A program made the position numbers and the translations under genes. Of a stretch of 64,000 nucleotides of DNA, positions 1-64,000 are shown in pieces. Position 1 is the stretch's first letter, and each line of letters begins with the position of its first letter. This stretch comes from Adineta vaga (Eukaryota; Animalia; Rotifera): NCBI GenBank assembly GCA_021613535.1, contig CP075496.1, forward strand, positions 4,774,001 through 4,838,000. Reading direction: 5' to 3'. A model generated the notes under the pieces. The model was not told where the DNA came from. It saw nothing but the letters and a program-made list of their open reading frames with translations, and searched no databases.

Positions 1-3000
1 TGATTTCAAGATGAAATTTGTTGGATTACCATTATTTCTTAAAAGTCTTTTGAAAAAAAAAACACATTTTCTTCAAGAATAAATGATGATGATGATATGT
101 TTACTTTAATGGAGATAATTCTGCTTGTGATTTAAGATCTATACTAATATCATTATCAGTCGATGTTGATGAGTAATGTGAATGACGATCAGATTTTTGT
201 TGATTAGATGATGATGATGTATTTGATTGTGTATGATTACTAGTTGAACTCGTTGATATACTCGTTGATGATGATGAAGATGATGATCCAAATGATGCTA
301 TTGGTGCTTGATGATGGGTAGGTGATTGTTTAGTATGATGTTCAATCTCATTTGATTGTTCATTATTATTTGATGGTAAATCACCATTACTTGTTGAATG
401 TGAATGTTGTTCATGATTTAATGATGAACTATCTGTACAACCATTTATTAGTAAATTATATGCATGTTTTGCTTCTTTACTTATATCACCTAAATAAATT
501 GATAGAGAATGAACTTTGAAGGATGAAAAAGAAATGAACAAACCATTTTGTAAACGTTGTTCGAGTTCACGAGTAAATCGACAAGTTTGTTCATTAGATT
601 TTTTCAATGGAGATTTAGGTGGAAAACGTGTATGCGTAGATGATCGACTGTTCGAATCTACGATGAAAGAAAAATAAGGCTATTATTATTTCCTTTCTCA
701 TTCTTCTTTGTTTTTTTAATTACCTGTCATGTTTTCCAATGGAGATTGGTTTACATCGATTTTTGTTAAAGGTAATGATGGTAAGTTTAACTAAACAAAT
801 AAATAATTGTAGATAAAATTCTCATATGTTCTATCGTCAGACTGATCCCCTTCTGATCTCATATGTGTGATCAACAGGCTCAAATGTATAATGGTTATTG
901 ATACTAATATGTTTTATGATATATTTGTCGCATTACTGTAGACTTTCTATTAAGTTTAATATCTGATTCAAGAATAAATTGTTTTTTTTCTAAACGATGA
1001 TTCATGAATTGATTTGGCAAGAAATGTCTGTTTATGAATTCGTTAAAGTTATGTCATTTTTTGCATAATACTTGTCGAGAACAAGAGCAATACTCTGCTC
1101 GATCACCTTCTACTATAGAACAAACTTATGATGAAGATATATATATATATATATTGACCTTGTTTTATAACCAAATTAAACTTTGTTTCTCTTATAATAA
1201 CAAAAAAAACGAGAAAGTTTAATAAGAAAAAGAGAAATCAAATTTTCTCTTCATAATCTAATGCTGAAAAATGTGTTTCTCAAGAAATATGTCGAAGTAT
1301 CAATTTTACTTACATCAAATGTAGGAGATTTGGGTGATGTTGGTTCACTTCGTTCAGGTTTAGGAGGTGCTTTCATTGAAATACTATCTATTGTTAAATA
1401 TGAAGATGATTCAGGTTCTGAATAAATTTCTGTAAAAGCTTGTAAAACTTCATCAAGTAAAGATGATGGAGGAGTTTCTTCCTATAACAATAGAATTTTG
1501 TCATAGAGAGATATACTATTTAATGATCATTTACCGTTCGTTGTTCAACAGAAAGTATTTCTATTTCTTCTTGTTGCTGTTCACGAGCAAGAATAGGTTG
1601 TTTATAATTTGATTCAAATTCTTTTCAATGTAAGAAAAAAACGGAAATTCAATTATGTAGTCTATGCATATATATATATATTATAACAATTACCATTAAT
1701 AGTTGATGGACTTTTATCAATAGACATCTTAATTAAATCTGTTTTTTCAACACCAGCAAGACAAGCAACATCACCAAATGTTTCACCTAAAGAGAAACGT
1801 TGTTTTTTTAAATTGGTTGTTTTATTCTTTTTAATTGATTTCTTTTTTTTGTAATACCTGATACCCCAATATGAAATGCATGAATGAAATCTGCTTGAGG
1901 CAAACCAATCATATCTTTTGATAATTGTTTACCTTTTGTTTTTCCGACAGTTTTTTTCGAATCTACGAAGAAAGAATACAAACATGATAATTATAATTAT
2001 AATCTTCAAATAATTAACCTGTTTTTCGATGAAATAAATTACTCATTATTAATGATGTTGAATGTTGATGATGAGTCGCTGTTGTTGCTGTTGGTATCAA
2101 TGATTTTGATATTGAAATAACATGTAATGGTTCAACATCAGTATTATTAACGAAACCAATTTGACCGTCTGCAGATACACACTGAAGAAAATTATTGACC
2201 GATGACGATGATATGGGAACGTTAAGACTAGAACAGATGGAAGAATGAAGAAAGAGGAAAAAAAGACGTTGTCTAAATGAACGAAACGAAAAAGGAAGAA
2301 GAGAACGAGTGGAGAAGAAGAATACATATATATGTATATGAAGCAGAAGCAATGTTCATCAGTAATTGAGAAATTGAATATTTTTCTTGCCAATTTTTTC
2401 TCTCACGATTATCAACATGGCGACTCAAGGATAAAAAACGATCGATCGATTGATCAAGCAATCAATGAAAGTGTGTAACAGGTAGCGCGTCGCATCATAA
2501 AACAAATGACCCCGGCCTGTTTGCATGCATACAAACATACACACCAGAAGAAATAAAGAGCGTGTTTATGTAACGATGAATTCCGAGCACGAGTGTATAT
2601 ATATATATATACTACCGTTGCTTTGCCTTTCAACCATTTCTCTCATTTTTTTTCTTCTTCTTTTTCTTCTTCTTCTTCGTCTTCTCCTCTCTTTTATTGT
2701 ATGTACTAAGCTGTCGAAATTTGATGCACACACATACACACGCATACATACCACCGATCAAGAATTGTCAATGGTCCAAGTAGACAAGATTCTGTGGAAA
2801 GAAACCCGTCCGGCAAATTTTTTAATTTGCAATTGTTATCTTTCCAACGAACTTTTTTGATTTCAATCTAAAGTTATATAGATATAGAAAGAATAAAAGA
2901 AAAATATCGATTTCTTTACTTCTCGTAGAGTTGTTTCTAATTGTGCAAATGTTGGACGTTCCGATGGTTCATGTTTCCAACAATGTTGCATTATTTGATA

Positions 3001-6000
3001 TAACTCTGTTGTAGCGTAAGAAGGACGTAGTAATCGTTGATAATTGGGTGCATCGATAGCGTTGACAATCTAATGAATTGAAAAGAAGACATGTTTCCTT
3101 TATCTTGCCTTGTCTGATTTTTTTTAATCCTCGAGAGATATCAAAATTGTTCGAAAGAGTTTCTTCACATTTTTTCTCTAAACGTATTATAAGACAAAAA
3201 AGATTTTTTGATCACTGATTCATTTAAATGTCAAAAAATCATCGACGTGATATGTCATGTTCGTCGAAGTGATTGATACCCTTTAAAATCATACAAAAGA
3301 ACTAACCAATCTTGATCTTCTTTCTCATTTTCTTATGATTAACTAAATTGAATCGAAAAGAAATATTTACTTCAGCACTTGTCATTCCTTGCCATGGCAT
3401 TTCGCCGTAACTAAAACATTCCCACATACATACACCAAAAGAAAACATATCAGATGCGCTCGTGAAACGTAAGAAATTAATTGCTTCTGGACTCATCCAT
3501 GCTATGGGTAATCGTAATGTATCTTTCCAAGACGTTTTATAATAATTCGTTTCTGAACAACATAAACGAGAAAGACCGAAATCAGAAAGTTTAACCTTGA
3601 AAACAAAAATGAATCTCTTTTGAATGAATAGAAAGAATTCGAAACTTACAAGTGTTTTATTAAAAACTAATATATTTCGACTTGCTAAATCTCGATGAAT
3701 TAAAAATTTCTTTTCTAAATAACTCATTGCTATTGAAATTTGTCGAAGAAATTCAACTAGAATTTCTATTGTATAGTCACATTTGGCATTTTTTGATAAT
3801 AAACATTCATATAATGAACGTGAATGAGCATATTCAGTTACCTAAAAGAAAACGTACATATATATATACGTAAATGTATGTTTATTTTGGAAAATATCAA
3901 TTTGTTACTTACCAACATAAATAACCCATCTGTTTGGATAACAATACCAAAGAATTGAACAATATGTGGATGTTCAATATCTTGTAAGACACAGATTTCT
4001 TTTAATATATCATCAAGGCCAAATTCATGATCGAGTTTATGTAATCGTTTGACAGCAACAGTCAACTAAAGATTGAGAAAAAACATATTTTTGCATAAGA
4101 ATTAATTTGAATTAAACTTTCGTACTAATTCATTTTGTTTGGTTTTCCAAAATGCTTTGAAAACTGAAAAATGAATATCAAAAAATGAAACAAAGGATTT
4201 GGAATAAAATTCTAATTACCAGTGCCAAATTCTCCTTCACCAATTTGTTCAATTAATTGGATATTTTGTTGAGAAATGATGTTTTTTTGTTGCTGATTTT
4301 TCCCCATTGTTGTTTGTTGATTTAATGATGTTATTGAGGAACCCTGTTGTCCATGATTACTGTTCAATTCAAGTGTACTTCGAGAGAGATTCGATGTTGA
4401 TGAACGAAAGGTTAATTTCTAGCAAACAGACGTGTATCAAACAAAAAAATTGTTCTAATATATATGTATGGAGAATTAGAAACGATGACGTTGAACTTTA
4501 TATAAACGTGCAAGTAACCACCTGTTTTCCATTGCATCTGACCGCTACTACTACCACTACTACTGCTGTTGCCTAAGATAATCGAACAGAAATTCTTCTT
4601 CTTCTTCTTTTTTCCTTTACTATGGGGAAAAGGGAGAGAGAGAGAGACACACACATACACAGAAGGAGAGCTCTGAACGGTCGTTGAAGAAGTAATGCGA
4701 TGCCGGTCAGAGAAAAGGACAAGAACAAGATAACGACATGAACGAGAAAAGAAAAACAGAAAGAAAAGGGAAAAATGATTGTAGCTGAACATATATCAAT
4801 TTACATTCGAACATCAATTAGTCGATTCTTTACCATTTAAGTTTGTCACTAGTACTTACTCGTACTAAAAGTTTGCCCAATGTACTTGTTAACATTGAAT
4901 TGTTACTTAGAGTTGAATTCGATGATGGTGGCAAGTGTCGTTTCATTTTTCGAAATTGTGGCTTAGACATGCCCAATGAAAGAAGATCGGATTCATTGAC
5001 ATACCGTAAATCACCTATACTATACACCTGCAGAATAAAAACATAATAGCAATTATACTTAAGAAACAAATAGACAGACAGACAGAAAGCAAAAGAGCTT
5101 GTTTGCATTTCACTGAACTGGTCATCATGAAGAATACTAATAAATGCTCATGTATCGTGTGCTTGCGCAATTTTGCGGTCAATTCGTGTTACATCATACA
5201 GCTGTAGCATGAACGCGTTTGTGTATATGTTTGTGGCAGATAGTCTTCTATTCTATTTAGACTGAATTCATGGAAGTGTATGTCTATAGTCAATAGTTAA
5301 GATGAGAATAAACATATATGAATTTAAATAGAGAAGAAATAAAACTTAAGCTCAATTTTCAAGATTATCAAGGTCCAACCTTTATATATGAATATATGTG
5401 GATGAATTTATGTATATGTATATTGAATATAAATGACAAAGGAAGTCTGCAATTTAGTTTTTATCCATTAATAATCGACATCATGTGAATGGAGGACATG
5501 TGCGAAATGAATTATCGTCTTCTGAAAGTAAATTTCTACTATAAACAACGTGTACTATATAGAGCTTCTAATTGAGCATAAGAGGATAATAGACAGATGA
5601 AAGAAAGAGTAGATTAGTCATTAGATGAACTCGAACTAATATTGAAAAGAAATTGAAGAAAAACTATGTTAAAAATTTCCATGGAATTTATTTGTGATTA
5701 GTTACCTTTCGAACGGCATGAATATCTTTTTTCTCAACGTCATTCCTTATCCAATTGGACATTGTAGAAAAGAAATTCTATTGTACCAAAATGTTCGTTC
5801 TATTTCACTTAAACGTTCTTTTTTTGTTGATCAAGAAATGAAAAGAACTATTTTATTGATTGATTTTAATCGTCTCTCATTTTCTCTTTTCATTTCATTT
5901 CGTTTCTCTTTCCTCTTCCTCTCCTTTTCGGTATCTCTTACCTTGAGCTTTTCGACAATCAATGTATAATATTCTTCGAGTTCTATTTGCTCAAAGAATT

Positions 6001-6061
6001 GATGTAGGTAAAAAAGAAGATCATGTTTAACCATCATTTCTTTTGTGCCGGTCATTAACAT
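1..6061 (-). CDS. ACK/TNK2-family non-receptor tyrosine kinase (SAM - TK - divergent SH3 - CRIB - low-complexity tail); multi-exon, 3' end runs off the window
   Basis: SAM-like exons read LHQFFEQIELEEYYTLIVEKL and DLRYVNESDLLSLGMSKPQFRKM. Kinase motifs are IGEGEFG (~4220-4250), VAVKRL, HRDLASRN, DFG, LRLPIAWMSPE and CWKHEPSERPTF. An SH3-like segment (CVSADGQIGFV) is followed by a CRIB motif MIGLPQADFIHAFHIGVSGETFGDV (~1770-1912). This domain order is diagnostic of the ACK family. Confidence 0.9.
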
Positions 6062-9044
6062 CTAGAAGATAGGGAAAAGAAGAGTTTGTATGTAAACAAG
6101 AAGCATTGAGTAGCTGAACCGACGCTGTCAAGACATAAAGTGATTGTAGACACATTGCCAGTTCATCTCATGAAGAAAAAAGAAGGACGTAAGTCAAAGA
6201 AAATTGTTGACCCCGACAGTGCTCTCGCACGAAGAAGAGAAAGTAGTAGATATATAATTGTGTGCGTGTGTGCGTGCTCATCATTGTACAGGGCCAAATT
6301 GACTTTGCTGGTGTTGATTACTCTATACATCATCCCACGCACATATTCTAAGACCTTAGATCGACGACATGACGCGTCAGATGTATAAAAAAAAAAGAAA
6401 CATCATGTTGCGACGTATCAACAATTCAGAAAAAAAGAACATATCATTCTTACTTAATCTTGATATAAATTTGAAATCGAAATGAGTGAAGAAAAGGGTC
6501 AATAACAAATTTTTTTTACTATTATTCAGTAAGTCGTATCGTTCAACGAACCGTGTGATGTTTAAAAATTGAACCAACAAATGATGGTGTTATGCTTCAA
6601 GCTATGCATGTAGACAGAACGAGACATAAACAATAATATCACTACACATGTATTCATATTCATAGACATACTTAAGGGTGTAATCGAAAATATCGTTCAG
6701 ATTCAGAAATAAAACAATCAACATAAAGGATCAGTAATCACAAGATGATAATAAATGAGATTAACAATTGTTATTACCTTCATCGTTACTATAAGATTTG
6801 AATTCCAAGGACATTCCTGATAGTACAAATGACAATATGACGACAGCAGCTGTCATTAAACAGACGATTTGATTCATTTTTGACATTTTACTATGAATAA
6901 AGAACATCTTTAAATACATCTATCAAATTATTTCTTTCAATAAGAACTCTTGAACTAACGAGTGAATGATTCAATTTGATTAAAAGCTATTCGACTTGAA
7001 GAGAGAAGAAACCATATGGTTATTTTTTTTTAATATTAAAGTTCAAAATCATGTTTCTTATCCATTTGTTTTCATTATTTTTGTCTCCTATCTCTGTCAA
7101 TAATTACTGATCAATTTGATCAAATGACGACATCGACAACACATGTTTGATGTGACAAATATTTCTTTGACATCAACATGAAAATTGCACGTCGAAATGA
7201 TTGACACAAGAAATGTTTATTATGTTTCTTAAGTTCAACTATTTCTCATCATCTTTACAAGTATAAAAAAAAAGATAGAAAGAAATAGAAAAAAGCAATC
7301 AGCACGTACAATGATTTGATCAAATAAGTGATTATAATAGAGTTTTTATCTATTGATATTTTGATGAACAGGAATATCAGAATAAGAAGATGATCTCTTA
7401 TAACAAATATTGACCATCGTACATTTTCTTTCATGTTAAACAATGATGTGCATGTTCGTAGATGACTATATTTCATTTCCGATTTAATCAGACTAAATTT
7501 AACCTGCGAGATCGATGATATATCTAATGTAATCGACATTGTCATTTTCAATCTAATACAATAATGGAAAGTTACATGTATCCTCACACTTTTCTTGATG
7601 GAAATAAGATTTGTATTCTATTCGGTTGATTGATTTTCTCTAATATTTCTAAAAACTATCTAGTTAAGCTGCAAATTAATTTATTATGTTTAAAGGTCGA
7701 CTATTATTAAATATATCAACATGCGGACAGAATATGAAGGACATTCTATATAAGAACTCTATTCCACTGACTAATACAATCAATACTTAATTTCTGATAT
7801 TACTTCTTACTTATAAATAAAAGAAATCTACGCCATAAATCATTTTGAACCTTCAAACAAACCAAAGAAACAAATAGCTGCAATAATTCATGTCAGGTGT
7901 CATCCGTTGATGGCATAAAGTATCTCCGCTTGAAATTCGAGTTTTTTCCTAAGAATATTTGCTCAGAGGTTACACCAAGCTAGACCAACATAGAACTATC
8001 AACCAGCTCTATCGAATGAACACCTTGTTTGTCTCATCTGAGTGAAACAAACCAATGGGACTAAAGGGAGTTTACACTCTATGTCTTTTATGAATAAAAG
8101 TAGAAACGTGTATTTCTAATTTCTCTTAGACCTTTCATTTAACACATCGAAATCTTAGAGAATTTATTGGATTTCTACAATAAACCTTTATTCGAAATCG
8201 GATTGTATTTTACCATAACATTTAATTCACGAAATACTTTTAATAAAATGAGTATCGAATCTTTAATCAATTCAATTACTTTTCTAATTTATCTGTCAAC
8301 GTCAGCAACTTATCGCAATGTGCTTCGAAAATTTCTTGTATAAATTCATCAAAAAATCATGAGAAGAGAAATTAGATGAAACAAACCAAAACAATCTCAA
8401 ATTCAAATTAATGAATTACACTAGTATGTGGAAATGATTTAAGTGACAATCATAAAGTGACTTCTTTTGAGTGTTCTTATATTTTTGAAATGATATCATT
8501 TCAAAAGAAAAAGAAAAATTCTTCTATTAGATTTTTGATCCAAACATTGCATTCTCAGAATAAAACAATGTGATTGAGAAAATAACCTACGAAGTTCATT
8601 ACAAGGCGACGACGATTGTATCATTATTATAGTTTTGCAATGTTTGAATAAAATGGTCTAAAGATTTCAAATATTTTGATAATTGATCCAATGAATACGA
8701 ATGAATATTTGTTCATTTCATACGAGACAAAAACAACACATTTTAATAATTTACATTTTAATAAGCAATTAAATTGTCGAAAGACATCATGAAAAATAAC
8801 AGATGTTCGATAAAAAGCATCTTGCTTTGTATTTAAAGTGAATATATAACTTCCAATTCTTTATACATTAAACTTATTTTCTTTCTTATAGCGCCATCTA
8901 ACTGTTCGTTATTAAATGGATGGTCAAACTAGCAAATCCTTTTCGTAAATCAATCAGCTGCTGAATAATCTTCCTTTTCTCTCTCTCTCTCTTAACACTT
9001 TCATCATTTTCTTATTCTTGTTTTTGTTGACTGGCATCAAAGCA

Positions 9045-12000
9045 ATGGATCAAATTATTTGCGGTGTTATTAAAAGTACTCATCCATTTATAGTAAAACA
9101 ACAACTATTAGAACGTTTACGTCCTGCATATCTTCAAACGCCTTGTTCTACAACAATCCCAATAGCTGATCGTCCTTGCTATCATATTATAAACTATATA
9201 CGTCAATTGATTTCAACAAAAACTGATTTGGATACGTCAAAATTTAGTCGTTTTTGTCTTGAATGTTGTCATAATCCTGAATGTCTTTGCTCAATTGCTG
9301 AACATTTAATCACTGATGCACAAATTGATTTATCAATTCCATTTGTTCAACTTTTAAGTGATCATCTACCAATTGAAGTTGGTCGACCATTTTTAGAACG
9401 AGCTATTTTTGAAAGACATGAATTAAATAATGAAGCATTACGTTTCATTCTATTATCTATAACGAAAAATCGTCAATTAAATGATGGACAACGAACAATC
9501 TTCTATATAAAATTAGTTGAATTAGTTCTCTTTCGTTTACGTACATTAGATCATTCAATTGAACAAGTCGAAGTCTTTTGTAAACAATTATCAGCAACTA
9601 TTGAAGAATTATGTTATGATAATAATAAGAAATCCAGTCAATTATTAAATGATATTGTTAATGGTGTTACAAGTGGTTTATTAACATGTTTAGCTGATTC
9701 AACAGTTACAACGGAACCATCAACTGCATTAGCAAATATTATTGATTTATTACAAGAATGTCCAAATGAAAATTTACTTGATTCATTTATTTTAGTAAGA
9801 AAAAAGATTTAAACTGATTGGAAAAAAGAAAATGAAAATTTTCATTTGTTTTTAGACGATTGATGATGATCGATTGGTTCTATGTCTTAATCGTTTAGCA
9901 CGAGTATTTCGTTGGCCATGTTTAACAACAAAACCATCTCAATGGTTAGTTTCAATTTGGAAATTATTGTTTAAACGTGAACGAGAAATGTTAGTAGCAC
10001 ATTCAGCATCATCATCAATTATTTCTGATGTAAGTTGATGGAATCAGGTCTAGTTATTCTTCTTATCTTATTCTTAAATTCAGATTTTTATTTTACAAAT
10101 AAAAACTAATATTAACTTCTTTTCTTTAGCTGATATCAATGCTTGGTAATCCTTCATCGTATCAAAATGTTATTCCAGCTCTATGTTGGATATTTGTTAA
10201 TCAACCATTTCATTTACAAACTGTATGTTAATAATTTTGATTTAATTCCCTTTTTTTCTATTAAATCTTATTCTCAATTAGTTTGCAAGTACTTTACAAA
10301 ATGAAATTCTTCAATTAGTTATTAATAATCCAAATTTTCTGCTTGATAATATGGAAATGAATAATCTAGTTGAAAGTGTACGATATGGTTTAAAAAGTTT
10401 ATTGAATAATGAAGATAATCTTTTGAATAATGATCTGTTAAATAATTTACTTCAAGTAAACAAGTTTTTTTTTGTTATCATGTTCATATCTCTTATTTTT
10501 CTCTTCTGTCATTCAGAATCTTCCAAAATCAAATCCCGCGTACGCAAAGAATGTTCAATTGATGAAATGTAAATCATTTTCAAATGAAAACTATTCAAAT
10601 GAAATAACAGTTCGTTTACATGATAAAGTTGGATTAGTTAATATTGGTAATACGTGTTATTTAAATGCAATTATGCAAGCTTTATATGCTTGTACAAAGT
10701 AAAAATATATTTTCCTAATCAAAGATTTCGTTATTATTATCTATCATTAGATTTCGACAATGTGTTCTTAATTGCGATGTATTATCATCGAATAATGAAT
10801 TATTAAAATCATTACAGAATTTATTTGGTTTTCTAGCACTTTCACAAGTATGAATATAAATTTGAATGAGAATAAAATGGATATTTGTTTTTTTGTGTTG
10901 TAATTTATAGAGACCATATTATCGACCGGAACGATTTTGGCTTCAAGCTAAACCATCCTATTTTGAACGTAATCAACAACAGGATTGTCAAGAATTTCTC
11001 CGACATTTATTGGATGCAATGCATGAAGAAGCGAAAAGAACGATTCAAAGCGAGTATGTAATTTTCATTAGTAATTTTATCATTATGTAAGATCTATGAA
11101 ATGAATCAAATTCTATAACGACAACGAGAGTGATTTTGATATGAGTAAGATGATCAAACATTGTATGAATTTTGTTTTTGCTTAGTTCAAATCTCGATCT
11201 TGTTAAACAACATCTAATGGGTACATGTGTTCATGTTAGTAAATGTTTAAAATGTTTATCCATGACTAAATCTGAAGATTTATTTTATGATTTATCCATT
11301 GGTTTTAATGAACAATCGTTAACAAATAATGAACAACAAAAGGTTTTCGATTTACAATTACTTATTGATCACACATTTGCATGGGAATCTCTTATAAATG
11401 ATAATCAACTTGCGTGTGATAAATGTGAAACTAAAGAAGATGGTTCACGTCGAATGTTTTTAACTTCACATCCTAATTATCTTGTTTTATTATTGAAACG
11501 TTTTGTACATAATCGTCTAACGGGTAAATATGAAAAATGTCTTGATCATACAACATTACCAGAATTTATACAATTATTGACGATGAATGAAACATCCATA
11601 TCTTATCGATTGAAAGCAATTGTTGTTCATCATGGTTTATCGATGAATAGTGGTCATTATTATGCATTTGTTATGTTTAATGATGAGGATATTATTGATA
11701 AAAATAACACAAATAATCATTTGGGTTGGTGGCTTTTTAATGATACACATGTAGAACATTTAACATATGAAAATGTTTGTGCACATTTTCAACGTTTTCA
11801 ATCAGCAACACCTTATGTATTAATATTTGAAAAACAAGATCAAGGTACAGTTTTCGCGTCTGTATATTTCATTGAAACTCATGTTTTTTTCTTTCATTTA
11901 GAAAAAGAAACAGATGTAACACAATTATCGATTGTACCATACTTAAAAACATCAGTTGATCGTGATAATCAACTTTATACACAAGTAAATCTCTTTGCAA

Positions 12001-12153
12001 GAAGAAACTCTGTATGATTGAATATTATAGGAACAAAAACGTCATGGTCGATCGTCAAGATCAGCTGATATGTCGGATGTTACTGAACCTTATTTACGTA
12101 ATACAGGATGTAAAGATCAAAGTCCTGATCGTGGACCACCTTGTATTTTTTGA
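9045..12153 (+). CDS. USP38: Ubiquitin carboxyl-terminal hydrolase, USP35/USP38 family (multi-exon)
   Basis: The N-terminus MDQIICGVIKSTHPFIVKQQLL resembles USP38/35. Cys box is GLVNIGNTCYLNAIMQAL, followed by QQDCQEF and His box HHGLSMNSGHYY, then WWLFNDTHV. The last exon (12031-12153) ends PPCIF*. Confidence 0.85.
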
Positions 12154-12765
12154 GTGACGTTCATTTATAATTTTATTTCAACGACATGGTCAGAAAAAAC
12201 ATTTGTCTTCTATGTGTGTGAACAGTTGTATAAAGTTTTTAAGTTATTTGTCTTCTTTTTTTATTATTATTTATACTGTACAGATAAACTCGATGATATC
12301 ATCCATGAGAACCAAAGACAAAAAAAGAACATATATTTGAATCTAACAATGGTGAAGTCATATACACGTACTATTTTGCAGATAATGCAGGTCGAAAATC
12401 ACTCTTGTTATTCTCAATATAGAATATACGCATACTAATCCATCGATCTGCATTTCTTTAAACAAATCTTTCTTCAATTAAGATAGAATTCGTCACCTCT
12501 ATGAACTGCAATGTAAAAGTTGATGGCCTTTTCTCGTCTGATGAATATTTCAATTTTGATATGTTCAGTCAACAAATTTTACTGATCGAAACATCTATTA
12601 AGCAATTTTAAATATAATGATTATTTCGGTTTATTTTCAAGCTGTCATTCATTGGTGAATGATCAAATATCCACTGAAATACATGAATATTAATAATCCT
12701 TTAAATATATTTTTATTGTTTAAAATGAATCCGTGTCATTGTTGAACATGTTTTTGCATAGTTCT

Positions 12766-13528
12766 TCATTTAGTGTAGAAATAAATCAAATTTAATAATA
12801 TTATCAAAGCCGGTTGTAGTAGTATACGAGGACCACTGGATTGAGGCCCACATGGTGTTGTTGTTGTAGTGGTCGCTTCTTTTGTAGTAGTTGTATTAGT
12901 AGTAGTAATAGTAGTAATTTGTATTGTCGTTGTTGTTGCAGGAAGCGTAGTAGTGGTTGATTCTGGTTCCATAGTAGTAGTAGTTGTTGCTGCTGGTACT
13001 ATAGAAGTAGTGGTTGTTCCTGGTATAGGAGTGGCTGTTGAAATGGGTGAAGTTATCATTTGTGTTGTTGTTACCGGTGTGACAGTGACACTGTCTTGTG
13101 AACATTTTTCACCAAGTATATATGAACCACCAGGACAAAAACAACCAAAAAATGCTGTTGTGCTTGGAACATCTAATTCTTCGGAACATAAAGCATCTGA
13201 TAAACCACAAATATCATCTCGATTGCATATACCTATTCACAGAAAAATATAGTTTAACCGAAGATGAGAAAAACTAGATAACAGACGGCAAGGTTTATTA
13301 ACTGTATATAGCGTATCTGGACAAGTACAGATGATTCGATTATCAAGTTTTGCCCAACCATATCCATTTTCAGGAACAAAATATCCTTCAAGTTCGCAGG
13401 TCTCATTTCCTAGTAAACAAATTGATTTCGATAAATGTATGAAATATTCTTTCATTACCATTACGATTGATTGGATTTGACTTAATTGAATAAATGACGA
13501 AAAAAGCGATTAAAAATCTTCTGATCAT
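12766..13528 (-). CDS. Secreted/surface protein: signal peptide, Cys-rich EGF-like modules, Thr-rich mucin stalk, hydrophobic (GPI-like) C-terminus; 3 exons
   Basis: Exon 1 reads MIRRFLIAFFVIYSIKS. Exon 2 reads ETCELEGY...ICTCPDTLYTVNKPC. Exon 3 reads ICNRDDICGLSDALCSEE...GCFCPGGSYILGEKC, then poly-Thr and SSGPRILLQPALIILLNLIYFYTK*. The GT-AG junctions keep frame. Confidence 0.75.
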
Positions 13529-16115
13529 CTTTCTTTTATTATTATTAGTGAGAAACAGAAAAGGATTGCTTACTGATTTTGTTATATAAATTTAACAGGT
13601 GTTTAGATTCTCATCAAATAATGAATCATATTTCAATGTATACTCGATTTGCGGAGTAAAAAACTAATTTTTTCTACCTCAGAAAAGAGAAGAAAATGAC
13701 TCAAACAAGAAATATCTGATAAAGATATGAATATCTTACGCACGTATGCGAACAATCGAGTGTTGACAAATTTTGTAAAAATTAATGAAACCTTTTTTGT
13801 ATAAGTCTTAGTAAATATCTCGTTGATTCCACTTTACTGAGAATGTGAAGTGATAATAATCGTAATGAGCTTTCATAAACTATATATTCGTTATGTCCTA
13901 TATTTAAGAAAATAAAAACATTGATTTTCTTCTTTCACTTTTCTTACATCATGATTTAATATGAAATCTGTGCACATAATTCAGATATAAAACTTATGTT
14001 TGTTCTTCATATCTTTATCATAATCAAAGATTGCTATATAATTGCATGTAATTTCCGTATCACATCGATCGCTGTCCAAGTGTCCATAGACACAACAACC
14101 ATTCACATTTAACTCAATTTTCCCCAACTTTCCAACGAACAATTAACTTTCATTCAGCTCAACATGATCTTTCTCTTCATTGCATTATTTGTATGAAATG
14201 CTTAAATTCTGTTATACGAAAAAAAAAAGGTCAACTGACACCACAGGACAGGAAATGAAATCGAATCCTAACAATATCCTATATTCTACTTCTTCTTTCT
14301 CTTCTTATTTACATCTGTTTCTCGTTTACAATCAAATGATGTGCGAGAAAAAAACATATTTAGCTGAGAATATAGTCATATCACCGTTCTAGTCGAAAAT
14401 ATATTCTATTTGAACAATCTATGTTGAGATAATTTTTTGTCCAAAATCGATGTCATATTAACAGACCGATGTAGAGAAAAACAACAAAAGATCTCACACA
14501 TATCAGTGAATTATAAGGGCTCTCAACTATATCATCAAAATCAACCCGTAAAAACAAATTGCGTTTGATGAATACTAAAGCAGTAAAATTGATAATTGCC
14601 TGTCAGATTAGATTCACAAATAGACGCAATCAATAATCATACAATGTTCATTCATTTAGATTCCAAATCGAGAAATAAAATCCTCAAATTTATTTATTTA
14701 TTTATTTATTCTTAAGTCGACTTCATTAAACATCGATCTATCAGACGGTAAAATATACATATCTATTTCTTATATACACGTGCATTCATTCCCGCATCCT
14801 TTTAAAAGATATGTACTTCAATCAATTCAAACTGCTAATTTTCTTTTCGATGCACATGATATCAACTAGTCTTAACAAAACAAACAAACATCGTCAATAT
14901 TGCCGACAAGAAAAACAAAGATCGCAAACAAGAAAAGTGAATGAACCGTTGTATATGTATTTTCTTAAAACACCACATGAGATCACTTTCCAAAAAAAGT
15001 AAACTTGTTTTCTTGACAAAAAAGCGACAGCTTTCTTTTTGTTGTTTTTCTTTTCGATTTCATTTTATCATCTGGTTCAACTTATATCGATGACAAATGA
15101 TAATTAATCGTGTTCCACTTATTTTTGATTAATTGAAGAACATGTATTCATCACTTTTCTAACTTCACGGAATTATCATTTAAATATTTGTATTTGCTAC
15201 CTGAGTATAACGAAAGGTGAAAAACGTATTTTCAGTATTGCGTGAATAGTCAATCAACACCTTTACATCTGTGTCTCTTCTCTCACCTATCCTTCTCGTT
15301 CACGTCTAGCCAACTATCCAATCCATATGCGAGAAAAACAAAATGTTCATATCCAATGAATGAATTTCTATATCTCTTCTCTTTTCCTCTCTTGCGCTAA
15401 GAGGATATCCATTCACTTGTATCGTAATTCAATTTATTTTGATATCGACGCATCCCTCTGTTTGGTTCTTAATAATACTAATCAGTCTAAGGCAACAGGT
15501 ATGTTTTTCGTAATACAATTCTTTCTCAAAAGCTTATTTAATGATTAAGTTTGAGGACTATTCTTAATCTTTTAGAACATACATAGATTCAAACGAGATT
15601 TCTTTCATGAATTAATTTTCTTAAGCGTCTTTTGAGTAATAAAAGTTATAATTCTTTTCGAAGCGTTAATTCTTCAGCACCTTTCGGTTATTTGTCGAAC
15701 TCAATTAAAATGCGACGGTTCTTTTTTATCTTAAAGTTGTCTGCAGTTTTATTATTTTACTTTGTTGATCTATTTTATGCGGCTTACTCACCTATTCGTT
15801 CTAACTGAATAGGTGTGAGCGCACGAGCACTCATACGTTTTGTACTACGTAACTTCAAATAGTCTCATAACCGCAACACAAAAAGTTATTAACACTTATG
15901 ATTACGTCTCCTTCAAGAGAAAAGGAGAGAGAGAAGAAACGAATAGAGACGATATTACCACCTGATAAGAAGTCGTCATTTCTATGATGCCTCATCGATA
16001 ATGACAGTAAATTTTCACTTTGATTACGTATGTGTGTGCGTCTATTGAATAATTACATTCGATATCGATGAAAAAAATCCTTCTATATTATATAATTTCG
16101 ATAATTTTTTTCAGA

Positions 16116-17155
16116 ATGAATTCACTTGCTTCAATTGTATACACTTCGACATCAGCAACAGGAACAACAAAAAAACGGAAAAATCTTTCGTTACAGCCTT
16201 CATTAAAACCTATGACAACACTTGATTCAAAATCATCAACAAAATGTAAAGTTAGTGGCATGTTATTTCGTTCATCAACACCTAAAACATCTTTAACAGC
16301 AGCAGGTAGGCATGCATAAATTGTCATTGAATATATAATTGATTATGAAACGTTTCTTTTGATTGTCATTCGTTCGTTAGAATATATTAACTAAAAGATG
16401 AGTCGTCAATATCACAGTTTTATGTTAAATGTAAATCAATAAGAAACCAAACCTACCGACAGGATATCCTATATTCAAGTGTATGCAATCACAGCTTCAT
16501 TTTACTAAATAACAATCGTCGCCTGCAATTGAGAAAGCTGAGAGAAGCATTTGATTGTCAAAAAGAAACGAAAACGTACTTCACTTTTCGTCTAATTGGA
16601 TAAAGTTTTTGTCTCGTCTTCTAGACGAAAAGATACTTTTGATTGACTTTTGTTTACAAATTGTCGATTATTTATCTGTCGGCTTGTTCTTTTTTGAAGT
16701 GATGATACAATAATAATACGCCCTTTTTTCCTTCTACACTTCAAATTGATCGTTTATGTTTAAGGCGTCGGAAAAACACAAATAAAAACATACATTAACT
16801 TTCGGATTTATTTCAAATCGTTTCCGATCTTTTCTTTTTTGAAAAATAAAACAATTATCTCCTTTTAGTTCATCCAATCTCCACATCATCTTATTCTTCA
16901 ACGAATTCTCCTCGAAGTCCACGTTGTTCAACACCGATTTTTGCAAAACAAAGACGAACACGACCATTTATTGCTTGTGAGCTATGTCGACAACGTGCGT
17001 TTGCATCAATCGATGAAAATAAAACCGAACAAAAACATGTTTCATATCATCACACGACGACAACAACAACATTAGTTCGTTATCAAAATCAAACAAGTTT
17101 GAAAGTTCGTCGTAGACGTTCATCAATTGAACAATTACTTGTTTGGATTGTTTAA
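16116..17155 (+). CDS. Small basic Ser/Thr-rich orphan protein (2 coding exons, ~160 aa)
   Basis: Exon 16116-16305 reads MNSLASIVYTSTS...SSTPKTSLTAA. A phase-1 intron joins it to exon 16869-17155, VHPISTSSYSSTNSPRSPRCSTPIFAKQRRTRPFIACELCRQR...RRRRSSIEQLLVWIV*. A probable non-coding first exon has its donor near 15499. Confidence 0.6.
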
Positions 17156-17937
17156 TATGATCATGAACTCATCATCTATTTGTATAATATGAACAGTAAC
17201 TCTTGGCATCCTTTTCTCTGTGTATGTGTATGTATATAGATATATGTACGGTGTTCCGTTAGATTTTGTGTATCCTGTTTTGTTTATTAATAAAATACAA
17301 AGATCTTGAGATTTTGATTTTGATTATTTGTTACGGACGTTCGATTGTCAAATGATTAATTGTTTGTAGCTGCTAATGAATAAGCATTATTTATGATGTA
17401 AGAATGATTAAATCGCTTTCTTCATAGAACGTTCAGATATGTATGTGTAGTGTAGACACTGTTTACTTCTATTTGTAGATGAACAAAATCATTGTTTTTA
17501 TCTTTCAAACCTGTTGCACATAATAAAGTGACGCGAAGTTCTTCTGACCATTGCTGGAATGTAAGGCTATCTAGAAAAGTTCGTTTTTCATATCTAATTC
17601 ATGATAGATGTCACCAAGATGCAACACAGTTTTTTAAACTTTCCAAATACTTATTCTTCTGAAGATTTAATGCTATTAGAACAATGAAGCCTTCTTCTAA
17701 CTCTCGAATAATTATTGTTCAGTACATAAAAACATTGTTCATCTACACTAATATCTTCATGCAAACCAATTATATTCATAGAAAATAATTCTTTTGTTTC
17801 TTTCTCTGTCGATATAGAAAAACGAACGAAGGCCCATCAATATCATATCAAATCAAATCAAACAATAAAATTACCTTGAAATATCTATTCACATTCTACC
17901 TCATCTTAATCTCTCTTCTCATAAGTCTTTTTCTATT

Positions 17938-20426
17938 ATGGATGCAAATTATCTGACATCAATATTGAATTGTACTGAGCAATGTTGTAAACTGCTTTTA
18001 TGTACATCATGGTACGTAAAGTAGATTTATTACAAACAAAGTTTCAAATTTGTCTTTATTATTTTAGTAATACACTTCCAAGAGAAATTGTAACAATTAA
18101 TGGTCAAGAATCAATAGTTTGTCTGTAAGTATATCGAATAGATTTTAAAATTTAATCCGACTCTTATCGTTTCATAAAGTATATGTGCAGAAAAACAATA
18201 TTCCAGTGGAAAAATTCCTTATCTATCATTAATTCAATCGAATATAAAATGTAATAAAGTATTAGCATTACTGAATCGAACATTTCGTACATTATATGAT
18301 CTAAGTATGTATTTTCTTTTCTCAATACACATCGATTTTCTTCATTCATTATTGTAGGTGATTCACCGAATGAACCGAAAGAACATATTGAACAAAAAAA
18401 AGAAGCAATAAAAGAAGGTGTATTAACATGTTTAAATTTATTACGATCAACTATTCGTGAAACGAATCAAATTGCACCGACCAATGAAACAAAAAAGAAG
18501 ATTATAATCAAGAAAAAGAACTTGAATGTTCTTCATGATCAGAGTGATGATGATAATGATCATGAGAAAGAAAATCAATCGACAACGCCTGAAATCGAAG
18601 AGAATACTATGCGACGTAAAACTGTACGCGGTTCGAATACATCGAAACGATCAGTTAGTATTAAAACACCAGATAATGAATCACCACCTAAACGAACAAA
18701 GACAATCGAAGCTATTGATGTACCATTACCAGTTATTAGTCCAACTGTAGTGAAAAAAGCAACTCCTATTCGAAAAAAATTAAGTAATGATGGCGAAGAG
18801 AAACAAACGAAATCACTTCGTTTAACACGAAAAGTACAACAGACAACAGATGAATTAAAACCAATTGAAACTACTAAATTAACGAAAAAAATAAAGAAAG
18901 AAGGAATCAATATCGAAGAAGAAGAAGAAGAGGAAGTGAATGTATGAAGTGATTTATTTTCAGTATTGAAGCATAACTATTGATTACTTTTTTTTAGGAA
19001 AAACCTACGGCAAATCGTAAGAAAACCATTTTATCGAATAAATCTTCCACTGATGTACGTAACGATAAAGGCGAATCATTGTTACATCAAGCAGTCAAGA
19101 AAGGTGATATAAATCGTGTTAAACAATTGATCGATGAAGGATATTCAGTTAATATAATTGATCATAATTCATGGACACCATTACATGAGGTAATATTATT
19201 TGTATTCTTTCCTATACAATAATTATTGTTTCTATTTTTAGGCAAGTTCTATGGGTGATATTCCATTAATGAAATTACTACTTGCCAATAATGCGAATAT
19301 TAATGTTCAAGGTGGTAGTGAACGAATAACTGTTTTACATGAAGCACTTTTAAATGATGATGTAAATGAAACACTGATTAAATTCTTACTTGAAAATGGT
19401 GCTGATCCACATATAAAGTATGTCTGAATTTGTTTTCGGAAAACGTTTCATACTATCGTTGAATTTTTATAGAAATAAAGATGGCAAAAGCGCCATGGAT
19501 CTTGCAACAGATCTGAAACTTTTATCTTTATTCGAAAAAACTCAATGTATAAAACCGTCGCATAATGATGTACCTTCAGCTCCACCTCCAAGACGTCGAG
19601 CTCGAACAACATCTGCAACAAATATTCTCTTTTTTACTGGTTTTGATAAAGCACGGAAAGAATCATTAATGAAATCTGTACAAACAATATTTGGTCGTAA
19701 ATGCGTAACTACAGCACGAAATGTTGAAAATAATGGTTTGAATCAATAGGATTTCTCTTATTAACATTTCGTACTTGATTTTGTTTTAGTAACACATATT
19801 ATCGCTTGTGGTGAACAGGATAATATTGCCTTTCGAACGATTAATTATCTTCGTGGAATTGTTCTCGGAAAATGGATTGTTTCAGAAAAATGTAAAACGA
19901 AAATATGAATTTTCTTGATTAATGATTTATTTTGGAATTATTTAGGGATTGAACAATGTATTCAACAAAAACAATGGATTCATGAGAATGAATATGAAAT
20001 TCTTGGTTCACAATTAGAACCGAGTTCCAATGGATCACATATTAGTCGATTAAAACATGAACAGAATGTAATCATTTTATTGATATTAATCATTGAATAA
20101 TTTTGTTTTGTGTTCTCTAGGAAAGTCTTCTTTTCGATAAATGTCAATTTTATCTTTATGGTCAATTTCATACCTATAAAAAAGAAGATATAACTGATTT
20201 AATTAAAATTTCCAATGCAACTCTACTTAAACGTGAACCAAAATTACATCGAATCGATAGTGATAACGAGCTCAATATGGGCAATCAACCATTGATCACT
20301 TATATTATCTACGAAACAACAATTCCGGATGTTCTTCTTGACAATAATCGTATCAAACATATAAAACTACTTGATTTTTTGGCTTGTATAGATTATTATG
20401 AAACTCATGGACGATTAGATAATTAA
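17938..20426 (+). CDS. BARD1: BARD1-like protein (degenerate RING, ankyrin repeats, tandem BRCT)
   Basis: RING-like N-terminus LLLCTSC...IVCLIC. Ankyrin repeats RNDKGESLLHQAVKKGD, DHNSWTPLHEA and TVLHEA. BRCT1 reads LFFTGF...THII...RTINYLRGIVLGKWIVSEKWIEQC. BRCT2 reads LLFDKCQFYLYGQF...LLKREP. RING-ANK-BRCT order is diagnostic of BARD1. Confidence 0.85.
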
Positions 20427-20661
20427 ATGCAATAATGTCTCTATTTTTTTATTTGTAGATATATAAATTTATCTAATAAAATGATATCTATCACGAAATC
20501 TTCTTCCGATACGATTTCATCTCTCTATGTTACTAACAAAATAAAATCCAACGATAAGAGAGTATTGAGTGACTGATATGGAATAAGATGTTTAGTTTTC
20601 ATCAAATTGACAAGTTCATTTTAGATGATCAAATAGTTCTCTATATAAAAACGAAAATAGA

Positions 20662-22217
20662 ATGTCGGATGAAACCAACTCAACAATGGTTACAGTTGAC
20701 AATGAGAAAGTAGATTTAAACATAGAAGACAATCATCAACCGACGGTAACATCGGTAACAAATGACTTAAATCATTCCAATGGAATACATCAAAGCGAAC
20801 AGTTACAACAACATATTAGATCACTTGAAAATTCATCGGATAATAGCGAACAACCAACTGATTGTAAAAAGGAGTTGGAGCCAGATTTTCTTCGAAAGAT
20901 TTTTATTGGAGGACTTTCTTATAAGGCTTCCGAAGAAACATGTAAAGCTTATTTTTCACAATATGGCGATGTATTGGTAAGTAATGATTACATCGATTTA
21001 GATACCAAAAATTAGTTGAAGATTTTGATTTTACTATCGGAAAAAGACGTCATCATAGAGAAACAAAAAATATGGTTCACTCTATTTTTCTCATAGGATC
21101 TTGTTATAATGCGTGATCGAGATGGTCGACCTCGAGGTAGAGAATTAGCTTGTTGAATTTTTATGAAGAAAAAGTCTTTTATTTTTACTAAATTAGGTTT
21201 TGGCTTTGTTACTTATAAGTCATCATCAATGGTCGATCGTTTTATGGCCGCTCGTCCTCATGTGATTGATTCACGCGAAATTGAACCAAAACGAGCCGTA
21301 CCAAAAGCAAATCATGATAAAGTGGAATCATCATTAAATTCAAAGAAATTATTTGTTGGTGGTATTCGAAACGAAACAATTAGTGAACATGATCTTAATG
21401 AATACTTTGCCAAAGTATATTATGAAACACGTATTAAATTCAACCCATAGTTTTTTCTCTTTCTATTCTAGTATGGAAATATTATTGATGCTGTACTGAT
21501 GAAAACAAATGAGGGAAGATCACGTGGTTTCGGATTTGTTGAATTCGACGAGTAAGATTTCTTGTCTCACAGATTGAATATATATGTTCTTTGTCATTTC
21601 GAAAGTTATGATCCTGTAGATAAGATTGTTCTAGAAAAAACACATATTCTCAAAGGAAATACTCTTAATGTTCAGAAAGCATTACCTAAAGCACAGACAA
21701 AACGTTTTGGCATGTCTACAACAAACAAAGGTGATCAAAACGGAAGATATAGTGGTAATAACCATATTCAACCATCAAGAACGAGTAGAGAACAAGGTTC
21801 TATGACTGGTAGATACAATTTTGGTGGAACTAGCTATCGATCTGATAATGGTTTTAATGATAATAATGGTAGAAAAGCTTATAATAACCGATCTACACCC
21901 TATAGCAATAATTGGAATCATGGTGGTGGTAGTGGTAATAGTATGACAGGATTTAGCAATTCAGCATTTATGAACAGAAATGAAAGAGAATATGAAATTA
22001 ATGAATCATCTTTTAGTGGCTTTGATAATCGTAAATAATCAACTTAATATGAATTTTCTCTCTGTATTCATATATTCCTTGTTGTTTAGTTTTTGGAGCT
22101 TTTGCTGGACCGTCTCATGTTGACTTTGGTCAAAATTACGGATCAACATTTGGTGGTGGTCCATTGCGCCGTGAAGGTAGAGCCTACAATCCTGGTGGTT
22201 ATTATGGTCGTAATTGA
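20662..22217 (+). CDS. hnRNP A/B-like RNA-binding protein (2 RRMs + Gly/Asn-rich low-complexity tail)
   Basis: RRM1 has RKIFIGGLSY and RGFGFVTY. RRM2 has KKLFVGGI and RGFGFVEFD, then YDPVDKIVL. The G/N/Y-rich tail ends FGGGPLRREGRAYNPGGYYGRN*. Confidence 0.88.
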
Positions 22218-24535
22218 AACCATGTTCAAAACAATACAACAGTTACTACTTCTATTTATATTTTATTCTATATCCTTGTATATGCAACAAACAACAGTTG
22301 ATCGACAATTGATTTCTCATTTTTTGTCTTTCAACCATACATTCATATTTAAGTATGATTATCATTTTTAAAATATTTTAAGTTCTATACTTGTTGACAA
22401 AAATCTCTTGGTTATTTTCTTTTCTTTTTCCTCTTTTCAAATCTCAATTGTCTTTTGTTGTTTTCATTTGTTGTTGTTATCAATATCGATGTCACTTTTT
22501 TGGACAAAATAAATTTGTGTTAGGAGTGATTTACAACATATAGAACAATGAAGATTCATTGGTTTTTTCGAAATATTTTTTTACCCAAATCAATAAGATA
22601 ATGACAACAAACATGAAAAAGAAGAAGAAAAAAAGCTTTGCATGAGTAAATAATAAACACACATACACATAAACAACAGCGCCGATTTTGTATATATGTA
22701 TTATCACTGTTGTGGACCTCGCGCTGTTCATCGTCAGATTTGAGAAGAAAAGACAAGTTCCACGCACAAACATGTAAAATGAACGAAAAGAAGGAATAAG
22801 GATCCCATAGAAAGATTAAATGAACACAAAAATTCTACGATAAGATTTATCATTATGATAGAATGTTGATAAGAAGAAAAACATTTTTTTTTGTACAAAT
22901 TTAATGATTGATGATCAATATTTGTAGACGACTGTTGTTACCATTATTTATCTTGATCAGGTGATAAGATGATAGTTAGCCAATATTGAACATGATAGTG
23001 TGAGTCGTTGTTTGGCTAGAAAACAAATAAGTCTAGAAATATTGTGTTTCTTAAAAATTTCTTTATAGACATTGATCAAATCCTTCAATTCTACTGAAAA
23101 TGAAAAACTCTCCGTACACATACAATTGTATGAATAATCATTCGAGAAAAGTAATTTCATTTAAAATACCTTTGATCTTGATCAAATGAATAACATTGTT
23201 TGTTGAATTTCTTTGATATTCATTATTCATCACTATCCTCGAAGACCGATCCATACAGGACATAACCAATTTCCTAGCTTCTATACATCTACCTACTTCA
23301 CCATGAACTACATAACGAACGACTGACCAGCTTGTCTTGTCGGCGTTATTCTCTTTCTTTCCTTCTTTCTTTCTTTTTCTTTTTTTTGTATTACTCAAAA
23401 ATCTCTCTTTTTCTCTCGTTCTCGTTCACTTGTATCGATGTCTGGCCTATGTAAACGCAAGAGAATGACCGAGCATTGGTTGTTGGTCAATTGATGAAGA
23501 ATTATCAAATAAGACTATCGAAGAAAAAGAAAAAGAGAAGAACTAAATATACATAAGAAATGACTGACTACCCAGTGTTGATGGTTTGTCGATGTGCACA
23601 TGAACGAGTGCACATCTGTCTAGACAGACCGCTCTTCTAACCTATTTAGTAGTTGTCGCTATTGTGAAAAGGACTGATAGGGCTACTAATGAATGTGTAT
23701 GCATACACACATATACCTCCAGTGGAAATATATAGAAAGGAATGAAAACAAAACAAAAATGATCAGCTCAATAGAGAAATAATACAAACTTCTATTATCG
23801 ACAATTAAGAATACGTCAATCTGTTATTAGTCTATTGGGATAAAGTTAAAAGAGATCAATCCACATAGAAAAGCCAGACAAGCATATCATGTGTATACAG
23901 TATTTTTCATCTCGAAATCATCATCAGAAAAACTTGCATTACATTAAACTATATGAATTATTCATTTGAAATATTGTAAAAAGACTTGATGGATGAGAGT
24001 ATGTATATGATCTATTAATCAAAGCTATGGAATGTGATGTGATAGAAAGAAAGTCATCTGTATTTTTTGATGTTTACTCGAGCGAAAAGTCAATTAATAT
24101 TCATTTAATCGTTCATGTACTAGATTTCACATTTCGCTACGAATTGATCGAGAATTAACAAAAGAATATCTCACTGATCACACCCACTACTAGTTATTCC
24201 ATCAAAAAATTGAGTGGGCAAGATTTCATTCGGAACTCGATATCGAACTGAACAAACAAATGATAATTACATGAACACTTTGTATTATGGCTCAATTTCG
24301 TATGACATTTCACATCAGCATAAAACTCATTGACATTTCGTTTGTTTTCATTTGATTATACAGAAAGAAAACTCTCGATATCTATTGGCGACCTCTACGA
24401 TAGATTTGATTCGATAATTCATTTTCAGATAAAGTCATTCAGTCATCATCCAACACACGTGCTGTTTTGTTTTTTCTTTATTCTATAAAACGACCAGATT
24501 TAAATAGATTTATCATTGAAAAAAAAAGAACAAGA

Positions 24536-26502
24536 ATGCTTGAAGTTGAAATAACACAACAACGTTCTATTCATACAACAAAATGGGAAATTGTTCTCGG
24601 TATGTAGATTTTTATTGATTCATCATATGGTACAGTTTTTTCTTTATTATCATTCTATCTTTTCAGGCATGTCTTTATATCAAGTAATTAAGTTACTTAA
24701 ACAAAATGATGATCAGATTAAATCAGTTACATTGGTTTATAATGATAAAGTAAATATCACTTGTAAAAAACAAAGTCCAGTTTATTATTAAAATAAATTT
24801 CTTGTTTTAGGATCCATTAAGTGCTGATTATACACTTAATTTATCGAACGATAGTATTTTACTTCATTTTGATTCAGTTACTCAACGATTAAAAGTAAAG
24901 AGAAAGAGAAAGAGAAAAGATTGCGTTTTATGAACTATGATGTTGTTTGTTTTTGAATAGCTTATTGAATTATATGATTTGAAAAAAGTGAAGTTGAAAT
25001 ATTTGTAAGTCATAGATAATGAATAAGTTATTTCAACAAATCTAATATGAAATGTTCTTTAGTGGCAATTGTTTTAACAGTCCTCAAATTGTGCCAACAA
25101 TTGAGAATATCAATGAAATATTTGGACCAACAAGACCCGGTGGTAAATAGAAAAGTTGATTTATTTCTTTCAGTTTGAATTGATTTGTATTTGATAAAAT
25201 AGATTATAATCGTGAAAGTCAATCATTTCTGATGCATTTTCCTGGTTTAACATTCTTTTTCAACCAAATCGGAGCACAAGTTGAAGTATTTTGATTTCAA
25301 TCTTATTCATCTTAAAACAAAATATTAATTCTTTCTTTTCTTGTAGGCAAAAGCCATGCATGGTCTTCATTCATTACAATTTCCTCCGGGTCAATCACCT
25401 ATTGTTTCAAAAATATATATCTATTATGGAAATGTTCCACTCGAATTTAGGTTGGTTAATCAATATAAAGATTTTCGATAGGAGAATGTTTTGTTTTGCA
25501 CAATCTATTTTAGTGTTCCACCATTACCTGTGAATTGTTTCAATCGATCGGTCTTTCTCGATAGATTGTCAAATCTTGTAGAAAATCAAAAAACAATCGG
25601 TTTAACATGTCGATTAATGGTTGAAGGTATGTAAAATAAAGTCTAATCATAGAAGTTCCATTTAGAAACTGATCACGTCTAAACCTTCAATATTTTTATT
25701 CAGGTCATGCACCGAAAACGTACGATCCCGATGATCATATTGACTATCTTGATGCAACTGTTCATTTTGACGATACTTGTCAAGTAAAATCGATAAACAA
25801 TATTCGATCAAAAACACATTCGTCTTTTCTTTTTCAGGACGTTCTTTCAGTTATCGGTAGTCCCAATAGTGTCTATTATAAGACTGATGATAAAATAAAA
25901 ATTCACAATCCATCACCAACGAGTGCTTCGAGTCAACGTTCACAAGACAAATCCGATTTTTATTATAATTATGTTAATTTTGGCATGGTAAATATAGATT
26001 AGGAATTTAAGATTCAATGAGAAAAAAATTTGATTTGTTCTTCTTTAGGATATTTTATTCGATGGACAAAGTCATACAGTGAAGAAATTTATTTTACACA
26101 CAAATTTTCCTTGTCATTATCTTTTTGATAGGTAAAAAGCACAAAAATCTTTCATATATATTATTAAACGTTTACTTTTCAGTTATTTTCCGTGCAATTT
26201 CGAATTAACTGTACGAAATCATATCACAGGGAAAGAAATCACAGTCAATTCATCAACTCGAGTAAGAAATACATTTCTTTTGTTGATTCTCAATAATTAT
26301 CATATTAATTTTTTAGTGGCCAGCTATACAAGAAATCTTTGAAGATCGTCATCCACCTGCTATTCTTCATCGTTCATCATCAACAAATACAACAAATCCA
26401 TTTGGACCAACATTTTGTCATCTCGTCAATGATGATATGATCTTTGAAGTCATGTCAAATGGTTATATTGCTTCAATCAGTTTTTTTAATGAACGAGATT
26501 AA
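24536..26502 (+). CDS. PHAF1: PHAF1 / C16orf70 (UPF0183) homolog, many small exons
   Basis: The N-terminus reads MLEVEITQQRSIHTTKWEIVLGMSLYQVI...DPLSADYTLNLSNDSILLHFDSVTQRLKLIE. Later family motifs are FGPTRPG, VFYKTDDKIKIH, VKKFILHTNFPCH, LHRSSSTNTTNPFGPTFC and IFEVMSNGYIAS. Confidence 0.88.
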
Positions 26503-26726
26503 TCTTTGGATTTTGTACTACCGTATCATTTCTTTTCTCCCTTTATCATTTTGTATCAAGTGTATATATAATGATACTTCTGTTTATTAACCATGCGTCT
26601 ACACATACTTATATCTATCTATTTTTTTTCGCGTTCTTTATCATTGTATTCAGATGTAAATATGATTAGAGAAACTAAAAAAAGAAACAAAGACAACACC
26701 AAAAAAATTACAATGTTCTTTTTCAG

Positions 26727-28122
26727 ATGGCAGCAAAATCTTTAACGGGTCAAGTTGCACTTGTCACAGGTGGAACACGAGGTATTGGCAAAGGTATTGC
26801 CATTGAACTAGGAGCAGCCGGAGCACTCGTCTATGTTACAGGTAGAACTTTATTATGATCTATTCGTTAAAGTAATACATATCATTTGCATATACATTGA
26901 GGTCGAACAATGAAATCAGCTGATGGTAAAAGTGGTAGTTTAGAAGAAACAGCAGAAGCTGTAAGTATACATCAATGTATGTTTTTATAGAAAAGAAAAT
27001 TCTTTTTTTTAGATCCGAAATCGTGGTGGTAAATGTATTCCAGTACGTGTTGATCATGAAAAAATGGATGAAGTTGAAGAACTTTTCGAACGAATTGCTA
27101 AAGAACAAGATGGTCGATTAGATATTTTGGTCAATAATGCTTATAAAGGAGTTGAAGTATTAACTGAATATCGAAATTATACATTATTTCTATGATGACC
27201 TTCTTTTTTTCTAGCCTATTTTGAGTACATCAGGTAAACCATTTTGGGAAGTTGAACCAACTATATTCGATGATATTAATAATGTTGGTTTACGGTATGA
27301 ATATTGAATGAATTGATAATTCTTCAAAGAATCTTTTGCTTCTCTCTAGTAATCATTATTTTTGTACTGTTTTTGCTTCTCGATTAATGGTACCTAGAAA
27401 ACAAGGTTTAATTATTGTGATTTCGTCTGCTGGTGGTTTACGTTATTTATTTAATGTTTCTTATGGAATTGGAAAAGCTGCTGTTTGTTTCTTTTTTTGT
27501 CTCTTAGTTATAAAATTGCTATGTGAAAAATATTTTAGTGTGATCGAATGGCAGCAGACACAGCGATGGAATTGAAAAAACATAATATTGCTTCCATTTC
27601 ACTTTGGCCTGGTGCAGTTTTGACAGAAACAATTCAAGGATCAGAAAATGGAGCTCGGGTATGAAATAACCTTCGATATTATTTCATTAAAAAACTTTTC
27701 TACATTCTAGTTCCGAAAAATGCTAGAAAAATATGGTAAACCAGAATCAGCAGAATATTCTGGTCGTATCATTGCTCATTTAGCACAAAGTATATATTTG
27801 TTTGTTTTCATAAAAAATCTTTGCAGCTTAGTACATTCTTCTTGAATAGATCCATCATTGATGCAATATTCAGGAAAGATAGTAATAACGGCTGATTATG
27901 GAGAAGCTTATAATATTGTTGATACCGATGGTATGTATCATTGAATAATCATATTGTTTTAGATGGATAGTTACGATATATTTAGGTCAACCTGCGGCGA
28001 ATATCCGTTCATTTGCTTATCTAGTTCGACAAGTGCCAACTTTAAGTTGGTTAGCTGGATGGATTCCGGGCTTTTTAAAAGTGCCATATTGGTTATTTCA
28101 TCAAGCAAGCAATAAATTTTAA
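26727..28122 (+). CDS. DHRS1: Short-chain dehydrogenase/reductase, DHRS1-like
   Basis: Contains VALVTGGTRGIGKGIA...VYVTGR, GGKCIPVRVDH, EQDGRLDILVNNAYKG, and DDINNVGLRNHYFC. The catalytic motif is YGIGKAACDRMAAD, and the protein ends SNKF*. Confidence 0.88.
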
Positions 28123-28660
28123 GTTTTCAAGTTTTTGGTTGATCTAATCCTGCTTCATGATTTCTTTTTCTTTTTGATAAACCAGTGATTTCATGTAATA
28201 AAGTCTATCGCATGTTTGACGGTGTTAGTGAACTGAATGTTTTTTTAACATTATTTCAAAAATAAAACCTAGTGAACTTTTAGATTTCAACAAAATATGA
28301 TGATTAATATGAAATATGTCGTTAGAAATGCTTTCCTCTTTTTAGGAAGAGTTTCATTTCAAACTAGAATAGCATGCAATGAAATATTTTATGTTTTATT
28401 TTAGATGATCAAAAAACTAACTGTTCGATAAATTTTTATAGGACACAGTAGGTATTCTATACAGAATACTGATAGATTTTTATCATTGAATTCTGATATA
28501 TATTATTAAAAAAAGTGATTCATTCGTTATTTAATTGTTATATTTCTAGATCAATATTGATATAACATATGTTGATTGAAGCTTTTTCTGTCGTGAACAC
28601 AGCAAGAATATGATTTCTTCTTGAACTCAGTTGTAATATTTTGTATACGATTTGTTTTAG

Positions 28661-30363
28661 ATGGCATCAGAAATCAAATTTACGCAAGATACAATGAAAC
28701 AATTCAATGTAGCAAAATCATTTAATGTGAATAAAGATCGTATAAATGCAATGAATTTTTCACTCGATGGTGAAACATTGATTTCATCGAGTGATGATGA
28801 TTCAATTGTGATTTATGATTGTAAAGAAGGAGAGTATGTAGGAATTTCTTTGTCAAAAAAATCGAGAATTTTATTTTGAATTTTATTTTCGAAGAACAAA
28901 ACGAACATTATTCAGTAAAAAGTATGGCGTTGATCTTATTCATTTTATTCATGGAACTGAACAAGTTTTACATGGTTCTACAAAAGTAGATGGTTTGTAG
29001 TTTTTTAACAAATGATTTTAACATCTACAGATTGTATTTTATAGATTCTGTTCGATTATTGCAATTAGAAGGCAATAAATACATACGATATTACTCAGGA
29101 CATACAAAACGGTACGCTTTTTTATTCGTATAAGCCGATTGAGTTTAGTATCACCTTTCTCTATATGTTTTTATGAATACGTCTAGTTTTTCAGAGCAAT
29201 ATATGATATCAATCGAAAATTAAATTAAATTATTTTCTTTTTCTTTTAGTGTTGTAAGTTTGAGTATTTGTCCAACAGAAGACACATTTCTTACATCCTC
29301 AATTGACAATACATTGCGTCTATGGGATGTACGCATTCCCACAGCTCAAGTAAGAAGTTTGTTTTTCTTTTCTAGACATTGATATTTAAATGTTTTATTC
29401 AAAAAGGGTCTTCTCAATGTGCAGACAATAGCTGGACCACATACTCGTCCGATAGCCAATTTTGATCCTGAAGGTACTTCAACCTTCTATATAAACCTTT
29501 CTAGTCTTTATTTTTTCTCTGTCTATTTAGGTGTGGTTTTTGCAGCTGGTATCCAATCATCTCTAATCAAACTCTACGATATTCGCCATTTTGATAAAGT
29601 ATGCAAACTTACCTGAGGTAGTAAAACGGAAGATACAAATAATAATGTTAAATTGATTTATTCTCCTGTTTTAGGGGCCATTTACAACATTTCGTCCATT
29701 AGAAATGATGGAGAATACTGATAAACAAACGACAAATTCCACTCTTCCAACTGAACAATGGACACATTTAAAATTTAGTCCAGATGGAAAGATGATTTCG
29801 ATTGCAACCAATGGAACTAGTTTACATCTTATTGAAGCTTTTCAAGGTTTACCTATACATAAATTTACTGTATGTTAATTTGTATGATCTATGAATTCAT
29901 TCAAATCGGAGTTTCTTTAGGATTTTGTCAACGATCGACATGAACCATTACAATGCTGTTTTAGTCCTGATTCAAGTTATATCTTATGTGGTATGTATTT
30001 TGAAATTCACAAATGAAATATAAAGTAAATTTGTCTTGATTACAGGTTCGGGTGATAATCGTATTTTAATTTACAAAGCTGAAAGTGGCGAGAAAGTTAT
30101 TGAAAAACAAGTTTGTTCTTTTCATGTATACTCTTTAAATTTCAAACAAATCCATAAATAATTTAGACGGAACATAGTGGTGCTATTCAATGCATTCAAT
30201 TCAATCCTGCTTTTCTCATGTTTGCAACAGCTCATACAAATATGGTTCGTTTCATTTTTGAAATTTATCCAAATTTTCTATTCTTTCCAATATATTTTCA
30301 TCTATTTAGTTATTCTGGCTACCAATGATCGATGCACAACCAACAGATGATGTACCATCATAG
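28661..30363 (+). CDS. WDR82: WD repeat protein 82 (Swd2; COMPASS/PP1-PNUTS subunit)
   Basis: Contains LISSSDDDSIVIYDC, SKKYGVDLI, NKYIRYYSGHTKRVVSL, ANFDPEGVVFAAG, IKLYDIRHFDKGPF and LKFSPDGK, ending NMLFWLP. Confidence 0.92.
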
Positions 30364-31047
30364 TAGTTCTCAAACTTTTATACATACAAATATCGATAAA
30401 AGATGTGTTTTTTTTGTCATAATTTATCTCATTCAGAGATTCTCTTTCTTTTTCATTTTCGTACTGTACTGTTAAAATCTTTTTTCTTACTACCATATAG
30501 CATGTTTGAACTGCTGATTCGTACATGTGTGTGTTTCAAACATTCTGTTCTTTTTCTGGTATATTTTACTATGCTAGGAAATTTAAATTAGATTATACAA
30601 GAATTCTTTTTGTTTGTCTGTCTTATTAAACAAGATAAAGTTAAGATCATAAAACTATATGTACTAAAGAAAAATAAAGAATTAATTAGTTATATAATGA
30701 TAGAAATATCTTTGATTTGAAGCATCATTAAATGAAATTCTCATTTGTGTATGTACAATTGTAAGTCCTATCGTGCATGGTCGGATCCGTCAATGACAAA
30801 GAAAAAAAACCTAATAGAACCATCTGACGATATTTCTTCTTAGAAAAGATTAATTACAATGGTTGAATATTTTTCATTCCTATCATTACGATTTAAAATA
30901 CTTTTTTCAATAAATAAATACAAGGAGAACGACGCATTCGTCGAAATTAGTACTTTAAATAATCATTTTTGACCTGTAATTAAGATAGACATTGAATTCT
31001 AAAGACGAAATAGTTTTATTCAAATCAGAATGATGTTCACGGAATAT

Positions 31048-32004
31048 TTAACGAGTTACTGGTGAAATGGTTCTTTCGTGTCTTTTGAAAACAATTTTCT
31101 TAAAATTTGACAAATAACTCATTGAAGTAAATGGTAATAGACAAGGTATAATATGTAGAGAAAAGAAGAAATAATTTACTTGAATAAATAATAGACTCAA
31201 TGTCGGTGCAAATATTAGAATAAGTCCATTGAATGTTAATGGAAACCAAAATAATATATATAAAATTGCTATAGTAACAAGTTGTCGTGTTAATTTACGT
31301 TGTCGATGCCATGATACTTGATGTTGCCGTTTTTGCCAGATAACTCGAATAATAAGACTTACATTTGCTATAGCAACGACTAAAACTGGAACTACAATAT
31401 CTGCAATAAGATCATAAGTTGCAAGAACTGGATTAGAAAACAAATAACATGGTATTCCACAGAAAGCCTTACATTCAATGATTTAATACAAAATTTTATA
31501 ATTCAAAAAGAAAAGATTTACCTCATTAAAATTCCATTGATTTTGACATGGATTTAATATAATCACGATAAAATAAAACATAACTGGATATAAACAAGCA
31601 ATTAACATTGGTAATACATGAAAGAAAATTCTTTTTCTTCGTGTGATCATAATTGTTCGACTAAATACAAGTAAATGTCGTTCAATTGAACCCCAAGCCA
31701 TTGCAAATAGTAGAACACCATTTGATGCATATTCCCACCAGTTCCACCACAAACAAAAACTAGTCGTTGTCGGTATAACAAAATTGAAATAATTATAAAT
31801 CATAATGAATGGAAAATTTGTTGTTAACTGAATAAAACTTCCAGTAACTAATACTAAAGTAAGATGATGATCAAGTGTAAGCTTTAGTCGTTGTCGAAAA
31901 AAATAAATGAAAATCAAAATTGAACAAATAGTCGATGGAATAGATAAGACTAGTAAGAGCCAAAATTTCACTTGTGGAAGCCATGACATTACGTCTTCAG
32001 TCAT
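31048..32004 (-). CDS. Divergent class-A-like 7TM receptor (2 exons)
   Basis: Multiple hydrophobic helices are present, with FCLWW and the DRY-equivalent MAWGSIERH. An intron at ~31469-31521 joins the two ORFs. Confidence 0.75.
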
Positions 32005-33277
32005 CTTTTATGATTACAATAAAGAATAAAAGAAATTCAAGGCAATTTTTCCGTTAGTTTAGATAAAGAAAAATAAATGATTATACATCTTATGAGAAAA
32101 GTTCTTGAGATCATTAGAGTACGATATTTTAATGAGAAGATATATGTAACTAATTGTTCCTTTAACGAAGGTACGTGTATTTCGTGTCCGGAAATTTTCA
32201 CAAATAAGTCTTGATGTTAAAAGAAGTATCTCGCCGAGTTATTTTATATTTATTTGAAAGATTTTTTATGAATAAAAATCATTAGTTTACTGTTCATTTC
32301 TATAACAAGAACTCTTTACCCTTTTTAACCGTGATTTAAAAAGTGCAGTTTATATCAGTCATATTGATGTCGAATGTCATGTTGTTTGTCTTCAGTAAAT
32401 GCACCAAGAAATATTTCAAAACAATGATGTTACACTTAGTTTGTCTATTTAGAGCAAAGTTTAATTATACAAACGATAAACACTAGTTTGAAATACAATA
32501 TATAAATATAGTACGGAAGGATAATTTCAAATTAATATTCCAAATTGAAATGCATTCATATCTTTTTCGTTTTATTTTGTGTTTCAATTGGAGTTAATTA
32601 ATGACATCTCTAGAGAACATTTTCGAAAATTGAAATTTCATCCAATAAAAATCAATATAGAAATAATTTGTTTTTATTTCTTACTAGAAAGAAAGTAATT
32701 TGATCATGTTCTCATATTTGTACAGTCATATACGAATAGATCAAACAAATTCTTTTCTCTTGTAAATCTCTAGTGTCTTGAAAAGTTCGTCATCATTATT
32801 GTCCGATCTGATAAGACATCTCGACACACGCGTCGGCATCGAAAAAAAATATATTAAACAATCCGATGAACAACATTCCGCCGCTACCGATTTGTATCAA
32901 CATAAAACAAAGATGAGCTTAAATGAATTTTTCTTTCTAAACGAGAAGATGCTATCTTTACTGGTGCTGGTGTTAGTTCGATGATGAGGATGATGATGAA
33001 CAGAAAGAAACAGCTCATTTCTATGCTTTGATCTATCTATTTGTCTTCGTTCAGTATAAGAAAAATCTTTAAAAATAATTAGCCGACATTCTACACTCAT
33101 ATTCATTAGATAATAACCATAGTATGTCTGTTGTTTGAATCTATGCTGAAATTTTTTTCTCTCTATATATCTGGCTCCTCAACTTATCATTAACATCGAA
33201 GTACATTGCTGGTGCTTCTGTTCGCTGTCACTGATGTTATTTCGAAGTAGAATTTGTTCAAGCATGTATATATACAC

Positions 33278-33308
<31 letters not shown>

Positions 33309-36300
33309 CGGTGCATTGACTTGAAAGATCAATCGAAGGTGATAACAAGACCATATTCGCTGATTAGTGTTTTTTTTCATATACATATAATTAATAGTAA
33401 GTCTTCCCTTGTGGAATGAAGTAAATTGAAAGATAGTGATGTACTAATGAGAAAACGCCTTCATTTATCATCAATCATTTGATACAAATGAAAAAGATTG
33501 AAATATTTTTATATAGAAGTCTTCATTGGGATGATAGTATTGCTTTTCTTTTTTCTTCGTAAAGAATGAAGGACAGCATAAGCAGCAGTCAAGAGAATGT
33601 ATCATCTTGATGGACGAATGATGAATTGATGTGTTTACATTTCAGATGACGAGCGTTCACTTTTTATCCCGTCATATCGGCGTGTGTACGATTTTGCTTA
33701 GGTAATCATTCTGTATATATATATCTATAGATATTTGTTTGGAGAAGAGCCACCTGTTGAAAGATACTGGTCATTTGTGTGCAGATTTAAAGCATCAAAT
33801 ATACATTTGGACGAATTCGTTCTTTCTTTCTTTTTCTTTTGACTTTGTTTTTATCCATATGGATAACTCGTCTTGCTTTGAGTGAGACAAAAAAAATGAT
33901 TAATCGAGACCGAGCGGTAGGCGACGTCAAGAAAGTTGTGTACGAATTATTATGTGTATGTGCAGAGCAAATCCACGCCTGCTTAGATATTGCTGATGCT
34001 AAGCTAGTGTGGTGGGAGTGCCATTAGAAAGTCATTTTTCACGCCAATATGCACCTTTCTGCTTGATAGACATAGACCTTTTAGAAATTGATAGAAGAGA
34101 TACACACACACATACACACATATATTAGGAAAACTAACTAAGAAGAGTAAAAGAAAAAGCAATGTCATTGTTCTTTTTTGTCAATACATATGTGTATATA
34201 TATATAAATGTATCGAATGGTAAAAGGGAAACAAAATATCAAATGAAACACGCATGAAATGTGTCTGTTAAATTAACATATCTTGAAAATTTTTTACTTG
34301 AATAAATAGATTTAATTATAATATGAAAAGACAATATCTCGATTAATAAATGTTAAGTAAAAAACTATTTATTCAATACAGTACAATGCAATCAATCGTT
34401 GAGTTTGATTTTAAAAATAATTATTGATAGTTTTAACGATGATTACGTATTATGCCCTTTCTATAATTGTCACATATAACTCGATGTAAATGTTAGCTAC
34501 TCAAAAATGATTTTTGTCTTGTACTCTTTTTACTATTCAAACGAACATATGAGAGCCAGGCTACCACAGTGACGACAAGTGTTGAAAGACAAAATGTTTA
34601 TACGATAACTTTCATAGCAATGAAATTACAACAACAGCTTATTCGATGATCGTAAAAGTGATGATGTTTGTCATCATGAAGCCCAATGTCCTATTTTGTT
34701 TCTTCTTGACGATTGTGCTATATGTCAAATGATAATTAGAAAGGCGAGCACGCGCTCTGCTTCTCTCTATCTATCGTACACATATACATACGTTCTTCCT
34801 CTCAAACATATCTTACTGTTCCACGTGCTAAATAGATCTATTCATTCTCATCTTATTTCTTAGCCATACATTCATTCTTCATTCTGGCAATAATCTATTA
34901 TCGGTAGTATAACCGAAAAAGGCAATATTAATTGAACAATAAGTACATCATCAAAGCATTTTTATACGGTTAACTGCTCATTGCAGTAATTTGAAATAAG
35001 AAATCGAAAAAATTATCATTGATCCTGAACATACGATTGGTTAACATCAAATAATGATGAAATAAAAAAGAAGAAAAAGGAAGTTGTCGTTCCGCTGGGA
35101 ATTTTATATAAATAAAAAGAATGAAGAGGTTTATGATGAACTCCAATAAAGAAAAATCACTGCTATTAAACGAGTCGTTGCAAATGAGATGAAAGACAAT
35201 TCATATGAATAGATACAAGCTGGTATATCACTCAAAAAATTCTCACGTAGTATTATAATGCAAGCCATTTATTTTCTCTTTAGTTACAGATGCTCATCAT
35301 CATCATCATCATCGTTATACAGGTTGTGTATGTGGAGATAGAAAAGCACGTCGATAGGATGTGATGTGTACAAGTTAATTTTTTGACTCGTCATCATCGG
35401 TTATTGTACGTGCTCGACACACGCGAGTCGTCAATCAACGAATATTTCTTTCTCTGGCTTTCTCTTCATTTTCCTTTTCTCTGTGTATATGTATGATAAA
35501 CAGCATTTGCATGCGTTCTTGTCGAGTGATCAATTGCAATAACACCAGCAGACGCGCTCACATGAACCTATTACACGAATCAACCGATGATGATGATAAT
35601 AATAATACTCAACAACTTTTACTAGAAGATATTGAGAAAGAGCAAAAGAAAGAACGACAGAAAGAGAGAGGAAAGCAGGTTGGTAAGAAGCAAAAGCTGC
35701 CAAATGACAGTGGCAAAAGGGCAAAATAAATCGATACTTGTTCGTCTCTGGAGTGTTGATAAGTATAAACAATTATGGGCACTGACAACGACCAAACAGC
35801 TATGGTAGAAGAAAATGATGAGATCTATTTATTTCCTTTTAGGCTTGCCGCTTTCTACGCATATCGTGGATAATGTTCTTGCTCATCTTTCTGTTCTCAC
35901 CAGCACCTCCTCTTCTTCTTCTACGACTACTACTACTATTTCTTCTTTTCCTCTAGTCATTATCGCCATAATCGAAGATATAATGGCATCAGCTACAAAT
36001 AACGAGTGTATAGTCATATCATTCCAGTCCATATAGTCAAGCAGGTTATCTTCTCCACCCTTTTTCTATATAATTTAGAATAAACGTCAATCTAAATCAA
36101 TCGAATCTGGATATCACAAACAGACATGCACTCGTTTTGCTATTTTCTTCCAACCTGCGGAAGCGGCAACAATTGAAAAGTCTGTTTTCTCATCATTAAC
36201 AGTCATTAAAGCGGAACTATGCTTATGTTCAATTTAACGGTTGCTTGCCGTTTCTTTTTTGCAGAATATAGACATACATATATGTACAAATATAATTCGA

Positions 36301-37144
36301 TAGAAATCGTGAAAGAAGAAAGTGATTTATGATCACATAAGTCGTTTGTACTCAAAAAACGATACATTTTCTTCTGATAAAAAAATAACGATAATGACGT
36401 ACACACATAGATTTACGTGTATGTACATTGGTCAAGTGAGTATCTGTCTCTTACATACACAAAGCAAGTAAACAGGACACAAACAACAATTGTCGCCGGC
36501 TATGATCATGGCGGTGAATCTTAAGCCTTACACAAACTGACAACAATTACAACTTGTCACACGAAGACTCTAACTATTGATCGAAATAAAAAAGAAGTAG
36601 GAGAAGATGAAGAAGATAAAAATTGACGGACGGCGGGAAGCTCACCGAGACGGAAATTCCTTTTTTTTTTGTGTGTGTCCGTCGCGAGCACAATCCATTG
36701 TCGTCCCGACGGTGGTACAAACGAAAGTACTTCACACTGAAATATACGATAGAAAATGAGAGCACTAAACAGCACAGGTATTGAGTTCGCGCCGCACGAC
36801 CCAAGTGTTCATTTCCTGCTAGATCGCTCACTCAAGTGCAGCATCGGACTCCAAAAAAAATGAGTAAAGAAAGAAGAAAAAAGCATCAATGCTTAGAAAT
36901 CATACTATTGATTTCTTTTATACAGTAATTTGCCTTTGAATATGAAATAAACGAAAAAGACGGTATTCTTTTTCTTTTGATAATGGTTTTTTTTTATGTG
37001 ACAAGAAAAAAAAAGATCGTGTGACAAAAAAATGTTTCTGAAGGTCAGTTAGTCAAATAAATACACAACAATTGAAAATACAACAGAGATGAATAGGGAA
37101 CACAACAACAAGACAAAATACTTGCCAAATACTTGAAGGATATG

Positions 37145-38080
37145 TCAAATCGAAAACGCAGCAGGCACAATCATTGATGTACTGGTACAATCATCAGATG
37201 AAGAATGAATTGTTGCTGTCGTTGCATTTTGTTGTTGCTGCTGTAAGCAGTTTTCCGTATGTTTATTAAGTAATGACATACGTGAAAATGTTTTTGAACA
37301 ATTACTACATCGGTACTTTTTAACATCCGAATGTGTTTGCATATGTGCACGTAAATTCGAGCGATCAGCAAATGCTCGACAACATATTTCACATTGAAAT
37401 GGTTTTTCTCCTGTATGTGTACGTACATGTCCTTGTAAAAGCCATGGACGTGAAAATGCTTTACCACAAATTTTGCATTTACATGGTAATGTATGTGTAC
37501 GTATATGCATTTTAAGTGCACCTAATGAATTATATGTTTTTTCACAGAATTTACATTGAAATTGTTTTTTAATTTGTGCAATACAATGAAATTGTTTATG
37601 TTTTGAAAGGCCACCAAATGTTGAATAAGATTTCGAACAACCATCACATTGATAACGAGAATTTGTGCTATTTGAATTGAGAGTATTTGATGTTGTTGCT
37701 GTGATTAGATTCGGCGATGGTGGTGATGATGAGCACGATGATGATGTTGGTGTTAATGGATAGGAAGATTTTAAAGGTTTTTTTAATGGATTTATATTTG
37801 AATTGATTAATGTTGGATGAGATAATGGTAATGGTGTCGACGATATTTGACCATTTTTTGACATTTGCATAGCAAAATAATGGTAACTGAGATAATAAAG
37901 ATAGGAAAAATCATTTGACGACATTAAACGTGGAAAAATCATCGATGATGGAGATGTTTTTGGAAAAGCTCGATGTGGGATTTGTGATGATTGAATTTGA
38001 TGTTTTGTATTATTATTATTATTATTACTTCCTTCTTGTTCATCATCTTCTTCTTCGTCATGTTCTAAGTCTTTGATAAT

Positions 38081-38113
<33 letters not shown>

Positions 38114-38344
38114 GTGAAGAATACCTTCTTCTTCTTCGTCGTCTTCTTCAGTTTCAAGTATTGATTCAGATGATGATGCTGCAGATAATAAACTTGAAAT
38201 CAGAAAACTTTTACGATTGTCTGATTCTATTCAAAAATCATAATAATAAATAAATTTCAATTGAATCATTTTAAAGAAAAAAATCTTACCAGTCATCGTT
38301 TCATCGTCCGTAATATTGCTTGTAGTATTTCTACTCATCATCAT
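37145..38344 (-). CDS. snail: Snail-family C2H2 zinc-finger transcription factor (5 fingers); 2 exons
   Basis: Zinc fingers read [43 protein letters not shown]...[20 protein letters not shown]...FSRMSLL. The frame stays open upstream through an acidic tract to the acceptor at ~38227. A short exon 1 (38290-38344) reads [18 protein letters not shown]. Confidence 0.93.
38082..38112 (-). repeat. (GAT)n coding microsatellite giving poly-Asp in Snail, with a nearby (AAT)n poly-Asn tract at ~38009-38026
   Basis: The tract reads (atc)n on the + strand and lies within the open Snail frame. Confidence 0.8.
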
Positions 38345-40356
38345 TTTCTCTTATTTAGATGTGGGAGTATCGTCTTCTTTCATATGCTCTTCTTCTTTTT
38401 CTCTCCCTCTCTCTTCTCTCGTTTGCTCTTTCTTTCTCTGTCTCTATTCCTCTCTTTCTCGCCAAATATATTTTCTCACTTTTTATTCGTGCTTCTATTC
38501 TTTCTTTTCCTGCGAACGCACGATAATACTTCGGCGTATTCTGATAGGCTCTTCTAATGTCGTTGTTATCGCGTAACGCACTGCCCGTGTTACTTTTGCC
38601 ACTATCAACCAGTCAGTGCGCAATTATAAAGACGAATACTGATGATGGTGAAGCTTCGTTTCCGCTTCCGGACTTTCTCTCTCTCTGACGCGCGCGCGTT
38701 TACTTGCTCGTTCAGTTCCGATATAAGTGTGCCGTTATTTAGAGAAAAGTGTCAGTTGAAGAGCAATGTAAAATAAAAGAAGCAATAGAGGAGGAGTATA
38801 TCTATTTATGTGCCTGTAATACTATGACTTTTTTTTCATCGAAATTGTTTCAACAAATGGTTACAATTAATGTATACATGTATGTCACTATGATCGAACC
38901 AATGAGAAAATGAAAAAATAATATTATTAATGACATGCACTTGTCGTTTCATCCAATGAAAAGGAAGAAGAACAACAAAATGTAAAATGAGAACAGTTGG
39001 ATTATTACAAATTCATTGAATTTATATAACATAAAAATTCTTTATCTTGTGTATCTATTCATGCGTCTTAGTCATATAGTCTTCATTCAATATTTGTTTA
39101 CTAAACACACGATATACATATACATTTCGCCACGCGTGTAGTATATTCGTATATACGAAAGTCAATCAATCACAATTCTCTTTCTCATATGTATATATCT
39201 CTTCATTACATAAAGTTAAAACTCCAAATAAACAATGATAGAGGAAGGCGAAGACGCCGCCCTTCGACACCATTTACGAGCGTGCTTGTCTATCGATTTT
39301 TTTTTGTTTCTTCGAATGAAGGTAAAAACACTTGGCAAATAGATGAAGTTTAGTTGTTGTCAACAAGTGAGAGGAGACAGAAAGGAAGGAGAAAGTCGTG
39401 ATCTGCAAATAGCCTTATATAAAGCAATACGAAAAGACGAAAGAGAAAAAAGTGAATAACATAAAAAATATCAATGTAATGAACATGATAAAGTGAAGAT
39501 CATCTTCTGTTTTAATCCTTTATACTTTTACTAATTGAGTATAAAGGAAGAACATGACATTTTTTTCGTTGAAAGGTGCTGATTGAATATAAAGAATTCC
39601 AAAATACATAGACACATGCACACCTTCATCGTCTTTCTACACGGCAGGTAGTCAAGGTAGACACAGTTAGTCTTCGATCATCATTAGCTTCATTGAGCAA
39701 CTAAATTTTCTTTCTTTTTTTTGTATTTCTTCTCTTCATTTTCGTTAGATATATACTGAAGTGACCTCTTGAAAAATGTCAACACACCTTTTAATAAGAT
39801 CAGCATAGAGACAATTGTTGATTTATGTAATAATTATCAGTTTTCGTGTGTACCACAGCATGAGATGAACTTTTTCGTTCTATAACATGCTGTCTAACCT
39901 GATGTTTCTGTATTCATACGTAATGTCACATAATTAGCAAAAGAAAGCAGCTGTATCGACGAAAAAACAACTAGATGTTGATTTTGATATTTCTCTATTT
40001 TTGTTTTCGAATGGCTTGATTATTGAACAAGATTAATTTAAGAATAACAAAGTCTCCTGCAGAGATATAATTTATCGGTATGAAACATTTCAGTCATCGA
40101 TAGAAGTGTGGACAATCAAATAAGAACGATTATTTTTTATATCATATAACAAAATTTTGTTCCGAAAATGTATTATTTTCAAAATAAAATGCATTAATAC
40201 CACACTGGCAAATATTCATGAAAAACAAGAATATACATAAAGAAAATTCTACTAATCCTACAGTATATAAACAAACAGATATATTGAAATTGATTTTGTG
40301 ATACTATGATGAAGATTCATTGCAATTCAGCGAATGGAAGACAGAAAAAAACACAT

Positions 40357-41361
40357 CTATGTAGATGGTGAGAGAGTAGGTAATGGTTTTCTTTGTAACA
40401 ATTCAATCATATGTTGTTGTTCATTTGATGGCGATGAAGAAGTTGGAACTATTTGAATATTTGACTGTAGATCAGGAGCTGATGAAATATGTGTAATAAC
40501 TCTAAAATAAATGATATTGAAAAATGAAGTTTCTATTTGATTAACGAGTTTACTTTGGAATATCTTCAATTTCATATTGAGTTCCTTCATCTACAATTGC
40601 ACCCGCTTCTCTTTCTTCAGTCAATGGTTGCAATGTATCAGCTAGTGCAAATACAATCGGTTCATCTTTTGTACCTTGAACAATTGTATAATCAACACCT
40701 GGTTCAGCTTCTTTACTTTGAATTACAGATGCTGCAACAACAGCTGCAGCTTTAGGATCTATACGTCCAAATGGAATACTTGGTACAGCACCCCATGCAA
40801 AACCACGATCTGTACATTTAATTCGTGCATAATAAGCCAAAACAGCAAGTATAATTGCACCAATAAAAAACAATGGTAAAACAATTGTATGAAACTTTGG
40901 ATAATCACTGTATGGAATTTGAATAGATTTCGGTGAAATTGTTGTTGCTGTTAATACAGAATGAGTTTTATCTAATGGAAAGTTTCGAGATGTAATTTCA
41001 ACTAATCTGGCATGTAATGGTGTCCACCATGTTAAACTTGCTTCCGTTTCATTTCGATCAAAACCAAAATATCGACTTAGAATAGTACTAAATGATGTTT
41101 GTGAATGTGTTATTGTTTTTGCTAACCATGTTGATAATAGAATAGATAATAATGACATGATTAAAATCGACGAAATAAGTATGAAAAGACTTGATTTAGC
41201 TTCGATTACTAAATCTTTTGTTTCACTACTAATGGCATTGGTATCTAAATAAGATAACGGTTGAATTGTGAAGTAATTATTAGAAAAATAAGTTATTCAC
41301 CTTCACGAAGTGTTTCTGCTGTATCAGTTTCACCACCGTTTGTCTCTTTATCTCCTGCCAT
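40357..41361 (-). CDS. Uncharacterised membrane protein with two hydrophobic segments (3 exons)
   Basis: Exon 1 reads MAGDKETNGGETDTAETLRE. Exon 2 has TM segments SLFILISSILIMSLLSILLSTWL and IVLPLFFIGAIILAVLAYYA. Exon 3 reads RVITHISSAPD...PTLSPST*. Confidence 0.7.
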
Positions 41362-41872
41362 ATTTAGCTAATCTTTAGAAGAAAAAAAAGAAAAAATTTT
41401 ATTTAGTATTTATAAATAATTACGAACGAATTAGAGATCAAACTTTTATTTCATTATATACATTGATTCATTGTTTGACAATTTATATCTATCATTAAAA
41501 TATAATTGGTTAATTCTTTAAGCAATAGATTTTATTTATTCGTTCTTCAAGGACATCTTTGTGTAGTAATTTTAGTGAAATTTTCTAACTTTAGACGAAT
41601 TCATCTTTTGTATAACTAGAAAATGTTTTTCTTTAATCCAAGAAGTAATCTACATATGTCATTTCTGTCGCTACAATCAATGGTATTCTCTTTCTATTTC
41701 TATCATTTGTTCATCTATTTTCAAACGAATGTATTTTAAAATTCCATTCCATTTCAGAATAGTTTTGTTTGACGAAAAAATGTTATCTCCTCCTTCTCAT
41801 CTACATTTATTGAGTCAACTCAAAATACCATGCTCAATTCGTCATCGTAATAAATAATATATAAATATCAAA

Positions 41873-44800
41873 ATGTCGAAATCAATCTATCATTCTCGTC
41901 TATCTTCCTCAACATTAACAACACCTGATATAGATATTCCAATTTTAATGGAAAATAATATTGATCATCGTCGTCAATCGGCATTCAGTGATAGACGTCT
42001 TAATAATGTTAATTATGTTCGACATGTTCTAAGAAGATTTTTTGGTGGTTCAAATAGGAAATCATCTCCAACGGCAGGTTTAGATGATAGTCCATACGAA
42101 CAATCACCAACATTAAATATTCTTTCGGAGAATTTTTCATCTCCAATCTTAATTCATCCAACATTACAATATGATAAACATACGAAATTTTCCGGTAAAA
42201 AATTTCATTTTATTTTAAAGCAAAATAAATCAATCTTTTCTTATTAGGTGAATTATTACTCGATTGGTTATTGATTCATTTCGAAGGTCGTGGTGAACCA
42301 CCAACATTAAAACAAGTTCTTATCAAATGTTGTAAATGTCTTATATCTCTTGGAGTACTTCGAACTGAACCTGATGAAAACAATGATCTATTTCAAGTAA
42401 AAAAATGCCTTTCTTTTTTCATTGAATAAGATTATAATTAAGAGAATAGCAAAATATCGATATGTACATTTTTTTTTGCGAAATAACCATGTATATACGA
42501 AAGTATAAAAGGTACCTTGTGAAAGAGTGAAGGTAATCAATTGTATTATATTGTATAGAAATACGATTGAAGTAATATGTATGAAATATTGTCATTTCGT
42601 TTGGTATATAAGCCTCACAAACGATCAATGATATTCGCATAATTGAGCTCGATGAGATACGCGCTTTTTGATGTGTGAATGACATAAATGTTTTGACAGA
42701 CACATTTTTCTTTCTCAATAATCAATAGAAATTTGAACAAACCTATATAGAAAAATCATTTCAGAGTAAATATTATCAATATTAATCTAAATTTACTATT
42801 ACAGACGCATCGATTTATCTTTTCAAAAAATGCCATCAACTAAGAGACATTCAAGGTTAATCATCTATATTAATGAAAGATTTCTTTTCGTATCTAGTCA
42901 ATAAGTTCATAAGCGTTGTTGTTAATAGTTTTACCTTGACAAGAATGAGCAAAAACCTTGATAGACTGTCTGCATATATTTATTTCTCAGCCCAATTAAA
43001 TTATATAGGTGTCTGGAGACGACTATTATATAACCTTTGACATTGAATACGTCGCGATGCTCATCAGTTGTCGTCGACCGACGTTACAATTGTATTCATA
43101 GAAGTATGTTGAATGTTGTCTATACATTTAGTTCAATTAACCAAATAAGCTGATATATGTCGAATAAAATAAGAAACAACCATGAAGGATATAGACAAAA
43201 AAAGTCAAGCGAATAATGCTAATTAAAACATTTCGAAAGAGTAACGCTTTTCTTTTATGTAATGTGCGCCGATCGAATAACTATCGTAAGAATCTATTTA
43301 TTACATTTATTGTATTTTCTACTTAAAAATCTCTCGATTTGCGAACAATATTTTGAAATCTGTGACAGAGAAAGAGACGATGATTAAGTACAGTATAGAA
43401 TCCATGAGAAAGAAAGGAATTCAATTGATATTTATTCAAAATATGTCAAAGAGTGTTTGTATGAATCATAACAATCTTTCTTCTTTCATGATTCATTTAA
43501 AATCTGAGTCATTTATCATGGCATTAAAAAAATTATACTAGTCTGATTCATTTCTTTCGTTTTTCTTTTTTTTGTATTAGACACAAAACTTATATTCATG
43601 GGCAACCCACATTGATGATGACGATACAGATGTCAAATTATCACCACCAAAAACGATCGATGACCGTAAGTTTCGATTTTTTTCTTTTTTCATTAATATT
43701 TGATCAATCGTCTCTAATCGGAATGATTACGATTGAAGATTTGAAGCTTTCTATGTTCATATTAACAGTCAAGGATTTTGTATCCATATCGTTTTTTGTA
43801 TTCTAGTCATTTAAGTGTGACTAAAGAAGCAAAAGAAAGACAGGCAGGCAAACAGGTATCATTGTCGTTTGCTCTTTTACCGTGTTCGTAACATATGATT
43901 CTGTCATTTATATCTCTCCAACATATATTTCGTTTTCTTTTTACAAAATCACTGCTCTTGTAATTTTTCTCGCCTTTCGCTCTATTTCCTATCACTTTTG
44001 TACTAATCAACAGAGAATAACACGCTGTCTCCCTCTCTCTCTCTCTCTCTCCTTCTCTCGGCTATCAATACTCACGAATATAAACGAAAAAGAGAAGAAT
44101 TAAGACATTGAAATAAAAGTATGTATCCTTCTCGTCAATAGTTAATCATCATCTGCTCGAAAACAAGGAAAATAAACATAGGCCATCGGCAACAACTACT
44201 ATTTTGGATATTCTTCGAGTAAGGTTTTTTATATTCTCAAGATTTCCTTGAATGTTATAAAATGATATAATCAAATAGAACGAATACGGATTGCAACCTA
44301 AAAAAGTTCCGGTTGAACGAAAAACGGTATCGACGCAAGTGGATCCAGTAGTTGAAATAGAAAAATTCGAGCAATCAATTCAAACAGACCATTCAAATCA
44401 GCCACTTGTTCCGTATTTCAAGGTAATAAATACACTATAAGAAAATCATATCATAGATTCTTTCTGTTCATTATTTATAGAAATGTTTGACATTTAAATT
44501 GAAGCCAATGCCAATCTCCATTATTTCCAATTCTCAATCAGATTGTGAACCATCATCTTCATCTCCACATTGTTATGATGAAATCACTATTCGACGAGCA
44601 ATGCATAAATTACTATCATGTGATAGTAGTAGCGAATCCTCGTCGCCCATAGATGATGATGTTCGTTCATCGTCACTCATCCTTCGTCCTCCATTAGCAT
44701 TTAAAAATAATCATGTTAAATTTTCAAGTAATTCATTGGAAAGTCTATTTTATTTCTCTATTTTATTTTGTTTAAAGGTGAGTTATTACTTGAATGGTTA

Positions 44801-47800
44801 GCAGCCAATTGTGACGGAAAAAATTCAACTTCACAAACATTTCCACAATTCAAACCATGTACAGATTCTCATAGTAATAACAATACAGATGACATTGAAC
44901 TTCAACAAGTAATTTAAAATTGATTGTATTGATAGTTATTAAAAGTCGATGTTTGTCGTTGAAATTTGTTACAGAATATATTTGATCATCTCTTTTTCTT
45001 GTATTTAGTCTTTGGACTCAGCATCGTGTATAAATAAATCAAAATTAACACCATCATCCGATCATGAACAAACTATTTCATCATCTACTTCACATCATCA
45101 AAACATCCAAGATGACGTACGTTTATTATTGTCAGATCTCGTTATTCAAGTTGATGAAACATCAAAACAATGCGAAATACTACCGACGTCGATGTTAGTT
45201 TAATCTCTATATTTAATTATTTTTACCTATTCTATCTATATGTAGATCAAACAATTCACAATCAACAATACCTCCACCTCCTCCACCACCACCATTTTTT
45301 GTGAACGTGACATCACCTTCTTCATCATCTTTTACTTCTATTCCACCACCGCCACCACCTCCTCCATTTTTGGGCTTTAGTATTCCTCCTCCACCACCGC
45401 CATCTTTTCCAAGTTCAACTGGTCCACCGCCTCCGCCTCCACCTCCACCATTTCCAGGTTTTGGTGGTCCGCCACCTCCGCCTCCACCTCCACCATTTCC
45501 TGGTTTTGGCGGTCCACCACCTCCGCCTCCACCTCCACCATTTCCAGGTTTTGGTGGTCCACCACCACCACCTCCGCCTCCACCATTTCCTGGCTTTGGT
45601 ATTACGGCAGCAGGTTCTGGTGGACCTCCACCTCCACCTCCAATGATGCCTGGATTTGGTGGTAAGGAAAAAAACTAATAAATGCTCTTCATTATTTCAA
45701 CTTATCTTCTAGCTCTACCTCAACTACCACAGTATTTACGTAAGAAGCAAAAGTATGCAGTTACAGAACCAGTTAAAAAAGTTCAATGGAGTAAAGTTAG
45801 TTTATAGTTCTAGATTTTCATTCTTTTGTTTTCATCTATGTTATTTTCTTAGATCAACCCTCATACTATCAAAAAAGACTCGATGTGGGTTCATGTCGAT
45901 GAAGAAAAGTACATTAGTGATGAACTTTTTTCAGATATTCGAAAGAATTTCGCTAGCAAAGTTGCACCAAGTAAAAGTCGATTGTCCAATGATTTTCTTC
46001 AGAATTGAAACGATAATTTTCTTTTAGCTAGACAACCTATACATGATCTTGTTGATAAATCCAAAGAATTACGTGTTCTTGATTCAAAGGCGGCACAGAA
46101 TTTCGGTAAGAATTGAATTTTCAAAAAAGCATATTTAAATTAATCGACTATTTTCTAGCTATAATGTTTAGTCAATTGAAAGCTCCACCACAAATATTTC
46201 GTGAATGGATGTTATCATGTGATAATGAGTCATTAAAAGATGATTTTCTTAAACAATTGGAAAAATATTTACCAACAGCTGAAGAATTAAAAAGTTTATC
46301 TGAATTTAAAAATGAAATCAATGATTTACAATACTCGGAACAATATTTTTGTGCAGTAAAATTTCATATAAACTCATTATGATCATGATTTATTGCAATA
46401 TTATTTTAGATCGGTGATATAAAACGTTTAAAACAACGATTAAAAACTCTTCTATTCAAATCAAGTTATAAAGAAACAGTTGAAGAAACAGACAAAGTTT
46501 GTTTCTCGAATTTTCCAAAAGAAATCCTATGTTTGTTTCTTTCTTATTTTAGGCATTAACTGAAGTTCGAACTGCTTGTGATCATGTCCGACATTCGATA
46601 AGATTTCAAAAGCTACTTGAATTAATTTTAACTATAGGAAATTATATGAATTCCAGTGCGAAATCATATGAACCTATTCATGGATTTGACATTAGTTTTT
46701 TACCCAAAGTAATTTCACATAAACATTTGGTGTATTTACATATTGAACTTATTTCAATAGCTTCATTCAACAAAAGCCAACGATGGTCGTCGAACATTAC
46801 TTCATTTTATTGTTCAAGCGATCGAAGATAAACATCGTGATTTACTTACATTCTCGGACGAATTCTATTCACTTGCTGATGGAGTATCAAAAAGTAAAAT
46901 TTCATCATTTTAATAATCCAGAAGAAAATATTTTCTATTCTAGTCAATATACTCGAATTACAGAAGCAACCGAAAGAAATCAATCGAGAATTAAAGAATG
47001 CTCGAGAAGAATTAGCGATCGCAAAAAATGTAGATGAACAAATCGAAGGAGATAAATTTGCTGAAGCAATTGAGGTTTGAAATTCACTTTCAATCATCTC
47101 TGAAAATGATTACTATTGTTTTTTCAAGGAATTTATAACTCGAGCTGATGATGATGTTGCACGATTGGAACAATTAGATGGAGAAATGACTCAAGCTTAT
47201 CAAGATCTATGTGATTTCCTAGCGATTGATCTGAAAAACTATTCTCTCAATGAATTTTTCACAGATCTCAAATCATTTTGTTCTTTCTTTTCGGTAGATC
47301 TATTTTACATCTCAAATATTATAATTCTTCTCTTTTTTTCTCATTTCATAGACATGTCTTCAAGAAGTACGTGCATGGCGTGAACAAGCTGCAAGAGCTG
47401 CTAAAACTTCGTAAGTAATTTATATTAAAAAGTTAAAATACGAGTATTAAATTACCCATAAAAACAAAACATATCTGAAAGACCTACTCGATTTAGTCAA
47501 AATCTAATGTCTACTTCGCAATACTTTGTTCGAACATCTTCTCGTCGTTTTCCTACTCGATATGATTCGACAGAAGATTTTCTCATGGCAGCTGCTGAAA
47601 GTGGTTCATGCTCATCACGTGGTTCATCTCCTTGTATAGCATATCGTCGTCAGGTAGCTTTATTGATATAATCACGCTCATAGAAACTGACATGGGACTA
47701 CGGATTGCATGTTTTTTATGTTTGACAAGAAAACTTATATCGAAATGAATGATATTCATTTGAATGTTTCTCTTCTTTTTTTCTTTAGAAGTATCCAATC

Positions 47801-47954
47801 GTCAGTCGAGAAAAGGATTCTCGATATTCCAGATGATTCCACTGTCGTTAATCGTCGTCCATTATCGCGTATTGAAGATTTGATTGATAAGCGTAAAACA
47901 AATCGTGGATTAACACCAATAAATACCCCAACAAAAAGACGATCTCAATCTTAG
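41873..47954 (+). CDS. Formin with FH1 and Diaphanous-type FH2; atypical N-terminus with DEP-like repeats
   Basis: Poly-Pro FH1 lies at ~45270-45660. FH2 reads KKVQWSKI...MWVHVDEE...KELRVLDSKAAQNFAIM...KYLPT...GNYMN...GFDISFLPKLHSTKANDGRRTLLHFI...GDKF...EFFTDL. A phase-consistent exon chain links ATG 41873 to FH1 (exons 42248, 43581, 44142, 44279, 44481, 44778, 45010, 45246). Confidence 0.85.
45421..45600 (+). repeat. Coding tandem repeat, ~42 bp unit (PPPPPPPPPFPGFGG-like), ~3-4 copies, in the formin FH1
   Basis: The sequence cctccgcctccacctccaccatttccwggttttggyggt recurs. Confidence 0.85.
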
Positions 47955-48343
47955 AGAATGATTCTATCTTCCTGTTCAAACGCTGACAATCTCATATTTA
48001 TTTTTCTTTCTTTTTCTTTTATATCCAGTGAACATTTATTTATATTCCATCAAAATTATCAATTCCTTAATATTGAGTATTTCTTACTTAATAAAATATT
48101 TCTTTTTCGTTCATTCTTCACTTCGAAATCAATGTCGAGTTTGTTTACGTTATAGAATACGTGCTATTTTTCTATGTGTTAAATTTTTTCTTTCTCTTTT
48201 CTTTTTTTTGTCTCTTCTCTATTTTCTTTTTGTCTTAATGTCATGTTATTAATCATGAAAACTAATTGATCAAAGAAATATATGCATATAAATTTTGTTG
48301 TGATGATTCTTATTGTTTGTTTTTCTCTTTAATCTTATTACAG

Positions 48344-49737
48344 ATGGACATTAGCTGTCCAGAATGTCACACGACAAAGTATCGAAATCCGAAAATGAAA
48401 TTAATGGTCAGCAAATGCGGCCATTCATTGTAGGTGATTTCGAAGAGAGAAATATTCTTTCTGTTTTAATCAATTCTTTTCTCATAGATGTGAAACTTGT
48501 GTGGATAATAAATTCAGTAAAGGTGTTGGATATTGTCCAACATGTAAAACTGAATTGAAAAAGAACGGATATCGATTTCAAATATTTGAAGATCCATTTG
48601 TAGAATTAGAAACTGACATACGGAAACGAATTCTTAAAGAGTAAGTACACATACGATCAAATGAAAACAGAAGTATAGACATTTTTACTATAGTTTTAAT
48701 CGAAAAGAACAAGATTTTACGTCGCTTGATGCTTATAATGATTACTTAGAAATGGTCGAAACTTACAGTAAGTATGATGAAATGACAAATCTTACGTCAT
48801 GACAAAGAGAAAAGAATGTTGAAATCGTATATCATATTTTTAGTATTTAATCTCACAAATAAAATCGATATCGAAGAAACGGAACGACGAATTGTTGAAT
48901 ACAAAGATGCGAATAAAGATTTAATTAATAAAAATCGTGGGAAATTAGTAAGTTAAATCTTAATGTAAAAAAAAAATGTATATTCTCTACTTATGATGAT
49001 AATTAGAGTAATGATGAAATATTTATTGAACATTTAATTGAACAAGAACGTGCAGCTGATGAAATGCGTAAACAAATCTATGAACAAGAAATTCAAAAAG
49101 AACAAGAAGCGAAACAACGCGTTAAAGATGATCTGATGTCAGCTTTAGTAAAGAATAGACATATCTTTTGTTTTGTTTTATTTCAGCAATTTTGTTTTTG
49201 TATATTTAGCTTCAGTCAGACGGTAATGTTGGTCAAATATTGAAGAAAAGTATTGAAGATCTTGAAAAAAAACGAAAAGAAGATGTTCAACCAATTATGC
49301 CCAATATGGTAAAGTTATTTTTGATAAGAAATTGAAAGAAATGTTTTTGTTGTTTAGTTGAAAAAAGAAGAAGAAATTCTGATTTCATTAACAAGTGATC
49401 AAAATCAACAGAGATTGTTTGAATATACAGTACCGGTGTATGAACATCAGGGACCTCCTATTCCTGATCGAACAGATCTTGAACAACTTGGGTACGAAAA
49501 CTTCGATATTTTATCTTTTTGAGTAAAGTAATTCATGTCGATATCTTCTTTTTTTGTAGTTATTTAGATCATATTCGTCAAGAAAAAGCAGTCGAACGTG
49601 CTGGTGGTTTTACAAGAGAGTATCCATGTTTACGAGCAATTGAAGAAGCATTCGATATGTTATTATTTGTTAAAGAAAATGTATTAAATAATGTGAAAAA
49701 AGAGTCGACATCTGAAAATGAACCTATGGAAAGTTAA
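48344..49737 (+). CDS. MNAT1: CDK-activating kinase assembly factor MAT1 (TFIIH subunit)
   Basis: RING reads [34 protein letters not shown]...CPTC. Further matches are [29 protein letters not shown], and the C-terminal [18 protein letters not shown]. Confidence 0.93.
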
Positions 49738-49801
49738 GATAATAAAATAATCTTTTTTTTTCCTCATTTTATTTCAGATAGATTGAAAGTTTTCGATCGA
49801 A
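49738..49801 (+). promoter_or_regulatory. Candidate intercistronic region: AATAAA (49741-46), U-rich tract and TTTCAG acceptor (49777)
   Basis: A 64-nt gap between the MNAT1 stop and the TRMT5 ATG contains both a poly(A) signal and a polypyrimidine/AG acceptor. Confidence 0.55.
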
Positions 49802-51178
49802 ATGCAATTAACATTACCTTTATCATTAAAAGGTATGATTGAACTTGATCGTGATCAATTTATTCAAACATTTGATGTTCCTTATGTAAATATTTCCGGT
49901 GAATGTATTCATTCATCGAAATGGAAAGATTATCTATTAATAATACATGCATTCAAAAATGTTCGTGACTTAGAAGGACGATTGAAACAAGTTTTATTCG
50001 ATCCGGAAGTCATCAAAACAAAAGAAGATATTATTAAATTCATTCCATCGATTAAAGATTATGTTGAAGAATCATTTGCTTTCACATCAATTACAATTAC
50101 ATATGAAAACTATACAATTGAACAAGTGATTAAAGCAATTATACCAGATGATTTAATGACAGATAAACGTGTTAATACAGGTTCAGGTTATAGTATTATT
50201 GGACATATTGCTCATTTTAACTTACGTGATGATGTTTTACCATATAAGAATATTATTGGTGAGTAGAAGATCAGTTTTCGTTTAGTTTTGAATAGATGAA
50301 ATTTTTATGTATGTTTTCAAGTATTGTAGCTCAAGTAATTCTTGATAAATTGTCAAATGTTAGAACAGTTGTAAATAAATTACATGAAATTGATTCTGTT
50401 TATCGTAATTTCGAATTGGAAATAATTGCTGGTGATCCAAATACAATTGTCAAATGTCGAGAAAGTAAAGCAATGTTTCAATTTGATTTTGCGAAAGTTT
50501 ATTGGAATCCTCGTCTAAGTAAGTTCATAAAATTTCTGTTCAACCTTCTGTAAGACTATCTAGTTTTGTATAGGTACAGAACATGAACGTATCATTGATA
50601 TTCTTCATTCAAATGATCTTGTTTTTGATATATTTGCTGGAGTTGGACCATTTGCTGTTCCAGCATCGATGCTAGGTTGTATTGTTTATGCAAATGATAT
50701 CAATCCTGAATGTTATAAATGGATGGAAATTAATTTGAAAAAGAATCAACCGAAAAAATCACCGAAAGAGTATCATATATACAATCTTGATGGACGAGAA
50801 TTTCTACAAACAATTGCGTTACCGCAAATAGAAATCTATCAAAATGAACTTTTGAATAATTCAGACGAGTATCGAAATGTATTGCAGAAAAAAATTGTGA
50901 TCATAATGAATTTACCTGCACTTGCTTTAACATTTTTGGATGTTGTTTCTAATTGGTTATCGAACAACACGGTGGAAAAAGAAAAATGGATGATGCCAAT
51001 TCATATTCATTGTTATACATTTTCGAGAGCAGATGATCGTATGGAAGATGTTCGATTACAATTAAAAACAATCATACCGAATATTCATGATGATCATATA
51101 TCATGTCGATTTGTTCGAAAAGTAGCACCAAACAAAGATATGATGTGTGCGCATCTACGTATATTTGAGAAAAAATAA
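49802..51178 (+). CDS. TRMT5: tRNA (guanine(37)-N1)-methyltransferase Trm5 (3 exons)
   Basis: Contains GMIELDRDQF, SGYSIIGHIAHFNLRD, RTVVNK...YRNF, FDFAKVYWNPRLSTEHER, DIFAGVGPFAVP, VYANDINP, IMNLP and VRKVAPNKDMMC. Confidence 0.93.
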
Positions 51179-51250
51179 TGATTTAAAAAAAATATTCTTT
51201 GTGTTTTGATTTCTATAAAAAAAATAGCAATGATATTTTCATTCTTGTAG

Positions 51251-52009
51251 ATGTCTTCTTCAATGAATTTAATTAAAACTATTTTGATCGAGGGTAATTT
51301 TGAAATTATTGTTTGAAAGTATGTTAATTCTTAGAATATCCGATTAGGTAATATCGGTGTTGGAAAATCAACAATAATGTCTCATATTGCATCATCATAT
51401 CCATCGAATCTTGTTCAAGTTCATTGTGAACCTGTCGAAAATTGGATGAATATTAAAGGTTTCGATCTTCTCAATGCTTTATATAGTGAAAGTACTCGAT
51501 GGACATTTACATTTGAATTGACAGCACTTTTATCACGAATTAAAAATCATATGAATTCTGTATCAAATCGTCATATTAATATTTTTGAACGTTCGATTCT
51601 CAGTTGTTTTCATGTATTTATTGATAATGATCGTGAACAAAATTATTTAAATGATGCTGAATATCGAATTCTTCAAAATCATTATGATTATGGTCTTGAA
51701 AGAACTCTAGATTTGTCCACAACAGCAATTCTGTACTTTGATCTATCACCAAAACAATGTTATGAACGAATTCTTAAACGATCAAGACAATCCGAATCAT
51801 CCATTGATTTAAAACGTCTTGAAGAATTGAAATTTCATTATGATAAATTCATTAAAAACTTTACTTTATGTCCTGTAAAAATTATCGATGCATCTCAATC
51901 ACTCGAAGAAACATATAAACAAATTGATTCCTTACTAAATCAATTTCTTACACAAAATGAAAATCAATCAGATAGTGAATTAAATTATAAGAAAAGCAAA
52001 TACAACTAA
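51251..52009 (+). CDS. Deoxynucleoside kinase (dNK/TK2/dCK family), 2 exons
   Basis: The P-loop IEG|NIGVGKST is split by intron 51295-51348. Also present are EPVENW, the ERS motif and the lid RILKRSRQSE. Confidence 0.9.
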
Positions 52010-52243
52010 ATCATTCTATATATATATCAAATCTAATCGTAAATGGTATTAGTTATGCGTCGGATTCGCTCAGGTGATTTTCCTTTTCTGTTTTTTTACG
52101 ATAAGGAAGAAAAACAATTGTTGTTTTCTTTTGTTACGAATAAATTGAATCACCCCGTAGTCAAAGGGTCGAGATACGTAATTGATGATAAACTTTGACA
52201 TACACATATGTTTATTACAAATAATTGATTATAACAAAATAAA

Positions 52244-53796
52244 TTAAGAAGGTAATAAAAAAGGCATTTGACGATAAAATGTTGCATCGTTCAATGGGAG
52301 ATCAAGTTTCGATCTATTCAATATAAGTTCTTCTAAACATTGATACGCAATTGGATCGGCATTTAAATGAAATTTATTAGCAAATAGTTCATGACGATTA
52401 AATAATGTTGAAAGATCAACTGTACCAAATACACATATACCACGTATGATACGTCCATAACAATTTCGTTCACCCCAATTTACAAATCGAGCTGTCCAAT
52501 TAGTCGGATCAGTTTTAGCTAAACAAAATTTGAATAAGTCATTTTTCTTCGACTTTCAATTGAATATAAAAATGATGAAACTTTTCTCTATAGAGACTTT
52601 TAGTTTTGTTTTACTACTTAATTATTCAATTATACATACCTTTGTAACCTCCCGGAGGATTTAAATGTGTATTATAATTCAATGTTGCCCAATAATGTTC
52701 ATCAGGACTATAAGTATCACGCGACCAATCTAATAATTCTTTAGCTATAGGACTTGTATGAACAAACTCAATGAAAGCTCGTGAAAAAGCACCTAAATCG
52801 AACGAAAAAAAATCTTTTCATTTTAATTAACTTGATTAAGAAAACAAATGACGTACCATATGCTGAACCTTTAACAATTTCCATATTACCCGGTGGTGGC
52901 TTTTTCTTTTCATTTGTTTTTCTCAATTGTGGTACTTGTTCTTGATTTCCTCTAACTGTGTCAATAACTTGCCAAACATATTCTGTTCGATGGGGATTTT
53001 TCGATTTCCATCGTCCTTCAATATCATTATATCCACGATAGATTTTCAAAATTTTAACTAATTCACTATTTGTTTTCAATGGTAATTCGGTGTTAGCAGC
53101 ATTTAATAGATATTTCCATGAGGGATATTTTATTAAATCTTCCATACAATTGATATCAGCTTGTAAACGTGAAAAAGTTGCATATAAAACTTTTTCTTGT
53201 TTACTGGAAAGAATGACATTATTAAAACATTGAATAATTGATTTTACAGCTTGTAAAACAATTGGTAATGCATCTTTATCAACGTGTACACAATAAAAAT
53301 TTTGTGGACGATATAAAACACGTAAGAGACGTTCGAATTGTTCAACATTTTCATACATAAGAATAGAAAAGGCTAAAGGAAATTGTCGATTAATCGATGT
53401 ATCTTCTTGATGAAATTTTTCATTAAACCGTTCTAAACGATAATTTTGACATTGATCTTTTGTTATGTTATAAGATTCATCCGAAATTAGCGATGGATTT
53501 TTTAAATCAGATAGAACTGCTAGAGCATGTTTCAATTCATCCGAATCACTTTCATATAGATTTTGACATGAAATTGGATAATAATAAGGTTGTAAATGTT
53601 TAAAAGGTTTGCTATTTGAAGTTCTTATATGATCGTTTTCATTTGTTGAAATATCTATCGACGGAAATTTAATATCCGTCGAAGTTGTATCATGTCGTTT
53701 CAAAAATGTTAAATGAATAAATTCAAAAATGAAAAATATTGAGAGAAAAAACAAGCAATTGTTTCGAAATAAACGACGATTGATTGTAAACTGCAT
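52244..53796 (-). CDS. Core-2/I-branching beta-1,6-N-acetylglucosaminyltransferase (GT14/GCNT family), 3 exons
   Basis: Type II TM N-terminus, then FPLAFSIL...[39 protein letters not shown] and KGSAY. Later exons contain [13 protein letters not shown] and RGICVFG...LFANKF. Confidence 0.9.
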
Positions 53797-55314
53797 TGGC
53801 CATACTATCAATACGTTCTCTTATCTAAATAGAAAACCCGAAAATAATGAAGATAAAATAGTAACCCTTCATTGCCAATACTTGATTCAAAAGAAAAATA
53901 AGTTCTTTTCTCAGTTATATATATACTCCATGAAAGGCAAACAAATGTCTTTAACATGCTTTCTTTTTCTTCTTTTTTTTTCCTTCTACAGGTGTTCATT
54001 CTCTTCTGACTTCTTTTTCCTTCTCTTCACTCTCTCACTCACCTATTCGATTCTTTCTTTACTATATTCCATGTCTTCTAATTCATCGATCGTTCAACAC
54101 TTTGTCCGATTGAACTCTCGACACAAACAAGCACGTACTCACATACATCAGATTTTGTTTGATCACTTACATCATATAAAACGAAAATACGAACGTCGAT
54201 GTTACAAATACGAAAGCTCTGTCTCATTTTCTTTTCTCGTAGTTTCTACATTAGAATACTTTTATTCTGTTCTTTCTTTTTTTTTTCTTCTCGGTTATGA
54301 GTGCCTCCGAGAAAGAGAGAGCTCTCTTGCTAGACGTGATTTTTCTCAGACTAAAGTAATAGAGAATAAAAATAAACTCTTCTAATTATTTCATTTTCTT
54401 ATCTTTTGTCAATAGAAATTTGCTTCCTGAAAAACAAGACAAAAAAAACTCGAGGATTTCCTGTCTTTCGACATCTATCATGGTTCTCGAAGTATATTTC
54501 ACTCTTCAACATAGAATAATGCTAAAATATCTATCAAAATCATGAAATTTGAGCGCATGATCAATTTCGGTACACAACTGATTAGAAATTGATCAGCTGC
54601 ATATGATTCAACTCAGCAGTAATCTAATATCATCGAGGATACATAGTCGAATGACCTGTTTTTTTCTCGTCATTCCTTTTTCTCGAATAACATTAACATT
54701 GAAAGAAAGGTAAATATATTGATTATATTTGCTATTCATGACACGAATGACGAACGGGGATAAATTTCTTCTTTTCGACGCTGTGTTGTGTGAATTAAAT
54801 ACTCTGACTCTCAAACAATCATATTTGAAATGGAAATATTACTATCGACAGGTTTTGTTATTGTTTGGTAGAAAATATAATCATGTTTGGTAATATTTAT
54901 TGTCACAATTGCTCATGGCAACATTCTCTGTCGTGTTGTATATCAGTGGATCATAACTGCCTTGAAAAATAAAAACAATGATGACAAATTCTTGCATACT
55001 ATTAGTCACTACTGTTGATGGTTTTTTTATGATAAAAATATACATAATATGACTATGTCATTTAAATAGATTCATTCTTCACATTAGTTTCGTTTCGAGA
55101 TATTTTTTTTTTGAGACAAGTATTCAATACTATACCTTCTGCGTATCATGATTATATGTATGGATAAATCAATTTTTTGCTTGAATACTAATATCAATAG
55201 TATAAATTTGACATATATAATCAATTCGATTACAACAGCGAAGAAAGCGATATGAAACAATGGATATTTTAATTGAATTAAATAGTTACTTTGGCGCCTT
55301 TATTTATTGATCGA

Positions 55315-55953
55315 ATGGGTTGTTCTTTATCATCGATGACTAGGCAAAAGAAACGAAACGAGGAAATACTTGTAAATCGTCAATATTTAACTGATGAACA
55401 AATTGAACAATTACTTAAAACGCGATTTGATCGTTCGGAAATCATTGATTGGTATAATGTATTTATTAAAAAATGTGGTGTAGGCAATGATAATAATGCA
55501 TCATTTCTGACTTCACATCTGAATAAATCACTTTTTATCGATTATTTTAATCAGTTACATCCTAATGGAGATGTTACTCGTTTAACAGAAACATTTTTTC
55601 GTACTTACGATCTTAATAATGATGGTAATATTGATTTTATGGAATTTATGCATGCTGTTAGTATTATTCGTCGAGGTGATTTAACTGAAAAACTTTCATT
55701 GATTTTTTCATTACTTGATTTTCAACAACAAGGTTATATTGATCGATTGAAACTAGCGAAAATGATGGAAGCATTATACAATGTGAAAGGAATCGATTAC
55801 AAAGATAGTTATAATGTTTTATTAAGAAAAGTTGATAATCTTATTACAAGATTGGATAAGGATAAAGAAGATGATCGAATTTTAAGATATAAATTTATCG
55901 AAAGTTGTATGAATGATTCGATGTTAAGAGATTTATTCAATGCATACAAATGA
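55315..55953 (+). CDS. Neuronal calcium sensor/recoverin-family EF-hand protein, intronless, N-myristoylation motif
   Basis: Starts MGCSLSS and contains TRFDRSEIIDWY..F and FRTYDLNNDGNIDFMEF...RGDLTEKL, typical of the NCS fold. Confidence 0.8.
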   Translation: MGCSLSSMTRQKKRNEEILVNRQYLTDEQIEQLLKTRFDRSEIIDWYNVFIKKCGVGNDNNASFLTSHLNKSLFIDYFNQLHPNGDVTRLTETFFRTYDLNNDGNIDFMEFMHAVSIIRRGDLTEKLSLIFSLLDFQQQGYIDRLKLAKMMEALYNVKGIDYKDSYNVLLRKVDNLITRLDKDKEDDRILRYKFIESCMNDSMLRDLFNAYK

Positions 55954-55974
55954 AAAAGTTTTCAAATGGTTTAT

Positions 55975-56990
55975 CTTGTTAGTAAATTTCCATAGGCTTC
56001 ATTCTTCTTTGTATACAGTTGATGGTAGAACAAAAAGAATAAGCGTAAGTGTAGATGGAATCAATGATATAAAATATCTTGAAAGAAATAACCATGGATT
56101 ACTCGTTGGGATCATACAATTTGTAAGATATGGAATTCGTTGTTGAGCTTTTATTAGAATAATTACACTCGCTAGAACTAGGTTAATAATAAATGGAAGA
56201 ATTGAATGAAATTTTCATCATCTTTATTTTCTTCATATAAACTTCGATGTATCGGATCATGAATATATTTTGTAATCGATTGAATTTTTTTTCTGATTAA
56301 AATTCACTTCTTCTATCGCTATAAATATTCTTTCAATTGATACAAATGCAGTTAACCATTGAATCATAATCGATGAAGTTAAAAGATAAAGCCCTGTGAA
56401 TCTAGAGAAAGTCGACAAGTCCGATTATTAGATAATATAATTGTTTTACCGTCATTAGGCATAACAAATATAAGTAGGTTCGAGTGGATGACGCAGTTTT
56501 ACAAAAAGTGAACAATTTGTCAATGTTGGTGGTAATGAAGCTGACGTTTGAATGATACATTTCAAAGCTTTCCAATATCCATTATGTATTTCATTCGGTG
56601 TTATTGAGAACATTGCTTTCGATAAAAGTATTTCGCATTCAGATTGGAAGGAAATGGTAAGAGTAGTTTGACTAACTTCACGCATGTTATAGAACTTTCT
56701 GCATGAAACATCTTCGAATTTAAATATGGACTCGTTCGTAACAAATTGAAAGTGTTCCAAATAAGTAAAATTTCGATGATTTTCATCCAATTGATTCAGA
56801 TAATCAGAAGAAAACGGCCTATGGAATACAAATGGTATAGGTATGCATTTACCATTAGAACATTTAAATTCATTCTCTTTAAATTGATGCATATCAAGTT
56901 ACCAACAATCTTTTTCATCTATTTCATCATAAATTTCCATTTAATCAAGACATGCTGGTGATAGTCCACGATCACATTCTAAATGAGTAT
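55975..56990 (-). pseudogene. Decayed fragments of an LDLa-containing / 7TM receptor gene
   Basis: An LDLa-like ENEFKCSNGKCIP is present. Downstream minus-strand pieces read IMIQWLTAFVSIERIF, IHDPIHR and PWLFLSRYFISLIPSTLTLILFVLPSTVYKEE*, broken by stops and frame changes. Confidence 0.6.
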
Positions 56991-57491
56991 AACAAATAAA
57001 TTCGGTTGGTTTATATCGATTAAAAAGATAACAATAATCATAAAAGATTTTAACATATTTGAAGAGTTATAATAGAAAAATGGTTACAGATTATCACAGC
57101 AGACGATAGTCAATATATATATATCAATAAAGGATAGATCGATTTAGATTTGAACGTAAAAACTATATCTTCAACAGTTGATATTGGCAACCAAGTTTTA
57201 TTTTGAAACATTCAAAATGCAAACATATGAACATAATTGTTTACATTTGAAATTTCACTTCAAGTAAATAGAACTATAATCTATCGATCAGAAGATATAG
57301 ATGAATATAGAATATAAAGTTCATTTTCTCTATTCGTATCTAACAGCTAACACCCTCTGTAAAATTGGAACAGATACTAACACTAATCATAGACGAATCG
57401 ATATCGAATAAGAATTTTCAAAAGGAAACTTTTCTATTGTAAATTTATTTCTTCTTTATAGTGCAATCCAATGTCAATATAGGTATCATAT

Positions 57492-59393
57492 ATGTCTTTC
57501 TTTCGTTCATTTACTACAAATAATAAAGGTTGAGTTTATTAACTATTGAATGCACATTTTCTCTTATTCTTTTCATTTTTTTACAGAAGAAACGACAACT
57601 ATTCGTAAAACTCATTCAAGAATTTCTGCGAATATCCAACAATGGTCATACTATCGTGATCTCGCTATTCAATCTAGTACAAAAAAATAATCAATTTCAT
57701 TTCTCTTCTCTTATAAAATCTTTAGGCCATTGTGCAATTTCATCTGAACTTGCTTCACTTCGTTATTCTCGTCTGGAACGTTCTCTTTATAATCTTATTT
57801 ACACGCCCAATGACGAATTAGATCAATTTATTCTCTATCTAGAATCCTGTTCTATATCATCTTATATACAATTTATCTTCGAAGTGAATACATTCGAGAA
57901 AATAATCCGAGAAAATACAACAACTGACGATCAACAAACAATTGCATTAACATTATTTCATAAGTATTTATCTATCGATGCAAAATATCTTCTTCCAATT
58001 AATGATGAAATACGACGAACAACTTTATGTACATTGTAATGTTCATCATGATTTGAATAAGAGTTTTCAATTTTTCTAGTATTGATATGTCCGTCAGATG
58101 AAAGTACTCAGCCGGATTCGGAATGTTTTCACACTGCACGAGAATATATTTGGCAATTGATTGAGGAGAGGTTTCTATATCACCATTATCGATTCGATAT
58201 GATGAATTGTTTGTTCTATTATAGAGTGTATCAAACTTATTTACAAAGTCAATTTCATATTAAATATCAGTTGAAGATTTTAAAAAGTAGTCAATTACAA
58301 TTACATGATTTTCTTTATCATAGTGAAGCTTTAACATATTTCGTGAAAGTAAGAGAAGAATTGATTTGTGTTATAAGATAAGAATTAGAGATATTCATCA
58401 GTTTGCCGAAGACGACAAATTTACGGATCTTATTCAATTTTGGATTGATGTTGAACAATTTTATCATAATATATCAAATAGAGAACTAGACAATTCCATA
58501 CTGATTGAAAATGCTTTATCAATTTATGATCAGTAAGTAGAAAAATTTTGAATATTTCCAAAAGAAAAACATGAATAACTACGTATATTATAGATATATT
58601 TCCATGCAGGCACCTTATCACTTAGGTTTCGATGATGCTATTCGAACAAAAATTGAATGTAGCATTTGTCAACCAGATTTAAATATTGGTCCATCGATTG
58701 ATACATTTGATCAAGCTGTTTGGATGATTTATACTATATTACAACGAGTAACTTATTTTACTAATTAAAACTTTATATCTTATTTGTTTATTTCAAAAGG
58801 AATATTTTCCTCAGTTTTTACTAAACATCCACTTTTATCGATATATGTCTGATCTAACAACTAAACTACGACATCATGATTCTAATGTTGATTTGCAACA
58901 AAGGAAATCAATTGAGTTCGGTAACATGATTTATTCTTTCATTTTACAAAATAATCATTTATTTTGATAGATACTATATCCAATGAGTTAGAAAACATTG
59001 AACAAAGAGATATTAGTCATGATATCGAGGTACAATCTAAAGGGTAAAAATCATACAGATTAAGATGATATTAACTGTTCTATAATAATCTTTATAGAAG
59101 ATTATCTATGGGTTATATCGATTCATTAGGACGTTTTATTCGGGATCCGGCTGTTGATTCTACTGATTCATCTCCGTCATTCAGTCGTAAAATATATTCA
59201 AAACCATTACAATTTCTTACACAATTCGTTCGTAATGAACAAGATACGATGGTTAACTTTGATTTGTCATTTTTTTAAAAATATTATCATTAAATCTTTG
59301 TTTTAGATTAGAGAAGAAGTTGCAGCAGCACGATTTGCAGAAACATTTATTAATGAAATAACCAATCGTAGTATTAACATAGACACTGAATAG
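57492..59393 (+). CDS. AKAP10: A-kinase anchor protein 10 (D-AKAP2)-like, tandem RGS domains
   Basis: Starts MSFFR. RGS1 reads FHKYLSIDAKYLLPINDEIR and RGS2 reads QFWIDVEQF...YISMQAPYHLGFDDAIRTKIECSIC. Also present are LSMGYIDSLGRF and a C-terminal amphipathic helix AAARFAETFINEI. Confidence 0.85.
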
Positions 59394-59452
59394 ATTATTT
59401 TCCTCTTTAAAATTCATATTTTTTTAAATTTTCTTTTCACACGTTCTAGATC

Positions 59453-61382
59453 ATGATTTCTACAAATCAACTTTTAAGAGATGAAGTTTTACCATTATTA
59501 ACATCTTGTCAACATGTATCAACATTACCTTCATATGATCATGTAACAGAACTCAATTTATCAAATTTACAATTAACTGAAATCGATACATTTCCGTTCG
59601 AGCAATTTCCTAATCTTCATTCTCTTAATTTATCAAATAATCAACTAATATCCATTAATCTTGATTGGACTAAATCATCGACAAACACCATTGAGTATCT
59701 CAATTTAAGTTCTAATAAATTAGAAACACTTTTATTTCTTAAAGATTTTAAATATTTAAAAACATTGAATATTACCAATAATTTACTTCGAAATAATGAA
59801 AGATTTCTAGTATTAGATATTTGTCCAACTATTGAACATTTAATCGATTATAATGATGAACAAATTCATACTGATCAAATGAAATTCAATCAATTACTTT
59901 CGATTATAGAATCGATTTCCTATTCAACAAAATCGTTTCCAGTTGATTATAATCATTTTCGTCAAACAATGATCAATCAAATTGAAACATATGAAATCTA
60001 TTCAAACTTTTCTTCATCACCGTTAGGAAATCATTTCATAGAAAAAAGATTTAATAGAATTTCTTCAAAATCCAAACCAAATTTTGAAACACCTTTAACT
60101 AATGATTTCAATCTTTCGATGAATATAACAAGAGATAATTCAAAAAGTCTTTTTCAACCAATGAAATTTCTTCGTGCACATCATCAATCAAATGTGGAAT
60201 TAACTACGATGTCTGTTTATATGTGTGCATTTGAACCCAATACATCAAATCATATTTTAGTGACTTGTGGTGGTTGCAAAGTATGTTTTATTAATTGTGA
60301 AACGTGTGAAATTACACATCTATTTGAAGTTAATTCATTATCTTCTTCTTCGATGATATCGACAAGTAGTCGAAAAATGAAAGAGAAAAAGAAATTACTA
60401 AAGAATGAACATTTTTCATGTTTATGTTGGATAGAAATCACTAATTCGAACGAAAATCAATTGAAAATAGTAGCTGTTGGATCAACAAATGGTTCGATTT
60501 ATCTTCTATTACCAGAATGGAAACTAATGTTTGCACACATTGAATTACCTGTAAATATTTGAAATCTAAATATTTTCAAAAAAAATGATTCATTATTCTT
60601 AGGATTCGTCAATCAGTTGTTTAACATGGCATTCGAATGATCCATATGTATTAGTCATTGGTTCGTATCATACTGTACGTTTTATTAATATACGATCCTA
60701 TATCGATCGTGTACAAACATTTATTCGTAAACAAAATAAACCTACGGTACAATTTGATTATGTCGATTCATCGATGTTTATCAATAAAGTTTGTACAACA
60801 CATATTTATAATCTTTATGAAGGTGCTGGTCCACTTATTACTATAACTGATTTACTATTTTATCCATTAGCAATCGATCATACTGTTCTTCTTGTTGCTA
60901 CAACTGCAGGTCTTTTTCTCATTAAATATCAAGAAAAACAATGTCAATCACCAATACAACTTGTATTACCTAAGTCAATTTGGATAATGAGTGAACATAT
61001 TGTATCACTTCGTTTAATTAATCATTCATTTCGTTTAATTGCTATGAATATACTTAATCTTGATCAAATCTATTGTTTCAATCTTGAACAAACACTTGAA
61101 AATCAACAAATACATATTCATCTTTCATTTCCAAATCCTTATCCACAAAGTGCAACAAAACTCACAATCGTTTCGAAATCTGACAAATTATCTGAATGTA
61201 TTATTAGTAGTCATCAAGGTACATTTTATTACCATTCGATTGAATCGAACCCATCAATTTCTATGGATCAACAAGTGAAAATTTTTACTCTTCCAAATAT
61301 TTTATCAGCTACTCTTAATGAACATTATCTTTGTCTAACAACAAATACAAATCTTATCTGTATATATAAACGAGAATATTAA
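59453..61382 (+). CDS. LRWD1: LRR and WD40 protein LRWD1/ORCA-like (2 exons)
   Basis: N-terminal LRRs include LNLSNLQL and LNLSNNQL. The WD40 entry FQPMKFLRAH...VYMCAFEP...LVTCGGCKVCFINCET and EHFSCLCW match the LRWD1 pattern. The intron is 60551-60602. Confidence 0.82.
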
Positions 61383-61464
61383 TATTTATTTCAATGTAAC
61401 TTATTTTTCTCAGACAGAACAACACATAGAAGCTAAATAAATATATAAAATCTCTTTTTCATCT

Positions 61465-63484
61465 TTAAACAAATAAAGATGTACGACTAGAATTTTGTCT
61501 ATCTTTAAAACGTTGTACCGCATGATGACCTTGGGCGAAGGTTTCAAACATGCCTGCCAATTTTGATGCATATTTACGGTCATTTTCAAGCATAACATTT
61601 CGATGATGTAAAGCTTGAGATAATGAAATAATCATAAGAAGATGATATAAAAGAAAAAAGGTTGTAAATAATCCAAAAACATAATTATCAATCGATTTTG
61701 ATATGTTTAATTGTTGTATAAGATAACCAATCATTGAATGCCAAATTGAATTTAACGAAATAAAAACTAAGGATACAAGTGTATATTTATCTAATAAGGT
61801 TAAATAAGAGACAGGTGGAAGAAGACGTGAAACCGACCATCGAAACATGATAGAAGTAAGTAAAAGTGTACCTAAATTAGAAAATGATGATTATCTGAAC
61901 GAAAAAGAAACATGAACGAACAAGTGATTTGAAGACGATTTTGAGGAAATTCAGGAGCAACACCATAGACAGTAAGAGCAATTAATGTAATGAGAAATAT
62001 AAGTAAATAAACATTCCAATAGAAATAACCAGGTCGTCGAGCGACATAACATGTAACTAAATAACGAAAGATATATGTGAAAACAAAAGAAAAAAACAAA
62101 TATACCTAAATATGTTGATTGGCGAATAGGTCGAAAACTGAAATCTTCTGTTGTTATTGTTGAACGTGTTTCAATATGTTCATAAAGAAACCATTCTTGT
62201 TGTGCTAAACAAATCAATCCAGATATATTTACTAGTATAACTTTCCTTCTTTTCGAAATACCTAGAAAAGCTTCACGATTGACAATCGATGGTTGAAAAC
62301 GATTCTCAACAAGAATACATTCATCCGTTGGACGACTCGCTACAATTTGTAATGAAAGCTGTTGAACATCAGCTGGAAAACTATTCAATTCAAGTTTTTC
62401 CCAAAATGTTCCATTAATTTTACGTATTTCCCATACATAAATCATATCATGATTTTTACTATCTGGTTTAACTGGTTCATCTAAATGATCGACTAATTCT
62501 GAAATAATCTCTTCTTTAACATCGCCAAGTGCATTTTTAATATAAAGATTTGGATTCCAAGATGCTGCTGTTGGATCATATAACCATCGTGCTTCAATAA
62601 CAACTTCAGCATAGAATTTTTCTTGTAATGTAATAACCTTTTATTTCAATGAATAGAAATCAAAGAATGAGATTGTTTTGTAAGAGAACTTACTTCGCCA
62701 AGACGAATAAATTTCACACGAAGTGATACTTCACGTGGTGGTTTTATATTCGATGGACTTCTCATTAATCCTGAATGAATATCATTTGATGATCGTTGCA
62801 TTTGAATACGTTGATGATTTGTAGATGTAGATGTTATAGCTAAAAACAAACAGAGCATGAAAGTATTCACATGCAAAATTCTCATCGACATGAATGAATA
62901 TAATCTGATAATTCAAAAATCTTAACAAGTCATTAATCATGCAAATTTTATATCAATAGTTGATGATTGTCGGTGATCTTCAATAATTAATGATGATAAT
63001 CTCCGGTAGTTTCGAATGATTTTCATATCTCGAATGATTTCCGATGATTTTCTATAACGAGAGTATAGGTACTTTTTCTCTTGCAGAAATTCATATAAGA
63101 CTAACTCTTTTGATCATATATTTTCTAAGGTCAAAATCGTATTTATTCTAATAAGAAATACTTTGCATGACTTACTATTTGTAGATACCATGAAAGGTTA
63201 TTATTATCATATCTTTCTAATCAAATGTAGATCATTCAAAACAAAACACATGAATATCGAACAAAGATTCATTTTCTAATACGATAATCGTACATACGTA
63301 ATGATGAAGCAATACATTTTTCACTTGAAGATAATTCTGGTATAGTTGAATAATGAATAGATGCACGTTGAACACCACCAATAGTTGTGGCACGTCTATT
63401 TGTTATTAGTAAGTGTTTTGCTAAATCATGAGTATCATGAATTGTTGATTCTAAATTTGAATCAGATTGTCTTTGACTCGGCAT
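61465..63484 (-). CDS. Pentameric ligand-gated ion channel subunit, Cys-less (Pro-loop) type
   Basis: The ECD has loop A WNPNLYIKN, Pro-loop WEKLELNSFPADVQ without cysteines, and pre-M1 RRPGYFYWN. M2-M3 reads RLQITCTLLLTSIMFRWSVSRLLPPVSYLTLLDKY, followed by a short M3-M4 loop and M4. Confidence 0.88.
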
Positions 63485-64000
63485 AATCTAAAATCAAAAT
63501 AGAACATTTCATTTTCTAGAACAACATATATTTTACTTGGAGAATAATGTATATCTAGTAGGAATAATAACCTTGATTATAAATAGCAATGGTGCGATCA
63601 GCTTTTTAGCATTTAATAATTACATATATCTACATTGATAAATATATTCGAAAAGATTTGTTATTTCCTCTTAATTGTATGCTTCTATAGTTTTGTTTAT
63701 ACAACACTGAAAGAAGCACCAGATAAGAATAAGAAATAGGATGGGAAACGAAGTAAGACAGATAACGCCCAATGAGAATGAAACTTACTGATTTCTACTA
63801 GAACAAGAAAAAAAAACGATAATAAACAGTCTGTTCTCTTTTCTTTCAGTCATTTCTTAATAATAACTATTGAGCACGTAATAATCTGTACTTTGCCAAA
63901 GAAGATTTTACAACGTCCCTCCAGACTAGAAAATGATGACGATAAGGTACCAATTGAGTGAGACAATGAACTTCCATTATAGTGGAAACTCTATATATAA

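Follow-up and report, generated by a model that had tools for sequence, protein, structure and literature searches.

Gene content of the locus

The 64,000-nt stretch of Adineta vaga DNA analysed here (the window, to which all positions refer) carries on its + strand three intron-bearing genes arranged head to tail, namely, MAT1 (MNAT1), TRM5 (TRMT5) and a deoxynucleoside kinase gene (dNK), as read from the sequence and its list of open reading frames (Table 1). Gene identities were assigned by searching Pfam with each exon separately, which returned the domains MAT1 and CAK-anch_MAT1 for the first gene, TYW2_N_2 and TRM5-TYW2_MTfase for the second and dNK for the third. MAT1 aligns with its Rotaria orthologue in eight matching segments (tblastx), relatives of TRM5 bear the name tRNA (guanine(37)-N1)-methyltransferase, and dNK is 67-82% identical to its bdelloid orthologues. 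The borders of the TRM5 exons (49802-50258, 50330-50518 and 50574-51178) were obtained by reading the window sequence against a spliced relative (L019). In all three genes the introns are of the GT-AG type and about 50-70 nt long, and the A+T content of the region is about 72%. An earlier sequence-only reading had described three co-oriented, unrelated housekeeping genes separated by only 64 and 72 nt, and the sequence, the open reading frames and the Pfam assignments all agree with this description.

The cluster is preceded by a formin gene, whose orthologues in Rotaria and A. ricciae are annotated with the FH2 domain (PF02181); this gene is probably a separate transcription unit. The next gene after dNK belongs to the Branch family and is convergent with the cluster. 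Branch likewise has the opposite orientation in the annotation of A. steineri and in the gene calls for a metagenome contig with a near-identical dNK (L036).

Table 1. Features of the MAT1-TRM5-dNK locus and its flanks, in window coordinates
Feature	Position	Strand	Details
Formin (FH2), last exon and stop	47790-47954	+	TAG stop 47952-47954; upstream context
AATAAA, likely formin poly(A) signal	48091-48096	+	137 nt past formin stop; putative function
Two conserved non-coding blocks	48161-48183, 48230-48278	+	MAFFT alignment; between formin poly(A) signal and MAT1
Candidate trans-splice acceptor of first gene	AG 48342-48343	+	ttattacAG adjoining MAT1 ATG
MAT1/MNAT1 CDS, 8 exons	48344-49737	+	Pfam PF06391, PF25811; TAA stop 49735-49737
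Gap 1, 64 nt	49738-49801	+	AATAAA 49741-49746; T9 49753-49761; AGs 49776-49777, 49780-49781
TRM5/TRMT5 tRNA (guanine37-N1)-methyltransferase, 3 exons	49802-51178	+	Pfam PF25133, PF02475; TAA stop 51176-51178
Gap 2, 72 nt	51179-51250	+	TATAAA 51214-51219; acceptor block 51236-51250
dNK, 2 exons (51251-51293, 51348-52009)	51251-52009	+	Pfam PF01712, E 6e-40
AATAAA, likely 3' end of unit	52139-52144	+	about 130 nt past dNK stop

Signals at the gene junctions

The two gaps and the region ahead of MAT1 have the composition that the sequence-only reading had given them. Gap 1, between MAT1 and TRM5, holds an AATAAA starting 3 nt past the MAT1 stop (gap position 4), a U-tract and the acceptor-like tatttcAG 24 nt ahead of the TRM5 ATG; a further AG (atAG) lies 20 nt ahead of it. 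In gap 2, between TRM5 and dNK, the sequence ttcttgtAG directly adjoins the dNK ATG (AG at 51249-51250). The only poly(A)-signal-like word of this gap is TATAAA, 29 nt before the AG, and the canonical AATAAA is absent from it in A. vaga. An 18-nt block of gap 2 that includes the ATG occurs only once in the A. vaga genome. The MAT1 ATG, too, adjoins an AG, that of ttattacAG, and lies 389 nt from the stop codon of formin.

Acceptor-like sequences in the gaps are not accompanied by donors. Both gaps contain a conserved polypyrimidine-YAG element and neither contains a GTAAGT-like donor; the GT sites within them (GTGTTT, GTTTTG) differ from the real donors of the locus, which are GTAAGT-like. For gap 2, a mini-intron of about 50 nt removed in cis (GTGTTT...AG) was considered and ruled out by its poor donor. 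The donor-like gttaag at 49733, for which the sequence-only reading had found no in-frame fusion, indeed fails on reading the sequence: joined to either gap-1 acceptor it leads out of frame with TRM5 or to a stop.

Between the formin poly(A) signal, which has a similar counterpart at the aligned position in a duplicate of this region (see below), and MAT1 lie two conserved non-coding blocks. Block 1 is common to Adineta, Rotaria and the duplicate region, where it is located upstream of the TRM5 copy. The blocks are a candidate for a shared promoter or 5' control region.

Conservation among bdelloids

The order formin, MAT1, TRM5, dNK is also found in Rotaria and in other Adineta genomes, and the conservation of gene order and of the gaps, which the sequence-only reading had named as a check, holds in both genera. 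The full MAT1-TRM5-dNK order is present in A. vaga, in both Rotaria (R. socialis and Rotaria sp. Silwood1) and in the contigs L023, L027 and L028. The TRM5-dNK junction with its short gap is kept in Adineta (A. vaga, A. steineri and contigs in which dNK groups with that of A. ricciae at a clustering level of at least 90%) as well as in R. socialis and Rotaria sp. Silwood1. At the A. steineri locus only the C-terminal exon of TRM5 and dNK could be placed. The flanks of the Didymodactylos TRM5, found on one short contig, contain neither MAT1 nor dNK.

Gap 1 measures 44-69 nt across 5 loci and gap 2 measures 48-114 nt across 10. In Rotaria sp. Silwood1, where formin and MAT1 come first, the gaps are 69 nt (before TRM5) and 114 nt (before dNK); in R. 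socialis they are 44 and 65 nt, in metagenome bdelloid contigs 51-57 nt and 48-77 nt, and the A. steineri gap is 97 nt. For comparison, published intergenic distances have a median of 0.8 kb in A. vaga and of 1.4-2.7 kb in Rotaria (PMC5916493), so that the gaps of the A. vaga cluster are more than ten times shorter than the median of this genome. In the annotated loci, same-strand gaps outside the cluster (n = 11) range from 205 to 2247 nt. Genome-wide spacing of open reading frames was unsuited as a background, since successive exons within a gene look like tail-to-head pairs.

The signals within the gaps are conserved as well. The AATAAA of gap 1 is located 2-3 nt past the MAT1 stop (gap positions 3-4) in three of the five loci, and the gap-1 acceptor, TTATTYYAG followed by ATA, is kept in all five, its distance to the TRM5 ATG varying from 6 to 26 nt. 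In gap 2 a block of about 45 nt is conserved, which ends in TTGYAG immediately followed by ATG at every one of the 10 loci. At seven of these loci AATAAA lies 19-20 nt ahead of the AG. Read across gaps and relatives, the distance from the poly(A) signal to the next acceptor is 19-29 nt. The MAT1 ATG is directly preceded by CAG in A. vaga, Rotaria sp. Silwood1 and L027, and by CAA in R. socialis. An acceptor-like YAG in a T-rich gap of 64-72 nt is not significant in one genome; the significant part is that both the tiny gaps and the acceptors have been conserved across genera.

Spliced leader genes and transcripts

[quoted passage not shown] Searching the A. vaga genome with the published rotifer SL (PMC3795323, Table 1) recovered about 59 near-exact copies, compared with 0-1 for a reversed control pattern. 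The SL ends in ...CTTACCAAGAG, and in the one genomic copy that was read it is directly followed by a GTAAAT donor. Minor SL variants are also present in the genome. We know of no operon-specific leader in rotifers.

All database matches for the A-type cluster, that is, the cluster of the window and its counterparts, are genomic DNA, open reading frames or gene models, and no transcript of it was found among the protein-index matches to dNK exon 2, TRM5 exon 1 and the C-terminal part of TRM5. Four sequences with an uninterrupted dNK (L009, L010, L036 and L037) were considered as transcripts and rejected, as they contain the TRM5 intron and Branch exons; dNK is uninterrupted in these genomic sequences because their lineage has lost the dNK intron.

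An ancient duplicate of the region

A. vaga (C1), A. ricciae and Rotaria also have a second, anciently duplicated version of the region (B), consisting of formin-B, a spacer of 200-311 nt, TRM5-B and then a convergent Branch gene. MAT1 and dNK are gone from it and TRM5 survives alone; no MAT1 remnant was found in the duplicate region. TRM5-B now stands behind conserved upstream block 1 and has also kept the gap-1-type acceptor. A word resembling block 2, TAATTGAT, was seen by eye in the duplicate region and was not aligned by MAFFT.

TRM5-B is expressed in another bdelloid, from which two spliced RNA contigs (L019 and L020) derive. Both begin within 1-2 nt of the gap-1-type acceptor and carry no SL bases. 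The loss of MAT1-B and dNK-B shows that the trio can be broken up. A link in function of TFIIH/CAK with tRNA modification and dNTP salvage, as drawn by the sequence-only reading, finds no support beyond co-location; the duplicate TRM5 survives without MAT1 or dNK. The pair of regions amounts to a natural deletion experiment on operon decay after genome duplication.

Interpretation of the cluster

We consider that MAT1, TRM5 and dNK probably constitute a three-gene SL operon of the tunicate type in A. vaga. Transcription by RNA polymerase II would begin within the stretch of roughly 250 nt that separates the formin poly(A) signal from MAT1 and would run through all three genes, yielding a single precursor. 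The upstream messages would be cleaved and polyadenylated in the gaps, at AATAAA in gap 1 and at TATAAA in gap 2 (AATAAA in most relatives), and the downstream messages would gain their 5' end and cap from the 22-23 nt rotifer SL, trans-spliced to the conserved acceptor, which lies 20-24 nt ahead of the ATG in the case of TRM5 and adjoins the ATG in that of dNK. With poly(A) signals only 19-29 nt before the next acceptor, the polymerase would have to read into the next gene. From these features we infer the polycistronic precursor, the SL addition at the gap acceptors, the site of the promoter and that polyadenylation is coupled to trans-splicing. Gene order, short gaps, acceptors, putative poly(A) signals and SL genes all fit the SL-resolved operon that the sequence-only reading had suggested, and the proposal is thereby supported in part. 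Synteny by itself is no proof, because it reaches formin, which is probably outside the operon. Counting against an operon are the CAA before the MAT1 ATG of R. socialis, the flanks of the Didymodactylos gene, the lack of AATAAA in gap 2 of A. vaga and the disappearance of MAT1 and dNK from the duplicate region.

An account that we regard as possible, though unlikely, is that the genes are three independent, tightly packed units, the promoters of TRM5 and dNK being located in the gap or in the 3' part of the upstream gene. The messages might then still acquire an SL, or their 5' UTRs might simply be very short, and what is conserved in the gaps would be poly(A) signals and elements of the core promoter. 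A core promoter of dNK can be read in gap 2 of A. vaga, where TATAAAA lies about 27 nt before an initiator-like TCATTC, and a TATA-like word (TATAAA or TATACA) is found in gap 2 of relatives as well. However, in several relatives this word is TATACA and the presumed start follows it by only about 25 nt, and no TATA-like word precedes the gap-1 element in two of the five loci (L023 and R. socialis L032). That element, TTATTCTAG followed by ATA, corresponds to an acceptor rather than an initiator, a YAG at the ATG in all 10 gap-2 loci is what a splice site predicts, and a branch point would not fit between the AG and a start 10-15 nt ahead of it. SL trans-splicing needs no operon, some C. elegans operons have internal promoters, and TRM5-B works without MAT1 upstream, which is all compatible with separate units. 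Even so, the upstream poly(A) signal is so near that read-through into the next gene would be unavoidable, and the gaps remain at 44-114 nt even in Rotaria, despite typical intergenic DNA there of 1.4-2.7 kb.

The cluster might also reflect neutral compaction of a gene-dense genome, with acceptor-like and AATAAA-like words arising by chance in T/A-rich DNA and having no role in RNA processing. At about 72% A+T, YAG and A-rich hexamers are frequent, and the order is conserved for the adjacent formin too, but chance would hardly keep the gap-2 block of about 45 nt and the gap-1 acceptor across genera with protein identities of only about 70%, nor a poly(A)-signal-to-AG spacing of 19-20 nt in seven of 10 loci, and the gaps have not expanded in Rotaria. 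We find this account improbable. Still less credible is cis-splicing, whereby read-through from a donor in the upstream gene would produce fusion proteins (e.g. TRM5-dNK) or 5'-UTR introns. In its favour stand two public gene models: A. ricciae P0159 joins TRM5 (...SCRF) to the start of dNK (MSSLNL...) via the gap-2 acceptor, and a 649-aa model of A. steineri spans the MAT1-TRM5 interval. Yet the 'donor' of the former is the GT of a conserved valine codon (GTTCGA in A. vaga), dissimilar to the GTAAGT-like donors of the locus, the fusion would remove the conserved C-terminus of TRM5, and gap-1 fusions are out of frame. As for the A. steineri model, tblastn places only the C-terminal exon of TRM5, and the interval contains 100 N. 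Fusion models of this sort resemble annotation artefacts imposed by gaps as small as these; for annotation this means that public models in A. ricciae, and possibly in A. steineri, fuse or mis-join genes of this cluster.

Beyond this locus, we lean slightly towards the view that bdelloids possess true tunicate-type SL operons, that MAT1-TRM5-dNK predates the split between Adineta and Rotaria, that the poly(A) signal became fixed 19-20 nt before the acceptor, and that genes were lost singly after the ancient genome duplication. If so, formation of the 3' end of one message and of the 5' end of the next would be mechanically coupled, and loss of operon genes one by one would have been possible because the remaining genes kept a shared promoter and an acceptor of their own. 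Rotifers would then be another animal phylum with operons. Rotifer operons are given as 'not determined' in PMC2481426, and according to PMC7986045 operons 'have not been reported' in rotifers.

Comparison with known operons

The closest likeness of the proposed operon is to those of tunicates. In Ciona intestinalis and Oikopleura dioica, operons consist of unrelated genes, for the most part housekeeping ones, in head-to-tail order and are served by one kind of SL; very little or no intercistronic sequence separates the genes, and the upstream poly(A) signal is located just before the downstream trans-splice acceptor. In the A. vaga cluster and its relatives the putative poly(A) signal lies 19-29 nt before the next acceptor. 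The two systems differ in phylum and in SL sequence, the rotifer gaps are 44-114 nt compared with nearly zero in tunicates, and the rotifer case is made from sequence alone. In the SL2 operons of C. elegans, same-strand genes about 100 nt apart are separated by AAUAAA, a U-rich stretch and an acceptor, to which the AATAAA, T9 and TTTCAG of gap 1 correspond; the specialised SL2 family that serves downstream genes there is a nematode feature.

Rotifers belong to Gnathifera. So do chaetognaths as treated in PMC12460157, which reports operons in Paraspadella gotoi, called from gaps of less than 250 bp, considers trans-splicing to have evolved independently and contains no rotifer operon analysis. 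Operonic genes of P. gotoi serve basic metabolism (nitrogen, protein) and are depleted in development and signalling genes (PMC12460157). Those operons were demonstrated genome-wide with RNA data (PMC12460157), whereas the A. vaga cluster is known from its DNA only. As in P. gotoi, the cluster proposed here would be resolved without an operon-specific SL. If rotifers do have operons, this touches on the question of whether those of rotifers and chaetognaths have separate origins or were inherited from a common gnathiferan ancestor.

Gene content and layout of the cluster

Positions 47600-52600 of the window (G000:C4:4774001-4838000, within the 100.8-Mb, six-contig assembly of A. vaga), where A+T content is ~72%, contain four genes in the same orientation, whose introns are short and of the GT-AG type. 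The sequence-only reading had proposed that the last three, MAT1, TRM5 and dNK, constitute an operon resolved by spliced-leader (SL) trans-splicing. Its gene coordinates proved correct upon reading of the sequence and Pfam searches, which were run one exon at a time. The sizes of the MAT1-TRM5 interval (gap 1) and the TRM5-dNK interval (gap 2) were likewise as described, and MAT1 indeed starts close to the formin stop codon, at a distance of 389 nt. The motifs reported in gap 1 are present at their sites, TTGTAG adjoins the ATG of dNK and TTACAG that of MAT1. Within the formin gene, GC content rises sharply to as much as 0.59 (GC skew ~-0.5 to -0.6) in an island that is probably the proline-rich FH1 region.

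Features of the cluster, its duplicate and a spliced leader gene (window positions unless a contig is named)
Feature	Position	Strand	Evidence or remark
GC-rich island in formin gene	45200-45800
FH2 formin, 3' end	stop 47952-47954	+	5' of MAT1; orthologues with PF02181
MAT1	48344-49737	+	Pfam, per exon: MAT1 and CAK-anchor domain
gttaag	49733
Gap 1	49738-49801		64 nt
AATAAA in gap 1	49741-49746
T9 run in gap 1	49753-49761
AG of TTTCAG in gap 1	49776-49777
TAG following TTTCAG	49780-49781
TRM5	49802-51178	+	Pfam, per exon: TYW2 N-terminal and TRM5/TYW2 methyltransferase domains
Gap 2	51179-51250		72 nt
dNK	51251-52009	+	Pfam, per exon: deoxynucleoside kinase, E 6e-40
Branch-family glycosyltransferase	3' of dNK	convergent
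TRM5-B	G000:C1:7883092-7884639 (L017:8092-9639)	minus
TRM5 paralogue P0046	C1		database protein labelled Adineta vaga
SL RNA gene (example)	C1:2551160-2551336 (L001:1350-1720)

Conservation of gene order and gaps across bdelloids

Both gene order and tight spacing hold across bdelloid genera. The Rotaria sp. Silwood1 annotation has formin, MAT1, a 69-nt gap, TRM5, a 114-nt gap and dNK; R. socialis has the identical order, gaps 1 and 2 measuring 44 and 65 nt once the dNK start is moved to the ATG 3' of CAG. Gap 2 is 97 nt long in A. steineri and 48-77 nt in further contigs, namely, L009 and L010, in which dNK clusters at >=90% with an A. ricciae protein, and five more metagenome contigs. Altogether, gap 1 spans 44-69 nt (5 loci) and gap 2 spans 48-114 nt (10 loci). 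Every cluster gap is shorter than the 11 same-strand gaps measured outside the cluster in the annotated loci (205-2247 nt), and also falls below the median intergenic distance published for A. vaga (0.8 kb), A. ricciae (0.6 kb) and two Rotaria species (1.4-2.7 kb) (Nowell et al. 2018, PMC5916493); no expansion is seen in Rotaria.

The single dNK intron has been lost in one lineage (L009:724-1386, L010, L036 and L037, with dNK clustering at >=90% with an A. ricciae protein), where gap 2 is only 48 nt long and TTTCAG still adjoins the ATG. A 3.1-kb contig of Didymodactylos carnosus (L030) carries a TRM5 copy without an AG beside its ATG, and neither MAT1, formin nor dNK is found within 968 nt upstream and 517 nt downstream. 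The cluster might postdate the bdelloid root; alternatively, this TRM5 could be a different paralogue.

The gaps themselves contain conserved elements. Gap 1 has a conserved acceptor, TTATTYYAG|ATA, at a variable distance (6 to 26 nt) from the ATG; in three of its five loci, AATAAA begins 2-3 nt past the MAT1 stop codon, at gap positions 3-4. Gap 2 has a ~45-nt block common to Adineta and Rotaria, which ends with TTGYAG|ATG in most loci and with YAG|ATG in all ten; AATAAA lies 19-20 nt 5' of the AG in seven of them, and A. vaga has TATAAA rather than AATAAA, 29 nt 5' of the AG. The 18-nt core of the block occurs once in the genome and is thus not a repeat. Since the cluster proteins are only ~65-80% identical between the two genera, conservation of these non-coding elements points to selection acting on them. 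Before the MAT1 ATG, R. socialis has TTTCAA (L032:7000-7051), as opposed to CAG in A. vaga, Rotaria sp. Silwood1 and contig L027; if trans-spliced, R. socialis MAT1 must use another acceptor, e.g. TTGTAG ~35 nt upstream.

Spliced leader genes in A. vaga

Using the rotifer SL sequence (PMC3795323, Table 1) as a query, we found ~59 near-exact copies in the A. vaga genome, compared to 0-1 for the reversed control; the same pattern search detected none within the window. In the one copy read, a GTAAAT donor follows the SL. The copies and the donor indicate that the machinery for SL trans-splicing, which the sequence-only reading had ascribed to bdelloids, is present in A. vaga. SL RNA genes reside on all contigs of the assembly except C3, often as head-to-head pairs with SL starts ~154 bp apart, and form clusters on C5 and C2. 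Minor variants carry C>A at position 10 (~9 copies) or position 13 (3 copies).

The duplicate region

A. vaga has one MAT1, one dNK and two TRM5 genes, the second (TRM5-B, 65% identity) being located in the duplicate (B) region on C1, where formin-B is followed by ~265 nt, TRM5-B and a convergent Branch gene. Because A. ricciae and Rotaria sp. Silwood1 share this arrangement, loss of MAT1-B and dNK-B predates the split of these genera, and no MAT1 remnant is left in the region. Several elements of the window region persist in the B spacer. The formin 3' UTR has the same conserved beginning, and non-coding block 1 (GCTATTTTT...GTT), located in the window 3' of the formin poly(A) signal and 5' of MAT1, is present. 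So are a short word resembling block 2 (TAATTGAT), which was spotted by eye and not aligned by MAFFT, and an acceptor aligning with that of gap 1. TRM5-B is expressed in another bdelloid, as seen from two spliced Logan RNA contigs, both starting within 1-2 nt of this acceptor when placed via a matching genomic contig. Since SL bases are absent from both, neither is proof of trans-splicing. For the window-type cluster, the word-search protein matches and the cluster listing included no transcript contig. A. vaga TRM5-B is extended in frame at its N-terminus (MSVFSHRFFRSLRQ), possibly by a mitochondrial presequence. The extension derives from a stretch whose homologue in the window TRM5 is 5' UTR; the counterpart in related species (L019-L021) is instead a short upstream ORF.

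Alternative explanations and the proposed mechanism

The main alternative is that each gene has its own promoter, dNK being served by a TATA-like box and, ~27 nt downstream of it, TCATTC as an initiator-like element. This matches gap 2 of A. vaga, but poorly matches the relatives and gap 1, and leaves the invariant YAG at the ATG unexplained. The B region is what an operon would predict, as any gene could be lost provided that the common promoter stayed along with the acceptor of the gene left behind, although promoter capture, under the main alternative, could also account for it. Alternatively, neighboring genes might be joined by cis-splicing, as in A. ricciae gene model P0159; however, the GT used as donor in this model belongs to a valine codon, and such fusions look like annotation artefacts. 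Within the gaps, GT occurs only as GTGTTT and GTTTTG, unlike the GTAAGT-like donors of the real introns here, so the gap acceptors lack a plausible cis partner; gttaag near the MAT1 end cannot yield an in-frame TRM5 fusion, as the sequence-only reading had noted. Public models fusing cluster neighbors (P0159, P0031 and A. steineri L011:1668-5903) include a TRM5-dNK protein of 397 aa and a 649-aa model covering the MAT1-TRM5 interval across 100 N; in addition, a chimera on another contig combines the dNK N-terminus with the TRM5 C-terminus. These are probably artefacts of tiny gaps or of assembly.

The layout described by the sequence-only reading is confirmed, and its interpretation as a polycistronic unit is partly supported, by gaps, order and acceptors conserved across genera and by the presence of SL genes; we consider it somewhat more likely than not that MAT1-TRM5-dNK is an SL-resolved operon. 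Rotifer operons are given as "not determined" in PMC2481426 and are not reported according to PMC7986045; Nowell et al. 2018 (PMC5916493) mention neither operons nor trans-splicing, and a 2025 chaetognath paper (PMC12460157) names rotifers only in passing. In the SL-resolved operon, transcription would start in the ~250 nt 5' of MAT1 and run through all three genes, upstream messages would be cleaved and polyadenylated within the gaps, and downstream messages would be capped through trans-splicing of the SL to the conserved AG acceptors. As the poly(A) signals precede the following acceptor by no more than 19-29 nt, the polymerase would have to read into the next gene, and 3'-end formation and trans-splicing are therefore probably coupled, in the manner of tunicate operons.
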